Of a stretch of 64,000 nucleotides of DNA, positions 1-64,000 are shown one piece after another. The position numbers and the translations under genes are program-made. The stretch is from a virus. The stretch lies in the IMG/VR virus record IMGVR_UViG_3300036398_002324; one strand, 5' to 3'. Below the pieces are notes generated by a model that was given only the letters and a program-made list of their open reading frames with translations, made no database searches and was not told the origin of the DNA. Positions within the stretch are counted from its first letter, which is position 1, and each line of letters opens with the position of its first letter.

Positions 1-86
1 CATATGAACTAACATTAGTCGCTTCGGCAAGTACCAACGGTGCCGACATGTATGGTTCTATGGACTGGGAAGAAGTCACAAGATAA
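1..86 (+). CDS. 3' end of a probable virion protein (partial)
   Basis: Open frame ...YELTLVASASTNGADMYGSMDWEEVTR* runs in from the window edge. Confidence 0.5.
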   Translation, partial: YELTLVASASTNGADMYGSMDWEEVTR

Positions 87-108
87 CAAAAACTAATAGG
101 AGATTCAA

Positions 109-1113
109 ATGTCAATTTTCGACAACAAAATTAATAAAAGTGTCGCAGAAGCAGTAATGAAAGTAGTGCAACAAGAGGAGTTGAAAGGTAATCAGCATAA
201 GATTGATGCCAACAAAAATGGCAAAGTTGATGCTCATGACTTCAAACTTCTTCGTGCTAAAAAAGATATGAAGAAAGAAGAAGTTGAACAACTAGATGAA
301 GTTGGTGATACACCAGCAGGCAGAAAAGCATTGGGCAGTTATGTGCAGAAAGCATTACACGACAAAGATCGTCAGAAAGGTCTGCGTAAAGCAACATCAC
401 GCCTGTACAAAGACAATTACTATGGCAAGAAAACAAATGAAGATGTTGAAGTGTCCGAGCAAGAACAATTGAATGAAGCATTTCCAACCGTTGCTGATGC
501 AAAGAAGCGTATGGATGCTGGCAAAACAGCAACAGGTTCCGTAACAAAGACTGCTACAGGTCTTGTTCATAAGCGTGATTACAAAGATGATGATAATGAT
601 TCTGATGATAAGCCAAAGAAGTCGGCAGGTTATGGCGCTCGTCAGAACTACAAGCGTTCAACACGTGTCAATGAAGAACTTTCATTCACAGAAATGCTCG
701 AACTGTACAACGAGCATGGCATCAAAGTCTTAGCACCAATTGAAAAAGAAGAAATGAACATTGATGGTACGACAATTGAAGTTATTGATGCTGACAAAGT
801 AAATGGCTTTGTTGAAACTACAGTTGAAGAAGTTACCAACGATGAATTTACAAAAGAGTTTGAGGACCAAAAAGCAAGCTTTGAAGGTAAAAAGAAACAA
901 CCTAAAGTTGCTGCAGGTAAAACAACTGGCGTAAAGGCAATGCCAGAAGAAGTTGAACTCGATGAGCGTACATTGACATCTGGTGAATCTAAAAAGAAAG
1001 AAGAGTATGTCAAAGGTATGAAGAAAGGTCTTTCTGGCTTCAAACAGCGTTATGGTGAACGTGCTAAATCGGTAATGTATGCAACTGCAACCAAGATGGC
1101 CAAAAAGGACTAA
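109..1113 (+). CDS. Putative internal head (core) polyprotein
   Basis: SD GGAG; charged modules separated by EEVEQLDE, EQLNE and EEVELDE motifs resembling T4 gp21 cleavage sites. Confidence 0.55.
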   Translation: MSIFDNKINKSVAEAVMKVVQQEELKGNQHKIDANKNGKVDAHDFKLLRAKKDMKKEEVEQLDEVGDTPAGRKALGSYVQKALHDKDRQKGLRKATSRLYKDNYYGKKTNEDVEVSEQEQLNEAFPTVADAKKRMDAGKTATGSVTKTATGLVHKRDYKDDDNDSDDKPKKSAGYGARQNYKRSTRVNEELSFTEMLELYNEHGIKVLAPIEKEEMNIDGTTIEVIDADKVNGFVETTVEEVTNDEFTKEFEDQKASFEGKKKQPKVAAGKTTGVKAMPEEVELDERTLTSGESKKKEEYVKGMKKGLSGFKQRYGERAKSVMYATATKMAKKD

Positions 1114-1115
1114 TT

Positions 1116-2927
1116 ATGTCTGATAAACCAAAAAAGTATTTCTCAGCCATGCGTGAAGGTGTGGCTGAGAAGTTGGCTCAAAGACATCAAGAACTTCGTA
1201 AGAAGAGTGGTTTGCCACATCCTGATTATTATAAAGAGTTAGGTAAATCTTATGATATTAAAGATGACAGTGAACGTATGGCACACCAATCTTCTCTGAA
1301 GAAGAAGTATGGCGTCAAAGAAGAAGTGGAGCCATTGGATGAATTGAGTACAGACACTTTGAAATCTTATATTGGCAAATCAACTAAAGATATGTTAGAG
1401 CGTAAGCGTCAGCAAAAAATTGAAACTGATCGTGCCAATCTTCGAACTAAACACGAAATGGCAAAAAAACGTGGACTTGAGGCTGCTGATAGAATAGGTG
1501 CTAGTGCGATAAAACGTGCCGCTGGTATTGGAAAAGCATCCATGAAAATTGCAATGAAGAAAGAAGAAGTTGAAATGCTTGATGAGATGCCAGAGTCAAG
1601 CATGAAAACACGTGATGTTCATGCACACCTAAAAAAAGCTGGTTGGGCATTGAAACGCACTGGCGGCGGTCACGATGTTTACGCACATCCAAAATCAAAA
1701 GAACACATTGCTGTTCCTCGTCATAGACAATTGAAAGCACCACTCATTCGTGGTATTCTCAAAGCTTCAAGAGTTTCTGAAGAAGCTGAGATTGATGAGC
1801 AATTACAACAGAAAGGAAAATTTGTGTCTGGTCCAGTTAAAAAACCATATAAATCTCCTACGGTAGTAACACCGATAAGAGAAGCAAAAGATCCACGCGA
1901 GTATGATTATGAAGGTGACATGGCAATGTCACAACTTCGGTCATTGATGTTCAATGCACAAGACATGATGGATTTGATGGAAGAAAATACGAATCTACCA
2001 GAGTGGGTGCAATCAAAGATTACACTTGCTGAAGATTATATTTCAACAGCAGCAAACTATCTGCGTGGTGAGTTGAATGAAGCAGTAAGTCCTGCACAAC
2101 AAGCGGCAATTGCTGTTAGTATGAAAGAAAAAGGCATCAAACCTAAAGTAGGAAAACAACCAAAGGGTGATTATGAGCGTAAAGTGGACAAATACTTGAA
2201 GAAGAAATATCAAAAAGAAGATGTTGAACTTCAAGAGGGTCGTCCATCACAACGCCATCCATTAGAGGGTCATGAGTATCATAAGAAATCGAATGAAGCA
2301 TTAGTTCACATTGCTAAAGATGCACATGCTGCTGCCGAAGCAATGAAAGGTCACAATACACAAGCAGAAAACAAATATCGTGACCAAGCAAATGATTCCG
2401 CAACAGTGCGCTACTTCCGTCAAAAAAGTGGTATGCCTGACTGGTACAAAAAGAAATATGGTCATGTCAAAGAAGAAACCGAGATTCAAGAATCTGATGC
2501 AGCTTGGGCAGCTTCTCAAGAAAAGCGTAAAGAAAAAAAGTTGACACCTAATGATCAAGATAAACTTGGACAAGTCCGTGCTTTAATGGCTAAAGAAAAA
2601 GAAGCTAAGGCAAAGATGAAGAAAGAAGATGTTGAACTTGAAGAAGAAAACAAGCCAACTAATCCAGAACTTTGGTCTAAAGCAAAATCAATGGCTAAAT
2701 CCAAGTTTGACGTATATCCATCAGCATATGCAAATGGCTGGGCAGCTAAATGGTACAAATCTAAAGGAGGTGGATGGAAGTCTGTTTCTGAGGAAACTGA
2801 GAAGCCAGAATCACGCAAAGCAAGAATCGTGAGAGACCTCGTGAAAGATAAAAAGAATGCACAAGAAGAGGCATCGGACAAGTTTCAAAAAGATCCCGAA
2901 ATCTCAAGTGAAATTCAAAAGAACTAA
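1116..2927 (+). CDS. Putative internal head polyprotein with an embedded HicA-like domain
   Basis: Repeated (K)EEVExLxE linkers; module MKTRDVHAHLKKAGWALKRTGGGHDVYAHP...IAVPRH is HicA-like. Confidence 0.6.
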   Translation: MSDKPKKYFSAMREGVAEKLAQRHQELRKKSGLPHPDYYKELGKSYDIKDDSERMAHQSSLKKKYGVKEEVEPLDELSTDTLKSYIGKSTKDMLERKRQQKIETDRANLRTKHEMAKKRGLEAADRIGASAIKRAAGIGKASMKIAMKKEEVEMLDEMPESSMKTRDVHAHLKKAGWALKRTGGGHDVYAHPKSKEHIAVPRHRQLKAPLIRGILKASRVSEEAEIDEQLQQKGKFVSGPVKKPYKSPTVVTPIREAKDPREYDYEGDMAMSQLRSLMFNAQDMMDLMEENTNLPEWVQSKITLAEDYISTAANYLRGELNEAVSPAQQAAIAVSMKEKGIKPKVGKQPKGDYERKVDKYLKKKYQKEDVELQEGRPSQRHPLEGHEYHKKSNEALVHIAKDAHAAAEAMKGHNTQAENKYRDQANDSATVRYFRQKSGMPDWYKKKYGHVKEETEIQESDAAWAASQEKRKEKKLTPNDQDKLGQVRALMAKEKEAKAKMKKEDVELEEENKPTNPELWSKAKSMAKSKFDVYPSAYANGWAAKWYKSKGGGWKSVSEETEKPESRKARIVRDLVKDKKNAQEEASDKFQKDPEISSEIQKN

Positions 2928-2930
2928 TAA

Positions 2931-2938
2931 CATAAATA
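2931..2938 (+). promoter_or_regulatory. T4-type late promoter (CATAAATA)
   Basis: Matches TATAAATA-type consensus, intergenic, ahead of a structural gene. Confidence 0.6.
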
Positions 2939-2968
2939 AACAATCAAATAGATTTATAGGAGAAAAAC

Positions 2969-3547
2969 ATGTCACTTTGGGGAAATTTAGACGCATCTAA
3001 CAATGCTCCAAACTTTTCGGGTCTGACTGGCTATGACACATCAACTACTGGCGAAAGCTTGGCTAACTCACAGCCATCTTCAGTATTTGGTAACACATAC
3101 ATGAGCGCCACAAGAACTAATGTTGAGTTTGGCGTATTCGGTATTGATACAACAGAAGAAGGACTTATTACAGATGGCTCACCAACACACGCTGGTTGGG
3201 TAGCACGTACTAAGGGTTCGGGTCCTGTTGATTCAGTAACAGCAAACACTGACGCCGTTGGTCCAGCAGCATCAGCATGTACGTACACACTAGTTATTTC
3301 TGGTGGTGGTACAAACAATACTTCAGCGCAAGTTTCTGTAACAACGGCTGCTACTGGTAGAGTCACAGCAGTTACAGTTACAAACGGTGGATTGTATACT
3401 GGCACACCAACAGCAAACACATTTGGTAACACAGCATTCACTTTCACGATGGGCGGCCGTAACGGTCGTACCACATTTGAAACCATTGTTGCTATGGGTT
3501 CAATGGAAGGCGATGCATCCGATGACGCAATTGCGCCTGACGCTTAA
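2969..3547 (+). CDS. Virion structural protein
   Basis: MSLWG start, HAGWV motif, Thr/Gly-rich beta composition, late promoter and strong SD. Confidence 0.55.
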   Translation: MSLWGNLDASNNAPNFSGLTGYDTSTTGESLANSQPSSVFGNTYMSATRTNVEFGVFGIDTTEEGLITDGSPTHAGWVARTKGSGPVDSVTANTDAVGPAASACTYTLVISGGGTNNTSAQVSVTTAATGRVTAVTVTNGGLYTGTPTANTFGNTAFTFTMGGRNGRTTFETIVAMGSMEGDASDDAIAPDA

Positions 3548-3556
3548 ATGAAAGTG

Positions 3557-3578
3557 GCGGCTAACTTCGGTTAGCCGC
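3557..3578 (+). terminator. UUCG hairpin / intrinsic terminator
   Basis: GCGGCTAAC-TTCG-GTTAGCCGC. Confidence 0.7.
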
Positions 3579-3585
3579 ATTTATT

Positions 3586-3978
3586 ATGTCATTTGAAAAT
3601 CTAACCGAAGATAATATGATGTTGTATGCAGCAAAAGCTTACGATAAGCCTAACTGTATTATGAGTGAATTCGATGAAGATATGAAGAAATTAAATTATC
3701 TTAAACGATTGTTTCATCGATATCATAAAAGAGAAGAAATTCGTGAACGGCTGATATTAAATCATATAGTAACACTTAACAATCTGTTTGGTCCAGAAGC
3801 GACTAGCAGATTGTTATTTTTTAGTATGAGTGAAAAAGATTACTCTGCACTTAAAACATTTCTATTATTTCTTAATATTATGCCGAATCGTGTAAAAGGA
3901 ATAAAAGGCAAAGATATTATTTCATCTAACATTAATATTGATATGAAAATTGCTGAAGAATTGAGAAAACTAAAATAA
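3586..3978 (+). CDS. Conserved T4-like phage hypothetical protein
   Basis: Motifs YAAKAYDKP and ERLILNHI typical of T4-like aquatic phages. Confidence 0.6.
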   Translation: MSFENLTEDNMMLYAAKAYDKPNCIMSEFDEDMKKLNYLKRLFHRYHKREEIRERLILNHIVTLNNLFGPEATSRLLFFSMSEKDYSALKTFLLFLNIMPNRVKGIKGKDIISSNINIDMKIAEELRKLK

Positions 3979-3986
3979 ATACGACT

Positions 3987-4238
3987 ATGAAAAATAACGA
4001 ATCTAAATTTTGTCCAGCTTGCAACAAAATGGAAAAACGCAACGAGTGTGGCTTTGGACCAGAATACTGGGACAAAAATGCAAAGAGTGTTAAAGAAGAA
4101 GATGCACCAGTAAACGCCGTAGGCGGTGGTGCCGTAGCAGGATTAGGTGTCGGTCCACAGGGCGAACCTGGCGTGAAGAAACGCAAGGCTGCAACATTCA
4201 TTTCTTTTATAAAGAGAAAATCAAATGTGGCTTCTTAG
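3987..4238 (+). CDS. Hypothetical protein (CxxC; EEDAPVNAVGGG motif)
   Basis: ORF track; in operon context. Confidence 0.5.
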   Translation: MKNNESKFCPACNKMEKRNECGFGPEYWDKNAKSVKEEDAPVNAVGGGAVAGLGVGPQGEPGVKKRKAATFISFIKRKSNVAS

Positions 4239-4740
4239 TTTTTTGCCTACAGGATTTCTAGAATTTATCATCAATGCTGTACTTATCGGTAGCATTGTTG
4301 GTATTGTACTAGGTTTTTTCGGTAGCAAATTACCAGTTGTTGGTACACATGCGACTATCATCAAATATGCTTCAATTGTTTTATTCTGTATCGGTCTATA
4401 CTGGAAAGGTGGTTTCAGTGTAGAAAAAGAATGGCGTGAAAGAGTAGAAGCAATGGAAATTAAAGTAAAACAAGCAGAAGCACAAGCAAAAGAAGCGAAT
4501 GAACAAATCAATACAAGAGTTGTTGAGAGAACAAAAGTTGTTCGTGAAAAAGGAAAAACACAGATTGAATATATCAACCGATTGGTTGAAGGTAAAACAG
4601 TTGAGATTGTAAAAGATATGAGCGCAGAAGAACGAGCCGTGTTTGAAAAGAAACAAAAAGAATTACAAGATGCTCTTAAAAGTTGTCCTGTACCTAGAAT
4701 CATCATAGAAGAACATAACAAAGCGGCAGAGATAAAATGA
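4225..4740 (+). CDS. Putative i-spanin (Rz-like)
   Basis: N-terminal TM helices plus periplasmic coiled coil; next to lipoprotein and endolysin. Confidence 0.6.
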   Translation: MWLLSFLPTGFLEFIINAVLIGSIVGIVLGFFGSKLPVVGTHATIIKYASIVLFCIGLYWKGGFSVEKEWRERVEAMEIKVKQAEAQAKEANEQINTRVVERTKVVREKGKTQIEYINRLVEGKTVEIVKDMSAEERAVFEKKQKELQDALKSCPVPRIIIEEHNKAAEIK

Positions 4741-5003
4741 AATTATATGCACTTTTATTGATTGCGCTATTGACTGGTTGTTCAACAACAGTTCCTGTAG
4801 TTGCAAAATTTCCTGATGCACCTAAAGCATTAACAGAAAACTGTCCACCTTTGAAAAAAGTTGAGAACGACCCAACATCTATCGTAGATTTACATAAAAC
4901 TGTAGTTGAAAATTACACACTGTATCATGAGTGTGCTATCAAAGTTGAAGAATGGAATGAGTGGCATGTGAAACAAAAAAAGATTTTTGAAAGTGTAAAA
5001 TAA
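4737..5003 (+). CDS. Putative o-spanin lipoprotein (Rz1-like)
   Basis: Lipobox LLTGC, Pro-rich segment, overlaps i-spanin stop. Confidence 0.65.
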   Translation: MKLYALLLIALLTGCSTTVPVVAKFPDAPKALTENCPPLKKVENDPTSIVDLHKTVVENYTLYHECAIKVEEWNEWHVKQKKIFESVK

Positions 5004-5015
5004 TAAAGGAAAAGT

Positions 5016-5633
5016 ATGGAACTGACAAAACAACAATTAAAAGAATTGCTTCCAAAAAATCCCTATGTTGACCAGTGGCATAAAGCATTAAGTCAATTAC
5101 TGCCGGATTACGAAATCAATACTCCACAAAGAATCGCAGCGTTCATTGCACAATGCGCTCACGAGTCTGGTGGTTTTATTTTTCTTACAGAGAATTTAAA
5201 CTACAAAGCAGAAAGCCTAATGAAAGTATTCCCAAAATACTTCAAAGATATGGCAACTGCAAAAGCATACGAAAAGAAACCAGAAAAGATTGCAAACAAA
5301 ATCTATGCTGATCGCATGGGTAATGGCAACGAAGCATCGGGCGATGGTTACAAATACCGTGGTCGTGGTCTAATTCAACTTACTGGTAAAACAAATTATA
5401 CATGGTTTGCTGCATCATTAGAAATTACACCAGAAGAAGCAGCAGAGTATACACAAACCTTTGAAGGTGCAGCACAATCAGCATGTTGGTTCTGGGAAAC
5501 AAACAAACTGAACCAATATGCAGATACGGGCGATATTCTTACAATGACAAAGAGAATCAATGGTGGTACGATAGGACTTGAAGACCGCAAGAAACATTAT
5601 GCACATGCACTTCACGTTCTAGGAGTTCACTGA
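5016..5633 (+). CDS. Endolysin, glycoside hydrolase family 19
   Basis: FIAQCAHESGGF, YRGRGLIQLTG, TKRINGG motifs. Confidence 0.9.
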   Translation: MELTKQQLKELLPKNPYVDQWHKALSQLLPDYEINTPQRIAAFIAQCAHESGGFIFLTENLNYKAESLMKVFPKYFKDMATAKAYEKKPEKIANKIYADRMGNGNEASGDGYKYRGRGLIQLTGKTNYTWFAASLEITPEEAAEYTQTFEGAAQSACWFWETNKLNQYADTGDILTMTKRINGGTIGLEDRKKHYAHALHVLGVH

Positions 5634-5863
5634 TGAAATATCTATCACTATTGGTAGTGTTTCTTCTAGCATCATGTGGAGAAAACTATCGTTATCCATG
5701 CCAGGACCCAGAGAACTGGGAAACAAAACAATGTAAAAAACCATATTGTAGCGCAAACGGAACTTGCCCTGAAGATTTGACACATTATGAGAAAAATAAA
5801 AACGGTCAACCGATTCAGTCGATGCAATTACCACAAGTTCCAAGTAAAGGAGAATGCAAATGA
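5633..5863 (+). CDS. Small Cys-rich lipoprotein
   Basis: Lipobox LASC; YRYPCQDP motif. Confidence 0.6.
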   Translation: MKYLSLLVVFLLASCGENYRYPCQDPENWETKQCKKPYCSANGTCPEDLTHYEKNKNGQPIQSMQLPQVPSKGECK

Positions 5864-6336
5864 TTAAAGATTTATGGGAAGGACCAAGATATACAAACGA
5901 TGAGTTGATGGCACGACTGAAGTTTTTCATTGGTGTCATTCTAGGACTCACCTTATTTGGTATCGTTTTTGTTGTATTGTATAGTTTAATTTTTGTTACT
6001 CAGCCAATGAATGGTATGAGTCCCGTTGACAATAAATTCTTTGAATTAATTATTCCTATTGCTACATTCTTGACTGGTACACTGTCGGGTATTATGTTGG
6101 CAGGTGATGACAAAGAGTTGAGAGGAAAAGCACTTGATGCTGCAAACAAACCTTACACACCACCGCCACCACCACCTGTATCTTCAGTATCAGCTTCGGT
6201 ACCAGTCGGTCTAAGTGGAGGATTTGGTTCAGTAGCATCAACATCGTTTGAGCCAGTGGCATCATTTGTTGCAGCAGAAGTATCTGGCTTTGGTGGTAAA
6301 CCAGCACCAGCACAACCTGAACATCCAGAAAAATGA
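5854..6336 (+). CDS. Membrane protein, holin/antiholin candidate
   Basis: Two TM helices and a Pro-rich tail; lysis cluster. Confidence 0.45.
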   Translation: MQMIKDLWEGPRYTNDELMARLKFFIGVILGLTLFGIVFVVLYSLIFVTQPMNGMSPVDNKFFELIIPIATFLTGTLSGIMLAGDDKELRGKALDAANKPYTPPPPPPVSSVSASVPVGLSGGFGSVASTSFEPVASFVAAEVSGFGGKPAPAQPEHPEK

Positions 6337-6560
6337 TAAACTTTCTAACCAAAACATTATCTGGAGAAGGTGAAAGTAATCCAAGCAGCAAGAGAGTAAT
6401 TACCTTTCTTGCGTTCTTGCTGCTTGCTACTGGTGTAATTTCAGAATTATTTTTTGAAAAAAGATTGAATCCACAAACACTTGATGCTATCATGTATGTT
6501 GTGCTAGGTGGATTAGGCTTTACCGCATCCGAAAAATTCGTTACAAAGGAAAAGAAATGA
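6333..6560 (+). CDS. Small 2-TM holin candidate
   Basis: SSKRVITF motif, two TM helices, basic C-terminus. Confidence 0.5.
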   Translation: MINFLTKTLSGEGESNPSSKRVITFLAFLLLATGVISELFFEKRLNPQTLDAIMYVVLGGLGFTASEKFVTKEKK

Positions 6561-6754
6561 AAAAAGAAATTGCATTGATATCGATGATTCTAGCACTGCT
6601 TTTTGTACCACTTTCAAAGGCCGCATTTGCTGCTGAAGAAAAGAAAGTGTGTGTCAAAGAGTTTGATAACAAAACCAAAAAAGAAAAAGAAGTGTGCAAA
6701 ACTATCAAAGTCCATAAGAAGTTAGAAGGCACAAAGATTCCTGAGAAGAAGTAA
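6557..6754 (+). CDS. Small secreted basic protein
   Basis: Signal peptide; KKVC...EVCK. Confidence 0.5.
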   Translation: MKKEIALISMILALLFVPLSKAAFAAEEKKVCVKEFDNKTKKEKEVCKTIKVHKKLEGTKIPEKK

Positions 6755-6755
6755 A

Positions 6756-7184
6756 ATGGACGGAGAAGTAGCTTTAAAGGTAGAAGTTGGAGTCCTCAAA
6801 GAAAAGGTAAATACCATTGCCGAACTTTGTGAAAAAATGGACCGTGTTATTGAAAAGCTTGCAGACAATAACACGAACATGGTCAATCAAATATACAAAG
6901 ATATGGACAAACGAAAAGAGGACACTGTGGGTGATATTAAAGAACTTCATTCTAGAATTACCACGACGGATAGAAATCTTTCTGATAAGATTGAACTTAC
7001 CGAGCGTAGAATTATGGATGAAATAAAATCTTTGCGTGATCACATTACCGAACACAATCAAAAAGAAGATGATGACATGAAGTCCATGCTTCAGTGGCGT
7101 TGGATGATTGCCGGTGGTGTTGTTGTATTAGCATGGATTATTTCAAATGTTAAATTAGAGTATTTGGCAAAGTTTTTAAATTAA
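6756..7184 (+). CDS. Coiled-coil protein with C-terminal TM anchor
   Basis: Heptad pattern; WRWMIAGG TM segment. Confidence 0.55.
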   Translation: MDGEVALKVEVGVLKEKVNTIAELCEKMDRVIEKLADNNTNMVNQIYKDMDKRKEDTVGDIKELHSRITTTDRNLSDKIELTERRIMDEIKSLRDHITEHNQKEDDDMKSMLQWRWMIAGGVVVLAWIISNVKLEYLAKFLN

Positions 7185-7213
7185 TTGACTTCTTTGAGGA
7201 GTATTGATATAAT
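7185..7213 (+). promoter_or_regulatory. sigma70-type promoter
   Basis: TTGACT-17-TATAAT just before the primase. Confidence 0.7.
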
Positions 7214-7219
7214 GATTAC

Positions 7220-8263
7220 ATGGCACTCTATACTGATACAAAATACATAAGACTCATTTCTTCCCGCTTGCGTAACTTCAAGCAGAAGAATGATAATCTC
7301 TGGAATTTCTCATGTCCTTATTGTGGCGATTCTAAAACAAACTTACTCAAAGCCCGAGGCTATGTTTTTGCCAAGGGTAATGATTTATTCTATCGTTGTC
7401 ACAACTGCGGAGTAGGAACAAATGTCGCCAATTTACTCAAACATATCGACCCAACAATACATGATGAGTATGTATTCGAGAAATACAAATCAGGAGCAAC
7501 CTCCAACACGCATCACAGAACGAGTAGTGTACCACCAAGAATCATCACCAACCCACCCAAATTTGGTCACATCAAAAAGCGCAACATATTTGAACATGGG
7601 ACCCGGCTCAACGATTTACAGAGTGGACATTTTTGTCTAACTTATGTAGAAAATCGACTGATTCCTGAAGAACATTATGATAAGCTGTTGTTTACTTCAA
7701 ACTACAAAGCATTTTGTGATGCGCTAATTCCCAATCACGATAAAAATTTAGTTGAAGATGCACGATTGGTTATTCCATACTTCAATTATCAAAATGAATT
7801 AATTGCAGTATCTGGTCGTGCATTAGAAACAAGTGACCGCACACTACGTTATGTTACATTGCGTACAAATGAATCGACAAACAAATTAATCTTTGGCATA
7901 GATAGAGTTGATTTAACTAAACGTGTTTATCTTGTTGAGGGTCCACTTGATTCTTTGTTTCTGAATAATTGTGTAGCAAGTGGTGATGCAAATCTTGCTT
8001 TAACGGTGAAAAATATTCAAGCAAAAAATATTACGCTTGTTTTTGACAATGAACCACGCAATAAAGAAGTATGTAAGTTGATTGAAAATGCAATCAAATC
8101 GAATCATAATGTCGTAATTTGGCCTGATGAGATAGAAGGCAAAGACATCAATGAGATGATATTGAATGGTTTTTCGGCCAGCGAAATTCAAAGGATTATA
8201 GATAGTAATACATTTTATGGTTTGGAAGCAATAGCTAAATTTACATTTTGGAAGAAATTATGA
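7220..8263 (+). CDS. gp61: DNA primase (T4 gp61-like)
   Basis: Zn finger CPYCGDS...CHNC; TOPRIM motifs VEGPLDSLF, FDNEPRN, KDIN. Confidence 0.93.
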   Translation: MALYTDTKYIRLISSRLRNFKQKNDNLWNFSCPYCGDSKTNLLKARGYVFAKGNDLFYRCHNCGVGTNVANLLKHIDPTIHDEYVFEKYKSGATSNTHHRTSSVPPRIITNPPKFGHIKKRNIFEHGTRLNDLQSGHFCLTYVENRLIPEEHYDKLLFTSNYKAFCDALIPNHDKNLVEDARLVIPYFNYQNELIAVSGRALETSDRTLRYVTLRTNESTNKLIFGIDRVDLTKRVYLVEGPLDSLFLNNCVASGDANLALTVKNIQAKNITLVFDNEPRNKEVCKLIENAIKSNHNVVIWPDEIEGKDINEMILNGFSASEIQRIIDSNTFYGLEAIAKFTFWKKL

Positions 8264-8916
8264 ACGTGAAATTAATTGGTGTAACAGCACCATTTGCAGG
8301 TCACAATTCTGCTGAAGATATGATTGTGTATATGGCACGTGTGTCTAATCCTAGTAATCAAGATATGACACGAGGTGATGAGAAACTTATTCGTTATCTT
8401 ATCAAAAATCAACATTGGTCACCATTTGAAATGGTCAACGTTGTTATGGAAATAAGTACAACAAGAGATATCGCAAGACAGATTTTGCGGCATAGGAGTT
8501 TTTCCTTCCAAGAATTCAGTCAACGATATGCTGACCCTATAAAAGATTTGGGTTTTGATTTGCGTGAAGCTAGATTACAAGATACAAAGAATCGTCAAAA
8601 TAGTGTTGAGACTGAAGATAATAAATTAAAATCTGAGTGGATGGTCAAACAGATGAATGTCATCTCAGGAGCAAAATATGCATATGAGTGGGCGATTGAG
8701 AATGGCATTGCAAAAGAACAAGCACGTGCAGTTTTACCTGAAGGTAACACGCAGTCACGCATGTACATGAATGGTACATTACGTTCATGGATTCACTACT
8801 GTGAGTTACGTATGGCAAATGGTACACAAAAAGAACACATGGAAGTAGCAAAAGAATGTTGGAAGATTATTAAAGAAAAGTTTCCAAACGTAGTAGCAGC
8901 AATAGAACAACAATAA
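8260..8916 (+). CDS. thyX: Flavin-dependent thymidylate synthase
   Basis: RHRSFSFQEFSQRY motif; HWSPFE; start set at MNVKL. Confidence 0.95.
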   Translation: MNVKLIGVTAPFAGHNSAEDMIVYMARVSNPSNQDMTRGDEKLIRYLIKNQHWSPFEMVNVVMEISTTRDIARQILRHRSFSFQEFSQRYADPIKDLGFDLREARLQDTKNRQNSVETEDNKLKSEWMVKQMNVISGAKYAYEWAIENGIAKEQARAVLPEGNTQSRMYMNGTLRSWIHYCELRMANGTQKEHMEVAKECWKIIKEKFPNVVAAIEQQ

Positions 8917-8926
8917 CGGAGAAGAA

Positions 8927-10720
8927 ATGGTAGATGTCAGCAGTGTTAAAATAGACCTAGAGAGAGATAAATTATTCGATGAACTCGGAACCAAAAGACT
9001 TAAAGAATCATATATGCGAGAGACTGAATCAAGTCCTCAAGAAAGATTTGCATTCGTATCCGCTGCCTTTGCAAGTAATGATGCTCATGCTCAGAGGTTG
9101 TATGATTACAGTAGTAAGCATTGGCTTTCTTATTCTACTCCTATCTTGTCTTTTGGCCGTAGTAAGCGTGGCTTGCCTATTAGTTGTTTTCTCCCCTATC
9201 TTGATGATAGTGCAGAAGGTCTTGTCAATACGCTGGCAGAGGTAAATTGGTTATCAATGTTAGGAGGAGGAGTTGGAATTGGTCTTGGTATTCGTTCTGC
9301 TGATGATAAGTCTGTTGGTATTATGCCTCACTTGCGTACCTATGATGCATCTTCTTTGGCTTATAGACAGGGCAGGACTCGTCGTGGTTCTTATGCCGCT
9401 TATCTTGATATCAGCCATCCTGATATTCTTATATTTTTAGAAATGCGTAAGCCGACAGGCGACCAGAATATGCGTTGTCTGAATTTACATCATGGAATTA
9501 ATATCACAGATGATTTTATGCATTTGATTGAAAAAGCAATGCTTGACCCACTTGTAGATGATACGTGGGAATTGAAAGACCCACACTCCGGTGAAGTGAG
9601 AGATAAAATATCTGCACGTGAATTGTGGCAACGTATTCTTGAGACAAGAATGTTGACTGGTGAACCATACATCCACTTTATTGATACAAGTAATCGTATG
9701 ATGCCAGAATTTCAAAAGAAAAAAGGTCTGAGCATCAAACAATCAAATCTATGCAGTGAAATTATTTTACCTACAGACAAAGAGAGAACAGCGGTGTGTT
9801 GTCTTTCGTCTGTCAATTTGGAGTATTATGATGAATGGAAAGATGACAAACTTTTTCTTCGGGACATGGCGGAGATGCTTGATAACGTACTTCAGCACTT
9901 TATTGACAATGCTCCTGATGCTATTAGCCGAGCCAGGTTCTCTGCTATCCAAGAGCGCAGCATTGGTGTGGGGGCTCTTGGTTTCCATGCTTATCTACAA
10001 AAAAATAATATACCATTTGAATCGGCGTTAGCAACAAGTGCAAACAATAAAATTTTTAAACACATTAGAGAGAAATTAGATGAAGCGAATTTGCAGTTGG
10101 GTTCTGAACGAGGTGAAGCACCGGATGCTAGAGGCACCGGTTTACGTTTCAGCCATCTTATGGCCATTGCTCCTAATGCTTCTAGCTCTATTATCATGGG
10201 GAATACTAGCCCTTCTGTTGAGCCTTATCGTGCCAATGCCTATAGACAAGATACTCTTTCTGGAGCCTATCTAAACAAAAACAAATTCTTAGATAAAATT
10301 ATCAAGGAGAAATGTGATGCAGACAAATCATTGGATTATCAAGAAATCTGGTCATCTATTATTGCAAACGACGGTTCCGTCCAGCATTTGGAATTCTTGG
10401 ATGAATGGACCAAAGATGTCTACAAAACTGGTATGGAAATTGACCAACGATGGGTTGTGGACCACGCAGCTAACAGACAAAATTACATTGACCAAGCGCA
10501 ATCCATTAACATCTTTTTTAGACCTGATGTAAATGTAAAGTATCTTCATGCTGTACACTTTCAAGCATGGAAGCAAGGACTCAAAACACTTTACTATTGC
10601 CGTAGTGAGAAGCTTGCAAAAGCAGACAAGGTATCTAAAAAGATTGAACGTGAAATCATTCAAGAAATTGATTTGAAGCAATTGGTGAATGAAGATGTTT
10701 GTATTGCATGTGAAGGATAA
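8927..10720 (+). CDS. nrdA: Ribonucleotide reductase class Ia alpha subunit
   Basis: SNLCSEI, AIAPNASSS, KTLYY, C-terminal CIACEG; no ATP cone evident. Confidence 0.95.
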   Translation: MVDVSSVKIDLERDKLFDELGTKRLKESYMRETESSPQERFAFVSAAFASNDAHAQRLYDYSSKHWLSYSTPILSFGRSKRGLPISCFLPYLDDSAEGLVNTLAEVNWLSMLGGGVGIGLGIRSADDKSVGIMPHLRTYDASSLAYRQGRTRRGSYAAYLDISHPDILIFLEMRKPTGDQNMRCLNLHHGINITDDFMHLIEKAMLDPLVDDTWELKDPHSGEVRDKISARELWQRILETRMLTGEPYIHFIDTSNRMMPEFQKKKGLSIKQSNLCSEIILPTDKERTAVCCLSSVNLEYYDEWKDDKLFLRDMAEMLDNVLQHFIDNAPDAISRARFSAIQERSIGVGALGFHAYLQKNNIPFESALATSANNKIFKHIREKLDEANLQLGSERGEAPDARGTGLRFSHLMAIAPNASSSIIMGNTSPSVEPYRANAYRQDTLSGAYLNKNKFLDKIIKEKCDADKSLDYQEIWSSIIANDGSVQHLEFLDEWTKDVYKTGMEIDQRWVVDHAANRQNYIDQAQSINIFFRPDVNVKYLHAVHFQAWKQGLKTLYYCRSEKLAKADKVSKKIEREIIQEIDLKQLVNEDVCIACEG

Positions 10721-10730
10721 TGCGTGAATC

Positions 10731-11372
10731 ATGAGCAAAACAATTGCTTTGTTTGTTCAACATCCTAAATGTTCAGTGCAGTCGTGTAATGGTGTAATCA
10801 AAGCCCTTGGTGATGATTACACATATAAATTATTTACTAAACATGAAATCGAAGACGACTTTTTTAATTCTGTGGACCTCGTATGTTTTCCTGGCGGTGT
10901 CGGTGATAGTGATGCTTATGACACATATTTCAAGTCTCATGGGCATCTTATCGCCAACTACATCAAAAATGGTGGAAGATATCTTGGTATCTGTATGGGT
11001 GCCTATTGGGCTGGGCCTGATTACTTTAATTTTTTGTACGGAGCACAACCCGTCCAATATATTAAAAGACCCAACACATGCACAAGACGTTCATACTCAA
11101 AAGCAGTGGAATGTAACTGGAATGGCAAAACAGACAGATTCTTCTTTTACGATGGACCTGCGTTTATCGGAAATCCAGAATACTACGATGTTGTCGCAAG
11201 ATACGCAAATGGTGATGCGGCAGCAATTATACAAGGACGTGTAGGTTTGATTGGTCCGCATTTAGAAGCTGAAGAATATTGGTATAGTAAACCATACTTA
11301 CATAGACATTGGAATAACAATCAACACCACAGTCTATTAAAAGAATTTGTTGACAGATTGTTGGAGAAATAA
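10731..11372 (+). CDS. Class I glutamine amidotransferase-like protein (BPL_N-like)
   Basis: FPGG, GGRYLGICMGAY nucleophile elbow, GPHLE. Confidence 0.7.
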   Translation: MSKTIALFVQHPKCSVQSCNGVIKALGDDYTYKLFTKHEIEDDFFNSVDLVCFPGGVGDSDAYDTYFKSHGHLIANYIKNGGRYLGICMGAYWAGPDYFNFLYGAQPVQYIKRPNTCTRRSYSKAVECNWNGKTDRFFFYDGPAFIGNPEYYDVVARYANGDAAAIIQGRVGLIGPHLEAEEYWYSKPYLHRHWNNNQHHSLLKEFVDRLLEK

Positions 11373-11797
11373 TATGATAGGTGAAATATTAGTGTGGGGC
11401 TTTTTTTCAGCAATAGGTTGGATGACTGCAAACTGGACCGTTGATAAAATTATGCCAGAGAAAACAGAAACACAAATTTGTTCTGATTGGAAAGAAGAAC
11501 GTCAATCAGACGGCACAATTCAACGAACAAGAACATGTGAGCCAAAGAAATAATATGTGGGCTTACATTTTTACATTTCTAAGTATGTTTGTTACGGACA
11601 TCGTATACACACAATTACTCAAATCTGTTCAGAATGATAGACCTCTTGCATCGAGTATATGGGCATCACTCATAACATTTCTTGGTGGTGTAGCAATCAT
11701 CAATTACACCAGCAATAACATGATGATTATACCTGCAATACTAGGAGCATTTTGTGGCACATACGTCGGAATGAAATTTCACTTACACGAGAAAAAA

Positions 11798-12438
11798 TGG
11801 CACATTTAGTCGCAAACATACCACCAGTACACTGTTACATTCGTAAAGAATTTCTTTATGATTTTCAAAAAGGTCACGGAGAATATGAGCCTTGCATATG
11901 GGTATCAATTAAAAGTATTCGTGGTCAAGCATTTAGAATAGAAAGTTACTTACCAAACTATGGCGCAGTTTATGACAAACTACCTCTCCATGCGTTTGTA
12001 TCACGCTCAGAGAATCTTGACCCTAAGAAGTTTTTACCTTTAGATACATTGCAAATATGGGATTGTTTCAGTTATGATTTTACAGTGATACAAAAAGCTT
12101 TTTTACGTAATCTATCTGCAAAATTTTATGCCAAAGATAAACAGTTTTATCAAGGTAATTATTTGTTCACGGTTGATCACTCAGCGCCAGATTTGAATGT
12201 CATTGACACAAGTTATGCTGAATGGCCAGAAGACCATAAAAGTTTTAATTTTATCGAACTAGATAATGGACAATATGCTGCACAGCCAAACAACCGTTGT
12301 TTGTTTTTAGATGCAGCAAGCAATCCTAAACAGTTGAAATTTCCTGATTTTAAAGTATGCACAAAGAAATATGTTGTTGAACAAAATCCAAAATGGGCAT
12401 TAGGTGATACAGACACTGTAATGTACGAAAAGGAGTAA
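11798..12438 (+). CDS. Conserved hypothetical protein
   Basis: MAHLVANIPP...LQIWDCFSY...AAQPNNR; start refined to the internal ATG. Confidence 0.55.
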
Positions 12439-12633
12439 CATGATGAAGATGTACATCAACATGCTTGTATTTGTAATTTTAATTACCATTTCAATGAGCA
12501 TAGGAGATATAGTTGGTATCATTATTTGTGGTATTGGCTTTTTAATTATGATGGTTTATATTGAAGAACTTGAAGACATCGAGCAAAGTTCAAAGATACA
12601 CGAACTTGAAAAAAAATTTAAACAGGAGGAGTT

Positions 12634-12771
12634 ATGGCAAAGCAAAGAAGTGACTCAAATGCACACAAATCGGTCGAAAAAAGAACGAAGCAAGGTGGAT
12701 TGATTAGAACTGGCACTATGAATAAAAACGAAAAAAGAACTTTCAAGCAATACAGAGGACAAGGACGATGA
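12634..12771 (+). CDS. Small basic peptide ending KQYRGQGR (not in ORF track)
   Basis: SD AGGAGG; 45 aa; stop overlaps the thioredoxin start. Confidence 0.55.
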   Translation: MAKQRSDSNAHKSVEKRTKQGGLIRTGTMNKNEKRTFKQYRGQGR

Positions 12772-13016
12772 AACGCATATTACGATTCACCGCATCATGG
12801 TGTAATCCATGCAAATCACTAGCAAGTAATTTATCAGAAGTTGATGCAAGAATACCTGTTGAAGTTATTGATATAGATGTATATCCTGAAGTTGCAGCAG
12901 AATATGGTATACGTAGTGTACCAACTCTTGTTATGTTAAATGAAAATATAGAAGTAAAAAGAGTCGTCGGAGTTAAAACAACAAGAGAACTAAAGGAGTG
13001 GGTCTATAATGATTAA
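12768..13016 (+). CDS. Thioredoxin
   Basis: WCNPC active site; GIRSVPT cis-Pro motif; between nrd genes. Confidence 0.9.
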   Translation: MKRILRFTASWCNPCKSLASNLSEVDARIPVEVIDIDVYPEVAAEYGIRSVPTLVMLNENIEVKRVVGVKTTRELKEWVYND

Positions 13017-14001
13017 AAAGCAGCATACAAGATTGACAGATGAAAGAACATCATTCAAGCCATTTGCATATCCATGGGCATATGATGCATGGCTAAAACA
13101 TGAGCAAAGTCACTGGCTTCATAGTGAAGTTCCTATGCTTGAAGATGTAAAAGATTGGAAAAACAAATTAACACAAGAAGAAAAAAACTTTCTGACGCAT
13201 ATCTTTCGTTTCTTTACACAGGGCGATATTGATGTTGCTGGTGGTTATGTCAATAATTATCTGCCATATTTTCCACAACCAGAAGTTCGTATGATGTTGT
13301 TGGGTTTTGCTGCACGTGAAGCATTACACATTGCTGCATACTCACACTTGATTGAAACATTAGGTATGCCAGATACCACTTATTCGGAGTTTTTAGAATA
13401 TGAAGCAATGCGTGAAAAACATGATTATGTACTTGGTGTTAGCTCACAGAATGGTGATGCTGCTTCTACTGCTACTCATATTGCAGTTTTTAGTGCTTTC
13501 ACCGAAGGAATGCAGCTATTCAGTTCCTTTATCATGCTACTTAACTTTGCAAGACAAGGCAAGATGAAGGGTATGGGACAAATCATCACATGGTCCATCG
13601 TTGACGAAACACAACACGCTGAGTCAATGATTAAATTATTCCGAACTTACATAGAAGAGAATAAAGAGATATGGAATGACGACCTCAAATCAAGAATTTA
13701 TACCATTGCTGAAAAAATGGTTGAACTTGAAGATAAGTTTATTGACTTGGCATTTGATATGGGCGGCATCAACAATCTTACTTCTGAGGAAGTAAAAACA
13801 TACATTCGTTATATTGCTGACCGTCGTTTAATTTCTCTTGGACTAAAAGGTGTATTCAAAGTTAAAAAGAATCCACTGCCATGGGTTGAAGAAATGATTA
13901 ATGCACCAACACACACCAATTTCTTTGAGAATCGTGCGACCGATTATTCAAAGGGTGCTTTATCGGGCAACTGGGACACAGTATGGGGTAAAGCAGCATA
14001 A
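13009..14001 (+). CDS. nrdB: Ribonucleotide reductase beta subunit
   Basis: REALH, DETQH diiron motifs; NFFENRATDY. Confidence 0.95.
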   Translation: MIKKQHTRLTDERTSFKPFAYPWAYDAWLKHEQSHWLHSEVPMLEDVKDWKNKLTQEEKNFLTHIFRFFTQGDIDVAGGYVNNYLPYFPQPEVRMMLLGFAAREALHIAAYSHLIETLGMPDTTYSEFLEYEAMREKHDYVLGVSSQNGDAASTATHIAVFSAFTEGMQLFSSFIMLLNFARQGKMKGMGQIITWSIVDETQHAESMIKLFRTYIEENKEIWNDDLKSRIYTIAEKMVELEDKFIDLAFDMGGINNLTSEEVKTYIRYIADRRLISLGLKGVFKVKKNPLPWVEEMINAPTHTNFFENRATDYSKGALSGNWDTVWGKAA

Positions 14002-14058
14002 TACTAAATATAAAGTCTGATTATCTTTTGTGGTCGGACTATTAAAAAAAATTCTCAA

Positions 14059-14077
14059 TTGTGACAATTCCGTTACG
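14059..14077. promoter_or_regulatory. Possible Pho box upstream of pstS
   Basis: Minus strand reads CGTAAC-N5-TGTCAC with 11-bp period; late-type ACTAAATA at 14003-14010. Confidence 0.35.
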
Positions 14078-14114
14078 GTTGAAATGTTTTAGTAGTCTAA
14101 CCATAGGAGATAAT

Positions 14115-15140
14115 ATGAAGCAGTTTTTAGCATCTATTCTATTAGCAGTATCTTCGGTCGTATCAGCAGCAGAACTAACTGGCGCTGGTGCGACTTTTCC
14201 ATTTCCAATCTACAGTAAATGGGCTGAGGCTTACAAAGCACAAACTGGCATTGGTCTAAACTATCAATCCATCGGTTCAGGTGGTGGTATCAAACAAATC
14301 AAATCAAAGACAGTTGACTTTGGTGCGTCTGATATGCCATTGAAGAAAGAAGAATTGGACAAAGAAGGTCTTGTACAATTTCCAGCAATCATAGGTGGTG
14401 TAGTACCAGTCTTCAATCTTGACGGTGTAGCACCAGGTCAATTGAAGTTGACACCAGAAGTTGTTGCAAACATTCATATGGGTAAAATCACAAAATGGAA
14501 TGACAAAGCAATTACTGATTTGAATCCTGGTGTGAATCTTCCAGCATTAGCAATCACTGTAATTCATCGTGCAGATGGTTCAGGCACTACATTTATCTGG
14601 ACAAATTTCTTGGGTAAAGCAAACGCAGAGTTTGCAAAAACTGTCGGTGAAGGTACAGCAGTCAAATGGCCTGTTGGTGTAGGTGGTAAAGGCAATGAGG
14701 GCGTTGCAGCACAAGTGCAAAGAATCAAAGGCGCATTTGGATATGTTGAGTATGCATTTGCAAAGAGAAACAAAATTGCATTTGCACAATTGAAAAATCG
14801 TGATGGTGTTTTTGTATTACCTGATGATTCTACATTCAAAGCAGCAGCAGCAAATGCTGACTGGAACAATGCACCAGGCATGTATTTGTTACTTACATGG
14901 CAGACGGGCAAAGATGCATGGCCAGCAACTGGCGCAAGTTTTATCCTGATGCACAAACAGCAAGCAGACGCACTAACAGGTCGTGCAATTCTCAAATTCT
15001 TTGATTGGTCATATAAGAACGGTGGTCAAATGTCAACAGAATTGGAATATGTTCACATGCCAGCCGATGTAATTAAATTAGTTCAGGAAAACTGGAAGAA
15101 AGACTTCCGTGGTCCAGACAACAACCCAATTTGGAAATAA
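14115..15140 (+). CDS. pstS: Phosphate ABC transporter substrate-binding protein
   Basis: Signal peptide; GAGATFP, GSGGG, RADGSGTT motifs; start after SD AGGAGA. Confidence 0.95.
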   Translation: MKQFLASILLAVSSVVSAAELTGAGATFPFPIYSKWAEAYKAQTGIGLNYQSIGSGGGIKQIKSKTVDFGASDMPLKKEELDKEGLVQFPAIIGGVVPVFNLDGVAPGQLKLTPEVVANIHMGKITKWNDKAITDLNPGVNLPALAITVIHRADGSGTTFIWTNFLGKANAEFAKTVGEGTAVKWPVGVGGKGNEGVAAQVQRIKGAFGYVEYAFAKRNKIAFAQLKNRDGVFVLPDDSTFKAAAANADWNNAPGMYLLLTWQTGKDAWPATGASFILMHKQQADALTGRAILKFFDWSYKNGGQMSTELEYVHMPADVIKLVQENWKKDFRGPDNNPIWK

Positions 15141-15149
15141 GGATATATC

Positions 15150-16556
15150 ATGAAACTATTTAAAAAACTTTCTATTGTAGTTGCACTAGCCGCAGTAATT
15201 CCAGCATATGCTGATGAGTATAAGGACACATTGAATATTCTCAGAGAGAAAAATATTATTACTCAACAAGAGTATAATACTAAACTTAAAGCATATGAAG
15301 AGAAAGAAGAAAACAAAAAATTTGCAGAGCAAAGAATTGATAAAGATGTTAGTGATTCAGTCAAATACAGACAAGCAAGAGCAAATGACGGTTCAGTTAT
15401 GGAAAACGGAATCGGATTAAAATCAAAAGATGGTAACAATACCATTCAGCTTACAGGTCGAGTAAACATGGACTATCGTTACTATACACCAGACTATGGT
15501 ACAGGGCAGACCACAGATTCATATCAAAACTTAGCTGAAATTCGTCGTGCAAGATTTGGTGTGCGTGGTCAATTTCAAAAAGACTTCAAGTATGAAATAA
15601 TTGGTAACTTTGGTAATGATGTTGGTGCATCATCAACATCAACATTGATGGATGTGGCTTGGGTAAATTACGCAGCAAATCCTGAAATGCAGTTTCAGTT
15701 CGGTCTATTTAAAATGCCTTTCAGTCTTGAGCAGTTGACTAGTTCAAACAACATTGATTTTATGGAACGTAGTTTGATTGGTCAAGTTGAGGGTGAATTT
15801 ATTCCATCAAAAGAAACTGGATTCATGGTGCATGGTGTACCTAAAACTGGTTTGACTTATGCTGTTGCGTTGAGCCGTGGTCGTGCAAATAAAGATGCAA
15901 CAAATGATGGTTTTGATTACATTGGTCGTGTTACCACAAACATTGCTGAACTAACTGGCAGTAAAGAGTACACTGCTCACTTGGGTGCAGCATATAGTAT
16001 GGGTGATATTAAGGGTGGAGTAATTCCTGCAAGTGGTAGAACTGAGAGTAGATCTCAAAGTGCTTTCTTTACTGGCTCCGCATTGAGTGGTGACACTGTT
16101 AGAACACGCCAAGGTCTTGAAGCAGCATTTGCATACAAAAGTTTGAAACTACAGGGTGAGCAATTTAATTTCAAATATGACCCCACTACAGGTAACAATG
16201 TAGAAATTAAAGGTTACTATGTTCAAGCGATGTATAATTTAACAGGTGAATCTTATAATTATAAAGATGGTGTTTTTAGTGCAGTTAAACCAAACAACCC
16301 AACTGACAAGGGTGGTAAAGGTGCTTGGCAAGTTGGTGTACGTATGAGTGAGTTTGATGCTAGTGACATTACTGTTGCTACTGGTAAAACCAATCGTGCT
16401 ACTGCTATGACTTATGGACTAACTTGGTTTGCTACTGACAACCTACGTTTTATGTTAAACTATGTTGATACTAAATTTGATGCTTTAGTTGGTTCTTCGG
16501 GTAGTCGTGTAACTGGTGACAAAGCAATCATGTTTAGAAGTCAATTGAATTTCTAA
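15150..16556 (+). CDS. Phosphate-selective porin OprO/OprP family
   Basis: Signal peptide; RRARFG, PFSLEQLTSSNNIDFMERS; C-terminal Phe; follows pstS. Confidence 0.85.
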   Translation: MKLFKKLSIVVALAAVIPAYADEYKDTLNILREKNIITQQEYNTKLKAYEEKEENKKFAEQRIDKDVSDSVKYRQARANDGSVMENGIGLKSKDGNNTIQLTGRVNMDYRYYTPDYGTGQTTDSYQNLAEIRRARFGVRGQFQKDFKYEIIGNFGNDVGASSTSTLMDVAWVNYAANPEMQFQFGLFKMPFSLEQLTSSNNIDFMERSLIGQVEGEFIPSKETGFMVHGVPKTGLTYAVALSRGRANKDATNDGFDYIGRVTTNIAELTGSKEYTAHLGAAYSMGDIKGGVIPASGRTESRSQSAFFTGSALSGDTVRTRQGLEAAFAYKSLKLQGEQFNFKYDPTTGNNVEIKGYYVQAMYNLTGESYNYKDGVFSAVKPNNPTDKGGKGAWQVGVRMSEFDASDITVATGKTNRATAMTYGLTWFATDNLRFMLNYVDTKFDALVGSSGSRVTGDKAIMFRSQLNF

Positions 16557-16572
16557 TTCTATTGGTTCTATT

Positions 16573-16597
16573 AAAAGCCCCTTTCGGGGCTTTTTTA
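16573..16597 (+). terminator. Intrinsic terminator
   Basis: AAAAGCCCC-TTTC-GGGGCTTTTTT. Confidence 0.85.
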
Positions 16598-16637
16598 ATG
16601 CTCTAAATAAGTGTTTCAACAACCTAAGGAAGATATC

Positions 16638-17093
16638 ATGAAACGCTTATTAGCATTTGTCATGGTAACACTTTTGTCTTTTTCGGTTTATGCAGAGACT
16701 GAACAGTTTGAATTAAATTTTCAAAATAATAGAATAATTCATGATGATTCAGATTGGGAATTCCTGGCTCACGAACACACATATAAATTCTCTATGGTTA
16801 AAAATTTCTACAAATTGGACCAAGATAATTTTTTGATTCATTCTTATGTTCAGTTTGATGAGCCTTATAATTATGCATCTTTTTCTGAACCAACAGACAA
16901 GATATATACGATGGGTGTTTTAAGTTGTTCAAGAAAAGCCATAATGCTTCTTCGTCAAATATATGTGAAGAAAGACGGAGAAATACAAGCGATTCAACCC
17001 ATTCAACCAAATCAATACATATCAGAAGTTGAAGCGCCAGAAACAGCAAGGCATCAGATGTATTTGAAAATATGTTCAGGAGAAATTGTATGA
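16638..17093 (+). CDS. Secreted hypothetical protein
   Basis: Signal peptide MKRLLAF; late-type TCTAAATA upstream. Confidence 0.5.
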   Translation: MKRLLAFVMVTLLSFSVYAETEQFELNFQNNRIIHDDSDWEFLAHEHTYKFSMVKNFYKLDQDNFLIHSYVQFDEPYNYASFSEPTDKIYTMGVLSCSRKAIMLLRQIYVKKDGEIQAIQPIQPNQYISEVEAPETARHQMYLKICSGEIV

Positions 17094-17536
17094 GAAAATT
17101 TTATGCAGCAGTAGGATTTTTATTTTTATGTTTATTATTGCCAGCACATGCACAAAAGGCACCACAGGGCGTAATGTATGATGCACAAATTTTACGTGTA
17201 AGTGATGGTGATACTGTTGTTATTGCAGCCACATTTTTACCAGCACCATTAAAGCCAGAACTTGCTGTTCGTATCTACGGTGTAGATACACCAGAAAAAG
17301 GTCATCGTGCCCAATGCCCGCAAGAAAACGAAAGAGGTTTACTTGCATCAAAATTCACAAATAATGCAGTTGCAAAATCAACCAAACGTCAAGTTGTTCT
17401 GTATGGTTGGGACAAATTCGGTGGTCGTGTTTTGGGAGACATCATTTTAGATGGACAAAGTTTGAGAGGAATGCTAATTCAAAATGGCTTTGCACGTGAG
17501 TATTTCGGTGAAGCGAAACAATCATGGTGTAACTAA
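17090..17536 (+). CDS. Thermonuclease (SNase family), secreted
   Basis: DGDT, RIYGVDTPE, DKFGGRVLG motifs; signal peptide. Confidence 0.85.
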   Translation: MRKFYAAVGFLFLCLLLPAHAQKAPQGVMYDAQILRVSDGDTVVIAATFLPAPLKPELAVRIYGVDTPEKGHRAQCPQENERGLLASKFTNNAVAKSTKRQVVLYGWDKFGGRVLGDIILDGQSLRGMLIQNGFAREYFGEAKQSWCN

Positions 17537-17538
17537 TC

Positions 17539-17703
17539 ATGCACATTAAGCATACTTGTTCCGCATGTTCATCTGAATTTGGTATATCCTACGATGAAAT
17601 GTATACCGAATCCGACCCAAACTTTTGTCCATTCTGTGGTGAATATCTAATTCTTGATGAAGATGATTTCAACGAAGATGATTCTGATGAAGAGTCGCTA
17701 TGA
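17539..17703 (+). CDS. Small Zn-ribbon protein with acidic tail (not in ORF track)
   Basis: CSAC...CPFC; 54 aa. Confidence 0.6.
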   Translation: MHIKHTCSACSSEFGISYDEMYTESDPNFCPFCGEYLILDEDDFNEDDSDEESL

Positions 17704-18116
17704 CATGGTACTACGATGGTGTGCCATTTGATGACGATGGTACATCATTTGGTTTTGTGTATCTAATAGAGAACCTAACAAACAACAGGAAATATATTGG
17801 ACGCAAATACTTTAGCAAAGCTGGTTACAAGCAAGTCAACGGTAAAAGAAAAAAAGTTAGAAAAGCCAGTGACTGGGAAAACTATTACGGTTCCAACGAA
17901 ACACTTAAAAGAGAAGTTGCCGAACTAGGTGAACATAATTTTCGTCGGACAATTTTACACTTATGTAAAACTCGGTCTGAGTGTTCCTATTGGGAGACGT
18001 TCGAGATATTTTCCAGACATGCATTGTTGGACGAATCCTTTTACAACGATTGGGTATCGGCTAAGATACGCAAAGCCCACCTAAAAAATGTGCGGTTGCA
18101 GCATAAAACTACATAA
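17700..18116 (+). CDS. GIY-YIG endonuclease (endonuclease II/DenA-like)
   Basis: GFVYLI...KYIGRK, YYGS, FYN motifs. Confidence 0.8.
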   Translation: MTWYYDGVPFDDDGTSFGFVYLIENLTNNRKYIGRKYFSKAGYKQVNGKRKKVRKASDWENYYGSNETLKREVAELGEHNFRRTILHLCKTRSECSYWETFEIFSRHALLDESFYNDWVSAKIRKAHLKNVRLQHKTT

Positions 18117-18782
18117 ATAAGATTGACGGTGCCCGATGGGACTAGTCAATTTTATAGGAGAGTAGTTTTGTTTAAGAAAATAATTGAGTGGTTTACGAAA
18201 CCTCAAATTACGGAAATTGAGTATTACATCGCCTCAAAAAATCCGAAATCACCTGCCGATGTAGAACAGCTTATTCAAGAGTTCAATCAAAAAAGGAGAC
18301 TACAATGTTTTTAAATCAACCACAATTTCCAACATTCTATACTTGGAACGATATTCAGCGTAAATCAGAAGCTATTGCCATCAAAACTGTTGACTTTAAC
18401 AAGAGTTTAGTAGATAATACTCTAAGCTTCATTGATGATATCACAGAAAAGAATTTTACTACATATACGAAGAAAGCACTTAACTTCAATCAAAATGTAG
18501 CGGAAGATGCGAAAAAAATCATCAAATCAGAGATTATCTCAGAAAACAAAGGAACTAAGTCTTGATATTGCACATAAGACTAAATTCTGGCAAGCAGTAA
18601 AACGAAACGGTTGGTGGATTAAATTTTCCACTTACCGTGACCATTATATATTGCTGATGGTTATATCAATGCATACATGTCAAACAATAGTTCGATATTA
18701 TGAAAATGAGCAAGAAGCTGTTCAGTTTATAAATTTCATTACATCATGTGACCCACAATCAATTTTTCAATCGGCTTAAATT

Positions 18783-19409
18783 ATGGATACATTACATGCG
18801 ATAAAATCTTTGTCAAACACAAAGAAAATGCTTGAAGACCTTATCTTAAACAAAGAACAAAACTTCGGCATCAAAAACATCCCTAAACCAGTAACAGAAT
18901 TAATTCATGCAGCCGATGCATGTGTTAATGCTCTTCAAAATGGTAACAAAATATTCTTCATGGGTAACGGTGGTTCAGCAGCAGAGGCACAACATCTTGC
19001 TGGTGAATTGGTTTCTTATTTTATGGTAAAAAGTGAACCATATGCAGCAATTGCATTAAACACCGATACTTCAATCATCACTGCCATATCAAATGATATC
19101 GGTTATAAACACATATTCTCACGCCAACTTCAAGCACTATCGAAGCCCGGTGACGTAGCAATTTATCTGTCCACATCTGGTTCTTCAGAAAATATTCTAG
19201 AAGCAATGAAGTTTGGTAAAATAAATGGACTGGTAAATGTAGCGTTTACTGGTTTGAAAACTTGGCTCATGCAAGATTATGCCGATTACTATGTGGCTAT
19301 ACCATCATCAGTTACTCCACAAATACAAGAAGGTCACTTGATGCTAGGTCATTTGCTTTGCCATATCATTGAAGAAAAATTACAACCTAAAGCAAAAGAT
19401 GATTTCTAA
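18783..19409 (+). CDS. gmhA: Phosphoheptose isomerase
   Basis: GNGGSAAEAQH, STSGSSENI, QIQEGH SIS-domain motifs. Confidence 0.9.
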   Translation: MDTLHAIKSLSNTKKMLEDLILNKEQNFGIKNIPKPVTELIHAADACVNALQNGNKIFFMGNGGSAAEAQHLAGELVSYFMVKSEPYAAIALNTDTSIITAISNDIGYKHIFSRQLQALSKPGDVAIYLSTSGSSENILEAMKFGKINGLVNVAFTGLKTWLMQDYADYYVAIPSSVTPQIQEGHLMLGHLLCHIIEEKLQPKAKDDF

Positions 19410-19723
19410 TGCCTAAAGAAAAGTCTTGTCCACGTTGCGGCACTACACACAAGAAACGTGGACCTTATTGTTCAATGTCCTGTGCAAATGTACGTGAACA
19501 TTCGGATGAAGACAAAACAGTTCGGCGCAAAAAACTAATCGAATATCATCAAACACCTGAGGGTGCAGCAACAAGAGCAAAGTCTTCCGAAATGATGTCC
19601 GCCAAAAGAAGAGGTGAGGACTGGGAAAGAGTGGAAATGGAAGATTATGCGATAGATATCCCTGACGTTACCGATTATATAGCAGAGTATGATGATATGT
19701 GGTCAAGAGCAGAAAAGTGGTAA
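19409..19723 (+). CDS. Zn-finger hypothetical protein
   Basis: CPRC...YCSMSC. Confidence 0.55.
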   Translation: MPKEKSCPRCGTTHKKRGPYCSMSCANVREHSDEDKTVRRKKLIEYHQTPEGAATRAKSSEMMSAKRRGEDWERVEMEDYAIDIPDVTDYIAEYDDMWSRAEKW

Positions 19724-19733
19724 TAAATAGCTC

Positions 19734-19762
19734 TTGACAGCAGATGAATAATACAATACAAT
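19734..19762 (+). promoter_or_regulatory. sigma70-type promoter
   Basis: TTGACA-17-TACAAT. Confidence 0.65.
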
Positions 19763-20297
19763 ATATCTATGGCTGACATATATACATTTACACCGAAAAA
19801 TAAACCCGAAACGTTCTATGAACTTGATAGACTTCGGGCAAAACTTATGGAGTTGTATGAGTCGAGGGATGCCCTTAACAAAGAAATCAGATATACAAAA
19901 GACGCTATCACGCTCCTTGAAGGAGGTGAAAAATGATTGACGATAATGAAGATGATATGTATGGTGATGCGATTCAAAGTCTCAGTATAATTGATAAGCT
20001 TGACGTTCTGATTCATTTGATACAGAATAGTAGTTATGAAAAACAAAGGTCTTTACTCCACTTACTTGAGGAAACAAAGTTTCACTTACTTCATGCCTGG
20101 AATGAAGCACAATATTATCGTGAATTATGTGAGGGATATGAAACTACCATCAACAAAGCCGCCAGTGGACTGAAATAGTTTGTAGAGTCCACTGTCAAGG
20201 AGACAGATATGGACGTTATATACAAACAAATTTTGGTTTTTCTTGTGTTATTACTTGTAACACTTCTTTTACCAACCTTTTTTAATCTATTAACCCT

Positions 20298-21176
20298 ATG
20301 AAAGATAGTAGACCATATAAACATTTTACTATTCTTGAGTGGATTGTTGTTTTTGGTATTTTATTTTTTCTGGTAATAATGTCTGCGGAAGCAAAGACCA
20401 AACGACATGCAGTGTATAATATAACTCAGAGAAATTTATCTGTAATGATTACAGATATAACTGATGGTAAAATTTTGTGTGCAACAAACGCTGAAGAAGT
20501 TCGTGCGTTGGCTAGTATCACAAAGTTGATGACTGCAATGATTGCGTTGGATGACAATGATGATATGAGCCATAAAATAATGTTGAGCCGAAATGCTGGC
20601 TCTCATTTGCCGGTTCGGGAGTATACACGTGAAGAGTTGTTTCATGCGTTGTTGGTGAAAAGTGATAATGGCGCAGCAGAAACATTTGCAAGAAATTATC
20701 CAGGTGGTCGTGAGGCATTTCTAAACAGAATGAATTTACGTGCCAGAACGATAGGAATGAAAGATACGCATTTTGATGACCCATCTGGATTGAGTAGTAA
20801 GAATGTAAGTACCGCACGTGATATTACTTTAATGGTTATGGCAGCATCTTATTATGAACGTATCAGGGAAATATCAACAAAAAAATCTGCATACATTACG
20901 ACCGAAAGTAAACGAAAACAAAGAACTGTTGTATTGAATAATACCAATCGATTGATTCTTTCACAATTAGACGGTGTAAAAGTAAGCAAAACTGGTTACA
21001 CAAATCCAGCTGGTTTTTGTGTAGCAATAATGGTTGAAAAGATAATTAATAACGAAAAACATTATCAAGTGTATGTTGTTATGGGTGCCAAGAATCCTAA
21101 ACAAAGGGCTGATGAAATAAAACGATTAGTGTACATTCAAGATGGAGAAATGAATCATGAAACGGAACGAATTTGA
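20298..21176 (+). CDS. D-alanyl-D-alanine carboxypeptidase/endopeptidase (peptidase S11)
   Basis: SxxK (ASITK), SDN, KTG motifs; N-terminal TM. Confidence 0.88.
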   Translation: MKDSRPYKHFTILEWIVVFGILFFLVIMSAEAKTKRHAVYNITQRNLSVMITDITDGKILCATNAEEVRALASITKLMTAMIALDDNDDMSHKIMLSRNAGSHLPVREYTREELFHALLVKSDNGAAETFARNYPGGREAFLNRMNLRARTIGMKDTHFDDPSGLSSKNVSTARDITLMVMAASYYERIREISTKKSAYITTESKRKQRTVVLNNTNRLILSQLDGVKVSKTGYTNPAGFCVAIMVEKIINNEKHYQVYVVMGAKNPKQRADEIKRLVYIQDGEMNHETERI

Positions 21177-21488
21177 TGCTGTTATGAATCGGATTAAGAA
21201 TTTATCAGAGTATGAAGTTGAAGTAAATGTGCCAGATGATTTTCAATTTTATGGTGAAGTGCCATATGATATGAATATTGCAGGAGATAAGGCATGGGTC
21301 AAAGTTTTAGCAGAATCAATGGAAGAAGCAAAATTAAAAGCATATGAATACTTTGAAGGCAAATACAAATAAACCCTGGATGGCATCAGAGTACGATATA
21401 CCAGTGCTAGACAATGAAGAGATGTGGTCGCAACAAGTAATTGATGATGCGGCTAAAGAAACAATATTAGATATTGATAAAGAATAAT

Positions 21489-21572
21489 GCGAGTGTGGTG
21501 GAATGGTATACACAGCAGACTTAAAATCTGCCGCCTTCGGGATTGAGGGTTCAAGTCCCTCCACTCGTACCA
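21489..21572 (+). tRNA. tRNA-Leu(TAA)
   Basis: Cloverleaf, long variable arm, CCA encoded. Confidence 0.92.
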
Positions 21573-21573
21573 C

Positions 21574-21649
21574 GGGCTGTTAGCTTAATGGTCAAAGCAG
21601 CGAACTCATAATTCGTTGAGTGCAGGTTCGACTCCTGCACAGCCCACCA
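21574..21649 (+). tRNA. tRNA-CAT, probably Ile2 (lysidine type)
   Basis: Anticodon CAT; GGGCTGT acceptor; Ile2 versus Met assignment is inferred. Confidence 0.8.
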
Positions 21650-21654
21650 AATAC

Positions 21655-21729
21655 CTGGCGTTCGTTCAACGGATAGGACAGGAGTCTTCTAAACTCTTAA
21701 TGGGGGTTCGATTCCCTCACGCCGGACCA
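21655..21729 (+). tRNA. tRNA-Arg(TCT)
   Basis: Cloverleaf, CCA. Confidence 0.9.
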
Positions 21730-22532
21730 ACTTTACTATGGAGATATTATGGATGAAATGCCAGTAAGAGAAAAATATTGGTGGGAAAATTATCCACTAC
21801 ACAAAGTATGGTGCAACGATGCTTGCCCTATAGTTCCTCGTTTTAAATATAGACCCGGTGATGAATACAATTCAAACAATTGGTCTTTTCATTGGCTACT
21901 AATTCACATGTGGTCAATGGAACATTTTAGTTTTGGTGTTGATGCTGAAATTGGACCACATGATGGCATCTACGTTGGTTGCATTTTACCTTATCTTAGA
22001 GTTACAGTAGGCATTCGACACACATGGTATCAATGGCAAAGTAAACTTGCTACATTGTTGCGCCGTAAGCCTGCAATAAAAAATGAAAAGGGAGAATACA
22101 ATTGAGTAATTCGGGCACATTTAATGCAACAGGCATTACTGGCATAAATGCAAACAATCTTTGGATTGATGACAATTATGGCATTAATTCACTTGGCAAT
22201 GGTAATCTTACAATATCACCACCTACACATGCAATTCAAGGACAGATGATAACAGCTACATTGCACCTTGATGAAATGCAAATGCCAGTCCTGGGTGATA
22301 TTGATATAAAAAGTAGACTTTTAAATGCTCTGGCTATCGAGTTACTCAGCGCAAAATGCATAGAGTTTACAAAACAGCAAGATGTTGCTACAAATACAAC
22401 AGTTGTTCGTGCTAGAATCTTTGCCACACCCGACACCCAAGTAAGAATTATCAGAGAGTCAACAAAATGAATGAAAAAGTTGTCAAAAAGAAATCATTAT
22501 GGAGAAAAAGGCAGGCACCTAGCAGATAAAGC

Positions 22533-22561
22533 TTGACAATCTTACCGTACTTTGTTATCAT
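22533..22561 (+). promoter_or_regulatory. sigma70-type promoter
   Basis: TTGACA-17-TATCAT. Confidence 0.6.
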
Positions 22562-24192
22562 TAAAGGGTGATAAGAAAGAGAGAAAAGAAATGAGTAAGA
22601 AAGTTAGCAAATTTGATATAAGTGAGTTGTGTGGCTGGATTGGTATGGTGTTGATTCATGCTGCTACTCTTCCTACTAGTTTGGGTGTGATTCTAGGGTA
22701 TAACGATAGACTTCCACCAGTCAGTATGGTGTTAATGGTATGGGCTGGTTTGTTTCTGTTTTTGATTCGTGCGATAGGCAGAAACGATAAATTATACATA
22801 ATAAGTAACGCTGTTGGTTTCTTCTTTAATAGCGTTCTGTTGGCTTTGATTGTGTTTAAGTGATTGGAGATTATGATGAAAAGCATTGAGTGGGAAATTC
22901 AAGCTTACGGTGCGCCGAAAGCAGACATTCTTGAGTCGATTACGGATTCGGTTACATTCAAACTATCAGGTCCTGGTATGGTTGCTGCAAGCTATCTGTC
23001 GGATGCACAAGAGGTGTTAGAGTTTAGCCCGGATACTGCCCGAAAGTATATCAATATCGCCAAGATGATTATGTTTGAATACGAACTAGGATTCAATCAA
23101 CGATGAAAATAGATCCATTCTATATCGTAGCGGGTAACAGAGACCAGTTTGATAATTTTGTTATCCGTAAGCGTGTGCTTGGTTTTAGTTATGATTTTCG
23201 GTATGTATGGAATGCGGATGTGTTGCGTGGTTTGACCAAGATTCGTGGCTTCTATGTTGGTGACTATAAAAGCCACCCTGAATGGTTGAATATAAAACAA
23301 GCGATTGAAATTATTAAGTTGAAAGAGAGGGGTGCTAGTGATGTTTGAGAATGAAATAAATGATTTGTGCCGTGATATTGCTGAGGCTACATTGACCGAC
23401 TTTACCGAAGATGAGTATGAAAATATGATGGACGAAATGTATGCCGAGCATCAAGCGTTGATGTATGCGGCTCAATCATACGATAACGATGCAATTGCAT
23501 ATGGACTAGAATAGATGGCATTAAAGTTGTGCAAAGACTGTAAACACTTTTCAGAGGGTCCCGAAGCGGACCCTATTTGTACTCATCCTCATGCATCGAA
23601 GTTTGACGATTTAGTGTATGGTAATCATAGCAAACGGACATGCGTGGAAATGCGCCAAAATAAAACTTTATGTGGAACGTTTGGTAAATTATATGCAGCA
23701 AAACCCGGCTTTATACCAATGGCAATAGAATGAAACAATTACTTGAAAATCTGCCAAAAATTCTTGGGATACTACCCGAGATTATCAAGTATATCAAATA
23801 TATTCCCATTCTTATGGTCCTTGCGGGCATAGGATACGGTGCATACTATTTTGCAATAAACTATCGTGACCCTTACAAATGCTATAATAATCAATTATTC
23901 AAACAAAAATCCATAGATTCAAATGTTTATATTTTCGTTGGTGAGACTTGTATAGATGGCAATGAAAAACCTGTTCCAGAAGAGTAATTTCAATTCCGAA
24001 AAGATGATATTGGTAACCGCATATGTGCTTATTATATTCGGTATTCTTACTACCATAAGTATTCTCCACGATAGACGAAAAATAGCCGAAGATTTTTGTG
24101 CTGGCAAAAATGGTGTCCTATTGCAGGATAAGAGCGGCCAATTCTATTGCATAAAAAACAAGTCTGTCGTTTTGATATCAAAATAACACCAC

Positions 24193-24221
24193 TTGACAAA
24201 GTTTCCGAAGTCTGCGATAAT
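24193..24221 (+). promoter_or_regulatory. sigma70-type promoter
   Basis: TTGACA-17-GATAAT. Confidence 0.6.
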
Positions 24222-24902
24222 GTATACATGTTGAGAGATAAGGAGTTTGTGATGTATTCGAATTTACTGGCTGAGGCAAAAGTGATTCAAGACGCATGGG
24301 GCTATGGGCTTCTGGAAGCGATTGAATATATTATTGAATTAGAAGATCAGTACCCATCTGAGGTACGCCGTGAGTTGAAACAATTCTTGCGTGATGGTGC
24401 CCGTTTGTTTGCGCCTAAAGTTGAGTATGATTTGGTTAGTTCAGACGGTAATGTGATTGGTACTTATAATGTGGAGGCTGTATGATTGGCGAAAGTTATT
24501 TGGACGGTCAGCGTGTTATCGGTATGTACTTGGGTGACTATGCCGTGTCTGGTGTGGTTCGATTATCACGTGTCACCTACGGTGGTGGTATGTCGCATCA
24601 TGTAACATTAGATAATCCTATAACGGTGTTCGGTGAGATACGTGAGAGTGTGATTCTTGAGCCTGAATTTGTGAAGGGAGTGTTGTAATGTATAAAGTTG
24701 ATTTTGGTAATGTTCGGATTGTCTATGATGGTAGTCCGTTTGATGTAACGTATGATGTCCGAGTTGAATGGCTCAAAGATGGTGAGTGGAAACTCTACCA
24801 CGGCATCAATAGTCTGAGTGACGATTATGCCGAAACCAATGCACGTGAGTTTGCTGGTCGTGCAAAAGCAAAACTGGCTGCTGAGGCTGCGGTGGCTGCA
24901 TA

Positions 24903-25475
24903 ATGTTCATGTTCGATGTTGAAACACTAGGGGTAGAATCCAATTCTGTGATTCTATCCCTGGCGTGTATCTATTTCAATCCCGATGAGCGCCCAACGTA
25001 TAAAGAGTTGGTCGATTCGGCTTTTTTTGTCAAGTTCAATGTTCGTGACCAAGTGGAAAACTATGGGCGAAAGATAGACAAGGGCACTTTACAGTGGTGG
25101 GAAAAACAGTGTGAAATAGTACGAAAAAAATCATTTATACCCTCAAAAGACGATAGAAATCTGAAAACCGGGGTCGAATCCTTTCATAATTGGATAGCAT
25201 CAAAAAACGATAATAAATGTTGGGTTTGGGCACGTGGCTCATTGGATGATACATTATTGCATTCAATTGAACGCCAATTGAAAGTTGAAACGCTGCTGCC
25301 CTATAATCGTTGGCGTGATGTCCGTACTGCGGTAGACTTCCTAACGGGTGGGAACAATGGTTATTGTACGGTGGACCATGTTGACTTTTTATATGAGCGT
25401 GATATAATAAAACATGATCCTGTGATTGATTGTGCGTTAGATATAATGATGCTGCTATATGGCAAACCTAAATGA
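24903..25475 (+). CDS. DEDDh 3'-5' exonuclease (DexA-like)
   Basis: FDVETLG, WARG, DVRT, HDPVID motifs. Confidence 0.8.
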   Translation: MFMFDVETLGVESNSVILSLACIYFNPDERPTYKELVDSAFFVKFNVRDQVENYGRKIDKGTLQWWEKQCEIVRKKSFIPSKDDRNLKTGVESFHNWIASKNDNKCWVWARGSLDDTLLHSIERQLKVETLLPYNRWRDVRTAVDFLTGGNNGYCTVDHVDFLYERDIIKHDPVIDCALDIMMLLYGKPK

Positions 25476-25752
25476 TAGATATATTTCGCCCTACTATAGA
25501 ATGGATTCGTGATGACTGGAATAGTAATCGGACTCGGTTTGTTGCCGAGCTTTTTGCTTGGAGTCTTAGTATTGGCTGTGCTATTACAATGGCACTTACC
25601 GTACCAACTCCTCCCCTATTGGTACTTTATCCTGTGTGGATTACTGGGTGTGCTATCTATGCTTGGGCTGCTTATTCTCGGAAATCATTTGGCATGTTGG
25701 CTAATTACCTTCTGTTGACTACCATTGATAGTGTAGGTTTGTTGAGGATGTT

Positions 25753-25986
25753 ATGAATGATAAGTTGATACAAATTGGTCTTGATTCTGGCATGTTAAAT
25801 TATGTGGATAATGAAACACCACGCCATTATTTTTTATCTGGTCATGCCGATGAACAAGACTTGCAAAAGTTCGCCGAGTTGATTGTACAGGAATGTGTTG
25901 CCATTGTTGCTGATGCTGTAGATCATCGTGAACCTGCCAGCACTTATGTGAGTAAGATCAAAGAACATTTTGGATTGACTGAATGA
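25753..25986 (+). CDS. KFAELI family small protein, copy 1
   Basis: QKFAELIVQEC...IKEHFG. Confidence 0.6.
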   Translation: MNDKLIQIGLDSGMLNYVDNETPRHYFLSGHADEQDLQKFAELIVQECVAIVADAVDHREPASTYVSKIKEHFGLTE

Positions 25987-26221
25987 TGAGATACTGGACA
26001 ATTGTATATCCCGATCATAATACTCTGGGTGAAGATTATACTCATTGGGAAACACTATCTGAAAATGATATATTGAATCAATACTGGAATTATTGGTGTG
26101 ATAAAATGTATGCCGCAGGTAAAGACCCTGAAGTAATGATATTTGAAAATTGTATTGAAGATTGGTGTACAGTACATTGGGCACAAAGAAACTATTGGCG
26201 TGAAATGAAGGAGTGTATACA

Positions 26222-26626
26222 ATGATTGAATGTTTAATTGTAGGTGACAGCATTGCTGTTGGTGTGAGCCAAGTTCGCCGTGAGTGCCAGTCAATAGCAA
26301 AGAGTGGTATCAATTCGTCCAACTGGAATAAACTCCATTTGCATAAGTTGAAGCCTACCAAAACATTAATTATCAGCCTGGGTGCCAATGACCTGGGTAT
26401 TGATACTGAAGCCAATATTCGGAAGTTGCGTGAAAAAGCACAAGCTGAAAGAGTATTCTGGCTGCTGCCTAGTCAACGGCTCAAGCCCGACCAAGTTCGT
26501 GCAGTGAAGTTTGTTGCGATTGAATATGGCGATACTGTAATACCACGACCAGAAAAAGATATATCTGCTGATGGTGTGCATCCTACCTACAAGGGCTATA
26601 AAGTCCTTGGCTACTTGACTGAATAA
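26222..26626 (+). CDS. SGNH/GDSL hydrolase
   Basis: GDSIA, GAND, DGVHP blocks. Confidence 0.8.
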   Translation: MIECLIVGDSIAVGVSQVRRECQSIAKSGINSSNWNKLHLHKLKPTKTLIISLGANDLGIDTEANIRKLREKAQAERVFWLLPSQRLKPDQVRAVKFVAIEYGDTVIPRPEKDISADGVHPTYKGYKVLGYLTE

Positions 26627-27051
26627 TATGTGGACTCTGATTGTAATGCTTCATGCTGTATCTCCCAATGTGCCGCCGTCAAAAGGTTCTATTCTTTTGT
26701 ATACACAAGGATATGAGGAGTGTAAGCAGATAAGAGAAACGATTGTCCGAACATGGAGTTCGGACAAATACCGTGTAACGGCAAATTGTATTTCGGTGAA
26801 ACAATGATAAAAGAATTTAAGTGGGAACGGTTTGGTGACAAATATTATTATCACGATATAGCAACAGGTAAGATTGTCGGTGCAGTGAATAAAATTGCCC
26901 TGCAGGAAATATGGATATCTGTGGTATACACTGGTGAGTATAGTTTTACCATCAACGATGAAAAACACCTAGGCCAGTATATTACAGTTGATTATGCAAA
27001 AGAAGCGACACAAAGATTTTGGGACATCCAGAATAGGACACTGTTAGAACA

Positions 27052-27312
27052 ATGAACGAGAAACTTCAAGAACTTGCCGAACATGCTAAACTCTTAGGTC
27101 CTGGAAGTAGGATTGGAAACGCACACGAAGCCGCTGAAAAGTTTGCAGAGTTGATTATACAGGAATGCATAGCATGTTGTGGCTCACAAGCTGACATGAA
27201 AAACATTCGAAAGCGATTTGGACTGCCCACTGAAAGTAATGTAAAGTATCCTGGGCCAGAAGCACAAGGGCATCATTCACAATATGGTCGAGAGTATAAT
27301 ATACCAAAATGA
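27052..27312 (+). CDS. KFAELI family small protein, copy 2
   Basis: EKFAELIIQEC...IRKRFG. Confidence 0.6.
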   Translation: MNEKLQELAEHAKLLGPGSRIGNAHEAAEKFAELIIQECIACCGSQADMKNIRKRFGLPTESNVKYPGPEAQGHHSQYGREYNIPK

Positions 27313-27521
27313 ATAAGCAAATAAAAGAATTTGAAAAACAATGTTGGAGCCATACCATCGGTGGCGTACTGATTGATGGACATCTTCATTTTGATACACA
27401 AAAATTTGCTGAGTTGATTGTCAATGAATGTGCTGACCTATTTCCCTTAACCTTTACCGATGAGCATTATCAGCGCAGGATTGATAAAACGATTCGAAAA
27501 CATTTTGGACTAGAACAATGA
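27309..27521 (+). CDS. KFAELI family small protein, copy 3
   Basis: QKFAELIVNEC...IRKHFG. Confidence 0.6.
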   Translation: MNKQIKEFEKQCWSHTIGGVLIDGHLHFDTQKFAELIVNECADLFPLTFTDEHYQRRIDKTIRKHFGLEQ

Positions 27522-27866
27522 ATGATGAGAGCCACCTACCTGTATCTGAGCAGAGTCTAGTATACCGCCTGCGAAAACGAGCCGAGATTCGGAGAAATAT
27601 ATCTGACCGCAAGAGTGTGCAAGAGAATAGACCTGACCGCATAGCCGACCTATTAGAAGAGGCTGCGAATGAGATTGAAAGATTACAGAAATGAACGAAT
27701 ATTTCAAATCACAAATAGATGAAGGTGCCACAGACCAGTTTTTCTATGCTATAATGCAAGAAGGCAACTTGACCATCCAACGGCATCGTGGCACACTGGA
27801 TACCTTGCCCACGCTGGAATATGTGCGGCACTTGACTGATGGTGTGCCACTTTTTAAGGAACCACA

Positions 27867-28067
27867 ATGAACGAACGAATTCGAGAACTTGCTCATGAGG
27901 CTGGATTACCAACATATAATCCAGAAGGCATTCCAACTAAATTAGAAAAGTTCGCCGAGTTGATTGTGCGGGAATGTATGGATGTTTTAGATCCGGGCGA
28001 GAATCAAGTGATAGCACGGTTTCAAGCAAGGCAATGGTTAGCAGAACATTTTGGAGTTGAACAATAG
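27867..28067 (+). CDS. KFAELI family small protein, copy 4
   Basis: EKFAELIVREC...LAEHFG. Confidence 0.6.
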   Translation: MNERIRELAHEAGLPTYNPEGIPTKLEKFAELIVRECMDVLDPGENQVIARFQARQWLAEHFGVEQ

Positions 28068-28263
28068 TCAAATATATCATTCTAGCGATTCTCCTCACGG
28101 GCTGTACCCACCATACAATCACAATCCGTGTTATATCAGAATCCAGCACTACGAAAAACCATTGTCTCAAAGACAACAAAATCATATGTGGTAGCAAATA
28201 AGCAAGATACCTCCGAGTATCATTTTCTTGCCAATCCTGCAACCTCCGAGTATCACAAGCCAC

Positions 28264-28292
28264 TTGACAATCCTACCAATTCCTTCTATACT
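28264..28292 (+). promoter_or_regulatory. sigma70-type early promoter
   Basis: TTGACA-17-TATACT. Confidence 0.75.
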
Positions 28293-29076
28293 AGAACCAT
28301 AGAAGAGCGATAGGAGAAGCAAATGAGTATACAGTATATTATAGATGGGCGAAACGGTCGTGATGAGCGTGTGATTCTTTGGCGCACTGGCGAGTATGCC
28401 TACGAACTGGAAATTGGTACAGGCATCTATCGTCGGACTGTTACACTATTAAACACCGAATACTACGAAGCACTGGAACAATTCGATGCCAGAGTAAACC
28501 ACTATACGGAGATTGCATAATGAGCAAAGTATTCATTGTAGTAGAATGTGAAGCGTATGAGGGTGATACCGTTTTGCGAGTATTCAACAAATACAATGAT
28601 GCCATCGCATATGGCGAAGGGCTAGTATTTGACGGTACCATTAATGAGTTTGATGTATTTGAGCGTGAGGTGTACTGAGATGGAATTACCACTAGCGATA
28701 GTAAAGGCAAGAGCCCGTAACTGGGAAATTATCCTTGAAAAGCGTATGGATATATTCTGTTATGGTGGTGGTATTATCACCAATCGACTCCACTACTATA
28801 AACGATTACAGCGTAAAATGGAATTAGAACAATTCTATAGCGTAAAGTTGCCATAATGCAAAATAGTATGCTGCTAAATGGTATTCCAGCAGAATATTAT
28901 GCTGCAAAAATGCATTATATTGCATGTAACCGCACTACTTCCGAGACCCTATTTATACGCATTCCAACGAAGACCGACCAGGTCCGATGAGTACCCAGGC
29001 GTTCGGACTGTCCCGCCAAAATTGTAGCGTAAAAGCAACGGTACCCAGGCGCCGCAGAATTCCGCACTAAAACCGC

Positions 29077-29105
29077 TTGACAAAGGTCGCCGTTCCTCTT
29101 ATACT
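29077..29105 (+). promoter_or_regulatory. sigma70-type early promoter
   Basis: TTGACA-17-TATACT. Confidence 0.75.
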
Positions 29106-29941
29106 AGCCTTGTGATGAGATGAATTGGAGATTGAGATGATTGCGATTTTTGTATTGTTTGCTGGTCTGGTGGTGTGGGGTGTTCTGGCCCACGGTACTG
29201 TTACTACTCTGGGTTAATACTATGATAACGGCTTCTACCTACTACTCTGTTTACTGTAAAGCAACGGGTTTGATAACTGCCAAAGGTAACAAAAAAGCAA
29301 TGATGCGAATAATCAAAGCAAATCCTGGTGTTTATCAATTAGCAATTACTAGCCGCCCGATTGGTGCGGTGTTTGGAGAATAATATGGAACTGATTGAAA
29401 TTATCTTTTGTGTTGCTGCTATTCCTGTGGGTATACTGGTTGTCGTTGATGCAATGATTGACCGAGGTGAACTATGAGAACGAAAACTCTAATTCCTGGA
29501 ATGAAAAATTCCGATACTGTCCGCATTCTGTTTAGTGATTCTGGCATTTCCGTGTATATGACCGTGAAGCAGGCTATGAATAGTTTTGGTAAGGTATCAC
29601 AATGCATAGCCGTGGAGAAGGCTTTGCGAGCGTTGGGTAATGCACGACTAGACCCAGGTACCGCTGGTGCGGCTTGTGTAGGTTTGTGTGGTACCTGGGA
29701 AGGTCTGAATGTCCAAGTGAACTATTACACACCCTGAGGAAATTATGTTTACAGAAGAAGAGCTGGCCAGGGCTTATCAAAATTACAAGGGACCGGTGGC
29801 AGTTGCAAAAATGGCAAAACCGCGCCCTTCCGAGAAAACTTTCCGAAACAACAAGTATTCCGTTTTTAATCAGGGTCGCATGAAAGCACAATTTGGTCAG
29901 AGTGGAGTTTTCATCATTACCGATAAAATTGCATAAAAAGC

Positions 29942-29970
29942 TTGACAGAGGTCCTGCACCCGATTATAAT
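29942..29970 (+). promoter_or_regulatory. sigma70-type early promoter
   Basis: TTGACA-17-TATAAT, perfect consensus. Confidence 0.8.
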
Positions 29971-31277
29971 GGTTTTGTGATGAATGATATGGAGACTGTA
30001 TAATGTATGCCGTTGGTGACAGAAAATTCAAGCGTTTAGCTGCTGCTGTAGGGTACGCTAAAAAAGAGTTTGTTCGCACTGGTGTTGTGTTAGGTATTGA
30101 GCCAGTTGTTGTGTTGAACAAAACCCCTGGTTATGTTGATTATCTTGCTAAAGGAATGAAATTATGATTACTCGGCGTGAAACACTGAATGCCATCTCGA
30201 CCATGCTGTATGAGGGTTGCTCTTATGGCTACATTGCAGGTGTGCTGAACATTGCAGTGGCAGACGTTAAGGCAGCCATCTCTGCATGGAGACTGTAATG
30301 AATGCACAATTTACAGAAGCAGATGTGGCAGAGGCACTGCGTGGCCTGGGTGCTACGGTACTGAAACCACGCAAGGCACCACGTGTAGTGGCCCGAGTGA
30401 AACAGAGCAAGGGTTTTGTTAAGGGTAGTAATGGTTTTGCAGTGGGTTATCCAATAAAGGTATTTGTATAAATGAGTAAAGCAAAGTTCAATGCACAAGA
30501 GGTAGCCCAGGCACTAGAGGAATTCCTGGCTACCACTACACCTATCACCACCAGTGGTCTAGGGTATAATGGTGATATCACTGTATATAAAGAGGGTGCA
30601 GATGGGTCAAGTGAAGAAGAAGCTAGTAACACAAGTCCAGGAGATGTATGAGCAGGGCTATAGCGTAGCGGAGATAGCACAAAGGTACCAGATAAGCCAC
30701 AATGTAGTAGAGTATGTGCTAGAGGTGCATGGGCATGGGCCAGTAGAGGCACCCGCTGCGAATACAGAGCCGGGGCAGTAGAGCAGAGGCAATTGTTCCT
30801 AATTATTTGAGCTTAAATAAAAGCCGTTATATGGCCAAAAAGCTACAATCAAAGGAACATGCTATTTCAAAGCAACCTTTTCGAGGCACTTCTCGGATTC
30901 CTATACTGAGTCGTACCAAATTTTTTTTCGGCCACTAAACTGCTGGCCACTTTTTTTCTGGGAACTTAATATGCCTGTGACACTTAAAATGCAACCCGCT
31001 GAAGCTTCGGCACCGGTACCTACTGAGAAAACACTGGACCCTGGTGAAGTGATTCTGCCACCAGCCACTGTCAATACAATCACTGAGATTGCCACACTGA
31101 ATGATTCTGTTGCTAATCCAGAAACTGGCTATGATGGTGCTACACTTGTCATTGGTGCAATTCTATTCTACTTTCTTATCAAATTGGCATTCAGATTGCT
31201 GCCCTGGATTCTTGGTATTGGTGCTGTTATTCTCTTCATGAAAATGAGTGGGAGTGCTTGACCGGCGATGAAATCGC

Positions 31278-31306
31278 TTGACAATCTTACCGCTTCGGGC
31301 TATACT
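31278..31306 (+). promoter_or_regulatory. sigma70-type early promoter
   Basis: TTGACA-17-TATACT. Confidence 0.75.
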
Positions 31307-31618
31307 AGAGTCTGTTGATTGATTGGAGAAATAGCATGATGACATTATGGAAACATAACTGGAATTTCACTTCTGTTGCTTTATATGTAAATATCAAAAA
31401 AGAAACAGAAAAGGCGATTCAGTTTGAGGCTGCTGATAATCCAAAGTATACATTCTGGTTACCGAAGAAAGCCGTGAAGTTTGAAGAGATTGAGGGTTCG
31501 CCTATGGCGACTATCGCCCGCTGGTGTACGCCTGGTGAGTGGTACTTCAAAGCGGCTGAACGTTATGCAAATTGCTACAAAAGATAATTGGCGATTTCGC
31601 TTGCGGCAACGAAGTTGC

Positions 31619-31647
31619 TTGACAAAGGTTCCGAGGTTCGCTATACT
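31619..31647 (+). promoter_or_regulatory. sigma70-type early promoter
   Basis: TTGACA-17-TATACT. Confidence 0.75.
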
Positions 31648-31996
31648 GACTGTATAGAAATTGATTGGAGAACGAAATGACTAAGTTGCTAATTACTACA
31701 CAAGTGTACGAAAACTACGCTTGGCGTGAAGACGGTACGATTGGTACGGGTGTTGATGCATACTTCAAACCTAAGGGTGGTGATGAGTATGTCGTGCGTG
31801 GCGTCGATCCAGAGCAGGTGTTTGAAGTGCTGGAAAAAGTCGCTTTGCAAATTGAGCAAGCTAACGATTACTTTCAAGAATTTATCGTCGATACAAAAAT
31901 TGTCGATGATGACTACCTGACTGAGTATGAGTTGAATCAGTTAGAGTATGATGGTCAGATTATGTTTCCTGCGAAAGAATTAACTCTGGAGGCTGT

Positions 31997-32326
31997 ATGA
32001 AAAACAATGTGACTGGCGATTTGGCTACTGCGCTGATTGGCTACAAAGATGCGATTGTTTCGAATTATTACAACAAATGGGCGCCTGATACGGGCGTTGA
32101 TGTTGATGTGTCTCGCTTTGGTATTGAGTTTGAAGAAGGTAACAAATACGTGAAGATTGTTTCGGTGTCGTGGGGCTCCCGCTCGGTTCATTCGTTTGTT
32201 GAAAAGGCTACGGGTGATATCTGGAAAGCAGCTTCGTGGAAAGCGCCAGCACGAAACTTTGTGCGTGGTAATGTATTCAAACCTGATTCGTATCTGAATC
32301 GGACAACATGGACAGGAGTGGTATAA
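31997..32326 (+). CDS. Conserved early phage protein
   Basis: SVHSFVEK.TGDIWKAASWKAPA..VRGN motif. Confidence 0.55.
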   Translation: MKNNVTGDLATALIGYKDAIVSNYYNKWAPDTGVDVDVSRFGIEFEEGNKYVKIVSVSWGSRSVHSFVEKATGDIWKAASWKAPARNFVRGNVFKPDSYLNRTTWTGVV

Positions 32327-33212
32327 TTATGCTAAAATGGTTTACTAAAGAAAATCTTCGTGCTGCCATCGGACTTACTTTTGCAGGTCTGATGGTTCTT
32401 TGTTTATTCTTGGGCCGAATTGATTTGAGTATCTTTGCAGTGCTGTTTTTGATTCTGATGGAAATTGAAAAGATGAATGGCAATAAATGAGTCCACATCT
32501 TGACAAAGAGTTGTGTGGGAAGTATACTAACATAATGGTCGAGCGGCACCTTGGTGCTATGCAAACATCTATGTGTTGGGGCTTCGACCACGGCGACGGC
32601 TGGTTTCATATCCTTGATACAGCTATGAAACTGGTGCAGTCACATATTGATATTACTCGGCGCCGTGGTCATGAGATTGAACAAGTTGTATTTGAGCAGG
32701 TCAAAGAGAAGTTTGGTATGCTGACGATATATCATCGTGGTGGTGATGAATATACAAGAGGCATTCTCCGCATGGCAGAAGAGATAAGCCGCTGCACTTG
32801 TGAAGAATGTGGCTCACCAGGAACTCCAACAAAGACCGGTTGGATTCGAACACTGTGTGATAAACACCATGAAGAGATGGGAAAATGATGGTTATTGTAA
32901 ATGCTTTTTTTGCAGTATTATTCTGGAACATGAGTGATGTTGCAAAAGAAGAAGACCGTTCGGGATGGGCGCTTGTGTATCTGATAGCATCGGCTGCAAA
33001 TGGTGCTGCCGTTCTTGCTAGTATTTTTTAAGGAGAAGTGAAATGAAAGAAATGATTTTTGCTGCTGTTGTGTTTTTGATGTTTTTGAGTTTGATGGTAT
33101 TTTCGATAATTTATAGTGATACCATTCGGATTGATTGTCGAGAGAAAGCAATGGAAAAAGGTATTTACTCATCGGCTGAAATTCAAGTTCTTTGTAGATA
33201 AAGGAGAAAACA

Positions 33213-33689
33213 ATGCCCAATTGGTGCGATAATTCACTGACACTTACTCATTCAGATAAATTGAAACTGGATGAATTAGAAGCGGAATTGCAAAAGAAAG
33301 AAGATGCTGAACTATTTTCACACTTTAGGTCAAACGGAGGAGAATGGGATTATGGTTGGTGTTTAGAGAATTGGGGCACCAAATGGGAAGCACGTATCAT
33401 CGATTGGGAACGTATCGATGAAACAACGATGTTTATTAGTTTCGAAACTGCATGGGGCCCACCAATTGCATTGTATGAATACATTGAACAAGAAGAGTGG
33501 TCAGTAGAAGGTCTGTATCATGAACCAGGCATGGCTTTTGTTGGCATGTACGAGCAGGGCTCAGACAATTATTTTGAGTATGGTGATTTATCTGCTGATG
33601 AAATTGAAGAAGAAATACCGGAAGTGTTAGAAGAAACATTTGGTATGGCACAATACAAGCGTGAATGGGAAGATGAGGAAGAAGAATGA
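33213..33689 (+). CDS. YubB/DUF1281-like ferredoxin-fold protein
   Basis: MPNWCDN, WCLENWGTKW, FETAWGPP, EPGM motifs. Confidence 0.65.
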   Translation: MPNWCDNSLTLTHSDKLKLDELEAELQKKEDAELFSHFRSNGGEWDYGWCLENWGTKWEARIIDWERIDETTMFISFETAWGPPIALYEYIEQEEWSVEGLYHEPGMAFVGMYEQGSDNYFEYGDLSADEIEEEIPEVLEETFGMAQYKREWEDEEEE

Positions 33690-33954
33690 AAGTAATGAAA
33701 CACGAATGGCATTCAGTAGATTCTCAATGGACATTTGAGATTACAGAAGACTTTATCGCAGAAGTTTATCCTGAGTTGGAAGAAGATGAAGTCAAACAAA
33801 AAATGGAAGCCCTTTCAAGTGGTGAAATAGAAGTATCGGAAATTATGAATGATGCATGGGATGTTGGTGTTGACATTGATTGGGACCATGAGTATGATGA
33901 TTGGTGGACATCACGAAAAGGCGGATATGAAGTCACCTATGAGTTGGAAGAAGA

Positions 33955-34338
33955 ATGAGTAATTACGGAATTCACTCAAATAGGTTTCAAGGAGATTATA
34001 AGCGTGTGCTGACAGTCTGTTCAGCTAACATGCTGCGGTCACCTACAATAGCACATGTGTTATCTGCGAATCCGTATAATTTTAATACAAGGTCAGCTGG
34101 TACAGAATCATATGCTTTGATTCCAGTCACCGAAGATTTGCTGATGTGGGCTGATGAAATTGTGTGTGCTGATACGGAACATGCAATGTGGGTACGCAAT
34201 AAAATGATGACCTGGATGTTAGATAAGCCAATCATCAATCTTGAAATTCCTGATAACTATGAGTATCGGAATCCTGAATTGATTAAGTTAATCAAGGAGC
34301 GTTATGCACAACGAACTATTAAACCATCTGGCACTTGA
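33955..34338 (+). CDS. Low-molecular-weight protein tyrosine phosphatase-like protein
   Basis: P-loop VCSANMLRS, SAGT, WADEI, IPD. Confidence 0.8.
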   Translation: MSNYGIHSNRFQGDYKRVLTVCSANMLRSPTIAHVLSANPYNFNTRSAGTESYALIPVTEDLLMWADEIVCADTEHAMWVRNKMMTWMLDKPIINLEIPDNYEYRNPELIKLIKERYAQRTIKPSGT

Positions 34339-34521
34339 AACTGGCGGGAGTCACTTTCCCGCCGTTTTTAAACAATATCAAAAAGACTACGTTTTGAATG
34401 TGTTGTCAGAAATATATCAAGTCTATGAAAAAGGTGAGAACAAGCCAGAAGATTATCTAGCACTGGACCTCTGGGATGATATTGTACGCCATTTCCAACT
34501 TGATAATTATGAAATTGATAA

Positions 34522-34577
34522 GTTGCTAAAAAACAACAAACAAACCGCTTGACAGAGTTCCGACCATTCTGTAGAAT
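34522..34577 (+). promoter_or_regulatory. sigma70 promoter with upstream GTTG-N8-CAAC palindrome
   Basis: GTTGctaaaaaaCAAC at 34522; TTGACA(34549)-17-TAGAAT. Confidence 0.65.
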
Positions 34578-35558
34578 TATACATGTTGATGATTATTACA
34601 GGAGTTTGTGATGGCTTACGTATCTCAAGAGTTGAAAGCAAAACTGGCACCAAAAATCAAGGCAATCTGCAAAAAGTATGGCGTGAAAGCCAGCCTTGCA
34701 GTTCGCCATCATTCGACCCTGGTGTTGAATGTAAAATCCGGTAAGATTGATTTTATCAATGACTACGGTGATACGCCAGAAACACGGGCTGATGCTGAGA
34801 AATTCGGCATTCAAGTGAATCCCTATCACTACAAAAGCCACTTCAATGGTGAAGCTTATCATTTTCTGAGTGAAGTGATTCCAGAAATGAATGCTGGTAA
34901 CTGGGATAAGTCTGATATTCAAAGTGATTATTTCAATGTTGGTTGGTACATTGACGTAAATATTGGTAAGTGGAACAAACCTTATACTCTGGAGGCTTAA
35001 TATGGATCAAATTGATAAAATTATGGCGTTTGAATCAGGTGAACTAGACTTTGATGCTACGGTAGAATTGTTTCAAGATTTGATTGATTCGGGTCTGGCG
35101 TGGCAATTGCAAGGTTCGTATGGTCGTATGGCAAATTCTCTGATTGAGAATGGTTATTGTGAGCGATAAAATGAGTGAGCCAAGAATCGTATCAAATCGA
35201 ATTCGTACTCCTGATGGTACGATTCTTGAATCCATGCATCGGCATGATTATGTAACTTATATTGATACAAATGGACTCGAATACATGGTTGATGGCGGCT
35301 TGGATTACCTGCGCCGTAATGTACATGATGAAGCACCCGCTGAAGAATTATCGGTATATTCCAGTGAATCGCACGATGTAATTCGTGAAGCATTCAAGTG
35401 GGGAACACGTGGCAAAGATGGTAGACAGCCTTTGACATATGTACCGCTGAAAGACTTGACAACAGACCACATTGTGGCTATACTTGAAACTCAAGATCAT
35501 ATTCAGCAATATATCAGAAATATTTTTTTGGATGAGATGATTTTTAGAACAAAAAATG

Positions 35559-35566
35559 TATAAATA
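35559..35566 (+). promoter_or_regulatory. T4 late promoter TATAAATA
   Basis: Perfect consensus 5 nt before the leader ATG. Confidence 0.75.
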
Positions 35567-35571
35567 AGATT

Positions 35572-35667
35572 ATGAACAAACATATACACAATACGAAGCC
35601 CTGCCAAGAGTATCGCACATTTAGCGATAATGGATCATGGGCGATTACGTTGGGAGTTTGTGTATAG
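35572..35667 (+). CDS. Putative attenuator leader peptide containing all 20 amino acids (MNKHIHNTKPCQEYRTFSDNGSWAITLGVCV)
   Basis: Manual translation; overlaps the antiterminator strand; precedes a terminator and the tRNA array. Confidence 0.7.
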   Translation: MNKHIHNTKPCQEYRTFSDNGSWAITLGVCV

Positions 35668-35694
35668 AAGTTAGTCTGTAGCATAAGATTACAC

Positions 35695-35729
35695 AAACCC
35701 CGAAGCCCAAAAAGTTTCGGGGTTTTTTT
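35695..35729 (+). terminator. Attenuator terminator hairpin
   Basis: AAACCCCGAAGC-loop-GTTTCGGGGTTT plus T-tract; 5' arm can alternatively pair with 35652-35664. Confidence 0.85.
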
Positions 35730-35731
35730 AT

Positions 35732-35805
35732 CTCGGTGTGGTGAAATGGTATCATGCGTGGTTTGGGACCATGCGGCGAAAGTTCGATTCTTTCCACCGA
35801 GACCA
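35732..35805 (+). tRNA. tRNA-Pro(TGG)
   Basis: Cloverleaf, CCA. Confidence 0.9.
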
Positions 35806-35814
35806 GAATAATGT

Positions 35815-35902
35815 GTTGTAAAACAACAACACAAAAATGCTTGACAGTTTGGCGAAATATCTTTATAATCGTTTCTGTTGAGTGATTGAAGTTCTTTAAA
35901 AA
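35815..35902 (+). promoter_or_regulatory. tRNA-operon sigma70 promoter with GTTG-N8-CAAC and a boxA-like element
   Basis: TTGACA(35841)-17-TATAAT; GTTCTTTAAAAA at 35891-35902. Confidence 0.7.
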
Positions 35903-36026
35903 GTGTGAATCAAAACAGGTGTGAGCGACCTGTCTCTGAAAAGAGTTGAGCAAGGGTTTGATGCAGTAATGACTTCGGCATCATGTAATAGTCTGTTCCT
36001 TGTTAGTTTGCGAATTTTAGTTTTAT

Positions 36027-36102
36027 GCACCGTTCGTCTATCTGGTTAGGACAACGCCCTTTCAAGGCGTAAAGACGGGTTCGAATCCCGTACGGTGTAC
36101 CA
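36027..36102 (+). tRNA. tRNA-Glu(TTC)
   Basis: Cloverleaf, CCA. Confidence 0.92.
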
Positions 36103-36154
36103 AACTTTTAAAAAGGAGAGTCCACATGGACAGTGACAAGAGTAGTAAGATGAA

Positions 36155-36230
36155 GGGGCTATAGTCAAACGGTTAAGACAGCGGACTTTTAATCCGTCAG
36201 GTCAGGGTTCGAATCCCTGTGGCCCCACCA
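36155..36230 (+). tRNA. tRNA-Lys(TTT)
   Basis: Cloverleaf, CCA. Confidence 0.92.
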
Positions 36231-36316
36231 TATAAAAACACATTCAAACACATGATGACGCCCGGGGTTATGGAATGTTTTACGACACTCCAAGAATGTG
36301 TTTCTATATGGTTTGT

Positions 36317-36390
36317 TGGGATATAGTGTAATGGCAGCACCGCAGACTTTGACTCTGTTAGTCTAGGTTCAAATCCTAGTATCCCTGCCA
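36317..36390 (+). tRNA. tRNA-Gln(TTG)
   Basis: Cloverleaf, CCA. Confidence 0.9.
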
Positions 36391-36399
36391 AAATATTAT

Positions 36400-36477
36400 G
36401 GCACTTTAGCATAGCTGGCCTAATGCGCTGCCCTGTCACGGCAGAGATCACGGGTTCGAATCCCGTAAGTGTCGCCA
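36400..36477 (+). tRNA. tRNA-Asp(GTC)
   Basis: Cloverleaf, CCA. Confidence 0.92.
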
Positions 36478-36486
36478 AAGTTTTAT

Positions 36487-36561
36487 TGCTCGGTAGCACA
36501 GCGGTAGTGCAGTTGACTGTTAATCAATTTGTCGTTGGTTCGATCCCAACCCGAGCAGCCA
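36487..36561 (+). tRNA. tRNA-Asn(GTT)
   Basis: Cloverleaf, CCA. Confidence 0.92.
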
Positions 36562-36562
36562 A

Positions 36563-36756
36563 GTTCCGGTTTCTACTTACCTGAAAGTAGCGGGTGTCAC
36601 ACGTTAGTTAGACCGGTTGGCTAGGCTACCGTTAGCGCAATGCAGAGCAGAGCACCTAGATATCCGGACACAACCGGTAGCACGATACGCTGAAACAAAT
36701 GTGGACAGGGTAAAAACTCAGCATAGGGGCGATGACTGGAAATCACGTAGCCTAAG
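36563..36756 (+). ncRNA. Candidate pseudoknotted ncRNA within the tRNA array
   Basis: Several complementary segments (ACCGGTTG/CAACCGGT, TAGGCTAC/GTAGCCTA, TTCCGGTT/GACTGGAA); no ORF. Confidence 0.55.
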
Positions 36757-36758
36757 CA

Positions 36759-36888
36759 ATATTAGTTTTGCAGTTTGTAAGCCATGGGCTTGATCATGCC
36801 TGAGTAACTATGTCTATAAACGGTAAAGAAAGTCCTGCAGGCTACTCCGTTGAAACATAGCAAATAGTGCAGACTGCAAAACTAATAT
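36759..36888 (+). ncRNA. Candidate ncRNA closed by a 21-bp stem
   Basis: ATATTAGTTTTGCAGTTTGTA pairs with TGCAGACTGCAAAACTAATAT (two G.U pairs). Confidence 0.5.
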
Positions 36889-36973
36889 GGGTTGGAAGCA
36901 TCAATGGTGATGCAGTGGACTGTAAATCCGCCGTCTTCGGGCACGACTGGTTCGATCCCAGTACAACCCACCA
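36889..36973 (+). tRNA. tRNA-Tyr(GTA)
   Basis: Cloverleaf with variable arm, CCA. Confidence 0.9.
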
Positions 36974-36979
36974 TATTTT

Positions 36980-37054
36980 CGGTCTTTAGTAAAATGGATA
37001 TTACGGATGGCTACGGACCATCAAGTGGGAGTTCGATTCTCTCAGGACCGGCCA
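36980..37054 (+). tRNA. tRNA-Arg(ACG)
   Basis: Cloverleaf, CCA. Confidence 0.88.
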
Positions 37055-37055
37055 A

Positions 37056-37130
37056 GGGGGATTGGTATAGTTGGGAACACATCAGATTTGCATTCTGAAG
37101 TAATCGGTTCGAATCCGATATCCTCCACCA
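37056..37130 (+). tRNA. tRNA-Ala(TGC)
   Basis: G3.U70 identity pair, CCA. Confidence 0.9.
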
Positions 37131-37137
37131 TAGTTTT

Positions 37138-37211
37138 GCCCGTTTAGTTAAATGGTATAACAGTTGATTTGTAATCATCTATTGGCAGTTCGATTCTGTC
37201 AACGGGCACCA
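37138..37211 (+). tRNA. tRNA-Thr(TGT)
   Basis: Cloverleaf, CCA. Confidence 0.9.
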
Positions 37212-37229
37212 ATATTATAGTTAAACATT

Positions 37230-37856
37230 ATGATTAAATTTAATGTAACTCCTATTTTTCCTAGACCGTTCGCTGAATACACGGTTGATGAAAATATGGA
37301 TAATTTTTTTGAAGTCGTTAAAAATTTGAAGTATATTTCTCACAAGAATACATACTCAAATATTGAAACGACAGAAGATAAACACATATTAGATTCGTTG
37401 CCTGAAGTAAAAGAAATCTTTAAAAAGTATTTCTATCATTTCAAAAATGAGTTTTTGCATTTTAATGATATAGAGTTTGACATTACCACTTCATGGGCAA
37501 CTAAAACACAAAAAGGTGGTTTTAGCGCATCACACGCACATTACAATAGTTTTTATTCTGGCGTGTATTATTTTGAATCGATGCCCGAAGAGGGTGCTGA
37601 TGTTATTTTTGAGCGGCCTGAAGAAGTAAGTTCATTTCTTATTCAGCCCAATGAAATAGTAAATGATGTGACAACGAATTTTTGTTTTTATAAACCTGTT
37701 AAAAATACTTTGATATTTTTTCCAAGTTTTCTAAAACATAGAGTAGCGTTACATGAAATTGATGACATTCGGTATTCGTTGGCATTCAATGTTATTCCTG
37801 TTGGAAAATTTGGGTTTCAAGATTCAACTTTGAATGTGCGACTTAATAAGAATTAA
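37230..37856 (+). CDS. Putative 2OG-Fe(II) oxygenase
   Basis: HAHYNSFYSGVYY, FFPSFLKH, RYSLAFN motifs. Confidence 0.75.
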   Translation: MIKFNVTPIFPRPFAEYTVDENMDNFFEVVKNLKYISHKNTYSNIETTEDKHILDSLPEVKEIFKKYFYHFKNEFLHFNDIEFDITTSWATKTQKGGFSASHAHYNSFYSGVYYFESMPEEGADVIFERPEEVSSFLIQPNEIVNDVTTNFCFYKPVKNTLIFFPSFLKHRVALHEIDDIRYSLAFNVIPVGKFGFQDSTLNVRLNKN

Positions 37857-37862
37857 ATTTAT

Positions 37863-37939
37863 AGCGGATTAGGGAAGTGGTCGTTCCCGCCGGTCTCATA
37901 AGCCGGAGGTCGCAGGTTCGAATCCTGCATCCGCAACCA
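37863..37939 (+). tRNA. tRNA-Met(CAT), initiator-like
   Basis: 1:72 mismatch, CAT anticodon, CCA. Confidence 0.85.
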
Positions 37940-37961
37940 GTTTTTTATTTACGGGTGAAAC

Positions 37962-38429
37962 ATGAAAAAAGAAATTGACATACATGAAGTGGCTGCATTT
38001 CTTGACACATGCGGTCCCGATACGAAAGTTTACATTGGTGCAGACAGTGAACGTTTTCAAATAAATGGTGAATGGTTTGCTGATTATATTCTAGCGGTTG
38101 TTGTTCATATCGATGGTCGGCACGGTTGCAAGATTTTTGGTTGTGTTCAGCGTGAACGTGATTACGAACAAAAGAAAAATCGCCCACGTATGCGTTTGAT
38201 GACAGAAGTTTATAAAGTTTCGGAATTGTATTTAAAACTTTATGATGCAATACCACATGATATTGAAGTGCATTTAGATATTAATCCAAGTGAGATGCAC
38301 GGCAGTTCATGTGTAGTAAACGAAGCAATTGGTTATATCAAAGGTACATGTAATGTTGTACCGCTTGTGAAACCAAAAGCTTTTGCAGCAAGTTATGCGG
38401 CAGATAGATTTAAAAGTATTGCTGCTTAA
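37962..38429 (+). CDS. RNase H-fold protein (YkuK/DUF458-like)
   Basis: YIGADS, RLMTE, EVHLDIN, AASYAAD motifs. Confidence 0.7.
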   Translation: MKKEIDIHEVAAFLDTCGPDTKVYIGADSERFQINGEWFADYILAVVVHIDGRHGCKIFGCVQRERDYEQKKNRPRMRLMTEVYKVSELYLKLYDAIPHDIEVHLDINPSEMHGSSCVVNEAIGYIKGTCNVVPLVKPKAFAASYAADRFKSIAA

Positions 38430-38433
38430 AAAT

Positions 38434-38507
38434 CTCGGTGTGATGTAATGGTAGCATCGCAGTCTCCAAAACTGTTCGTTGCGGTTCAAGTCCGTACACC
38501 GAGGCCA
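38434..38507 (+). tRNA. tRNA-Trp(CCA)
   Basis: Cloverleaf, CCA. Confidence 0.9.
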
Positions 38508-38509
38508 GT

Positions 38510-38585
38510 GGTGTCTATAGTGTAGTGGTCTGCACGAATGTCTGTGGAACATTCAGTATGAGTTCAATCCTCATTAGACACCCCA
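38510..38585 (+). tRNA. tRNA-His(GTG)
   Basis: G-1:C73, CCA. Confidence 0.9.
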
Positions 38586-38587
38586 AT

Positions 38588-38663
38588 GGTGCTTTAGCTG
38601 ATGTGGTCATAGCGGCGGTTTGAAGAGCCGTTGAAGTTGGTTCGATTCCAACAGGCACCACCA
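38588..38663 (+). tRNA. tRNA-Phe(GAA)
   Basis: Cloverleaf, CCA; G37. Confidence 0.88.
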
Positions 38664-38664
38664 T

Positions 38665-38738
38665 TGTCCTGTAGTTAAATGGTATAACTGTCGATTGATA
38701 ATCGACCATTACAAGTTCAATTCTTGTCGGGACAACCA
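38665..38738 (+). tRNA. tRNA-Ile(GAT)
   Basis: Cloverleaf, CCA. Confidence 0.9.
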
Positions 38739-38739
38739 A

Positions 38740-38814
38740 GGTAATGTAGCATAACGGTAGTGCGCCTCCTTCATACGGAGTCAAGTGTAAGTTCGATTCT
38801 TACCATTACCACCA
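38740..38814 (+). tRNA. tRNA-Met(CAT), elongator-like
   Basis: Cloverleaf, CCA. Confidence 0.82.
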
Positions 38815-38816
38815 AT

Positions 38817-38893
38817 GCCCCTTTGACGGAACTGGTATACGTGTATGTCTTAGGAACATAATTTTGAGGGTTCGAATCCCTTGGGGGGCACCA
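38817..38893 (+). tRNA. tRNA-Leu(TAG), short variable loop
   Basis: Cloverleaf, A73, CCA. Confidence 0.85.
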
Positions 38894-38901
38894 AATTAAA
38901 C

Positions 38902-38976
38902 GCATCGTTAGTTCAGCGGTAGAATCCCTGCCTTACAAGCAGGTTGTCGTTGGTTCGAATCCAGCACGATGCACCA
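38902..38976 (+). tRNA. tRNA-Val(TAC)
   Basis: Cloverleaf, CCA. Confidence 0.92.
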
Positions 38977-38982
38977 AACAAC

Positions 38983-39060
38983 GGTAAGGTGGCTGAGTGG
39001 TCCAAAGCAACAGTCTGCAAAACTGTAAAACCATCGGTTCAAATCCGATCCTTACCTCCA
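38983..39060 (+). tRNA. tRNA-Cys(GCA)
   Basis: U73, CCA. Confidence 0.92.
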
Positions 39061-39064
39061 GAAT

Positions 39065-39154
39065 GGAAACGTGGCCGAGTGGTTTAAGGCTCTAGTCTTG
39101 AAAACTAGCGATTCAGAAATGGATCCGTGAGTTCGAATCTCACCGTTTCCGCCA
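39065..39154 (+). tRNA. tRNA-Ser(TGA)
   Basis: Long variable arm, CCA. Confidence 0.92.
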
Positions 39155-39159
39155 AACAT

Positions 39160-39246
39160 GGAGAGTTGGCAGAGTGGTAATGCACCGGATTGCTAATCCG
39201 CCGTTTCGAAAGAGGCGCACAGGTTCGAATCCTGTACTCTCCGCCA
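39160..39246 (+). tRNA. tRNA-Ser(GCT)
   Basis: Long variable arm, CCA. Confidence 0.92.
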
Positions 39247-39876
39247 TTTTTGGTAATGAAAATCGAAAATATTGACAAAAATCACTTTTTCAGTCATAAT
39301 CACTACTATCATGAATACGAAAAAATCAAAAATTTCTTCAAAACCACGAAATTTTGTCGCTAAGGATCTCTTTTCGGCAAAATATCGCATGAAAGTTGAG
39401 AAATCACCCGCAGTATTTTATTCACGTGCAGTCGAAAAACAAAATTTTAGGAAAAATTATGACGGATTCTAGTAAAAACGAAGAAAATGATGATATTACT
39501 GAAAATTATGACGGTTTTTACTTTATTCCAACAGAGACTAAAGATGAATCAAGCTACAAATTAGCATTTTTCACGTTTAAAGATGAAATGGCAAATGCAA
39601 AACCGATAGAAACGTCTGAAATGGGCGATACATTTCATATTGCATTCTTCAAACCCGATGAAAATGACCTTCCTGTGTTCGATGATTCGTTTGAAGCTAT
39701 TTTGACTGACCCAATCGTGTATATTAACAATTTAGTTGGCACTGGTATGTCTGGCTGCATACTCAGAAAGACTGAAAAATCGGAAGTTTGGTTTCAAGAG
39801 TATTTGGATTATATAACTGGCGGCGAATTTGAAACAAAAGTTCGTGAAATTGCAAAAAATATAGCGGAGAACTAAT

Positions 39877-40173
39877 ATGAATGTATTTTCTGGTGATAGT
39901 GATGATGCAAAAGCAGGTCGTGATTGGCTAAAAAGTTTGTTAGAAGAAAACACGGTAGAAGTTGTGTTTACTAAAAAAGATGGCACTGAACGTGTGATGA
40001 ATTGTACATTGAAAGAAGATGTTCTGCCAACAGTACAAAAAGAAATTGAAGAAGATTCATTCACAAAGACAAAAGCAAAAGATGCACTTGCTGTTTGGGA
40101 TGTTGACGCAAGTGGTTGGCGTTCTTTTCGTTGGGACTCAATCAAGTCTGTTAATTTTTCATTGGGAGCATAA
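39877..40173 (+). CDS. SH3/WYL-like phage protein
   Basis: FTKKDGTERVMNCTL...VWDVD..GWRSFRWD. Confidence 0.65.
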   Translation: MNVFSGDSDDAKAGRDWLKSLLEENTVEVVFTKKDGTERVMNCTLKEDVLPTVQKEIEEDSFTKTKAKDALAVWDVDASGWRSFRWDSIKSVNFSLGA

Positions 40174-40472
40174 TTATGCCTAAGTATATCGTAGAACAGT
40201 TGTCTTGTTTTAGAAATGTTCATGTTGTTGAAGCAGAAACCGAACAAGAAGCAATTGCAATCTCAGAACAAGCCGATGATAACTGGCAAGAATGGCTTGG
40301 TTGTCTGAAAGTTGACGTAAATCATTTTTCCGATGAACGTATTGCATATTTTAAAGAAAAAGATTATTTTTGGAATGGCGTATCATACAAAGATGCTGAT
40401 GGCTATATCGGATATATACATCCGAGCGGTGAAAAAGTAGAACGTAAAGAAATTAAGATTAAATGAAGCAAT

Positions 40473-40546
40473 GCGGGATTAGTTTAATGGTAAAACGTGA
40501 GCCTTCCAAGCTCCTGTTATCAGTTCGATTCTGATATCCCGCTCCA
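40473..40546 (+). tRNA. tRNA-Gly(TCC)
   Basis: Cloverleaf, U73, CCA. Confidence 0.92.
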
Positions 40547-40556
40547 AAGGACAATT

Positions 40557-40760
40557 ATGGAACCATCAAAGCACTGGACGCTAGAAGTACAACAACATGA
40601 AGATGGAGATTACTTCATTGAATTTCCTGATGATGTTCTTGCTGAAGCTAATTGGAAAGAAGGCGATGTGATTGAATGGATTGATAATAAAGATGGTTCT
40701 TGGACATTGCGTAAAAAATTAGATGATAATCATGAAAATACTGATGAATCTAAAGAGTAA
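40557..40760 (+). CDS. AbrB/MazE-like swapped-hairpin protein
   Basis: IEFPDDVLAEANWKEGDVIEW motif; true start lies after tRNA-Gly. Confidence 0.55.
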   Translation: MEPSKHWTLEVQQHEDGDYFIEFPDDVLAEANWKEGDVIEWIDNKDGSWTLRKKLDDNHENTDESKE

Positions 40761-40802
40761 ATATGTTTAAATAAACGTGTTGTTATTTTTATAGGAGTTG
40801 TT

Positions 40803-41237
40803 ATGAGTTTGAAAGGCACAAAAACCGCAGAGTGTTTGAAAGAAGCTTTTGCGGGTGAATCTATGGCAAATCGTCGCTATCTGTATTTTGCAAATCAGTG
40901 CGATATTTCAGGTGAGAATGATTTGGCTGCATTGTTCCGTTCTACTGCTGAAGGTGAAACAGGACATGCACACGGTCACATGGAATATTTAATTGAAGGC
41001 GGTGCTGGCGAACCCGGTACAGACTTGCCGGCGAAAACTGCAAAAGAAATGCTAGAAGCTGCTGTTCATGGCGAAACGCATGAATATTCAGATATGTATC
41101 CTGGCATGGCGAAAATTGCACGTGATGAAGGTTTTGATGAAGTTGCTGATTGGTTTGAAACTTTGGCGAAAGCTGAACGTTCTCACGCTAATCGTTATCA
41201 AAAAGCGTTGGATAAACATATTGCAGAAAATTCTTAA
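40803..41237 (+). CDS. Rubrerythrin
   Basis: [32 protein letters not shown] diiron motifs. Confidence 0.92.
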
Positions 41238-41247
41238 GGAGAAAACT

Positions 41248-41322
41248 ATGAACTGGACTACACCTGCGGCACAAGATATGCGTTTTGGTTTTGAAATCAC
41301 AATGTACATCGCTAATCGTTAA
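41248..41322 (+). CDS. pqqA: Pyrroloquinoline quinone precursor peptide
   Basis: MNWTTPAAQDMRFGFEITMYIANR; W..P, GFE and E-X3-Y motifs; SD AGGAGA. Confidence 0.92.
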   Translation: MNWTTPAAQDMRFGFEITMYIANR

Positions 41323-41332
41323 TCAGTAAAAT

Positions 41333-41357
41333 AAAAGCGGCTTAGGCCGCTTTTTTT
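41333..41357. terminator. Bidirectional intrinsic terminator
   Basis: AAAAGCGGC-TTAG-GCCGCTTTTTTT between convergent genes. Confidence 0.8.
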
Positions 41358-41529
41358 CTTTCCCTATAAGCTTTTATTCTATAGTCTGCATCGTGTTTCA
41401 TATTCTTCAATGCAGCATTTGTTATCATGGCAAAATGATTGCTGCGTGTGACAAGAATTAGAGTATTATCTTCATTTGTATAAACAAAGTAAAATAATTC
41501 TCCATCAATAACTTGAATTTTCAACATTC

Positions 41530-42300
41530 TTATTTCGGCTCACAATCAACCCATTTTAAGTTATTATATTGCTCATAACCCCAAGTTCCTTTTGGTATCA
41601 AACATGTTCCAAGTTCTGGTCTTTCAGCTTTTCTTATCTCAACGATACTCCACACTAAGGCAATAAAATAAAGAATTGAAAATGTTATAAGACTCCAACG
41701 AACAATTCTTTTTCTTAAATACGCCAATCTTCTTGCTCTTGTTGCTGCCGCTTTTTTATCTTTTTCTTTTTTAATTGTTATTGCAACCGATTGCTCATAC
41801 TTAATGCGTTCCATCATTTTTTCGGTACGAGTGTATAAATCACCTAATTCTGTCGGACATTGGTACACCATAATTTCACGAAGTTCTGCTTTCATTGCAT
41901 CAAGGCGACTTATCATCAAAACACGTTGTAATGCTCTTTTACCTAAACTCATTTCACCTGTGTAAACATCAAATGCATGTTTTTCTTCTTCTTCAAAGAT
42001 TGCCATACATTTCGCATAGTTTTCAAAATAAGTTCCTAGTTCTTCTCCTATTTGTGTGAATACATCATCTGGCTGCTTTTTGCTAAGTTCAATAATTCTA
42101 TTTTTTTCTTCAATAAATTGATTCTTCTCTGCAACTGTTGGAGCTTTATCTTTAAACTTTGCATGAAACTGTTCATCAAGGTCCGATAGAATTCCTTTAA
42201 CATCACCTGCGGCTGATGCTATCTCTTTATAAAGGGCACATCCCTGCTTAACGGCTGCAACTGCACCGTTTGCCAGAGCAAAGAGTGTTATCGGATCCAT
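41530..42300 (-). CDS. Hypothetical coiled-coil protein with C-terminal TM
   Basis: 256 aa ORF, MDPITLFA start; minus-strand island. Confidence 0.6.
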   Translation of the reverse strand: MDPITLFALANGAVAAVKQGCALYKEIASAAGDVKGILSDLDEQFHAKFKDKAPTVAEKNQFIEEKNRIIELSKKQPDDVFTQIGEELGTYFENYAKCMAIFEEEEKHAFDVYTGEMSLGKRALQRVLMISRLDAMKAELREIMVYQCPTELGDLYTRTEKMMERIKYEQSVAITIKKEKDKKAAATRARRLAYLRKRIVRWSLITFSILYFIALVWSIVEIRKAERPELGTCLIPKGTWGYEQYNNLKWVDCEPK

Positions 42301-42307
42301 AGAATAC

Positions 42308-42523
42308 TTAAACTTTCTTCTTTTTTTCTATCGAATCTTTTAACATATTTTTGAAAAGTCTGACGGTATTTTGCACATTCTTTTCCGCAAATACTTTTAC
42401 TACCATCAACTTTTCGTCATAGCTATTTGCGTTCTCCAAAAATTCTTTAGGAACAGCAAGTTTCTTTTTTTTGGGTTTAAATTTGTCTAATTTAGCTTTT
42501 ACGTCTTCCGAATCATCGGACAT
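42308..42523 (-). CDS. Hypothetical protein
   Basis: ORF with SD AAGG; same island. Confidence 0.5.
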   Translation of the reverse strand: MSDDSEDVKAKLDKFKPKKKKLAVPKEFLENANSYDEKLMVVKVFAEKNVQNTVRLFKNMLKDSIEKKKKV

Positions 42524-42703
42524 GTTAGGATTTCCTTGAATGTGTTACAATCACGAAAATCACTAATACTATGAACTGAACGGGTATCCAAACATCCGGA
42601 CACTCAGTTAGTATGGGAAATCATTGCCACAAATCACACTTGACAATCACCTAATATTTATGCTATACTGTGATTTCGTGAATAAATACATGCAGGAGTT
42701 ATT

Positions 42704-43771
42704 ATGAGTAAGTCAATTGACATAAAAGCAATCTTATCAAACAACAAAGAACCCAAGTTTTCGGGTGAATTGTCACAATCGCAACTGACTCAGGCGCTGA
42801 ACTGGTACGCCCAGAATCGTGATTCCAAAGATGCAACAAAATATGCATCCGACTATCTCAAAAAGAAATACAAAATAACGGGCCTGGATGCTCTTAAAAC
42901 CGTTCCGACTACATTTGGGTTTCTGTGTCGTATCGTAAGCACCGGAGGGGTCCTAGATGGTTCCAACGCTGCCTGGTTTGATGAGACTGTCAACAAAATC
43001 AAAAACACAAAACAAGTTACAAAAGTTGTAACAGAGAAGACTGCGAACATCCAGGATTATATTAAAAGAAAAGCAAGTGATTGTATTGGTGAACTGGAAG
43101 GTCAAATTGACGATTTGATAATTTCTGATTTCAAAGCAGATGTTTCACCTTTTGCAACAATGAACAATTTTGAAATAAAAGCAGCACATACAAAATTTGT
43201 AATAGAACATTTCAAAAAACGTCGAGTTGAATATGATGAAGTTTTGACAACAACCGATTCTGATATCAAAGAAGCATATTCAAACTTTACAAAAACGCAA
43301 CTTAAAAAATTGGTAGCATACTGTGACCAAGTAATTGTTGATGGTATGAAATTAGCTGGTGAAGCGGTAAAGTCACGCAAGCCCCGTAAGCGTAAAGCAA
43401 AGTCTGCCGAACAAATTGTTGGTAAGATGAATTATGCAAAAGATTTTGCTGAAATGAAACTTGTATCTGTTGATCCGAAAACAATCATTGGTGCATCATC
43501 GTTGTGGGTGTATAATACCAAAACACGAAAGCTTGGCGTGTATCATGCACTTGATGCTGCTGGTTTGAATATCAAAGGTTCAACAATACAAAACTTTGCC
43601 GAAAGCAAATCAATATGTAAAACACTTCGTAAACCTGAAGTAACAATACCGGAAGTTTTAAAAGCGGGTAAAGTTACACTCCGTACTTTATTAACAGATA
43701 CTCGTGCCGCAGAAAAAGTGTTGACTGGTCGTATTAATACTGATACAATTCTATTGAGAGTGACAAAATGA
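42704..43771 (+). CDS. Conserved T4-like hypothetical protein
   Basis: ALNWY, LWVYNTKTRKL, KTLRKP, GRIN motifs; promoter TTGACA(42640)..TATACT. Confidence 0.6.
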   Translation: MSKSIDIKAILSNNKEPKFSGELSQSQLTQALNWYAQNRDSKDATKYASDYLKKKYKITGLDALKTVPTTFGFLCRIVSTGGVLDGSNAAWFDETVNKIKNTKQVTKVVTEKTANIQDYIKRKASDCIGELEGQIDDLIISDFKADVSPFATMNNFEIKAAHTKFVIEHFKKRRVEYDEVLTTTDSDIKEAYSNFTKTQLKKLVAYCDQVIVDGMKLAGEAVKSRKPRKRKAKSAEQIVGKMNYAKDFAEMKLVSVDPKTIIGASSLWVYNTKTRKLGVYHALDAAGLNIKGSTIQNFAESKSICKTLRKPEVTIPEVLKAGKVTLRTLLTDTRAAEKVLTGRINTDTILLRVTK

Positions 43772-43865
43772 CGATGCGCGGTTATTACTACCGTAAATTT
43801 AAATTCCATTTGAAACTTACATTCTTATTTTTGTTCAAAGGTGTAGTTCTAGGAAAACACGTAAA

Positions 43866-44714
43866 ATGATAATTTTTGACTACAATCAAGTGGCAATCTC
43901 GTCACTTATGGAACAAATCGGTTCATCTAAAAAACCGGTTGAAGAAAATCTTGTTCGACATATGATATTGAATGTTATTCGGACATATGTAAAAAAATTC
44001 AAAGAAACTTATGGACCAGAAGTTGTGATTGCTTGTGATAATCGCAATTACTGGCGCCGTGAGTATTTTCCCCAATACAAAGCAAGTCGTAAGAAGAGCA
44101 GAGATGCATCTGGTCATGATTGGAATTCAATCTTTGATTGTTTGCATAAAATTAAAACTGAACTTAAAGAGCATTCACCATATAAAGTGATTGATGTGGA
44201 AACTGCTGAAGCCGACGATATTATTGCCACATTAACGATACTCAAATCAGCTAGTGAAAAGGTAATGATTCTTTCTTCGGATAAAGATTTTGCACAACTA
44301 CAGAAATATCCTAATGTGCAACAATATTCTCCCATACTAAAGAAGTTTATCAATGAACCTCTGCCTGCTGTTCAGTTGAAGCAGATGATTATTCGTGGTG
44401 ACAAGGGTGATGGTATTCCCAACATTCTGACACAAGATAATGTGTTTATTGAAGGCGGTCGTCAAAAGCCTATTACTGAAGCAAAGATTATTAACTGGCT
44501 GAATCAAAAGCCAGAAGAATTTTGTAATGACGATATGCTTCGCAACTACAAACGAAATGAACTTCTGATTGATTTGACCAAAGTTCCAGAAACTCTTCAA
44601 AAAAGTATTATAGATACATATGAATCTTCTGCTGGTCATCCAAAACAGAAGTTTATGAATTATATGATTGCAAACAAACTAAAAAATTTACTTGAGGTAG
44701 TCCATGAGTTCTGA
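43866..44714 (+). CDS. rnh: T4-type RNase H (5'-3' exonuclease)
   Basis: YWRR..FPQYKASR, EADDII, SSDKDFAQL, GDKGDGIPN. Confidence 0.92.
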   Translation: MIIFDYNQVAISSLMEQIGSSKKPVEENLVRHMILNVIRTYVKKFKETYGPEVVIACDNRNYWRREYFPQYKASRKKSRDASGHDWNSIFDCLHKIKTELKEHSPYKVIDVETAEADDIIATLTILKSASEKVMILSSDKDFAQLQKYPNVQQYSPILKKFINEPLPAVQLKQMIIRGDKGDGIPNILTQDNVFIEGGRQKPITEAKIINWLNQKPEEFCNDDMLRNYKRNELLIDLTKVPETLQKSIIDTYESSAGHPKQKFMNYMIANKLKNLLEVVHEF

Positions 44715-45135
44715 AAAACTTTATTCTGAAATCTTTGAAGATTTTGAAAAAGCTACAACCAAACAAGAACGTATAAATCTTCTACGCCGTGAGGGTGATG
44801 AACGATTTCGATTCTTTCTTCAACTAGTATTCAACCCTGCAATTGAGTTTGATATTGTGTTACCACACATTTATCGACCTGCTAAAGACCCTGCGGGTTT
44901 AAACTATGCATACCTTGACACTGAAATGCCGAAGATGTATCGGTTTATCAAAAATCATCCAATGCGACCACAAGAATTTACCGCAGATAAGACTACACAA
45001 TTAATTTTGGTTATGCTAGAATCTCTTCATAGAGATGAAGCAGCAATGATTCTTAAAGTCTTCCAGAAAGATTTCAAAGTAAAACATTTAACTCCTTCTT
45101 TGGTAAAAGAAGCATTTCCTGATTTGATTATATGA
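44704..45135 (+). CDS. Conserved T4-like hypothetical protein
   Basis: LESLH..EA and VKEAFP motifs; usually downstream of rnh. Confidence 0.55.
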   Translation: MSSEKLYSEIFEDFEKATTKQERINLLRREGDERFRFFLQLVFNPAIEFDIVLPHIYRPAKDPAGLNYAYLDTEMPKMYRFIKNHPMRPQEFTADKTTQLILVMLESLHRDEAAMILKVFQKDFKVKHLTPSLVKEAFPDLII

Positions 45136-45572
45136 AAATAGTCGTTGTCTCTGGCGGATTTGACCCAATTCATTCCGGGCATCTTGCAATGTTGCGTGAA
45201 GCATCCGGTATGGGTGACAAACTTATTGTTGGCGTAAACTCTGATGCATGGCTTACACGTAAAAAAGGTAAGCCATTTATGAACATTCGTGAACGCAAGG
45301 CAATACTTCAATCCATTCGTTGGGTTGATGAAGTATGGGAGTTTGATGATTCTGATGGCACTGCATGTGAATTGCTTGAGCGTGTAAGAACTCATCATCA
45401 ACAAATATTACCAATATTGTCTAACTTTTCAATTTGGTTTGCGAATGGTGGTGATAGAAATGAATCTAACAACGCTGAAGCAAATGTGCCAAATATTAAT
45501 TTTGTATATGGTGTTGGCGGCAGTAATAAAATGAACTCATCATCTTGGATATTAAGGAACTGGAATGAGTAA
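45132..45572 (+). CDS. Cytidylyl/adenylyltransferase (RfaE domain II/TagD-like)
   Basis: GGFDPIHSGH (HxGH), NSD, NGGDR, SSS motifs. Confidence 0.85.
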   Translation: MKIVVVSGGFDPIHSGHLAMLREASGMGDKLIVGVNSDAWLTRKKGKPFMNIRERKAILQSIRWVDEVWEFDDSDGTACELLERVRTHHQQILPILSNFSIWFANGGDRNESNNAEANVPNINFVYGVGGSNKMNSSSWILRNWNE

Positions 45573-45714
45573 TGGTGGAAAAGGCTCAAAGCCAAGACCC
45601 ATTGAAATACCACGTGAAAAATTCAATGATAACTGGGATAAAATTTTTAAGAAAAGGGTGAAGGATGAAAGTAGCAGTGGTAACACCGACAATCGGAGCA
45701 ACAACTCTAAGTGA
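45565..45714 (+). CDS. Small peptide GGKGSKPRP...NWDKIF (not in ORF track)
   Basis: Manual translation, 49 aa. Confidence 0.45.
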   Translation: MSNGGKGSKPRPIEIPREKFNDNWDKIFKKRVKDESSSGNTDNRSNNSK

Positions 45715-46417
45715 TTGTCTTCAATCTGTTGATGAACAGACCTATGATAATCTGACACATTATGTTTTTCTTGATGGTAAAGAACATGAAAGCAAAATTT
45801 GGCATCAGATGGAAGGCGCAACAAAAGTTAAAACCGTTCGTCTTGAAGAAAATATCGGAAAAGGCTGGTATGGTCATCGTGTATACGCTGCATGTGGTTT
45901 TCTTGTCAATGCTGATGTTATATGTTACCTCGATGAAGATAATTGGCTTGAGCCTAATCACATTGAGAAGTTGGTTGATAGAATCAAAAAAGGCGCTGAT
46001 TGGGCGTATTCATTAAGAAAAATTTACGATAAAGAAGGTAACTTTCTTTGTGAAGACAATTGTGAATCACTAGGACAATGGCCAATTTATTTTAATCCCG
46101 ATGCGTATCATATTGATACATCCTCATTTATGGTAAAAGCTGATATTGCTCGTAATTTGAGTATGGCTTGGTATGCACAGTGGGGAGCTGACAGACAATT
46201 CTTCAATGCACTGAAACAATATTTTCCAAACTTTTCTTGTTCAAAAGAATATTCACTATGTTATAGACTTGATGGTAATCCTAAATCAGTTACGGCAGAT
46301 TTTTTTGAAAAAGGTAATAAAGAAAATGCTAAGAAATACTCAAATGGATTTCCTTGGCAGCAACAATATAAAGAAGAGTACACTGTTGGACCTGGTATAA
46401 CTATAGTGAGTGGATAA
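45665..46417 (+). CDS. Glycosyltransferase family 2
   Basis: VVTPTIG, YLDEDN (DxD-like), WGADR. Confidence 0.82.
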   Translation: MKVAVVTPTIGATTLSDCLQSVDEQTYDNLTHYVFLDGKEHESKIWHQMEGATKVKTVRLEENIGKGWYGHRVYAACGFLVNADVICYLDEDNWLEPNHIEKLVDRIKKGADWAYSLRKIYDKEGNFLCEDNCESLGQWPIYFNPDAYHIDTSSFMVKADIARNLSMAWYAQWGADRQFFNALKQYFPNFSCSKEYSLCYRLDGNPKSVTADFFEKGNKENAKKYSNGFPWQQQYKEEYTVGPGITIVSG

Positions 46418-46908
46418 TGATAATCGAAGATACAAGCCTTAAAGGCGTTAAATTAATTAAACCAACTGTTTATGAAGACTATCGTGGCACGAATATTGAA
46501 ACGTGGCACAAAGATAATTATGAGCAGTTAGGCGTAAACTTTATTCTTGATAGCGTGTCAACATCCCGTAGACATACACTACGTGGTATTCATGGAGATG
46601 ATTGTACAACAAAACTTGTTTCGTGTTTACATGGAACAATTTATCAAATCGTAATCAATCTTGATGAAGATTCTGACCAATATGGTCAATGGCAAGAATT
46701 TACTTTGTCAGACAGAAACGGATATCAAGTTCTATTGCCTCCGAAACATGGTAATGCACACTTGGTAATGTCGGAGCATTGTGTGTTCAGTTACAAGCTT
46801 GACCAGTATTATGACCGCAAATCACAATACACTGTCAAGTGGAACGATGAGCGTTTTAATATTTACTGGCCAATTAAAAATCCTATTTTATCTGAGAGAG
46901 ATAGATGA
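46417..46908 (+). CDS. rmlC: dTDP-4-dehydrorhamnose 3,5-epimerase-like cupin
   Basis: DYRG, LRGIH, GNAH, WP..NPILSERD. Confidence 0.85.
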   Translation: MIIEDTSLKGVKLIKPTVYEDYRGTNIETWHKDNYEQLGVNFILDSVSTSRRHTLRGIHGDDCTTKLVSCLHGTIYQIVINLDEDSDQYGQWQEFTLSDRNGYQVLLPPKHGNAHLVMSEHCVFSYKLDQYYDRKSQYTVKWNDERFNIYWPIKNPILSERDR

Positions 46909-47867
46909 GAATAGCGTTAGTAACGGGTGGTTCAGGTTATCTAGGTTCACATCTTGGTAAAGCACTGAAGAAAGCTGGTTACTTTACAGTGTGTTTTGAT
47001 ATTAAAACACCACAGAATGATATCTACTGGGATGTTTATTCTCCTGGTGATATTCGGTCACATGAAGATTTATCAAGAGTATTTGTAAACTGGACACCAG
47101 ATATTGTTTTCCATCTTGCGGGTCGTATTGAAGTTGGTGAATCAGTTTTATCTCCTGAAGTGTTTTGGGATGTCAATGTAGGTGGCACGTGCAATCTATT
47201 AAATTTTATGAGATGTTACAATGTTAGGAATATTGTTTATTCTTCTACTGCCGGCGTTTATCGTTCTCAGCACACTACACTCTCTGAGAAAGCGGAAATA
47301 ACAAATAACAATCCATATTCAAACAGCAAATATGCTGCCGAATGTGCGATTCGTGACTCCAAAACAAAACATATTATTTTTAGATTCTTCAATCTTGCGG
47401 GTGCAGACCCAGACGGTGAAATGGGCGAAATGCATGAACCCGAAACACATTTGATTCCGCTAATGTTCGAAAGTCTAAATAATAAAAAGGAGTTTATTGT
47501 AAATGGTAACGATTATAATACACCTGATGGTACATGTATTCGTGATTTTGTGCATGTTTCCGATGTAGCAGATGCTCATGTGTTAGCTGACAATTATTTA
47601 CAAACAAAGTACGAAAGTCAACCTACTCTGTTCAATTTAGGATTAGGAAAAGGTTACACCAACTTGCAAGTTATAAACACCGCAATGTCTGAACTTAAAC
47701 TTAATATTGAATATCAAATTGGTAAAAGAAGAGAAGGTGACCCATCAAAACTCGTTGCCAACATAGATTTGGCAAAACAACACCTTAATTTTAAACCTAA
47801 ACATAATTTAAAATCCATTTTAAAAACAGCTTTTAACTGGCATGAATACCAACGACAAATCGATTGA
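46905..47867 (+). CDS. galE: UDP-glucose 4-epimerase-like SDR
   Basis: TGGSGYLGSH, YxxxK, PETHLIP, DGTCIRDFVHV. Confidence 0.88.
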   Translation: MRIALVTGGSGYLGSHLGKALKKAGYFTVCFDIKTPQNDIYWDVYSPGDIRSHEDLSRVFVNWTPDIVFHLAGRIEVGESVLSPEVFWDVNVGGTCNLLNFMRCYNVRNIVYSSTAGVYRSQHTTLSEKAEITNNNPYSNSKYAAECAIRDSKTKHIIFRFFNLAGADPDGEMGEMHEPETHLIPLMFESLNNKKEFIVNGNDYNTPDGTCIRDFVHVSDVADAHVLADNYLQTKYESQPTLFNLGLGKGYTNLQVINTAMSELKLNIEYQIGKRREGDPSKLVANIDLAKQHLNFKPKHNLKSILKTAFNWHEYQRQID

Positions 47868-48375
47868 TTTTGAACAACTCACAAATTTTCTTTCAGGTGG
47901 TATTGATACGAATAGTATTGAATCACTTTCGAAATGGATAATGAGTGCGAAGTTTAATAAAATCGATAAGCCACTAACACTACACATAAACTCTGAAGGT
48001 GGAGAATTGGGTAGTGCTATAGGCTTGGTTGACTTGATGCGTGGTGTGGGTATACCAATACGCACACTTGGTTATGGAAATATCATGAGTGCAGCGTTTG
48101 TGATTTTCGCTGCCGGAGAAAAAGGTTATCGAGCAATAGGAAAAAACACTACAATAATGATTCATCAGTTTAGTGATACTATGGAGGGAAAGTATCATGA
48201 TATGCGTTCTTATGCAAAAGAATGCGACCGATATAATCATAAAATGGCACAACTACTTTCCGAGTGTTCGAATCTTTCTGTCCGAGATGTAAAATCAAAA
48301 TTTCTCAGACCAACAGATGTTTGGTTGTCTGCGGAAGAACTTGTTGAATATGGTATAGCAGATATTATCTTTTAG
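47842..48375 (+). CDS. ClpP-like protease
   Basis: INSEGG, MSAA (Ser), MIHQ (His), EYGIAD. Confidence 0.82.
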   Translation: MNTNDKSIDFEQLTNFLSGGIDTNSIESLSKWIMSAKFNKIDKPLTLHINSEGGELGSAIGLVDLMRGVGIPIRTLGYGNIMSAAFVIFAAGEKGYRAIGKNTTIMIHQFSDTMEGKYHDMRSYAKECDRYNHKMAQLLSECSNLSVRDVKSKFLRPTDVWLSAEELVEYGIADIIF

Positions 48376-48768
48376 GAGCAATAAATATGTTGTCTGGAGG
48401 CAATAAATTTCAGAAAACGAAAAAAACCAAGTTTAACAAAAATCGTGAGACTTATGAAAATCCACCAATGAAGAATCAAAAACATCGTGACAAATCGATG
48501 TATAGATTACTAAAACAGGAAAAAGATTATGTCATATAGAGAAGTAATTAAAAATCGGATTATTGAGTTAGAGAAAAAAATTCAAGAATCCAATAATGAC
48601 CGAATAGCACTAGAAGCTTTACGTTCAGAATTAGTCAAGCTTAACATGCAAGATTTTGAGGAAGATATGCGTGAAGAATCTGGACAGCAGTTGCTAAAAG
48701 GTTAAGCATCTGTTGTACAAAAACAACATGTAGTTGACATTCATCAGTTTTCGTAGTATTCTATTATT

Positions 48769-49128
48769 ATGAAAACTGTTCCTACAATAGGCTCTGATAT
48801 AGAAGTCTCTTGCAAATTTTATACTGGTGTCAGTAAATTTGCAGGTACCGTTATTACTCCTTACAAATGGCTATCAGCCGACGAGTTTTGTTTGCAAACT
48901 GGCAACAAAGCATTTCCTATTTCTGTTATCAATTTGAAATCTGTTGTTGATTTGAAAATACTTAAAGGTTCGACAACAAAAACCCGCAAGTTCAAAATCA
49001 AAGGTTCTAAAGACCATGAATATTTTGTAACTTTAGTAAATGACAATTATTCTTGTTCTTGTATTGGTTTCAAATATCACAATAAATGTAAACACATATC
49101 AAAAGTGAAAGAGATTATTACCAAATAA
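48769..49128 (+). CDS. SWIM zinc-finger protein
   Basis: CSCIGF...CKH. Confidence 0.7.
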   Translation: MKTVPTIGSDIEVSCKFYTGVSKFAGTVITPYKWLSADEFCLQTGNKAFPISVINLKSVVDLKILKGSTTKTRKFKIKGSKDHEYFVTLVNDNYSCSCIGFKYHNKCKHISKVKEIITK

Positions 49129-49132
49129 CCTC

Positions 49133-49161
49133 TTGACAATCCACAACCGCGTTGATATAAT
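49133..49161 (+). promoter_or_regulatory. sigma70-type promoter
   Basis: TTGACA-17-TATAAT. Confidence 0.75.
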
Positions 49162-49566
49162 GGTATTGTTATGATGATTCGTATATACTCAAAGTCGAAG
49201 AAGAAAAAGTTGACAAAGAAGCAATTGCAAGAACAGCAAGACTTCATTGCTTCAATCAACAAGATACCGCTACCTTCTGGTGGCAAGTATCCTGCTGCTG
49301 CGACTCAAAAAGTCAAAGAGAAGTCACTGATGCCGTATCGTGTTCCGCGTGATGTGGTAAGCGCACCATCACTACCTGACACACACAAAGGCGCATTGAC
49401 TAAAACGGGTATCATGAAAGACTATCACAAACTCTCACCCGCCGACCGTGAGATTGTGAACGATGTTGCATCCTGTACGGCACCAATGCACAAGGGTAAT
49501 TATGTTTACGTTACTCCTGGCATGAATCCTGCGGGTCTTGGTCGGAAAAACGAAGTATTGTAATGC

Positions 49567-49595
49567 TTGACAAACTAACCAAGCTTTGCTATACT
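49567..49595 (+). promoter_or_regulatory. sigma70-type promoter
   Basis: TTGACA-17-TATACT. Confidence 0.75.
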
Positions 49596-50387
49596 ATTAT
49601 TTCTACTGTTGAATGGAGTTTTGATTATGGCACAAACTAAATCGGCCACTTATTGGTCACAGCGTAAAGCAAAAAGTTCTGGCAAACTTGTTCGTTGGGA
49701 ACGTCTTTTGACTGTTCTTGGCAACGGTGGTGTTGTTACTCTCAAAGAGATTCAAGATACAATGGAATATCCCAATATGTATCGAATCGGTGCTGAGATT
49801 CTGACACTGAAATACAATGGTGGTGTTGTTCGTGCAAACAAAAATGGTCGTAATGTTGTCGGTTACGAACTTATTAATGCACAAGAAATGGTTGCAAAAT
49901 TTCTGACACCACGTGGCTTCACTGTTGCAAACATTGTTGGTCGTGTAGATAACATTGAAAAACTTTCTGATCTCAAATCAGAAGTTCAACCTAAAGCAAC
50001 AAAAACTAAAAAAACAAAAGTTGAAGAAACACTTGAGGTTGAAGAAGTTACTGAGTAAACAGTTTCGGGGTGATTGCCGTCAGCGGGACATAGGCTCATC
50101 ATTAAATAACAATGAATGTCGGGAGACATCCACGTGCCCCTTCCTCTTTTTGCAAGGTAAAAAATGTCCAAACTCAAAGATTGGTTAGTTACAAAATATT
50201 TAAATTTCGAAACACAAGCCGTCAAAGCAATGCAGACGGCTGATTTTTATGGTAATCTTTTTACCGAACGGCAAAAGTTTTACATTGCCGTTTTTTTCAT
50301 GTTGTTGATGTTAATGGCAGGTCTTTATGGCGCAGTTCAATTCATAGGTCTTGTTTATATCATGAGTAAATTAACACCCGAAGATAA

Positions 50388-50930
50388 ATGAATATTTTCT
50401 ATCTCCATCCTGATCCGAAAACGTGTGCAGAATATCACAACGATAAACACGTGGTCAAAATGATCATTGAGTATGCACAATTACTTTCAACTGCACATCG
50501 GATTTTGGATGGCGATGAATACATTGACTTGACTGCAAACAATCGTAAAATTAAACGTTGGCGTTTGCCTGATGAGCGTGAACAAACACTCATGAAAGCA
50601 TCACACATTAATCATCCTTCAAATGTATGGGCACGTGCAAATCATTTGAATTATAAATGGTTGTACGAACTCTGGTGCAATTTGCTGGATGAGTATACGT
50701 ATCGATATGAAAAAATTCACTCGTGTGCAAGATTGAAAAACATTCTGGCAAAAACGCCAGAAAATATTCCTCTTGGTTTGCGTGAATCTGAGCCAACGCC
50801 TGCTATGCCCGATGATGTAAAAATTCTGAACGATTCGTTGGCATCATATCGCAATTACTATACAAAAAACAAAACACACTTAGCCAAGTGGAAAAAACGA
50901 CCAGTGCCTGAATGGTACGCTGCTATATAA
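50388..50930 (+). CDS. Pyrimidine-dimer DNA glycosylase/DenV-related family protein
   Basis: MNIFYL, DKHVVKMI.EYAQLLSTAH, HINHP motifs. Confidence 0.7.
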   Translation: MNIFYLHPDPKTCAEYHNDKHVVKMIIEYAQLLSTAHRILDGDEYIDLTANNRKIKRWRLPDEREQTLMKASHINHPSNVWARANHLNYKWLYELWCNLLDEYTYRYEKIHSCARLKNILAKTPENIPLGLRESEPTPAMPDDVKILNDSLASYRNYYTKNKTHLAKWKKRPVPEWYAAI

Positions 50931-50934
50931 TAAT

Positions 50935-51234
50935 ATGCCTACTTATGACTTTTTAAATACTGAAACAGGTGAAGTTGAAGAACGATTCATGTCGTTATCT
51001 CAACGTGAACAGTTTCTCAAAGATAATCCACACATGCAACAAATGATTGGCGCCACTGCTACTGTCAGTGGTGTTTCAATCACTGGTAAAATCCCTGACG
51101 GATTCAAAGAAGTTCTTGCAAAAGTTTCTGAGAATCATAAACAATCCTCTGTCGCAAATCGACACGGTAAAAAATCTATCAAAGAATCACAGACACAACA
51201 AATCGTAAATAAACATTTAGGTAAATTTAATTAA
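50935..51234 (+). CDS. FmdB-like regulatory protein
   Basis: MPTYDF..TETGE motif. Confidence 0.6.
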   Translation: MPTYDFLNTETGEVEERFMSLSQREQFLKDNPHMQQMIGATATVSGVSITGKIPDGFKEVLAKVSENHKQSSVANRHGKKSIKESQTQQIVNKHLGKFN

Positions 51235-51899
51235 TGAGAATATTTGAACATGTAAATTTACCGCAACTTCAATTTGATCTTAATGCTGAGACTACCGATG
51301 GTGGTAGGCTTTATACGACACCTGAGGGTAAAAAGTATAAGTCTATCACTACAGTGCTTTCCCATTATAATAAACAGGGCATTTACGAATGGCGTCAGGC
51401 TGTTGGTGAAGAATATGCCAACAAAGTATCAAAGAAAGCATCCAATCGTGGTACAAAAGTCCACAAGATTTGTGAAGATTATCTCAATAATGAGATACCC
51501 GAATTAAAGATGCAGATGTTGATGCCTGACCTGAAAGAATTATTTTTCAAGATTAAACCAATAATTGATGATAATGTTGGCAAAGTTTATGCACAAGAAC
51601 AAGCATTGTATTCTGACAAATATAGAATTGCTGGTCGAGTTGACTTAATTGCTGAATGGAATGGTAAGTTATCCGTTATTGACTTCAAAACGTCTACGAA
51701 ACAAAAGAACGAAGAAGATATTCAGAATTACTTTATGCAGTGTACAGCATATGCTTTGATGTTTGCTGAACGCACCGGTATTTGGATTGATGATATTGTT
51801 GTATTGATTGCCACTGAAGAAGGTGATGCCTTGCTATTTGAGCGCCAAATTGATGCGTATCGGAAACCTCTAATGGAGTATATTGATAAATATGCTTGA
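51234..51899 (+). CDS. PD-(D/E)xK exonuclease (Cas4-like phage nuclease)
   Basis: SITTVL, RGTKVH, AGRVD, IDFKTS, Q..AYA. Confidence 0.82.
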   Translation: MRIFEHVNLPQLQFDLNAETTDGGRLYTTPEGKKYKSITTVLSHYNKQGIYEWRQAVGEEYANKVSKKASNRGTKVHKICEDYLNNEIPELKMQMLMPDLKELFFKIKPIIDDNVGKVYAQEQALYSDKYRIAGRVDLIAEWNGKLSVIDFKTSTKQKNEEDIQNYFMQCTAYALMFAERTGIWIDDIVVLIATEEGDALLFERQIDAYRKPLMEYIDKYA

Positions 51900-51914
51900 T
51901 AATTTGGAGGCATT

Positions 51915-52445
51915 ATGCTATCATTCAAACAATACGAACAATTAGACGAGGGTAATCCTCTAGCCAGACTGCACAAACATGCCGAAGAAGGCAGACACTA
52001 TGCGGTTATGTCTTCACAACGACCGCATGATGAAGTGTCTCCAGAAGATAATAAGAAGCGCCATGAAGAGTTAAAAAAGAAATTAACTGCACAGGGTTAT
52101 GCTCATAAAGAAGTAGAAGGTCATTGGGAAGGCGGCAAAGAAAAGTCTATATTGGTACATGCTAAAGGAAAAGGAGATGAACACGGCAAACAGTTGCTCC
52201 ACGATATTAAAAAACATGGAGAACATTATAATCAAGACTCAATCTTACATCATGATGGAAAAACAGCGACCCTACATGGAACAAACAAAACAGGTTTCCC
52301 AGGACACGGTAAGACAGAGACAGTAGGTAAAATGGCGTATAATAAAGCACATGCGCCATTTCAAACAGAAATGAAACCGAAGTCAGATAAACCGTTGAAA
52401 CCTGGAAGAACAGCGAAAAGTTCTGCAAGATTCACAACGGAGTAA
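51915..52445 (+). CDS. Putative internal virion protein with capsid-targeting sequence
   Basis: N-terminus MLSFKQYEQLDE resembles T4 IP CTS; late-type GATAAATA upstream. Confidence 0.55.
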   Translation: MLSFKQYEQLDEGNPLARLHKHAEEGRHYAVMSSQRPHDEVSPEDNKKRHEELKKKLTAQGYAHKEVEGHWEGGKEKSILVHAKGKGDEHGKQLLHDIKKHGEHYNQDSILHHDGKTATLHGTNKTGFPGHGKTETVGKMAYNKAHAPFQTEMKPKSDKPLKPGRTAKSSARFTTE

Positions 52446-52609
52446 TTATGGAAATTAGTGAAAAAGAATACGATGAAAAATTGGATGAATATCTGAGAGA
52501 ACAAGGACCAAATCTAGGTGAAACATTTTTTGGCGCATGGGGTTGGTATGCAACAAAACGAAATGAGTTTAATGCGATATTGAAAGAGGAAGGAATTGTT
52601 GTAATCCCT

Positions 52610-52890
52610 TCAAAGTGAAGGCATTCTGGACGAGGGTTCGATTCCCTCCATCTCCACCAGAAACATTCTTGTCCATGGAGTTGGGAACGGACAGATAAAC
52701 CGTGAGAGTGTTTCTCATGGGGATGACCTGGTTTCGACAGGGTGAGATAGCAGAGAAGGCAACACGAAAGGCGACGGACGTAATCCGAGCAAATAATATA
52801 ACCGCAAATGACGAGTTATACGCTCTAGCAGCCTAAATTGCTAGATGAGGTTTCGCCGACTGTCCTTATTATCCAATCAGTCGGCATCAA
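52610..52890 (+). ncRNA. ssrA: Circularly permuted (two-piece) tmRNA, tag ANDELYALAA
   Basis: T-arm/CCA piece ends 52659 upstream of the GGGGATG 5' piece at 52719 (G3.U70); tag at 52804-52836; outer ends approximate. Confidence 0.88.
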
Positions 52891-52955
52891 TTATGGGTTT
52901 GGTGGCATCACCCGAACAAGAGTTCAAAAAACCACCACTTACACGGAGTTATATT

Positions 52956-53678
52956 ATGAAAATTTATTTGTCTAAGTCACGATATCATTGGATATCTCCA
53001 TATACGATGCTAGACTATTTGTTCTTTTGGACAAAATGGTCAAAGTGTAGCCGAGACAAAAAAGCATACAAATATCCCGAATCAGATGATTGGGTTGATC
53101 CGCCAGCTTGGGTTGAAAAATGGGCAGACCGCCTAACTCCTGTTTCTATCACACTTCAAAAAATTCTTGATAAAATTCATCCTGAAATTAAGTATGTGAA
53201 GATTGACTACTGGGATGTGTGGAGTATGGATCACACTCTTTCACCAATCATTCTTCCAATGTTGAAGAAACTCAAAGAAGTAAAACATGGTTCTGGCTTC
53301 GTTGACATGGAAGATGTACCAGAACATCTAAGATGTACGACAACTGAAGATTGGGACAGTCAACGCACATTTGATTTTTATAATGAAGATGTTCCAAAAG
53401 AAGGTGTTGCAGATATTCATGCACGATGGAATTGGGTGCTTGATGAAATGATTTTTGCGTTTGAACATCTTGTTGATGATTCGTGGGAAGAAAAGTTTAG
53501 TTCTGGTGAAATAGATTGGAAGTTTGTTCCTTGTGAAGACAATTCAAAACTCAGTCGTATTGAACACGGCCCTAATCACACATATGTTTGCGACTATGAC
53601 GGATTACGCAGAGAATATGATCGTATAGATAATGGTCTTCGTTTGTTTGGTAAATATTATCGTAACTTGTGGGATTAA
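52956..53678 (+). CDS. Conserved phage hypothetical protein
   Basis: DVWSMDHTL...W.WVLDEMIFAF...LFGKYY.NLWD; start after SD GGAG. Confidence 0.65.
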   Translation: MKIYLSKSRYHWISPYTMLDYLFFWTKWSKCSRDKKAYKYPESDDWVDPPAWVEKWADRLTPVSITLQKILDKIHPEIKYVKIDYWDVWSMDHTLSPIILPMLKKLKEVKHGSGFVDMEDVPEHLRCTTTEDWDSQRTFDFYNEDVPKEGVADIHARWNWVLDEMIFAFEHLVDDSWEEKFSSGEIDWKFVPCEDNSKLSRIEHGPNHTYVCDYDGLRREYDRIDNGLRLFGKYYRNLWD

Positions 53679-53921
53679 TTATGAATAAATCTTTTTTACT
53701 AATTGGTGGTACAGTTGTTTTGGTTATGCTTTTGATTGTATTTATACCACAACCTAAAGGTACTTACATCAATTGTGGACTGTCCGAAATCTCTCCAGAC
53801 TTTACGCCAGAGATGCGGAAAATGTGTCGTGAAGTGAGAGCAACCAAATTATAAAATGACTAAATAAAAGACTGGCACCACACACACTCGCCAGTAAATA
53901 CACACAACACAGGAGAAACAC

Positions 53922-54194
53922 ATGAGTAATCTGACACCGTTTGAGATTCGTCTTGAACTTCTAAAAATGGCGAAAGAATTATTGTTAGAAGAGTACCACT
54001 CTAACAAAGATCGTCTAACCAATGAATGGCACGTAAAGGTAGAGTCCGCCAAGTTAAATGGACAAGCAATACCTGAACATCCAGCCTTTCCAACTTATCC
54101 CTCAGAAAGCGACATCATTACCAAGGCACAGTCCTTGAATGGATTCGTATCTAACATTACAGCAGAAAAAACACAGAGCAAAAAATCTGCCTGA
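53922..54194 (+). CDS. Conserved T4-like hypothetical protein
   Basis: PFEIRLELLKMAK motif; late promoter ACTAAATA at 53859. Confidence 0.6.
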   Translation: MSNLTPFEIRLELLKMAKELLLEEYHSNKDRLTNEWHVKVESAKLNGQAIPEHPAFPTYPSESDIITKAQSLNGFVSNITAEKTQSKKSA

Positions 54195-54202
54195 CGGGAC
54201 CG

Positions 54203-54220
54203 GGTGTGCTTCGGCACACC
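54203..54220 (+). other. UUCG hairpin
   Basis: GGTGTGC-TTCG-GCACACC. Confidence 0.6.
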
Positions 54221-54240
54221 TCTAACTTATAGGAGAAAGT

Positions 54241-54795
54241 ATGCGTTACATCACACTAACGATTTGTAGTTTATTTGCAGCATTTATTGTTTATACCGGT
54301 CATGCAGCAGCACAAGTTGAAATTCCAATTGCACCGAAAATTCAATTAGATGATTTAACACCTTCCGCCAGACAAGAAGTTGAATGTCTTGCACAGAATA
54401 TGTACTTTGAAGCTGGTGGTGAGCCAGAAAAAGGACAGTTAGCAGTTGCATTTGTTACTCACAATAGGGCACAGTCTGGTGCATTTCCAGATTCATATTG
54501 TGGCGTGGTAAAACAAAGAGTTGGTTCAATTTGCCAATTTTCTTGGTATTGTGAAAAAAGAGCAAAGATGATGATTGACCGTGGACTCTTGACAATTGAG
54601 AACAACTCTGTATATAATAGAATAACTGAAATGGCTTTGAACTTTTATCTTTATACAGAAACGTTCAAAGACCCAACAAAGGGTGCATTATTTTTTCATG
54701 CAAACTATGTGAAGCCGATGTGGAATAACATGAGATATACTGCACAGATAGGTAGACATTTATTTTACAACAAAGTTTCTAGAAAGCCAGCATGA
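54241..54795 (+). CDS. Cell wall hydrolase (SleB/Hydrolase_2)
   Basis: CLAQNMYFEA.GE, CQFSW, GALFFHA.YV.P.W, IGRHLFY. Confidence 0.88.
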   Translation: MRYITLTICSLFAAFIVYTGHAAAQVEIPIAPKIQLDDLTPSARQEVECLAQNMYFEAGGEPEKGQLAVAFVTHNRAQSGAFPDSYCGVVKQRVGSICQFSWYCEKRAKMMIDRGLLTIENNSVYNRITEMALNFYLYTETFKDPTKGALFFHANYVKPMWNNMRYTAQIGRHLFYNKVSRKPA

Positions 54796-55363
54796 GTATT
54801 TTATCAAGTAAAAAAGAAAAGGAGATTGTTATGGAAAAAGGATTGGGAGCAGTTACCACTTTCAGTGTAACACTGGTACTACTTTCAATTGTCACTGCGA
54901 TTTGTATTTACGGACTAAACGAACGTAAACTAATGGCAGCAAATATTGAAAACGCTATTACAAAGGGTGTTGACCCACTATCGGTTCGATGCTCTTACGT
55001 TAAGAGTGACGATATTATCTGTATTGCATATGCATCAAATAAAAAGTAAACAGGAGACTATATAATGCACTTTGAAAATGACAGCCATAATTTTACTTTG
55101 AAGTATGATTCGAGTGATGGTAAAACAAGTCTTGAAATGAACTTCAGTGAACTCTACGTTGATGATATTTTTAATCAATTCAAGAATTTTTTACAAGGAT
55201 GTGGATATGAAATTGATGGCTACATTGGTGTGATTCCTTGGAGTGTTAATTCATCTCAACACGAACAGCCACAATTTGATTTTTCTAACATACCAGATAA
55301 TAATTGGCTGTTTGATAAAAAAGAATCAGTGCCACAAAATCTATCACAGGCGTCTGAGAAATA

Positions 55364-55588
55364 ATGCCGACTAAAGATGAAATGCTGAAGTTTTCTATGC
55401 GAATAGAAGACCTTGTTGCGGTTACAGACTATACTTACATTGAAGCTATTACAGAGCATTGTAAGAAAACTGGTTTAGAAATAGAAGTCGCAGCCACTCT
55501 TATTACACCGAATTTGAAATCGAAAATTCAAGAACAAGCAGAGCGAACTAATTTGTTGAAAACAAAAAACAGTCGTTTACCTATATGA
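55364..55588 (+). CDS. gp33: Late transcription coactivator
   Basis: FS..IE, YIEAI..C, LK.KI..AE, C-terminal LPI; precedes gp59 and gp32. Confidence 0.8.
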   Translation: MPTKDEMLKFSMRIEDLVAVTDYTYIEAITEHCKKTGLEIEVAATLITPNLKSKIQEQAERTNLLKTKNSRLPI

Positions 55589-56199
55589 TTAATGGTTATG
55601 AAGCCTTTTGTTTATACACTTCTCTTAAACTCCACTTCAATTCAGATTCTTACGATTACCTTAAGTATAATGGGAAAGTAAATACGAGTATTGATGCGTT
55701 TGAGAATCGAAAAGATAAATGGCATTTCTACAAACTGAGCAGAAGATTCACTAATGTTGAACAGGGTCGTGACTTTATTGTTGCTAATCTTGTCTATGAC
55801 CCTAATGTTTGGATTGGACATTTATTGACAGATGAGTCTGATATTCAGTATCGCAAGCGCCAAAAGGTGATTCAGTCTTTGACGTACACGTTCACAAACG
55901 AGATTGCATCATTAATGAGACATAAAGACCCTAATGCATCATTAATGATACATGACGGTCAATATCCAGAACTGCTTACACAGTATCTCCAGAATGAAAT
56001 TTCAATTGAAACGATTTGTATACTGAACAAAATCATGGGTTTCTTGCGAATGTGGGACAAAAAAATTGTTGATACAATTCGTTATCCAGCAGTAAGTCGA
56101 ACGATAAAGAAATATACACCTTTCATATCTTTTGATGCAATAAAATATAAACTTATACTCAAAAAGGAATACGATGCAAATACGCAAAATATATCTTGA
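55585..56199 (+). CDS. gp59: Helicase loader
   Basis: YxSLKLHF..DSYDY.KYNGK, RKDK..F.KL. Confidence 0.88.
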   Translation: MINGYEAFCLYTSLKLHFNSDSYDYLKYNGKVNTSIDAFENRKDKWHFYKLSRRFTNVEQGRDFIVANLVYDPNVWIGHLLTDESDIQYRKRQKVIQSLTYTFTNEIASLMRHKDPNASLMIHDGQYPELLTQYLQNEISIETICILNKIMGFLRMWDKKIVDTIRYPAVSRTIKKYTPFISFDAIKYKLILKKEYDANTQNIS

Positions 56200-56716
56200 T
56201 ATGGATGGAGTTCTATGTGACTTTCATAAACGTTACAAAGAACTGTTTAGTAAAGAACCAACATATCAAAGACCTAAAGGTGAAACAAGGACACGAGAGT
56301 TTGATGAATTTATAGAAGATAGCCACTTCGAAAGTCTTGATTGGCAGCCAGGTGGTAAAGAATTGTATGAATTCGTTACTTCATTAGAAGTTCCAGTAGA
56401 GATTCTTTCATCGTCAGGCGGTAAAACACGACACGACGAAGTAAAGAAACAGAAGAAAGTTTGGCTAAAACGCAACAGTGTTAATATACCAGCCAATATA
56501 GTTCCTGGTCGTGCATTTAAAGCCGACTATGCAAAACCCAATTTTATCTTAATTGACGATACACAAGATGTTATTGATGATTTCAATATGGCAGGTGGTA
56601 TTGGAATTCATCACACAGATGCGGCAAAAACGATAGCAATCATTAAATCGCTACTTGACGATAGCTATATAGATGTATATAATGAATCATGTGAACAAGA
56701 TGCACATACAAACTAA
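56174..56716 (+). CDS. HAD-family 5'(3')-deoxyribonucleotidase
   Basis: YLDMDGVLCDF, LIDD motifs. Confidence 0.8.
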   Translation: MQIRKIYLDMDGVLCDFHKRYKELFSKEPTYQRPKGETRTREFDEFIEDSHFESLDWQPGGKELYEFVTSLEVPVEILSSSGGKTRHDEVKKQKKVWLKRNSVNIPANIVPGRAFKADYAKPNFILIDDTQDVIDDFNMAGGIGIHHTDAAKTIAIIKSLLDDSYIDVYNESCEQDAHTN

Positions 56717-56739
56717 TACAATTTTATACGGAGTAAAAC

Positions 56740-57612
56740 ATGTCTGATTTTTCCAGTCTTAAACGCAATCGCAATTCGTTTGACAAACTTACCAAAGCGA
56801 TTGAATCAATCAACACAGTAACAACAGAAAATTCCAAGGAAGACAACAGATTCTGGCAACCAGAGGTAGACAAAGCTGGTAATGGAATGGCAGTCATTCG
56901 ATTCCTTCCGGGTCCTGCTGCTGATGGTGATGAAGCACTTCCTTGGGTACGTGTATTCAATCACGGTTTTCAAGGACCAGGTGGTTGGTATATCGAAAAC
57001 TCTTTGACTACACTCAATCAAAAAGACCCAGTTTCAGAATATAATTCTGTTCTTTGGAATTCTGGTATTGAAGCAAACAAAGAAATTGCACGTAAGCAAA
57101 AACGCCGTTTGACTTATATTTCAAACGTTCTGATTGTTTCTGACCCAAAGAATCCAGAAAACGAAGGTCAAATCAAACTGTACAAGTTTGGTAAAAAAAT
57201 CTTTGACAAGATTAGTGAAGCAATGAATCCTGAGTTTGAAGATGAAACGCCATTGAATCCATTTGACTTGTGGGAAGGTGCTAACTTCAAAATCAAGATT
57301 CGTCAAGTTGAAGGCTATCGTAATTATGATAAATCTGAGTTTGACAAGCCTTCTGCTTTGTTTGATGGTGATGATGCAAAACTTGAAGAGTTGTGGAAGA
57401 AAGAATACTCACTCAAAGAGTTTCTTGATCCTAAGAACTTCAAGCCTTATGATGTGTTGAAAGCAAAACTTGATAAAGTGTTGGGTCTTGATGGCGCTGC
57501 ACCAGTGTCTAAAGCTAAAGCTGTTGATGAGAACTTTACACCAAAGACATCACCAGATTTGGATGAAGATGAAGAACTTGATTATTTCAAGTCACTAGCT
57601 TCAGAAGAATAA
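56740..57612 (+). CDS. gp32: Single-stranded DNA-binding protein
   Basis: GNG.AVIRFLP, WYIENSLTT, YKFGKKIFDK, NYDKSEF, acidic tail. Confidence 0.95.
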   Translation: MSDFSSLKRNRNSFDKLTKAIESINTVTTENSKEDNRFWQPEVDKAGNGMAVIRFLPGPAADGDEALPWVRVFNHGFQGPGGWYIENSLTTLNQKDPVSEYNSVLWNSGIEANKEIARKQKRRLTYISNVLIVSDPKNPENEGQIKLYKFGKKIFDKISEAMNPEFEDETPLNPFDLWEGANFKIKIRQVEGYRNYDKSEFDKPSALFDGDDAKLEELWKKEYSLKEFLDPKNFKPYDVLKAKLDKVLGLDGAAPVSKAKAVDENFTPKTSPDLDEDEELDYFKSLASEE

Positions 57613-57637
57613 TCTCCTTTATCTTTTATTCTTCTGG

Positions 57638-57664
57638 AATCCCCGCTTCGGCGGGGATTTTTTT
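57638..57664. terminator. Terminator between convergent gene blocks
   Basis: AATCCCCGC-TTCG-GCGGGGATTTTTT. Confidence 0.85.
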
Positions 57665-60221
57665 ATATAGTTTGTCTTTCAATTAAAAACTTAATAGCCT
57701 TTGCTTCTCTTTCACGAAGGTCACCACCTGGTCTACTGAATGTATTGTTTTGATTTATCACTGTAGATAAATCTGTAAATGATGGGCGACCCTTTATAAA
57801 CAAATCTTCAAGAACTCTTAATCCTGATGCTAATTGATTTGATGCCGCATCTAAAATTTGACCACCAGTTTGTGAAGCTTGATTCATTGCGGGTCCTACT
57901 GTGCCAGCTGCACCCTTAACATCTTCAACTGCATTTGATGCCATATTTTTAATAACACTAGCTTCTCTTCCACCACGAATTGCTGTAGCAATTGTAAATC
58001 CTTCTTTAGGATGTTTTTGTGAAGATACTTCACCATGTCCATAACTTTCTGATTTTGGAAAACCATATTTTTTAGCAAGTTGTTCTTCTAGTGCTGATGC
58101 AGCGGCTAATTGTTCGGGTGTAACGTCGGTATCATCTTTAGCAACCATTGAAATACTAACAGTGTTAGAATTATTCAACTCTGGTTTTTTATTTGTGTGT
58201 CCGGCATGCCAACCAACTAAATTGTCTGGTAAAACATTTACGATTCTACCATCACGGTCAACCAAATAATGATATGATAGTTTTCTGCTCTGTAAAGTTT
58301 TTATTGCGACATCTAATCCTCTTCCGCCCGTATGATGTATGATTACACCTTTCGTTGACGTTCTAGGTCCACCAAAACCTAGACCATCAACTTTGCGACT
58401 CTCTACGTTAGTAGAAACGTTGGGCGCAGAAACAGCAGTAGGCGTTGTCATCGATGCTGCTGGCGCTGTTGGCGATGAAGATGCTGCAGGTGCGGATGCG
58501 GGTGCAGGCGATGGTGAAGACGACGGTGCAGAAGTTGATGTAGAAGATGCTTTTGGTCCGGAAGATGGTGTGGAAGATGCTGTAGAAGATGTTGTAGAAG
58601 ATGCTGTTGTGGCCGCAGGTGTAGGTGCAGGTCCTGTTGTTGGTGTAGCAACTGGCGCAGCGACTGGTGTTGGTGTTGTATCTGGATTATCTTTTAACCA
58701 GCTTTCAACTTCAGCTTTGATTTCTGGATAATAACCACCATCTTGTTTTTCACCATCTGTAGATACAAATAAGAGTTCATAAATTCCATAAAACATCATT
58801 AATGCGTCATAAGCAGCTAGAACTACCATTATTGCTGTAACAACTCCTCCTGTGGCTACTCCAGCTGCTGCCATCGCTACTCTTGACATTAATAGAGCTG
58901 CCTTTTCTCCTAATTTTGCTGCTATTCTTGTTCCTATTTTTTTCAATATTCTAGGATTTTTGCCAATAGCTTTAAATATTCTACCCGTAGACTCAATTCG
59001 TTTCTTAGCCCAACTTTTAAGGCTATCTAAAGTCTCTAAACCTAGACTTTTGGCTTTTTTGATGACTCTTTCACCAAAATCAGTAATCTTACCAAAAACT
59101 TTCTTTGCGCCTTCTTTTAAATCACTATATACTTCACCAATTTTTTTTGTAGTTTTTTCATATCCTTCTTTAATAGAATCTTTAAAACTTTTTTCTTTTG
59201 GCATTTCAGCTTTTGGTTTACCTTTACCTTTTCTATCTCCGTCAGGTAAGTCTAAACAATCACATGCTGAATTTTTAAGGTCTTGAAAACTCATACCCAT
59301 GAGTTGTTTGCCCTTTTCTCTCAAATAAAAAGCAAATACTGTCCACGCCGCAGCTAATGCTCCCATTTTTGCAACCCATAATAAACCATCATGAAGAAGT
59401 GTAGAACTTTTACCCGTTTCTGGATCTTTAAACTCTGTCGTAAATAGTGTAGAAATAAAACTCCACGCTGCAACAAATATTTCTTTTAATCCATCTGATA
59501 TTCTAGGATCAATTCCACCAGAAAAAATTGACCCTAATGTTTGAAGTGAGAGAACTAAAGCATTTTTTATTTCCATAAAAACATCAAATGTTGATTGTTT
59601 AATTGTTTCCCAATTATCCATAACCAACTTTGATATGATTTCATAAGATGCTTTTATTCCTGCAACAACGGCTTTGAATACTGCAACAACAACATTTTTA
59701 AGAGTTTCCAATACCTCACTGTCACGCAGTAAACTAATTACAAGCGTTGCAGACGCTACAATTAAAGTTCCTAGAAATTTGAAAAAACCGACTGCTAAAT
59801 TGTAGAGAGACTGTTGAACATTGGAATCTGAAAACACATCACGAACAAATGAAATTGTTTTTTTAATCAAATCAACTATTGAAGATAGGGAATCTTTAAC
59901 AAATTTAAAGATGTATTCACCAATACCCGATTTTTTTATTATTGAAAATAAGCCTGATATACCAACAAAAACAAAAAGCGTTTTCATTATTCCAGAGAGT
60001 CCACTTATGATACTCATTAAAGATAATTGTGAACTATCTTTTGGTGATATTTTTCTTACTTGAGTTGGTTTCTGAAATCTAGATTTATAAGATTGTTGTT
60101 TTGCACGTGTATCATCAAACTTCTTTTGAAGTTTTTCTTGCTCTTTTACTTTTACAATCTTTAAAATATTTGATTGTACTTGTTTAAAACTCAAAGCAAC
60201 TGAAGCTAAAGCTGGAATCAT
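57663..60221 (-). CDS. Tape-measure/hub-like tail protein with N-acetylmuramoyl-L-alanine amidase domain
   Basis: Helical N-terminal region, P/S/T linker, IIHHT..SYHYLVDRDG..WHAG..GH amidase_2 motifs. Confidence 0.7.
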   Translation of the reverse strand: MIPALASVALSFKQVQSNILKIVKVKEQEKLQKKFDDTRAKQQSYKSRFQKPTQVRKISPKDSSQLSLMSIISGLSGIMKTLFVFVGISGLFSIIKKSGIGEYIFKFVKDSLSSIVDLIKKTISFVRDVFSDSNVQQSLYNLAVGFFKFLGTLIVASATLVISLLRDSEVLETLKNVVVAVFKAVVAGIKASYEIISKLVMDNWETIKQSTFDVFMEIKNALVLSLQTLGSIFSGGIDPRISDGLKEIFVAAWSFISTLFTTEFKDPETGKSSTLLHDGLLWVAKMGALAAAWTVFAFYLREKGKQLMGMSFQDLKNSACDCLDLPDGDRKGKGKPKAEMPKEKSFKDSIKEGYEKTTKKIGEVYSDLKEGAKKVFGKITDFGERVIKKAKSLGLETLDSLKSWAKKRIESTGRIFKAIGKNPRILKKIGTRIAAKLGEKAALLMSRVAMAAAGVATGGVVTAIMVVLAAYDALMMFYGIYELLFVSTDGEKQDGGYYPEIKAEVESWLKDNPDTTPTPVAAPVATPTTGPAPTPAATTASSTTSSTASSTPSSGPKASSTSTSAPSSSPSPAPASAPAASSSPTAPAASMTTPTAVSAPNVSTNVESRKVDGLGFGGPRTSTKGVIIHHTGGRGLDVAIKTLQSRKLSYHYLVDRDGRIVNVLPDNLVGWHAGHTNKKPELNNSNTVSISMVAKDDTDVTPEQLAAASALEEQLAKKYGFPKSESYGHGEVSSQKHPKEGFTIATAIRGGREASVIKNMASNAVEDVKGAAGTVGPAMNQASQTGGQILDAASNQLASGLRVLEDLFIKGRPSFTDLSTVINQNNTFSRPGGDLREREAKAIKFLIERQTI

Positions 60222-60222
60222 T

Positions 60223-62487
60223 TTATGATTTTCTCATTCTGGATAAAAGATTTTCATCATGTACAGATGGTGTTTTTTCGTCCATAGCAACGTTGTCTGT
60301 TGTACTTACATTTTTAGATGCATCAGCAAAAATTGGAGTTGAAAATGCTTCCAAGAAACTTTTATCTCTTAGAAGTGCTTGAAGTTCAGTAGATGCTAAC
60401 CCAAGTTTTCCTCCAGTAGCTTTATCTAAATCTGTTAATCCAGTTGATAAAGCACCTACCAATGTGCTTATCGCACTTCCTCCATCAGTTTTATTCTCTG
60501 TGTCCGATGAGGGTGACGATTTTGGCTCTTGAGGCTGCATTGAAGGCGAAGCCATATCAGGAGCTGTTGCTGCTGCGGCTTGTGTTGGTATAGATTTGCT
60601 TGGTCTCTGTTCGTTTGGCGTGGAAGAAGCTACTGTTGTGGGTGAGCCACCAGTCAATAGGGGATCATAACCCCTAAAAATATCTGCACGTAAATCTGCA
60701 TGTTTAGCATGATGTTTACTTTCTACCATCACACCATTTTTTTGATATGTTCTTGCTTTCTGCTGAATTATCTGTGCTGCTTTATTCATATCGCCCGATT
60801 TGATTGCATCAGCAAGGTCTTTTGTAATTAAGCCTGGACCCCCAGCAAAACTTAAATCCATTAATGCATATTGTTGCATAGGATTCAGACCACTCCAAAC
60901 ATCTTGACCAGCAAGTTTGTTTATCTGTCTTTTTGCTCCATTTGCGTGATTCATTACATCCTGAATGTACAAGTCTTTGACTTGTTGTTCAGTTAAAGGT
61001 GTGTTTCTGTCTGCTTTAACGAATCTACCACCAATAAACACACCACCTTTGTCTTGTTCTTCTTTACTTAACTTGTGTCCTATGCCAATTGTATCTGTTC
61101 CACCTTCTGGACTAGCGTAAGCCAATGTTCTGAAACCTTCACGTTTCTTTTTACGCTCAAATTCCATGCCAATATATTCTTCAAGTGATTTGGGCATACC
61201 CGCAGGATTTTGATTCACTGGTCGTGACGGTGTTGGTGATGGACTCGGTGATGGACTCGGTGATGGTGCCGGTGAGGGCGATGGTCCGGGTGATGGACTT
61301 GGTGATGGACTTGGTGAAGGTCCTGGACCAGTTGGTCTGTCTGTTCTGTCTGGCGTCATTGCGTCATATGCAGTATAAGCAACACCCGCAACTACGCCTA
61401 GACCCATAAGCTTATCTACTCTGGAGTATCCTGATTTTTTACCGGGTACATTACCACCTTTTCCGCCACCACCGCCACCGCCACCGCCACCTAAACCAGC
61501 GGCTTTCATGCCCGCTCCCTGCAATGAACCAATAAAAAATTGCATAGCACCTTGAAGCACAGCAGTTGCTACTGCTAATCCAATGAGTGCTTGCTTTAGA
61601 GTGACTTTTCCACCTTCCCATTCAAATATGGGCATGTTCATCACTTCACCGATGAAATTCAGAATAGCGTTTACAATGTATTGGAACTGTTTTTTAACTT
61701 CTTCGTTGCTCACAATATTTTGACCAATTTTTAAAGCGCCAACGATTACGTCTTTAATGACCAAGAATACGCTTATAGCACCTTCTTTTAGTGCATCGGA
61801 GTTTTCTGATAGAAGATTTTTGGTTACACTGTATGCAGCTTTAATAGCATTTGCAATTCCACTGATAATTGCTACAATAACACCACTAATTGTTTGTTGA
61901 TTTTCAGGATCACTTACAAACTTACTGAAGAAGTTTGCGCCAGAAACAATAGCATCACCAATAAATTTAAAAACAGATTTTGCTACATTAAAAATTGAAT
62001 TTATAACTTCTTGGTCATTTAATATATTTCGAATGAAAGACATCCCTTTTTGAAGAACATCTGATATATTGATGATTAATTTTTTAGTCAAATCTGTTAT
62101 GGTACCCATAACATCAGACATATTCAGAAGCTTTGAGATTCCTATTGATGCTAATCCAACCAAAGCAAACTTGAAGATACCAGAAAGAACATCTTTTATC
62201 ATTTCCAAAAAAGATTTTTTATCTTCTTTGACTATATTTTTTTCAACTTTTGTTGGACCCTTTTTATATTTTGCAGCATAATCATCGGCTCTCTGTCTTT
62301 GACGAGCGACCGCACTGGCTTTCTTCTCATCTTCAAAAAGTTTGGTAAGTTTTAAGACACTTATTTTTAATAAAGAAACGTCTTTTGCAAGTGTCTCAAG
62401 TGTCTTTTCAGTTTTTACTTTAAAAGATGGATTATTGGGATCTGTAATAAATTTTCCGGTTTTTGGATCTCTTAATTGATTTGCCAT
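60223..62487 (-). CDS. Tape-measure/hub-like tail protein with lysozyme (GH24-like) domain
   Basis: EGFR..AY....TIGIGH motif; (PS)n and poly-Gly linkers. Confidence 0.7.
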   Translation of the reverse strand: MANQLRDPKTGKFITDPNNPSFKVKTEKTLETLAKDVSLLKISVLKLTKLFEDEKKASAVARQRQRADDYAAKYKKGPTKVEKNIVKEDKKSFLEMIKDVLSGIFKFALVGLASIGISKLLNMSDVMGTITDLTKKLIINISDVLQKGMSFIRNILNDQEVINSIFNVAKSVFKFIGDAIVSGANFFSKFVSDPENQQTISGVIVAIISGIANAIKAAYSVTKNLLSENSDALKEGAISVFLVIKDVIVGALKIGQNIVSNEEVKKQFQYIVNAILNFIGEVMNMPIFEWEGGKVTLKQALIGLAVATAVLQGAMQFFIGSLQGAGMKAAGLGGGGGGGGGGKGGNVPGKKSGYSRVDKLMGLGVVAGVAYTAYDAMTPDRTDRPTGPGPSPSPSPSPSPGPSPSPAPSPSPSPSPSPTPSRPVNQNPAGMPKSLEEYIGMEFERKKKREGFRTLAYASPEGGTDTIGIGHKLSKEEQDKGGVFIGGRFVKADRNTPLTEQQVKDLYIQDVMNHANGAKRQINKLAGQDVWSGLNPMQQYALMDLSFAGGPGLITKDLADAIKSGDMNKAAQIIQQKARTYQKNGVMVESKHHAKHADLRADIFRGYDPLLTGGSPTTVASSTPNEQRPSKSIPTQAAAATAPDMASPSMQPQEPKSSPSSDTENKTDGGSAISTLVGALSTGLTDLDKATGGKLGLASTELQALLRDKSFLEAFSTPIFADASKNVSTTDNVAMDEKTPSVHDENLLSRMRKS

Positions 62488-62490
62488 TTT

Positions 62491-62691
62491 TTATTTACCA
62501 GATTGTCTTCTTTCTTCTTTTACTCTTTCTGCTTCTTCGTTCAAATGTTTGATTAACAAATCTATGTAAACTTGTCTTTCCCAAGGTATCAAATTATCCA
62601 ATTCAGTCAAACTATATTTGTGATGCTGCATCAAAGCAAAGTTAGTTTGAAAGTAATTACCTAATGTCTCATGACTAAATGTTATACGAAA
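62491..62691 (-). CDS. gp51-like baseplate hub assembly protein (possibly reached by -1 frameshift)
   Basis: NYFQTNFALMQHHKYSLTELDNLIPWER motif. Confidence 0.7.
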   Translation of the reverse strand, partial: FRITFSHETLGNYFQTNFALMQHHKYSLTELDNLIPWERQVYIDLLIKHLNEEAERVKEERRQSGK

Positions 62692-63413
62692 AAACTTTGG
62701 ACGCCTTCCAAAGTGATGTCTTCGTCGTAACCGCATTTATCGCAATGAAAGTGAACATCTTTTTTCAGTTTAGGCAATGATGTAAAAAATGCAGAGAGTT
62801 TTTCTAAATCACCCTGTTTCATATTTTCAACAAATTCAACAAGTTCTTCTTTTCGTGTATCTTTAGCGTAGTAAACTTGTTCATCATCATAAATGTAATC
62901 AATACATGAAACAATTACGTTTAAAATCTGTTGCATATCTTGACCGTCTAAGTCATTACTATCAATTGAGCCAAATGTAGGATACTTTAAAACAACACCA
63001 ATTTTGTCTGTAATCTGTATCTTGTTAGAGTGATTTTCATTTCTTGTTGGAGTAATCTCTAAAACATTAACATCAATTTTTACCAAATTGCCACATTTCT
63101 TCTCTTCACCTTTTTCCATTACATCATTATTACAATTGAATCTTAGATTTACGACCTCTCCGATTGATCTTGCACGAAGTTGTAAAAACAAATATTCAAT
63201 GTCAAAAGTGGCCATGTTATCAATATCGATATCGTCAAGCACACAGTTTCTTAAAACTTGTTTGATGGCATTGATCGTATCTTTAGGCTCACTTGTCTCT
63301 GCTGCCATCAAAAATATTTTCTGTTCTTTTACCAGAAAAGGTCTAAATCTAATTGTTTGTTTATTAGAAATTAGTGTTGTTTCGTAAATAGGTACGTCTA
63401 GTTTAGGTAACAT
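62682..63413 (-). CDS. gp26-like baseplate hub subunit
   Basis: LPKL..P.Y, FRPFLVKEQK, LRARSIGE, C-terminal CxxC..LEG.QSFF. Confidence 0.82.
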   Translation of the reverse strand: MLPKLDVPIYETTLISNKQTIRFRPFLVKEQKIFLMAAETSEPKDTINAIKQVLRNCVLDDIDIDNMATFDIEYLFLQLRARSIGEVVNLRFNCNNDVMEKGEEKKCGNLVKIDVNVLEITPTRNENHSNKIQITDKIGVVLKYPTFGSIDSNDLDGQDMQQILNVIVSCIDYIYDDEQVYYAKDTRKEELVEFVENMKQGDLEKLSAFFTSLPKLKKDVHFHCDKCGYDEDITLEGVQSFFV

Positions 63414-63429
63414 AATATCCTCACTTTAA

Positions 63430-64000
63430 TTAAAAAATTGCTCTTGTAATAGCTCCAGCACCGCCTTGAACCGCTGATGTAATAATATTTCCAATATCAT
63501 ATTTACTATCAAGAATTGGCTCATATCTACGATATGCAAACTGAACGCTTAAACGATGAAAGCCATCATCACCCCATGATAGTTGTTGTGCAGCAATGTT
63601 TATCGGAAAAGCATCTAAAAATTTTACAGCAAAAATCTGTTTGACATCATCGTTATATTGTTTGACTGTAATTTCAGTCATGTACTTTGTGTTTTGACCT
63701 TTAGGAAAACGCATGTTAAATGTATCTGTTGGCATAATAGCTTCTGTCCAACGCTCAAATAGCTTTCTCTCATAGAAGTCGTTTGTGCAAACAAACGTTA
63801 AAGTTGTTTCACCATATTGAACTTGATATGGAATTTTGTAAGTTGGTCCATAAATTTTTACATCTTCAGTTACAAAACTTTTGCCAGGCAATTCTGCTGA
63901 CTCACACTGAAGAGCAAGATATCTTGTCATACCAGGATTAGCGCCAAAGTTTTCACCCTGTCTTCCTAGAGCAGAGTTGATGGCGCTGCTTACATCCGAC
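63430..64000 (-). CDS. Tail tube/gp54-like baseplate-tube protein (5' partial)
   Basis: CESAELPG, F..W, DAFP, V.FAYR; frame stays open to the window edge. Confidence 0.7.
   Translation of the reverse strand, partial: SDVSSAINSALGRQGENFGANPGMTRYLALQCESAELPGKSFVTEDVKIYGPTYKIPYQVQYGETTLTFVCTNDFYERKLFERWTEAIMPTDTFNMRFPKGQNTKYMTEITVKQYNDDVKQIFAVKFLDAFPINIAAQQLSWGDDGFHRLSVQFAYRRYEPILDSKYDIGNIITSAVQGGAGAITRAIF

What the first reader, a model, noticed from the sequence alone, without database searches (positions are those of the whole stretch)
1116..2927. Modular virion polyprotein carrying a HicA-like RNase between protease-site linkers
Seen: about ten unrelated short modules are separated by recurring acidic linkers (VKEEVEPLDE, KKEEVEMLDE, VSEEAEIDE, KEDVELQE, VKEETEIQE, KKEDVELEEE). 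One module (about 1602-1775) is HicA-like (GW.LKR.GGHD.Y.HP...IAVPRH...ILK) and no HicB is visible in the window. Known: T4 prohead protease gp21 cuts after (I/L)xE in core and internal proteins. Inference: the protein is packaged and cut into a cocktail of small effectors injected with the DNA, including an mRNA interferase kept inactive until processing.
Basis: partly seen in the sequence, partly recalled or inferred. Interest (0 to 1): 0.8.

Follow-up and report, generated by a model that had tools for sequence, protein, structure and literature searches.

The report
Phage head-cargo polyprotein carrying HicA
An uncultured T4-like lake phage strings a HicA RNase toxin and several small unknown modules into one protein, joined by linkers that look like cut sites of the T4-type head protease, so the pieces are probably loaded into the capsid and cut apart there, though no cutting or packaging has been measured.

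Summary
ORF 1116-2927 (603 aa) carries six acidic linkers of the form E-[ED]-[VAT]-E-(x)-[LI]-x-E. Shuffles of the protein give about 0.003. The motif occurs elsewhere in the window only in the ORF just upstream (109-1113).

Residues 158-228 are a true HicA module. It scores above the Pfam cut-off, its model matches seven solved HicA toxins first, and the Gly-x-His needed for toxicity is invariant. No HicB gene was found next to it or in five related phage records.

All five relatives, including a complete 172-kb genome collinear with the window, encode a T4 gp21-type prohead protease, which cuts after L/I-x-E. In relatives the same modules follow near-copies of the T4 capsid-targeting peptide (MKSFKAFIAE against T4 MKTYQEFIAE) at the same junctions.

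The most likely reading is a late-made cargo polyprotein that the head protease cuts. Packaging, cleavage, injection, RNase activity and an inactive precursor are all unmeasured. This ORF has no N-terminal targeting peptide of its own.

The scan has reached the same reading on other genomes. I found no published description.

- **Class:** new variant of a known kind (T4 internal proteins).
- **Interest:** 0.63.

The parts
1116..2927 (+). 603-aa cargo polyprotein gene (stop included)
   Evidence: ORF listing. More than 3221 homologues of 418-652 aa in metagenomes. 423 related loci in IMG/VR.
1116..1313 (+). Module M1 (aa 1-66), helical. It is present in nearly all homologues and evolves fast (dN/dS about 0.38). 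It is not a T4-type targeting peptide.
1314..1343 (+). Linker 1, VKEEVEPLDE, ending in L-D-E at aa 76
   Evidence: pLDDT is below 50 across residues 69-88.
1344..1556 (+). Module M2 (aa 77-147), one long helix. It is rare among homologues (2 of 120).
1557..1586 (+). Linker 2, KKEEVEMLDE, ending in L-D-E at aa 157. It lies directly before the Met that begins the HicA module.
   Evidence: The junction [LI]-[DE]-E|M-[PA]-x-x-x-M is nearly invariant across about 100 HicA-bearing architectures.
1587..1772 (+). HicA module (aa 158-219). The Pfam core is aa 166-217. Gly184-x-His186 (His codon 1671-1673) corresponds to the Gly22/His24 needed for toxicity in Burkholderia pseudomallei HicA.
   Evidence: - Pfam 38.3 bits.
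- The AlphaFold model is alpha-beta-beta-beta-alpha, mean pLDDT 71.
- The Foldseek top 7 hits are all HicA toxins: 6G26, 1WHZ, 4P78, 4C26, 5YRZ, 6HPB.
- G19 and H29 of the module (Gly176 and His186 of the protein) are invariant; G27 (Gly184) is nearly so.
- dN/dS is 0.11.
- Residue roles come from PMC11594946.
1773..1799 (+). Linker 3, VSEEAEIDE, ending in I-D-E at aa 228
   Evidence: The next [LIMV]xE ends 19 residues after the HicA P-x-H in 79 of 82 unique module copies.
1800..2213 (+). Module M4 (aa 229-366). Its conserved core M4a is aa 254-322, also found at the C-terminus of a 179-aa protein of cyanophage S-WAM2 that starts MKTFKQLREE. M4b is optional.
   Evidence: dN/dS is 0.065.
2214..2237 (+). 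Linker 4, KEDVELQE, ending in L-Q-E at aa 374
   Evidence: In L069 the next module (GRPSQ...) follows MKTFKSFIVE at exactly this junction.
2238..2465 (+). Module M5 (aa 375-450), a helical bundle with His-rich conserved residues. Function unknown.
   Evidence: dN/dS is 0.073.
2466..2492 (+). Linker 5, VKEETEIQE, ending in I-Q-E at aa 459
2493..2618 (+). Module M6 (aa 460-501). It is optional and changes position among homologues.
2619..2645 (+). Linker 6, KKEDVELEE, ending in L-E-E at aa 510
2646..2924 (+). Module M7 (aa 511-603). It has a DUF5872-like core at aa 512-557 and a fast-evolving basic tail.
   Evidence: PHROG 27331. ESM Atlas neighbours carry DUF5872 and DUF6321. dN/dS is 0.087 for the core and 0.27 for the tail.
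109..1113 (+). Sister polyprotein (334 aa) just upstream, with the same linker grammar. Its stop lies 3 nt before the start of ORF 1116.
2932..2939 (+). ATAAATA late-promoter-like motif just after the stop, before the next gene (2969). It marks the end of the cargo operon.
   Evidence: The same NTAAATA motif sits 20-30 nt before the scaffold, capsid and tail-tube genes of relative G002.

Best explanation
ORF 1116-2927 is a late-expressed head-cargo polyprotein of a T4-like freshwater phage. It works as a polyprotein version of the T4 internal proteins.

Proposed mechanism:
1. It is made together with other cargo proteins and a virion protein from one late operon.
2. It is incorporated into the prohead core.
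3. The gp21-type prohead protease cuts it after the Glu of each L/I-x-E linker. This releases about seven small modules.
4. One module is a complete HicA endoribonuclease of native size, beginning at its own Met.
5. The pieces stay in the DNA-filled head and most likely enter the host with the DNA. There an antitoxin-less HicA would cleave host RNA at the start of infection.

Shown here:
- the linker grammar and its statistics;
- HicA family membership, fold and key residues;
- strong purifying selection on the modules;
- module shuffling across thousands of homologues;
- the T4-type protease and T4-type targeting peptides in relatives.

Inferred, not shown: packaging, cleavage, ejection, RNase activity, and how this particular ORF, which has no N-terminal targeting peptide, is loaded.
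For: **1. Linker motif.** It occurs 6 times in this ORF (shuffle mean 0.003), 2 times in the neighbouring ORF, and nowhere else in the window.

**2. Linker logo.** An anchor that leaves P3 and P2 free gave 477 unique sites. P3 is L 59%, I 23%, V 7%; P2 is variable; P1' is variable (P1 Glu is fixed by the anchor). This fits the published gp21 specificity L/I-x-E (PMC9026906). The Leu codons differ between linkers (CTA, CTC, TTG, CTT), so selection acts on the protein.

**3. Protease.** All five related records, two complete with terminal repeats, encode Peptidase_S77 at 118-125 bits.
- The window is collinear with complete relative G002 at roughly 66-94% (mostly 70-85%) nucleotide identity.
- G002's protease is 39% identical to T4 gp21 over 147 aa, with GEL-x-HP and GVSSR conserved.
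- It sits in the T4 gene order portal, gp67-like, gp68-like, protease, scaffold, capsid.

**4. Whole-genome census of G002.** The linker motif occurs in the cargo cluster and in the head-gene cluster beside the protease (portal C-terminus, gp67-like 68-aa ORF, 153-aa basic ORF). Two other isolated hits look like chance.

**5. Targeting peptides.** T4 IPII and IPIII start MKTYQEFIAE.
- Cargo ORFs in relatives start MKSFKAFIAE, MKTFKSFIVE, MKSFTQFINE or MKSFKDYMTE.
- Only 3 of 1011 ORFs in G002 fit this grammar, and 2 of them head the cargo operon.
- In L024 and L026 the HicA module follows such a peptide.
- In L069 module M5 follows it at the very junction that follows linker 4 here.

**6. Predicted structure.** pLDDT falls below 50 at or immediately beside all six linkers, between folded islands.

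**7. Selection.** dN/dS is 0.05-0.11 for HicA, M4a, M5 and M7.

**8. Operon.** In G002 five abutting genes follow a tandem CTAAATA-CTAAATA motif. The same motif type precedes the scaffold, capsid and tail-tube genes. The operon includes PHROG 1645, annotated as a virion structural protein in cyanophages and in phage HMO-2011.

**9. HicA.**
Against: - There are no proteomic, biochemical or expression data of any kind.
- The ORF begins MSDKPKKYFSAMRE, not with a T4-type targeting peptide. No ORF in the window has one.
- The linkers lack the aromatic residues at positions 4 and 7 that target T4 IPIII.
- The protease was found in relatives, not in this genome. No whole genome is held for the window, and exact-match scans returned nothing from viral contigs and only short contigs from metagenomes.
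- The conserved EEVE part of the linker is not explained by the L/I-x-E rule. The predicted capsid-protein site in the relative (ILQE|T) has no such acidic run.
- Several module families, such as DUF6321, also occur in podoviruses, which were not checked here for a gp21-type protease. The modules therefore need not depend on this protease.
- Apart from HicA no module has a known function, so calling them 'effectors' is an assumption.
Confidence: 0.62

Rival explanations
1. The protein is a prohead core or scaffold-type filler rather than an effector cocktail. It is loaded and cut like T4 gp22, gp67 and gp68. The fragments are then either expelled from the head or remain as basic DNA-condensing peptides. 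The HicA fold serves as a nucleic-acid-binding (dsRBD-like) domain, not as a toxin.
For: - The same motif occurs in the gp67-like and other small head-cluster proteins beside the protease.
- The modules are mostly Lys-rich and helical.
- T4 core proteins are cut at many sites and their fragments mostly leave the head (PMC9026906).
- HicA has a dsRBD-type fold (PMC11594946).
Against: - dN/dS of 0.05-0.11 on several unrelated modules argues for specific functions.
- The HicA Gly-x-His needed for toxicity is invariant across the clade and shared with free-standing toxins.
- Module content is optional and shuffled, and HicA is absent from G004 and G005. This fits accessory cargo better than an assembly part.
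Confidence: 0.15
2. The protein is not packaged. It is a cytoplasmic late (or leaky) multidomain protein whose acidic segments are simply flexible linkers. It is either uncut or cut by some other protease, and the resemblance to gp21 sites is incidental.
For: - This ORF has no N-terminal targeting peptide.
- Acidic, low-complexity linkers are common in multidomain proteins.
- No experimental data exist.
Against: - The linker keeps L/I/V at P3 in 89% of 477 sites and always ends in Glu, while P2 and P1' vary freely. This is a protease-site signature rather than a spacer signature.
- The motif is otherwise confined to the head-gene cluster in a complete relative.
- The same modules follow T4-like targeting peptides at identical junctions.
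- The gene is co-operonic with a protein annotated as a virion structural protein.
Confidence: 0.1
3. The linkers exist mainly as recombination joints. Short conserved DNA stretches let modules be swapped in frame between polyprotein genes, with or without proteolysis.
For: - Three linkers in the window share ATG AAG AAA GAA GA(A/T) GTT GAA.
- Modules are gained, lost and moved precisely at linkers.
Against: - The shared DNA is only about 20 nt.
- The functionally telling residues, P3 Leu/Ile and P1 Glu, are kept through synonymous and conservative changes.
- This idea is compatible with the main explanation rather than an alternative to it.
Confidence: 0.08

Closest known systems
Phage T4 internal proteins IPI, IPII and IPIII (and Alt): capsid-targeting sequence plus gp21 processing
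   Same: - A T4-type prohead protease is present in relatives.
- The cut-site grammar is L/I-x-E.
- Relatives' cargo genes carry near-copies of the 10-residue T4 targeting peptide.
- The cargo is diverse, fast-shuffling and mostly basic.
- The locus lies near the endolysin gene, as T4 ipII and ipIII lie beside gene e.
   Different: - Many cargoes are strung into one polypeptide with internal cut sites, instead of one gene per cargo.
- The linker carries an extra conserved acidic run (EEVE).
- This ORF has no N-terminal targeting peptide.
- The cargo includes a toxin-type RNase.
- There is no sequence homology to IPI, IPII or IPIII beyond the leader.
Polyvalent proteins of phages and conjugative elements (Iyer et al. 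2017, PMC5512222)
   Same: Multidomain proteins encoded beside virion genes, predicted to be packaged, delivered with the DNA, and sometimes processed. RNase domains are among the cargo.
   Different: - Those proteins are built from large enzymatic domains.
- They often carry their own metallopeptidase for processing, and have no repeated prohead-protease linkers.
- HicA is not mentioned in that paper.
- Here only one of about seven modules has a recognisable function.
Ejection and inner-body proteins of giant phages phiKZ, 201phi2-1 and SPN3US
   Same: Head-internal proteins cut at several sites after Glu by a diverged gp21 homologue. Redundant sites lie in propeptide regions (PMC9026906).
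   Different: - Their motif is S/A-x-E.
- The cleavages remove propeptides rather than separating a string of unrelated small modules.
- No homology was seen.
Type II HicAB toxin-antitoxin systems
   Same: The same fold, family and toxicity-critical Gly-x-His. The module has the size of a free HicA and begins at the equivalent Met.
   Different: - No HicB partner was found.
- The toxin is embedded in a 603-aa protein.
- It forms its own clade that occurs at any position in more than 100 different long viral proteins.

Membership tests
HicA toxin (PF07927) | Profile match above the curated cut-off | tested here: met
   38.3 bits against a cut-off of 27, aa 166-217. 35-52 bits in relatives.
HicA toxin (PF07927) | Alpha-beta-beta-beta-alpha dsRBD-like fold | tested here: met
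   AlphaFold model H8-17, E21-26, E29-33, E40-44, H51-66, mean pLDDT 71. The Foldseek top 7 hits are all solved HicA toxins, with TM 0.58-0.73 by query and rmsd 1.2-3.1 A.
HicA toxin (PF07927) | Gly-x-His required for toxicity and RNase activity (Gly22/His24 of BpsHicA, His28 of YpHicA3) | tested here: met
   Gly184-Gly-His186. The His is invariant and the Gly at least 90% conserved in 41 aligned sequences that include free-standing HicAs. Both are invariant in 19 phage modules. Residue roles come from PMC11594946.
HicA toxin (PF07927) | Small single-domain protein with an adjacent HicB antitoxin gene | tested here: not met
   The module is embedded in a 603-aa ORF. The neighbours scanned against Pfam have no HicB match. 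No credible PF15919 or PF05534 match was found in five related records; the one 15-bit hit has 3 stops inside.
HicA toxin (PF07927) | Ribosome-independent RNase activity and growth arrest on expression | not testable with these tools
   Needs expression and an RNase assay.
T4-type internal (capsid-targeted, gp21-processed) proteins | N-terminal capsid-targeting peptide of the MKTYQEFIAE type | tested here: not met
   This ORF starts MSDKPKKYFSAMRE, and no window ORF fits the grammar. The feature is met by neighbouring cargo ORFs and by HicA-bearing paralogues in relatives.
T4-type internal (capsid-targeted, gp21-processed) proteins | L/I-x-E sites positioned to release the mature protein | tested here: met
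   Six sites at module borders. Logo from 477 sites. The junctions are identical to those behind targeting peptides. This is sequence-level evidence only.
T4-type internal (capsid-targeted, gp21-processed) proteins | gp21-family prohead protease encoded by the same phage | tested here: inconclusive
   Present in 5 of 5 related records, including the collinear complete genome G002. The window's own genome is not held and the window does not contain the head genes.
T4-type internal (capsid-targeted, gp21-processed) proteins | Physical presence in the head, cleavage during maturation, ejection with the DNA | not testable with these tools
   Needs virion proteomics and infection assays.
Polyvalent proteins (Iyer et al. 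2017) | Several conflict-related enzymatic or binding domains in one polypeptide, encoded with virion genes | tested here: inconclusive
   The virion-gene context is met. Only HicA is a recognisable conflict domain; the other modules are DUF-like or unknown.
Polyvalent proteins (Iyer et al. 2017) | Own processing peptidase domain (often a metallopeptidase) | tested here: not met
   No peptidase domain in the ORF by Pfam or PHROGs.

The most novel reading that the evidence does not exclude
Abundant T4-like aquatic phages use a general cargo grammar: a T4-type targeting peptide plus a reusable acidic protease-cut linker. This lets any small gene be captured in frame into capsid-delivered polyproteins. 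One widespread cargo is an antitoxin-less HicA RNase, released at its native N-terminus inside the head and injected to hit host RNA before any phage gene is expressed. This would be the first RNase toxin used as a virion-borne weapon, and a natural multi-protein delivery system.
Probability: 0.3. Interest if true: 0.85.

Novelty: new variant of a known kind. Interest (0 to 1): 0.63.

Why it matters
T4's internal proteins are the textbook case of proteins delivered with phage DNA, yet they are known from a handful of coliphages.

If this reading holds, the same loading and cutting machinery is used by very common lake and ocean phages, including relatives of cultured cyanophages. It would carry a much larger, shuffled repertoire packed as polyproteins.

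That would have several consequences:
- It gives a testable function to several viral domains of unknown function (DUF6321, DUF5872 and others).
- It shows a toxin-antitoxin toxin re-used by a lytic phage without its antitoxin.
- It offers a natural design for loading several proteins into a capsid.

Cultured cyanophage S-RIM8 carries a homologous polyprotein, so the idea can be tested directly.

Tried and rejected
- **Linkers as fossil N-terminal leaders.** I asked whether stand-alone genes start MKKEEVE.L.E. No ORF in 88 loci has the acidic motif within its first 8 residues. Stand-alone cargo genes use the MK[ST]F..F[IL].E leader instead. Rejected.
- **Canonical T4 late promoter.** TATAAATA is not enriched in the window: 3 matches against 4.6 expected, none near the gene. 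The relaxed NTAAATA form fits the head genes and the cargo operon in G002.
- **Finding the window's own genome.**
  - No genome is held.
  - An exact 44-mer found nothing in viral contigs.
  - It found only four short contigs in metagenomes.
Context came from the search for related loci and the genome search instead.
- **Cultured phages.** A megablast of the first 6 kb against cultured phages gave no match. tblastn found only module-sized hits in cyanophages.
- **Functions for other modules.**
  - Pfam and PHROGs gave nothing beyond HicA and unnamed PHROG families.
  - The ESM Atlas pointed only to viral DUFs.
  - A BFVD fold search of the full model gave only uncharacterised viral proteins and HicA toxins.
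- **Capsid-protein cut site.** The alignment with T4 gp23 gave a plausible but unaligned site (ILQE|T), which is only weak support.
- **Literature.** No paper in the library joins HicA with the prohead protease, the capsid-targeting sequence with cyanophages, or mentions DUF6321.
Full report
**Observation**

The 603-aa ORF at 1116-2927 is real.

The pattern E[ED][VAT]E.{0,1}[LI].E occurs six times. In 5000 shuffles of the protein the mean was 0.003 and the maximum 1. A looser version of the pattern, run over all six frames of the 64-kb window, hits only these six sites and two more in the ORF directly upstream, 109-1113. That ORF stops 3 nt before this gene starts.

Residues 166-217 match Pfam HicA_toxin at 38.3 bits against a cut-off of 27. 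They also match PHROG 353 'toxin'.

The linkers bound seven segments, not ten. An AlphaFold model built on 40 homologues shows folded islands at about 20-68, 90-140, 160-220, 385-445 and 512-555. pLDDT falls below 50 at or immediately beside every one of the six linkers.

**What kind of phage this is**

- The window encodes an endolysin, spanin-like proteins, a primase, ribonucleotide reductase and PstS.
- It is collinear, at roughly 66-94% (mostly 70-85%) nucleotide identity, with a complete 172-kb IMG/VR genome with terminal repeats, called G002 here.
- The capsid protein of G002 is about 64% identical to those of T4-like cyanophages of the family Kyanoviridae.
- All five related records that I searched encode a T4 gp21-family prohead protease (Peptidase_S77, 118-125 bits).
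- G002's protease is 39% identical to T4 gp21 over 147 residues, and the GEL-x-HP and GVSSR motifs are kept.
- It lies in the T4 gene order: portal, gp67-like, gp68-like, protease, scaffold, capsid.
- The window's own genome is not held, so the protease is inferred for this phage rather than seen.

**Why the linkers look like protease sites**

A review of T4 head assembly (PMC9026906) states three things:
- gp21 cuts after Glu in the short motif L/I-x-E.
- The first 10 residues of IPIII form the capsid-targeting sequence.
- Residues 4 and 7 of that sequence matter for targeting, and residues 8 and 10 for processing.

I collected 477 unique linker contexts from homologues, using an anchor that leaves P3 and P2 free. 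P3 is L, I or V in 89% of them. P2 and P1' vary, and P1 is Glu by construction of the anchor.

Within the window the Leu codons differ between linkers, so the constraint acts on the protein.

In the complete relative G002 the motif is found in two places: the cargo gene cluster, and the head-gene cluster beside the protease (portal C-terminus, a gp67-like 68-aa ORF and a 153-aa very basic ORF). Two other isolated hits look like chance.

**The link to the T4 targeting peptide**

T4 IPII and IPIII both begin MKTYQEFIAE.

In the related loci, small plus-strand ORFs next to the polyprotein begin MKSFKAFIAE, MKSFKSFIAE, MKTFKSFIVE, MKSFTQFINE or MKSFKDYMTE. The 900-aa enzyme fusion that heads the cluster begins MKFRDFLRE.

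In G002 only 3 of 1011 ORFs fit this grammar, and two of them are the first two genes of the cargo operon.

Two junctions are telling:
- In L069 a 343-aa ORF reads MKTFKSFIVE followed by GRPSQ.... This is module M5 of the window protein, which here follows linker 4 (KEDVELQE) at exactly the same residue.
- In L024 and L026 the HicA module follows such a leader plus a linker in small ORFs of 175 and 199 aa.

So the Glu that ends a linker is equivalent to the Glu that ends a targeting peptide.

**The gene family**

- More than 3221 homologues of 418-652 aa exist in metagenomes, and there are 423 related loci in IMG/VR.
- Among the best 120, module M2 is rare, M6 is optional and moves, and M4b is optional.
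- Cutting 103 polyproteins from the loci at their linkers gives 398 modules in 65 clusters, 46 of them singletons.
- dN/dS against 13 homologues is 0.11 for HicA, 0.065 for M4a, 0.073 for M5 and 0.087 for M7. It is 0.27-0.38 for M1 and the C-terminal tail. dS is near saturation, so these values are approximate.
- The modules are therefore functional proteins, not spacers.

**The HicA module**

- A model built on 41 sequences has the alpha-beta-beta-beta-alpha fold, mean pLDDT 71.
- Its seven best PDB matches are all HicA toxins: 6G26, 1WHZ, 4P78, 4C26, 5YRZ, 6HPB.
- Gly184-x-His186 aligns with the Gly22/His24 pair required for toxicity in Burkholderia pseudomallei HicA and with the catalytic His28 of Yersinia HicA3 (PMC11594946). 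It is conserved in all phage modules and in the free-standing HicAs aligned with them.
- An exhaustive search of 1.84 billion representatives found 273 relatives. Of the best 149, 110 are long proteins of 120-1097 aa with the module at any position, and 16 of those start with a T4-like leader.
- The upstream junction [LI]-[DE]-E|M-[PA]-x-x-x-M is nearly invariant.
- Free-standing HicAs begin five residues downstream of the cut, at the module's second Met (Met163, the M-K-x-R motif). The module's own first residue is also a Met, and two related proteins (P0147, P0192) start at it. Cleavage would therefore release a near-native-size HicA.
- No credible HicB (PF15919, PF05534) was found in the five related records.
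- HicA occurs once in G001, G002 and G003 and is absent from G004 and G005, so it is optional cargo.

**Expression context**

In G002 five abutting genes follow a tandem CTAAATA-CTAAATA motif. They are the 913-aa leader-bearing enzyme fusion, a 215-aa leader-bearing polyprotein, PHROG 1645, the ORF-109 homologue and the HicA polyprotein. The next NTAAATA motif comes only after the polyprotein's stop, as it does in the window at 2932.

The same motif type precedes the scaffold, capsid, tail-tube and gp67-like genes at 20-30 nt.

PHROG 1645 is annotated as a virion structural protein in cyanophages and in phage HMO-2011. I read the cluster as a late operon. This rests on sequence only.

**What remains unshown**

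- Packaging, cleavage, ejection and RNase activity are all unmeasured.
- The idea that the precursor is inactive has no evidence for or against it.
- This ORF has no N-terminal targeting peptide, and the linkers lack the aromatic residues that target T4 IPIII. How it would enter the prohead is unexplained.
- The conserved EEVE part of the linker is also unexplained. The predicted capsid-protein site in the relative (ILQE|T) has no such run.

**Comparison with what is known**

The closest system is the T4 internal proteins with their targeting peptide and gp21 processing. The polyprotein format, the extended acidic linker and the HicA cargo are the differences.

The polyvalent proteins of Iyer et al. 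(PMC5512222) are a conceptual relative, but they use large enzyme domains and their own peptidases, and HicA is not among them.

Giant-phage ejection proteins are cut at several sites by diverged gp21 homologues, at S/A-x-E.

I found no paper in the library that describes this arrangement.

Earlier follow-ups in this scan reached the same reading on other genomes. That is a repeat of the idea, not independent evidence.

Cultured cyanophage S-RIM8 carries a 591-aa protein built from the same module families, with looser linkers, in the same genomic position. This makes a direct test possible.

**Verdict**

I put the head-cargo polyprotein explanation at about 0.62. It is a new variant of a known kind.

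Noticed in passing
window 109-1113: A sister polyprotein (334 aa) with the same linkers (KKEEVEQLDE, EQLNE, PEEVELDE) and an EF-hand or dockerin-like loop, DANKNGKVDAHDF. The Pfam hits are weak and below cut-off (E 0.0025-0.06). Its C-terminal module matches PHROG 12788.
   Followed up: partly
L003:4314-7013 (relative); equivalent G002 2282-5023: A 900-913-aa protein heads the cargo operon. It starts with the T4-like leader MKFRDFLRE and fuses a cytidylyltransferase-like domain, a Zeta-toxin/AAA_33 kinase-like domain and PHROG 727 modules. It is a candidate capsid-loaded enzyme.
   Followed up: partly
L101:14595-15815 (G002 166595-167818): The third and only other ORF in the complete relative with a T4-like leader (MKFMDFITE). 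It is a 407-aa DUF6267 protein, far from the cargo operon.
   Followed up: partly
L108:1995-3770 (Synechococcus phage S-RIM8, cultured): A 591-aa 'hypothetical protein' just upstream of the PHROG 1645 gene. It is a polyprotein of the same module families (M4a-like, DUF5872-like, the CW.GYK module, DUF6321) with looser linkers such as EEFELEE and EELEWLTE. It is a tractable experimental system.
   Followed up: partly
L084:4762-5223 (G002, between portal and protease): A 153-aa ORF with an acidic N-terminal part containing EEIEVDE and an extremely Arg/Lys-rich C-terminal half. It may be a head-core protein that could bind the acidic linkers.
   Followed up: no
window 4225-5633: A lysis cassette lies about 1.3 kb downstream of the polyprotein: a spanin-like ORF (4225-4740), an Rz1/LysC-like lipoprotein (4737-5003) and an endolysin (5016-5633). 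In T4, ipII and ipIII also lie beside the endolysin gene e. The parallel may be coincidence.
   Followed up: no
window 268-288, 1554-1574, 2616-2636: Three linkers share the DNA ATG AAG AAA GAA GA(A/T) GTT GAA. This microhomology could help in-frame module exchange.
   Followed up: partly
L089-L092 (metagenome contigs): An exact 44-nt match to the start of the gene occurs in four short contigs from different metagenome records. The same phage population has therefore been sampled repeatedly.
   Followed up: no

Follow-up and report, generated by a model that had tools for sequence, protein, structure and literature searches.

A leader ORF that encodes all 20 amino acids heads a phage tRNA array and, like its relatives, forms part of a candidate ribosome-mediated transcription attenuator

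Introduction

Known controls of tRNA genes act at the promoter, where they involve growth rate and ppGpp, and in processing. The leaders of enterobacterial operons, among them trpL, hisL, pheL, leuL, thrL and the multivalent leader of ilvGMEDA, are built from a short ORF, a terminator and an overlapping antiterminator, the 5' strand of which is masked by a ribosome at the leader end. In mycobacteria, leaderless polycysteine short ORFs act as Cys-responsive attenuators (bioRxiv 10.1101/834739); their regulatory ORF opens with the AUG at the 5' end of a leaderless transcript, and the genes that follow in the operon are under its control. A full-text literature search found no paper on a leader peptide that controls tRNA genes or on a leader that contains all amino acids.

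Here we analyze an element that heads the tRNA array of a lake-water T4-like phage, in a 64-kb stretch of DNA (the window) that is found in many lake-water metagenomes. Its predicted layout resembles that of the enterobacterial leaders in each of the respects named above, and in its closest relatives (family A) it also includes a candidate anti-antiterminator helix between strands 1 and 2; with the mycobacterial ORFs it shares the likely position of the ORF at the 5' end of the transcript. From comparisons of sequence and predicted structure, we consider it probable that the phage tRNA operon opens with a ribosome-mediated transcription attenuator, which would raise tRNA transcription when decoding is slow.

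Results

A leader ORF with all 20 amino acids precedes the tRNA array

A first-pass annotation of the window had placed a perfect promoter box 5 nt upstream of an unannotated ORF, followed by a set of alternative RNA helices and then by tRNA-Pro and the rest of the array. All of its statements about the sequence proved accurate. The features of the locus are as follows.

35144-35563: DUF7695 gene (Pfam PF24749), the 5' neighbor of the element; its TAA stop is overlapped by TATAAATA
35559-35566, + strand: TATAAATA box, by sequence a -10-like or T4-late-type promoter element, with 5 nt between it and the ATG at 35572
35572-35667, + strand: leader ORF of 31 codons closed by TAG; it encodes all 20 amino acids and uses 28 different codons
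35583-35591, + strand: strand 1 (codons 4-7), candidate anti-antiterminator, with strand 2 as its partner (from family A pair counts)
35611-35629, + strand: inner hairpin inside the leader ORF; in family A its helix is 99.5% paired and nucleotide-invariant
35652-35666, + strand: strand 2, the last five codons plus the first two bases of the stop codon, with strand 1 and strand 3 as alternative partners
35690-35701, + strand: strand 3, the 3' half of the candidate antiterminator, which covers the first 7 nt of the terminator 5' arm
35695-35729 (stem 35695-35725), + strand: predicted intrinsic terminator with a 12-bp stem, a 7-nt loop and a seven-T run
35732-35805, + strand: tRNA-Pro(TGG), the sole tRNA gene between the terminator and the next promoter
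35841-35869, + strand: consensus sigma70 promoter TTGACA-17-TATAAT (12/12 consensus matches), between tRNA-Pro and tRNA-Glu
36027-40546, + strand: tRNA array with a few ORFs among the tRNAs; 20 ARAGORN tRNA genes and a tRNA-like match at 36889-36970

Translation of the ORF confirmed its complete set of amino acids and its 28 codons, and tRNA-Pro begins directly past the terminator, with some 20 further tRNAs behind it. Across the whole window, ARAGORN reports 24 tRNAs and one tmRNA. Besides the tRNA genes, Rfam covariance models gave only sub-threshold matches (E up to 1) between positions 33000 and 42000, none of which lies on the element. The element displays the hallmarks of an attenuator, namely a conserved open leader frame, a terminator, an alternative antiterminator and a stop codon placed within the strand that a ribosome would mask.

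A complete residue set is rare in an ORF of this length. With the amino-acid composition of the long ORFs of the window, the probability that 31 codons encode 20 types is 4e-4, and 31 residues that start with Met hold 15.3 types on average (sd 1.4); stop-free mononucleotide shuffles of the leader ORF itself yield a probability of 9e-4. The leader is also the sole 20-type ORF among the 131 ORFs of 29-40 codons found in the six frames of the window.

Folding of the leader RNA

The three mutually exclusive helices put forward in the first-pass annotation were all recovered by folding. Helix 1:2 joins 35583-91 with 35658-66 (-8.2 kcal/mol), helix 2:3 joins 35652-64 with 35690-701 and has one bulged A (-15.4 kcal/mol), and the terminator hairpin at 35695-35725 has 12 pairs (-17.2 kcal/mol) and is followed by the seven-T run that ends at 35729. 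The 160-nt region as a whole was more stable than 200 out of 200 shuffled sequences (z = -4.2), and its minimum free energy (MFE) structure consists of helix 1:2 and the terminator.

We modeled the influence of translation by equilibrium folding in which a 28-nt mask represented a ribosome at each A-site codon in turn. In nascent RNA that lacks the 3' arm of the terminator, the 2:3 helix belonged to the MFE structure without a ribosome and with a ribosome at any of codons 2-24, with 13-14 pairs in general and 9 pairs with the ribosome at codon 24; a mask at codons 25-31 or at the stop codon abolished it. In the full RNA, the form with the terminator and helix 1:2 is favored over the antiterminator form by a gap of ~3 kcal/mol (-45.1 versus -42.2 kcal/mol), and masking strand 1 (codons 3-4) makes the antiterminator form the MFE. 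In these models, the switch is finely balanced between the terminator and antiterminator forms. The calculations suggest that the antiterminator forms unless a ribosome covers the last seven codons or the stop, and that stalls at codons 2-24 favor read-through. The only leader residues outside this predicted sensing zone would be Leu27, Val29 and Val31, at which stalling should not antiterminate. A concern had been raised in the annotation that the Ala, Leu and Val codons lie too close to strand 2 for a stall there to be productive; the masked folds agree with this for Leu and Val and disagree for Ala24.

Conservation in close relatives

We collected 31 distinct close variants of the element, referred to as family A, from IMG/VR and metagenome contigs by way of the upstream gene and exact patterns. 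Wherever a related locus had enough sequence, the element was located immediately 5' of the tRNA array, with zero tRNAs upstream. The terminator is followed first by tRNA-Pro in most variants and by a sigma70 promoter in some, and in one variant type tRNA-Pro is missing from the position after the terminator. Among distant DUF7695 relatives (L007-L014), other genes come next and the element is absent at that position.

The reading frame is intact in all 31 family A sequences, in which indels measure 3 or 6 nt. Codons 4-5, 10-13 and 25-28 vary freely at all three codon positions, while codons 14-20 and 22-23 are nucleotide-invariant; at the peptide level, ten residues are invariant. Selection on composition gives no explanation for this nucleotide-invariant core; for the inner hairpin at 35611-35629, one candidate role is that of a pause hairpin. 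Twenty residue types occur in 21 of 33 variants and 17-19 in the remainder. That some members are without one to three amino acids counts against the attenuator reading.

All three helices carry compensatory changes among the 31 sequences, in line with the structure proposed at the outset. The terminator has 97.6% of cells paired and compensatory changes in three pairs. Helix 1:2 has 84% of cells paired and one compensatory pair (AU 27, GC 3, GU 1), and helix 2:3 has 87% paired and likewise one compensatory pair (UA 17, CG 3, UG 3). In the lineage comprising L039, L043 and L044, a matching change occurs in strands 1, 2 and 3 together. Taken alone, the covariation within family A is modest evidence for the switch.

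The same layout in diverged lineages

Diverged elements were first found with a strand 2/3 pattern and a tRNA search in G001 (also represented by L056/L090), a complete 169,777-bp relative. Its leader has 32 codons and 20 types, is preceded as in the window by TATAAATA and 5 nt before the ATG, and is the sole 20-type ORF among 338 ORFs of 29-40 codons. Leaders with little peptide likeness to that of the window were found in L062/L067 (38 codons, 20 types), L065 (31 codons, 18 types) and L066 (31 codons, 19 types).

A further 158 loci, on phage contigs of mostly 130-345 kb, were anchored on the RNase H-like gene within the array (37962-38429 in the window) and scanned by architecture with criteria blind to composition. 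These called for an ATG ORF of 20-55 codons with a tRNA at most 700 nt downstream, a terminator that starts between 6 nt before and 75 nt after the end of the stop codon, and base pairing of the terminator 5' flank and arm with a segment made up of the final 24 nt of the ORF and 3 nt more. The scan returned 48 distinct small ORFs, of which 45 remained after filtering and fall into 17 clusters at 50% identity. Each heads a tRNA array and has an intrinsic terminator 15-40 nt past its stop codon, and the 5' flank and arm of that terminator find their pairing partner in the final codons and stop of the ORF. The ORF, the terminator and the stop-overlapping antiterminator thereby recur at the heads of tRNA arrays in related phages, and the layout is shared by lineages with unalignable peptides (L056/L090, L062/L067, L065, L066, L108, L112, L137 and many more), with antiterminator duplexes of -15 to -29 kcal/mol in unrelated lineages. 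Counting related loci in which the array head is visible, the element is present in 54 of 75.

Amino-acid diversity goes closely together with this architecture. At least 19 residue types are found in 42 of the 48 architecture-positive ORFs, and all 20 in 37 of them; the 45 filtered ORFs divide into 36 with 20 types, five with 19, three with 18 and one with 17, and an all-20 ORF represents 13 of the 17 clusters. When all 2,415 unique small ORFs (28-55 codons) from these loci are considered, the 42/48 with at least 19 types compares with 128/2,367 (5%) among the others (odds ratio 122, Fisher p = 2e-44); since the compared ORFs share ancestry, such p-values overstate independence. Several all-20 members of the other group are themselves further leaders that lie narrowly below a threshold (L109, L124, L133/L141, L143, L157 and L162). 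Judged from sequence, the direction of the association is unambiguous across lineages that have no alignable similarity.

The residues themselves point the same way. Cys is present in 93% of leaders versus 34% expected and Trp in 96% versus 45% expected, and the positions of Cys, His and Tyr differ between members of the largest superfamily (HLPL..GW..R). Because the leaders are unalignable between lineages and relocate these residues within one, composition appears to be selected rather than sequence. Several residues of the HLPL..GW..R superfamily stay the same while their codons change synonymously, a pattern for which composition alone provides no explanation. Regulatory codon runs are absent; in each cluster representative, 5-12 residue types occur once and the commonest residue occurs 2-7 times. 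A comparison of missing leader residues with missing tRNAs in complete arrays showed no co-absence. L137 is the only locus that lacks Cys and His in both leader and array, and its array may be cut.

Among 49 terminator-adjacent ORFs with at least 19 types, the ORF segment that forms the best pairing with the terminator 5' flank covers the stop in 32 and lies at most three codons away in 46, whereas its position is scattered in 36 terminator-adjacent ORFs of low diversity. Truncated folds identify the last 15-20 nt of the ORF as strand 2 in most lineages. Strand 1 (codons 2-12) was seen in families A and E, L165 and L195 and is not consistent elsewhere.

Among cultured phages, a DNA search matched only tRNA genes and revealed no close relative, and a tblastn search with the L108 leader peptide gave zero matches. 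Xanthomonas phage X1, accession OQ427096.1, has an ORF (L236:6551-6670) of 39 codons and 19 types; CATAAATA lies 5 nt upstream of its ATG, a terminator is present and the duplex reaches -22.9 kcal/mol, so that X1 appears from its sequence to be a cultured carrier of the element. KVP40 has a candidate ORF of 37 codons and 19 types before tRNA-Pro-2 and a terminator. The array regions of Stenotrophomonas phage DLP6, Pseudomonas phage Astolliot and Rhizobium phage RHph_I1_18 contained no convincing element.

Promoter and start of the leader transcript

In 30 of 45 leaders, the end of the best -10 hexamer lies 6-7 nt upstream of the ATG; many have a TTGACA-like -35 at 17 nt and several a perfect sigma70 consensus, and an SD-like motif is absent in 43 of 45. 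The combination of a -10 box set on the ATG with the lack of a Shine-Dalgarno sequence implies a leaderless mRNA that begins at the AUG, which for the window would put the transcription start at 35572, the A of the ATG, or at an adjoining nucleotide; the suggestion in the first-pass annotation that the transcript is probably leaderless is thus strengthened by the wider set of leaders.

Family A and G001 have a TATA(A/T)ATA box without a -35 in place of the sigma70 promoter, and close relatives keep TATAAATA or TATATATA at equal distance from the ATG. The annotation had called this box a late promoter. The geometry of TATAAATA and 5 nt is as in a T4-type late promoter, in which the box lies ~6 nt upstream of the start site, and among the proteins of G001 are homologues of T4 gp55 (44% identity, E = 1.5e-21) and gp45 (E = 9e-18), as well as of gp44, gp46 and gp47. 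Neither a gp55 nor a gp45 homologue is present within the 64-kb window. In G001, TATAAATA occurs five times on the + strand, ATAAATA occurs 24 times on the + strand versus 5 on the - strand, ~14 ATAAATA copies lie at most 45 nt from an ORF start, and four lie 4-7 nt before an ATG. Against these observations, the + strand of the window holds a single copy of TATAAATA and so offers no in-window sign of a late-promoter regulon. By homology, the late-promoter reading is plausible for the window: box geometry agrees with it, the gp55 and gp45 homologues of the relative lend it indirect support, and the single copy does not favor it.

Expression of the tRNA array

The perfect sigma70 promoter at 35841-35869 lies past the switch, which consequently cannot control early expression of the array in the window. 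In the window, the switch is predicted to gate only tRNA-Pro together with late or read-through transcription from upstream, and most transcription of the array may be independent of it. In L108, L112 and G001, no second promoter was seen between the terminator and the first tRNA, and the whole array appears from sequence to be gated by the switch. In both L108 and L112, boxA-like words follow the terminator and precede the first tRNA.

In RNA libraries of two studies, there are contigs that span the leader and the terminator and reach the tRNA-Pro of a relative. One RNA-library contig begins at 35536, 5' of the presumed start site, which counts against that start. All of these contigs have a depth of 2-4 and may reflect carry-over of DNA. 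The terminator-bridging contigs are weak evidence, uninformative on starts, ends and regulation.

Discussion

The first-pass annotation had read the locus as an attenuator of the trp/his type, and this reading now gains support from a layout that recurs across lineages with unrelated sequences and from its association with all-20 leaders. From the sequence data, we infer translation of the ORF, its start site and stalling-dependent read-through, along with termination at ~35729. In the mechanism that we propose, transcription would start at or next to the leader ATG, and because the transcript begins there a ribosome could load once the 5' end emerges. Strand 2, formed by the last five codons and the stop, would be able to pair with strand 3, which overlaps the 5' arm of the terminator. 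A fast lead ribosome would occupy the end of the ORF, at its last codons or its stop, as the polymerase transcribes strands 3 and 4; with strand 2 masked, the terminator would form and transcription would end at ~35729. If the ribosome lagged anywhere in codons 2-24, pairing of strands 2 and 3 would allow the polymerase to continue into tRNA-Pro and the array. Since every amino acid is present in the leader about once, tRNA transcription would rise whichever of them was decoded slowly, and the outcome would be negative feedback on the phage's own supply of tRNAs.

A broader and more tentative proposal, which we hold to be possible yet doubtful, is that the element serves large T4-like phages as a general decoding self-test. 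Here a leaderless mini-gene with all 20 amino acids would be translated slowly for any of several reasons, each of which would turn on a complete replacement set of tRNAs, and the element would act as a counter-defense sensor. It might be triggered, among other things, when host anticodon nucleases cleave tRNAs or when the phage itself causes host tRNAs to be lost. If this proposal were true, it would represent a new class of feedback control of tRNA genes.

Several other explanations share part of the evidence. The closest to the mechanism set out above holds that the attenuator senses the overall coupling of transcription and translation, through ribosome availability, leaderless initiation or elongation rate, and not a shortage of any single tRNA; an even composition would in that case avoid dependence on any one amino acid. 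Leaderless initiation itself depends on conditions, which fits such a sensor, as does an architecture identical to that of our main explanation, and with residues present about once each the signal from one hungry codon would be small relative to that in his or phe leaders with codon runs. A complete residue set is nevertheless unneeded for pure coupling, and the relocation of Cys, His and Tyr together with the presence of Cys and Trp in 93-96% of leaders points to selection for each residue, so that we judge this explanation unlikely. Somewhat less likely still is a functional micro-protein that has its own promoter and terminator, with helices that are incidental and a position that reflects gene order only. 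The HLPL..GW..R residues conserved through synonymous changes and the ten invariant residues of family A are what such a protein would be expected to show, and the array in the window does have a consensus promoter of its own. However, peptides that cannot be aligned still hold 19-20 residue types with their rare residues relocated, the stop codon lies within the strand that pairs to the terminator flank in most lineages, no other array promoter was seen in L108, L112 or G001, and the L108 peptide lacks a tblastn match in cultured phages.

The nucleotide-invariant hairpin and loop at 35611-35629 in family A are inexplicable by coding alone and would suit a terminated transcript of ~155 nt that functions as a trans-acting or dual-function small RNA, with the ORF and switch as secondary features. 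The unit does own a promoter-like box and a terminator, and small RNAs derived from attenuators exist, for example rnTrpL (PMC6614838). This invariant core is specific to family A, though, whereas the layout of ORF, terminator and antiterminator is general, and no Rfam family matches; we regard a primary role as a small RNA as improbable, and it would in any case be compatible with an attenuator. That the element is a plain terminator which insulates the upstream operon from the tRNA operon, with an ORF that is a chance frame, we find scarcely credible. A terminator is needed behind the upstream gene, the last nucleotide of which is 35563, and the terminator prevails in the naked full-length RNA fold, but conservation of the ORF with in-frame indels across 31 variants and 17 clusters, the association of diversity with architecture (p = 2e-44) and the placement of a promoter on the ATG all speak against it. 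The chance-frame explanation is contradicted by the comparative data.

If the attenuator reading is true, the element would be the first multivalent attenuator to read the cell's decoding capacity in full; it would account for the way in which phages that carry complete sets of tRNAs set their dose, and would provide a testable link to host defenses that target tRNA. The family is large and diverse, and for this reason the comparative data already define its essential features; experiments are feasible because the element appears to be present in a phage that is in culture, Xanthomonas phage X1.

Comparison with described systems helps to delimit what the element would add. T-box riboswitches likewise read the state of the tRNA pool through a choice between terminator and antiterminator, but a T-box binds one uncharged tRNA directly, acts free of translation and controls genes for aminoacyl-tRNA synthetases and amino acids; no Rfam match to a T-box was obtained at the element. 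In the pyrBI leader (pyrL), as proposed here, the outcome is set by how close the lead ribosome is to the polymerase, and the ORF ends near the terminator. There, a close ribosome blocks the terminator itself and close coupling leads to read-through, whereas the phage stop codon lies ~28 nt before the terminator stem and close coupling would mask the antiterminator and lead to termination. The boxA-like words in L108 and L112 recall the rrn-type leaders in which boxA mediates antitermination of rRNA and tRNA operons; boxA works in RNA that is not translated and by way of Nus factors, and would form an additional layer separate from the element. The mycobacterial polycysteine ORFs sense one amino acid through runs of Cys and control Cys-related protein genes (bioRxiv 10.1101/834739), while the phage leader has all 20 residues, a predicted intrinsic-terminator switch and tRNA genes downstream. 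The enterobacterial leaders, finally, control biosynthetic enzymes and depend on a regulatory codon run, in place of which the phage element has each amino acid about once, in an mRNA that is apparently leaderless and precedes tRNAs. Relative to known leader-peptide attenuation, the features that would be new are thus the target, tRNA genes, and the sensing logic, which would take in all amino acids.

Conservation within the leader and the path to the first tRNA

Comparison of 31 distinct relatives of the 31-codon leader that heads the tRNA array revealed that codons 14-20 and 22-23 (window 35611-35640, plus strand) show no nucleotide change, and that the adjoining codons vary. A 6-bp hairpin falls inside this nucleotide-invariant stretch. 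Downstream of the leader, two of the related phage loci, L108 (approximately 600-680) and L112 (approximately 760-840), harbor the boxA-like words GTTCTTTAAAAA and GTTCTTTAACAA, positioned 3' of the attenuator's terminator and 5' of the first tRNA. In several relatives, the leader or promoter is separated from the first tRNA by long, strongly structured non-coding stretches, whose minimum free energy (MFE), taken over 250 nt, is roughly -80 to -88 kcal/mol.

Structured non-coding stretches in related loci, from folding MFE
L133, 2220-2550
L141, 1670-2000
L145, 540-860
L126, 1100-1420

tRNA, tmRNA and other genes of the window

The window also carries the RNA and protein features listed below.

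Features noted in the window, each on the plus strand
1116-2927, ORF of 603 aa, HicA toxin domain (PF07927) internal at residues 166-217
15150-16556, 468-aa ORF, strong hit to PF07396 (phosphate-selective porin O/P family) at E = 1.4e-53
36889-36970, tRNA-like Rfam match (34 bits), not called by ARAGORN
52567-52927, phage-encoded tmRNA gene called by ARAGORN, tag peptide ANDELYALAA

Because the arrays of relatives place tRNA-Tyr between Gln and Arg(ACG), the tRNA-like match is probably the missing tRNA-Tyr. The 468-aa ORF is a phage-borne gene for an outer-membrane porin.

Possible leaderless late mRNAs and a candidate in KVP40

Larger ORFs with ATAAATA 4-7 nt 5' of the ATG occur near 60449, 66829 and 106959 of a complete 169,777-bp relative (G001; loci L068-L076), and with this spacing its phage group may frequently produce late mRNAs that lack a leader. 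In Vibrio phage KVP40, an unannotated 37-codon ORF comprising 19 residue types lies on the strand opposite the annotated KVP40.0315 (L240 3319-3432, about 178800-178920 of the KVP40 record). A terminator comes next and tRNA-Pro-2 lies downstream, and this ORF may represent a distant member of the leader class.

Follow-up and report, generated by a model that had tools for sequence, protein, structure and literature searches.

Lakes and other environments commonly harbour phages that have large tRNA sets, and the companions of these tRNAs are poorly known. The tRNA cluster of phage T4 harbours species 1 and 2 (rnaC and rnaD), small stable non-coding RNAs that are co-transcribed and processed with the tRNAs and the function of which is unknown. 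The theta (HDV-like) ribozymes of gut phages are small HDV-type folds, far shorter than the 196-nt RNA described here. Being pseudoknotted and located directly after phage tRNA genes, they have been proposed to act in the removal of tRNA 3' trailers (PMC10879173). GOLLD (RF02032), first seen in lake metagenomes, and ROOL are both encoded by phages or prophages, often by tRNA islands, and exhibit many pseudoknots and no known protein partner or function (PMC12286853).

The RNA of the present study occupies positions 36563-36758 (plus strand, 196 nt) of a 64,000-nt stretch of DNA, hereafter the window, which is part of the genome of a large uncultured freshwater phage. It resembles GOLLD and ROOL in its phage origin, its association with tRNA islands, its many pseudoknots and the lack of a known protein partner or function, and its position inside a phage tRNA cluster is that of the T4 species 1 and 2. 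GOLLD and ROOL are, however, ~600-800 nt long, and the two T4 species, with ~120-140 nt, are shorter than the window RNA, the 3' end of which reads AAGCA, a CCA-like end being absent. Concerning the theta ribozymes, these sit directly after a tRNA, whereas many copies of the family described here are not adjacent to one. The RNA is a third structured RNA tied to phage tRNA islands beside GOLLD and ROOL, and a much smaller one.

Within the window, ARAGORN recognizes 24 tRNA genes, all on the plus strand, to which Rfam adds a tRNA-Tyr; other genes include those for a ribonucleotide reductase, a phosphate porin and lysozyme/amidase tail proteins. The RNA is placed between tRNA-Asn and tRNA-Tyr, on the strand of the tRNAs, and begins 1 nt past the CCA end of tRNA-Asn (36487-36561, plus strand; ARAGORN and Rfam tRNA model), which agrees with the position assigned to it in an earlier note on this DNA. 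A sigma-70 consensus promoter upstream (35841-35869, plus strand; TTGACA, 17 nt, TATAAT) matches the consensus at 12 of 12 positions and would, judging from its sequence, drive the genes from tRNA-Glu through tRNA-Thr, the RNA included; no terminator-like site was found between this promoter and position 36758. The same note described the stretch as non-coding and GC-richer, and both observations stand: the GC content is 0.51 vs ~0.40 in the surroundings, and the element is non-coding since its 58 distinct homologous sequences (185-215 nt) exhibit no bias towards lengths that are multiples of three. For this reason, and because the changes among the homologs are compensatory, the open reading frame 36617-36793 was rejected as coding. 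The edges of the RNA are sharp, the fraction of the major base in the homolog alignment rising from ~0.4 to 1.0 at the third base and dropping within ~5 nt past the last helix. No close relative of the window phage is present among 50,697 GenBank phage records; a comparison of the neighbouring 852-aa protein with phages gave no match, nor did a protein-based search for related loci.

As for the homologs, an 18-mer from positions 36630-36647 matches in 10 viral contigs, a second motif and then a two-block pattern brought the viral loci up to 21, and the two-block pattern found 78 loci in metagenomes, ~14 of them being chance matches; an exact 22-mer scan of viral contigs gave no match. The covariance model built from 57 sequences (R1) recovers 85 copies, designated here as type A, with scores of 124-204 bits, all from uncultured phage contigs and comprising 58 distinct sequences. 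The window sequence, itself one of the 57 training rows, is matched over model positions 1-190 of 190 (cmsearch, 156.3 bits, E 1e-45) and aligns end to end with the other 56; the model, together with the conservation profile, defines the extent of the gene. Both the covariance model and the core pattern introduced below find a single copy in the 64-kb window, and a repeat or MITE was rejected on the same ground. Flanks of the homologs are unrelated to each other, consisting of differing tRNAs, hairpin spacers or small ORFs. A diverged paralog with the same order of elements, type B, occurs in the same phages as type A and was seen as weak second matches (17-35 bits) at seven kinds of loci. The window contains a type A copy only, while the phage of locus L017 possesses both types; the window RNA is a type A copy from a phage lineage different from that of L017, it has a short P8 helix, and two substitutions are private to it, i.e. 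U for A at RNA position 10 (36572) and A for C at position 152 (36714).

The core pattern alone is found in at least 120 viral contigs and at least 122 distinct sequences, nearly all with the same 3' domain; the core motif marks a superfamily of at least 120 viral contigs. Among the core matches listed, 140 of 151 have a tRNA within ~670 nt, and all of the 1518 tRNAs within 3 kb of these matches lie on the same strand, with 0 on the opposite one. In prokaryotes (one genome per species, 185,579 species) the core pattern gave 37 matches, 36 of which lack the 3' domain and look like chance. The remaining one (L264, 3631-3649), located on a 523-kb contig of an uncultured Chloroflexia MAG, is the only credible member from a prokaryote genome and may be real, its core preceding a stem that resembles P9/P10 and has the loop GUGGUG. 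When compared by blastn with the 50,697 GenBank phage records, which include relatives of T4, the window stretch matches by its flanking tRNAs only, without any similarity to T4-type RNAs, and the member from L140, representing the commonest loop type, gave no match to GenBank phages. A phage with a neighbouring oxygenase 76% identical to that of the window joins tRNA-Asn directly to tRNA-Gln and tRNA-Tyr, the RNA being absent from as much of this array as was fetched (up to 6.7 kb), and the RNA thus appears to be dispensable or replaceable. There is no conserved neighbouring protein family, and the small ORFs next to the RNA match no known family. In one superfamily subtype, the RNA is preceded, at a distance of a few bases, by the end (...QAEGLL) of a conserved ~190-aa protein that matches neither Pfam nor PHROG; this protein is found in L140 (96-668) and 24 other loci (25 in total) and is absent from the window.

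The comparison with Rfam 15 revealed, for positions 36480-37000 and even at E up to 10, no family but tRNA and chance matches, in line with the unrecognised family of the earlier note. The same search of 14 type A/B loci (E up to 5) gave nothing except tRNAs and chance matches, and that of 18 superfamily loci (gathering score) only tRNAs and one separate GOLLD gene; full-text searches of the literature gave no description of the RNA family, and the family appears, from these comparisons, to be uncatalogued, not being present in Rfam 15. GOLLD and ROOL were rejected as identities, with no match to the window (36480-37000, E up to 10) or to 32 homologous loci. It should be noted that the GOLLD RNA of locus L127 (8707-9166, 225 bits) is a gene of its own, located in the same tRNA array as a superfamily member (core 7383-7401). 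The manA RNA motif, which is included in Rfam 15, was rejected by the same lack of a match in the window region, the 14 type A/B loci and the 18 superfamily loci, and YrlA has no Rfam match either. A group I intron in a split tRNA was rejected, exon halves and an Rfam match being absent, as were decayed tRNA genes, the tRNA model having no match inside 36562-36888. RNase P RNA was rejected despite look-alike motifs (GGUAAA..AGCAUAGGGG and GAAAGUCC), since Rfam gave no match (E up to 10) and the motifs are in the wrong order; GAAAGTCC at position 36829, considered as a further RNase P motif, is part of the adjacent hairpin and lacks conservation in L018. With tmRNA the RNA has in common that it is phage-encoded and contains a row of H-type pseudoknots (cf. 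the ring PK2-PK4 of tmRNA), but it has neither a tRNA-like domain nor a tag reading frame. The window does encode a tmRNA elsewhere, at 52546-52927, the only position found by ARAGORN and the Rfam tmRNA models, which agree on it; it is of the two-piece (permuted) kind, with the tag ANDELYALAA.

It should be pointed out that positions 36562-36758, judged by minimum free energy, would fold no more stably than shuffled sequence (z = 0.05). Taken alone, this result, the lack of an Rfam match and the absence from the oxygenase-related phage would suggest a lineage-specific spacer, and the case for an RNA gene rests on the homologs, thermodynamics alone giving no signal. In the model-based alignment of the 58 sequences, 82.2% of the cells of the 54 pairs are paired vs 71.2% after shuffling, and the covariation score is 0.270 vs 0.105 in shuffles, none of the 500 shuffles reaching 0.270; with the partners slid by 1-3 columns the score falls to 0.046-0.071. 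As many as 34 of the 54 pairs change on both sides. The alignment figures understate the signal because P4, P6 and P8 are displaced by 1-3 columns between subtypes, and therefore the energies of cognate and non-cognate duplexes were compared, too. The cognate ones are clearly better for P1, P4, P5, P6, P8 and P9, e.g. -6.0 vs -2.2 kcal/mol for P1, -8.2 vs -4.9 for P4, -7.0 vs -3.6 for P8 and -9.1 vs -6.0 for P9. The main proposal of the earlier note—that the stretch forms a separate, pseudoknotted non-coding RNA, belongs to a family not yet recognised and is positioned like the T4 cluster species—is thus sustained by 58 distinct homologs, the match at E 1e-45, the lack of an Rfam family and the strong covariation.

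The fold supported by these homologs begins with a 5' hairpin, continues through three successive H-type pseudoknots and ends in a two-helix 3' stem, the molecule probably being closed by the pairing of its 5' tail with the loop of that stem. The 5' tail TTCCGG (36564-36569) is complementary to CTGGAA (36736-36741) in the P10 loop, which would yield the 6 bp of PK4, and this complementarity is kept in all type A copies. Between subtypes the two partners change together, as AUCCC/GGGAU, CCUC/GAGG and CCCC/GGGG in type B and CCCUGU/ACAGGG and AACU/AGUU in other subtypes, which we read as support for PK4; in automated superfamily-wide tests of the tail/loop pairing, G-rich loops match C-rich stems too. 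The complementarity TTCCGGTT/GACTGGAA, taken previously for a closing helix, is real and conserved, but it is not a nested closing stem, since it connects the 5' tail with the hairpin loop of the 3' domain. The P1 hairpin CTACTT/AAGTAG (36573-36578 with 36585-36590, loop ACCTGA), already recognised in the same note, is paired in 100% of the 58 homologs; 4 of its 6 pairs show changes of both partners, and six Watson-Crick variants occur.

The row of pseudoknots starts with PK1 (36591-36613), in which S1, CG/CG (36591-36592 with 36602-36603), crosses S2, GTC/GAC (36596-36598 with 36611-36613). S2 is 88.5% paired and all of its 3 pairs covary, while S1 varies as CGU/ACG, CGG/CCG, GG/CC and CGUU/AGCG, with only 2 bp in the window copy. 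PK2 (36614-36659) is formed by P3, CGGT/ACCG (36614-36617 with 36628-36631), and by P4, in which the loop CTAGG (36621-36625) pairs with CCTAG (36655-36659); a small variable hairpin, P5 (36637-36638 with 36647-36648), is located inside it. In P4, 89.6% of the cells are paired, 4 of the 6 pairs covary, and more than nine compensatory variants occur, such as GCUAUG/CAUAGC, GCCAAU/AUUGGC and GCUCGG/CCGAGC. PK3 (36664-36703) combines P6, CCGG/CCGG (36664-36667 with 36674-36677), with P8, in which the loop CACA (36669-36672) pairs with TGTG (36700-36703), and encloses the P7 hairpin AGC/GCT (36679-36681 with 36689-36691). P6 covaries as CCGG/CCGG, GCGG/CCGC, GCUG/CAGC, CGU/ACG and GCAG/CUGC. P8 has 6-8 bp and strong covariation in other subtypes (GGACACU/AGUGUUC, AUCCCU/AGGGAU, GAAUACA/UGUAUUC), and in the subtype of the window, with only 3-4 bp, it is inferred by homology. 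In the window copy PK2 is clear, and PK1 and PK3 are present with one helix of each reduced to 2-4 bp. The 3' domain (36721-36757) comprises P9, GCATAGG/CCTAAGC (36721-36727 with 36751-36757; 89.4% paired, 5 of 7 pairs covarying), an internal loop GG/TAG, P10, CGATGA/TCACG with one bulged A (36730-36735 with 36743-36747; 91.3% paired, 2 of the 3 counted pairs covarying), and the loop 36736-36742.

The four-helix fold proposed earlier is, the hairpin apart, mostly wrong: two of its helices, among them the long-range pseudoknot that was its headline, are unsupported because their strands sit in other covarying helices. The first, ACCGGTTG (36612) with CAACCGGT (36671), has 63.8% of its cells paired and is present only in the subtype of the window; in relatives the hairpin CCGG...CCGG changes to GCGG...CCGC or GCUG...CAGC with 36612-36619 unchanged, and 36614-36617 pairs with 36628-36631 instead. 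The second, the long-range pairing of TAGGCTAC (36622) with GTAGCCTA (36747), reaches 69.8% of paired cells with one double change only, and its cognate and non-cognate duplexes do not differ (-8.2 vs -7.7 kcal/mol); of its two strands, the 5' one is part of P4 and the 3' one of P9, and both of these helices covary.

Directly 5' of the terminal stem there is an invariant single-stranded core of 19 nt, GGACAGGGTAAAAACTCAG (36703-36721, plus strand), which matches the consensus GGACRGRGUAACWRCYCAG at all positions but one (A for C), is found a single time in the window and has no partner detectable by covariation. It is a likely functional site, and together with the conserved junctions GUUAGCG and CAGACAA it likely forms a contact or active site. 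Further pairings are possible between CCUG of the L1 loop and CAGG of the core, and between GUUA(C) at 36569-36573 and UAAC of the core, the bases of both candidates having been fixed by the search patterns or never being variable. In the window copy, GUUU (36569-36572) could pair, in a shifted register, with AAAC (36714-36717), where other copies have GUUA and UAAC, and the complementarity kept in both cases hints at an additional tertiary pairing. An RNA of ~190 nt with four to five pseudoknots, the core of which is invariant in at least 120 viral contigs and which is nearly absent from cellular genomes, bears the signature of strong selection for a precise three-dimensional shape. Being small, it lends itself to probing, crystallography, cryo-EM and self-cleavage assays.

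With regard to its biogenesis and role, we consider it probable that this compact ~196-nt gene of phage tRNA arrays gives rise to an RNA that is co-transcribed with the tRNAs, released by tRNA-processing nucleases and stable, and that may act in trans. The RNA would be transcribed as part of a tRNA precursor and be set free by trimming of the upstream tRNA 3' end and by RNase P at the next tRNA. The freed molecule would then persist as a nuclease-resistant stable RNA, resistance to exonucleases being expected from the tail/loop closure and the stacked pseudoknots. Its action in trans would be exerted via the invariant core and the junction residues on a partner—protein, RNA or small molecule—that could be linked to tRNA or translation during infection. 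In ~20 loci the RNA begins 0-4 nt past the CCA of a tRNA, and in several genomes it ends 6-12 nt ahead of the next tRNA; for many copies the distance to the upstream tRNA is 35-466 nt, and in ~15 type A loci a tRNA is absent from the fetched flank. Because of these ~15 loci, release by tRNA processing cannot be universal, and they count against a purely tRNA-linked role. A partner or an activity, if found, could reveal in what way phages control tRNA pools of their own. A bolder idea, which we regard as unlikely, sees in the family a novel class of functional RNA machines confined to phage tRNA islands. Its members could be ribozymes of a new kind, with tRNA precursors as the substrate of processing or modification, or they could bind tRNA, or its CCA end, through the invariant core and the G-rich loop of P10 and thereby reprogram the tRNA supply during infection.

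Less probable still is a decoy or tRNA mimic that would protect phage translation, e.g. by sequestering a host nuclease directed against tRNAs or some other defence protein that binds tRNA. The strict link to phage tRNA arrays, the restriction to phages and the gain and loss by phages in the manner of accessory counter-defence genes would all fit it, and the 3' domain, a stack of ~12 bp with a loop of 7-9 nt, has the size of an acceptor/T-arm minihelix; the 5' strand of that minihelix is, however, internal and not a 5' end, the cloverleaf, T-loop and CCA end are absent, the tRNA covariance model gives no match, and no candidate target is known.

Next in order, and doubtful on several grounds, comes a cis-acting processing ribozyme which would cleave at its own 5' boundary and so make the 3' end of the upstream tRNA, for which the theta (HDV-like) ribozymes beside phage tRNAs offer a precedent (PMC10879173). 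The ~20 loci directly following a CCA would suit such a ribozyme, the first paired nucleotides lie at the extreme 5' end and are pseudoknotted with a distal loop, and the invariance of the core and junctions is that of a catalytic RNA, but the copies distant from an upstream tRNA, or without any in the fetched flank, count against it. The RNA is, moreover, three times bigger than the known small self-cleavers and matches no Rfam ribozyme family at E up to 10. Its strand order, as read from the sequence, is also unlike that of HDV: the topology P1-P2-P3-P1'-P4-P2' was rejected, the partner of the 5' strand lying within the P10 hairpin loop and not between P3 and P4, and the Rfam HDV models gave no match.

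By analogy with GOLLD and ROOL, the RNA might be architectural, assembling by itself into protein-free homo-oligomeric particles, which we hold to be quite improbable. It does share their niche, being found in phages at tRNA islands, rich in pseudoknots and not accompanied by a conserved partner protein (PMC12286853), GOLLD occurs in the array of a family member in L127, and no protein family is conserved next to the RNA; against this, it is four times smaller than ROOL or GOLLD, has no sequence or covariance-model similarity to them, and displays no sequence feature pointing to intermolecular contacts. A functionless spacer, or the remnant of a mobile element or of decayed tRNAs, is hardly tenable: the RNA is missing from a related phage and the arrays are rich in variable hairpin spacers, but the covariation contradicts it, with 58 distinct sequences, compensatory changes in 34 pairs and an invariant core, and the boundaries are sharp and both a tRNA-like signal and terminal inverted repeats are absent.

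Several other elements of the window deserve mention. Positions 15150-16556 encode a full-length match to the phosphate-selective porin O/P family (Pfam PF07396, E 1e-53), an auxiliary gene unusual for a phage. The tRNA-Tyr that follows the RNA (36889-36970; GTA anticodon, long variable arm, one acceptor mismatch) is missed by ARAGORN and scores 34.2 bits with the Rfam tRNA model. The gap between the RNA and this tRNA is filled by a 130-nt element (36759-36888) that abuts tRNA-Tyr and has a 21-bp near-perfect closing stem; nearly identical stems (AUAUUAR.UUUGCAGU) lie 3' of the RNA in L018, L067, L079 and L153, and the interior, seen only in L018, is unrelated there; the element behaves like a separate cassette. 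Between tRNA-Glu and tRNA-Lys, a hand-read mini-ORF, MDSDKSSKMKGL (36126-36164), is preceded by an AAGGAG-like site and enters the 5' end of tRNA-Lys; its start, ATGGAYAGTGACAAGAG, is also found 3' of the RNA in L020 and L026. A 19-bp inverted repeat with 95% complementarity (36227-36312) begins inside the CCA end of tRNA-Lys and stops just before tRNA-Gln, and similar CCA-anchored hairpin spacers are present in L003 (2355-2444) and before the RNA in L020, L026 and L029.
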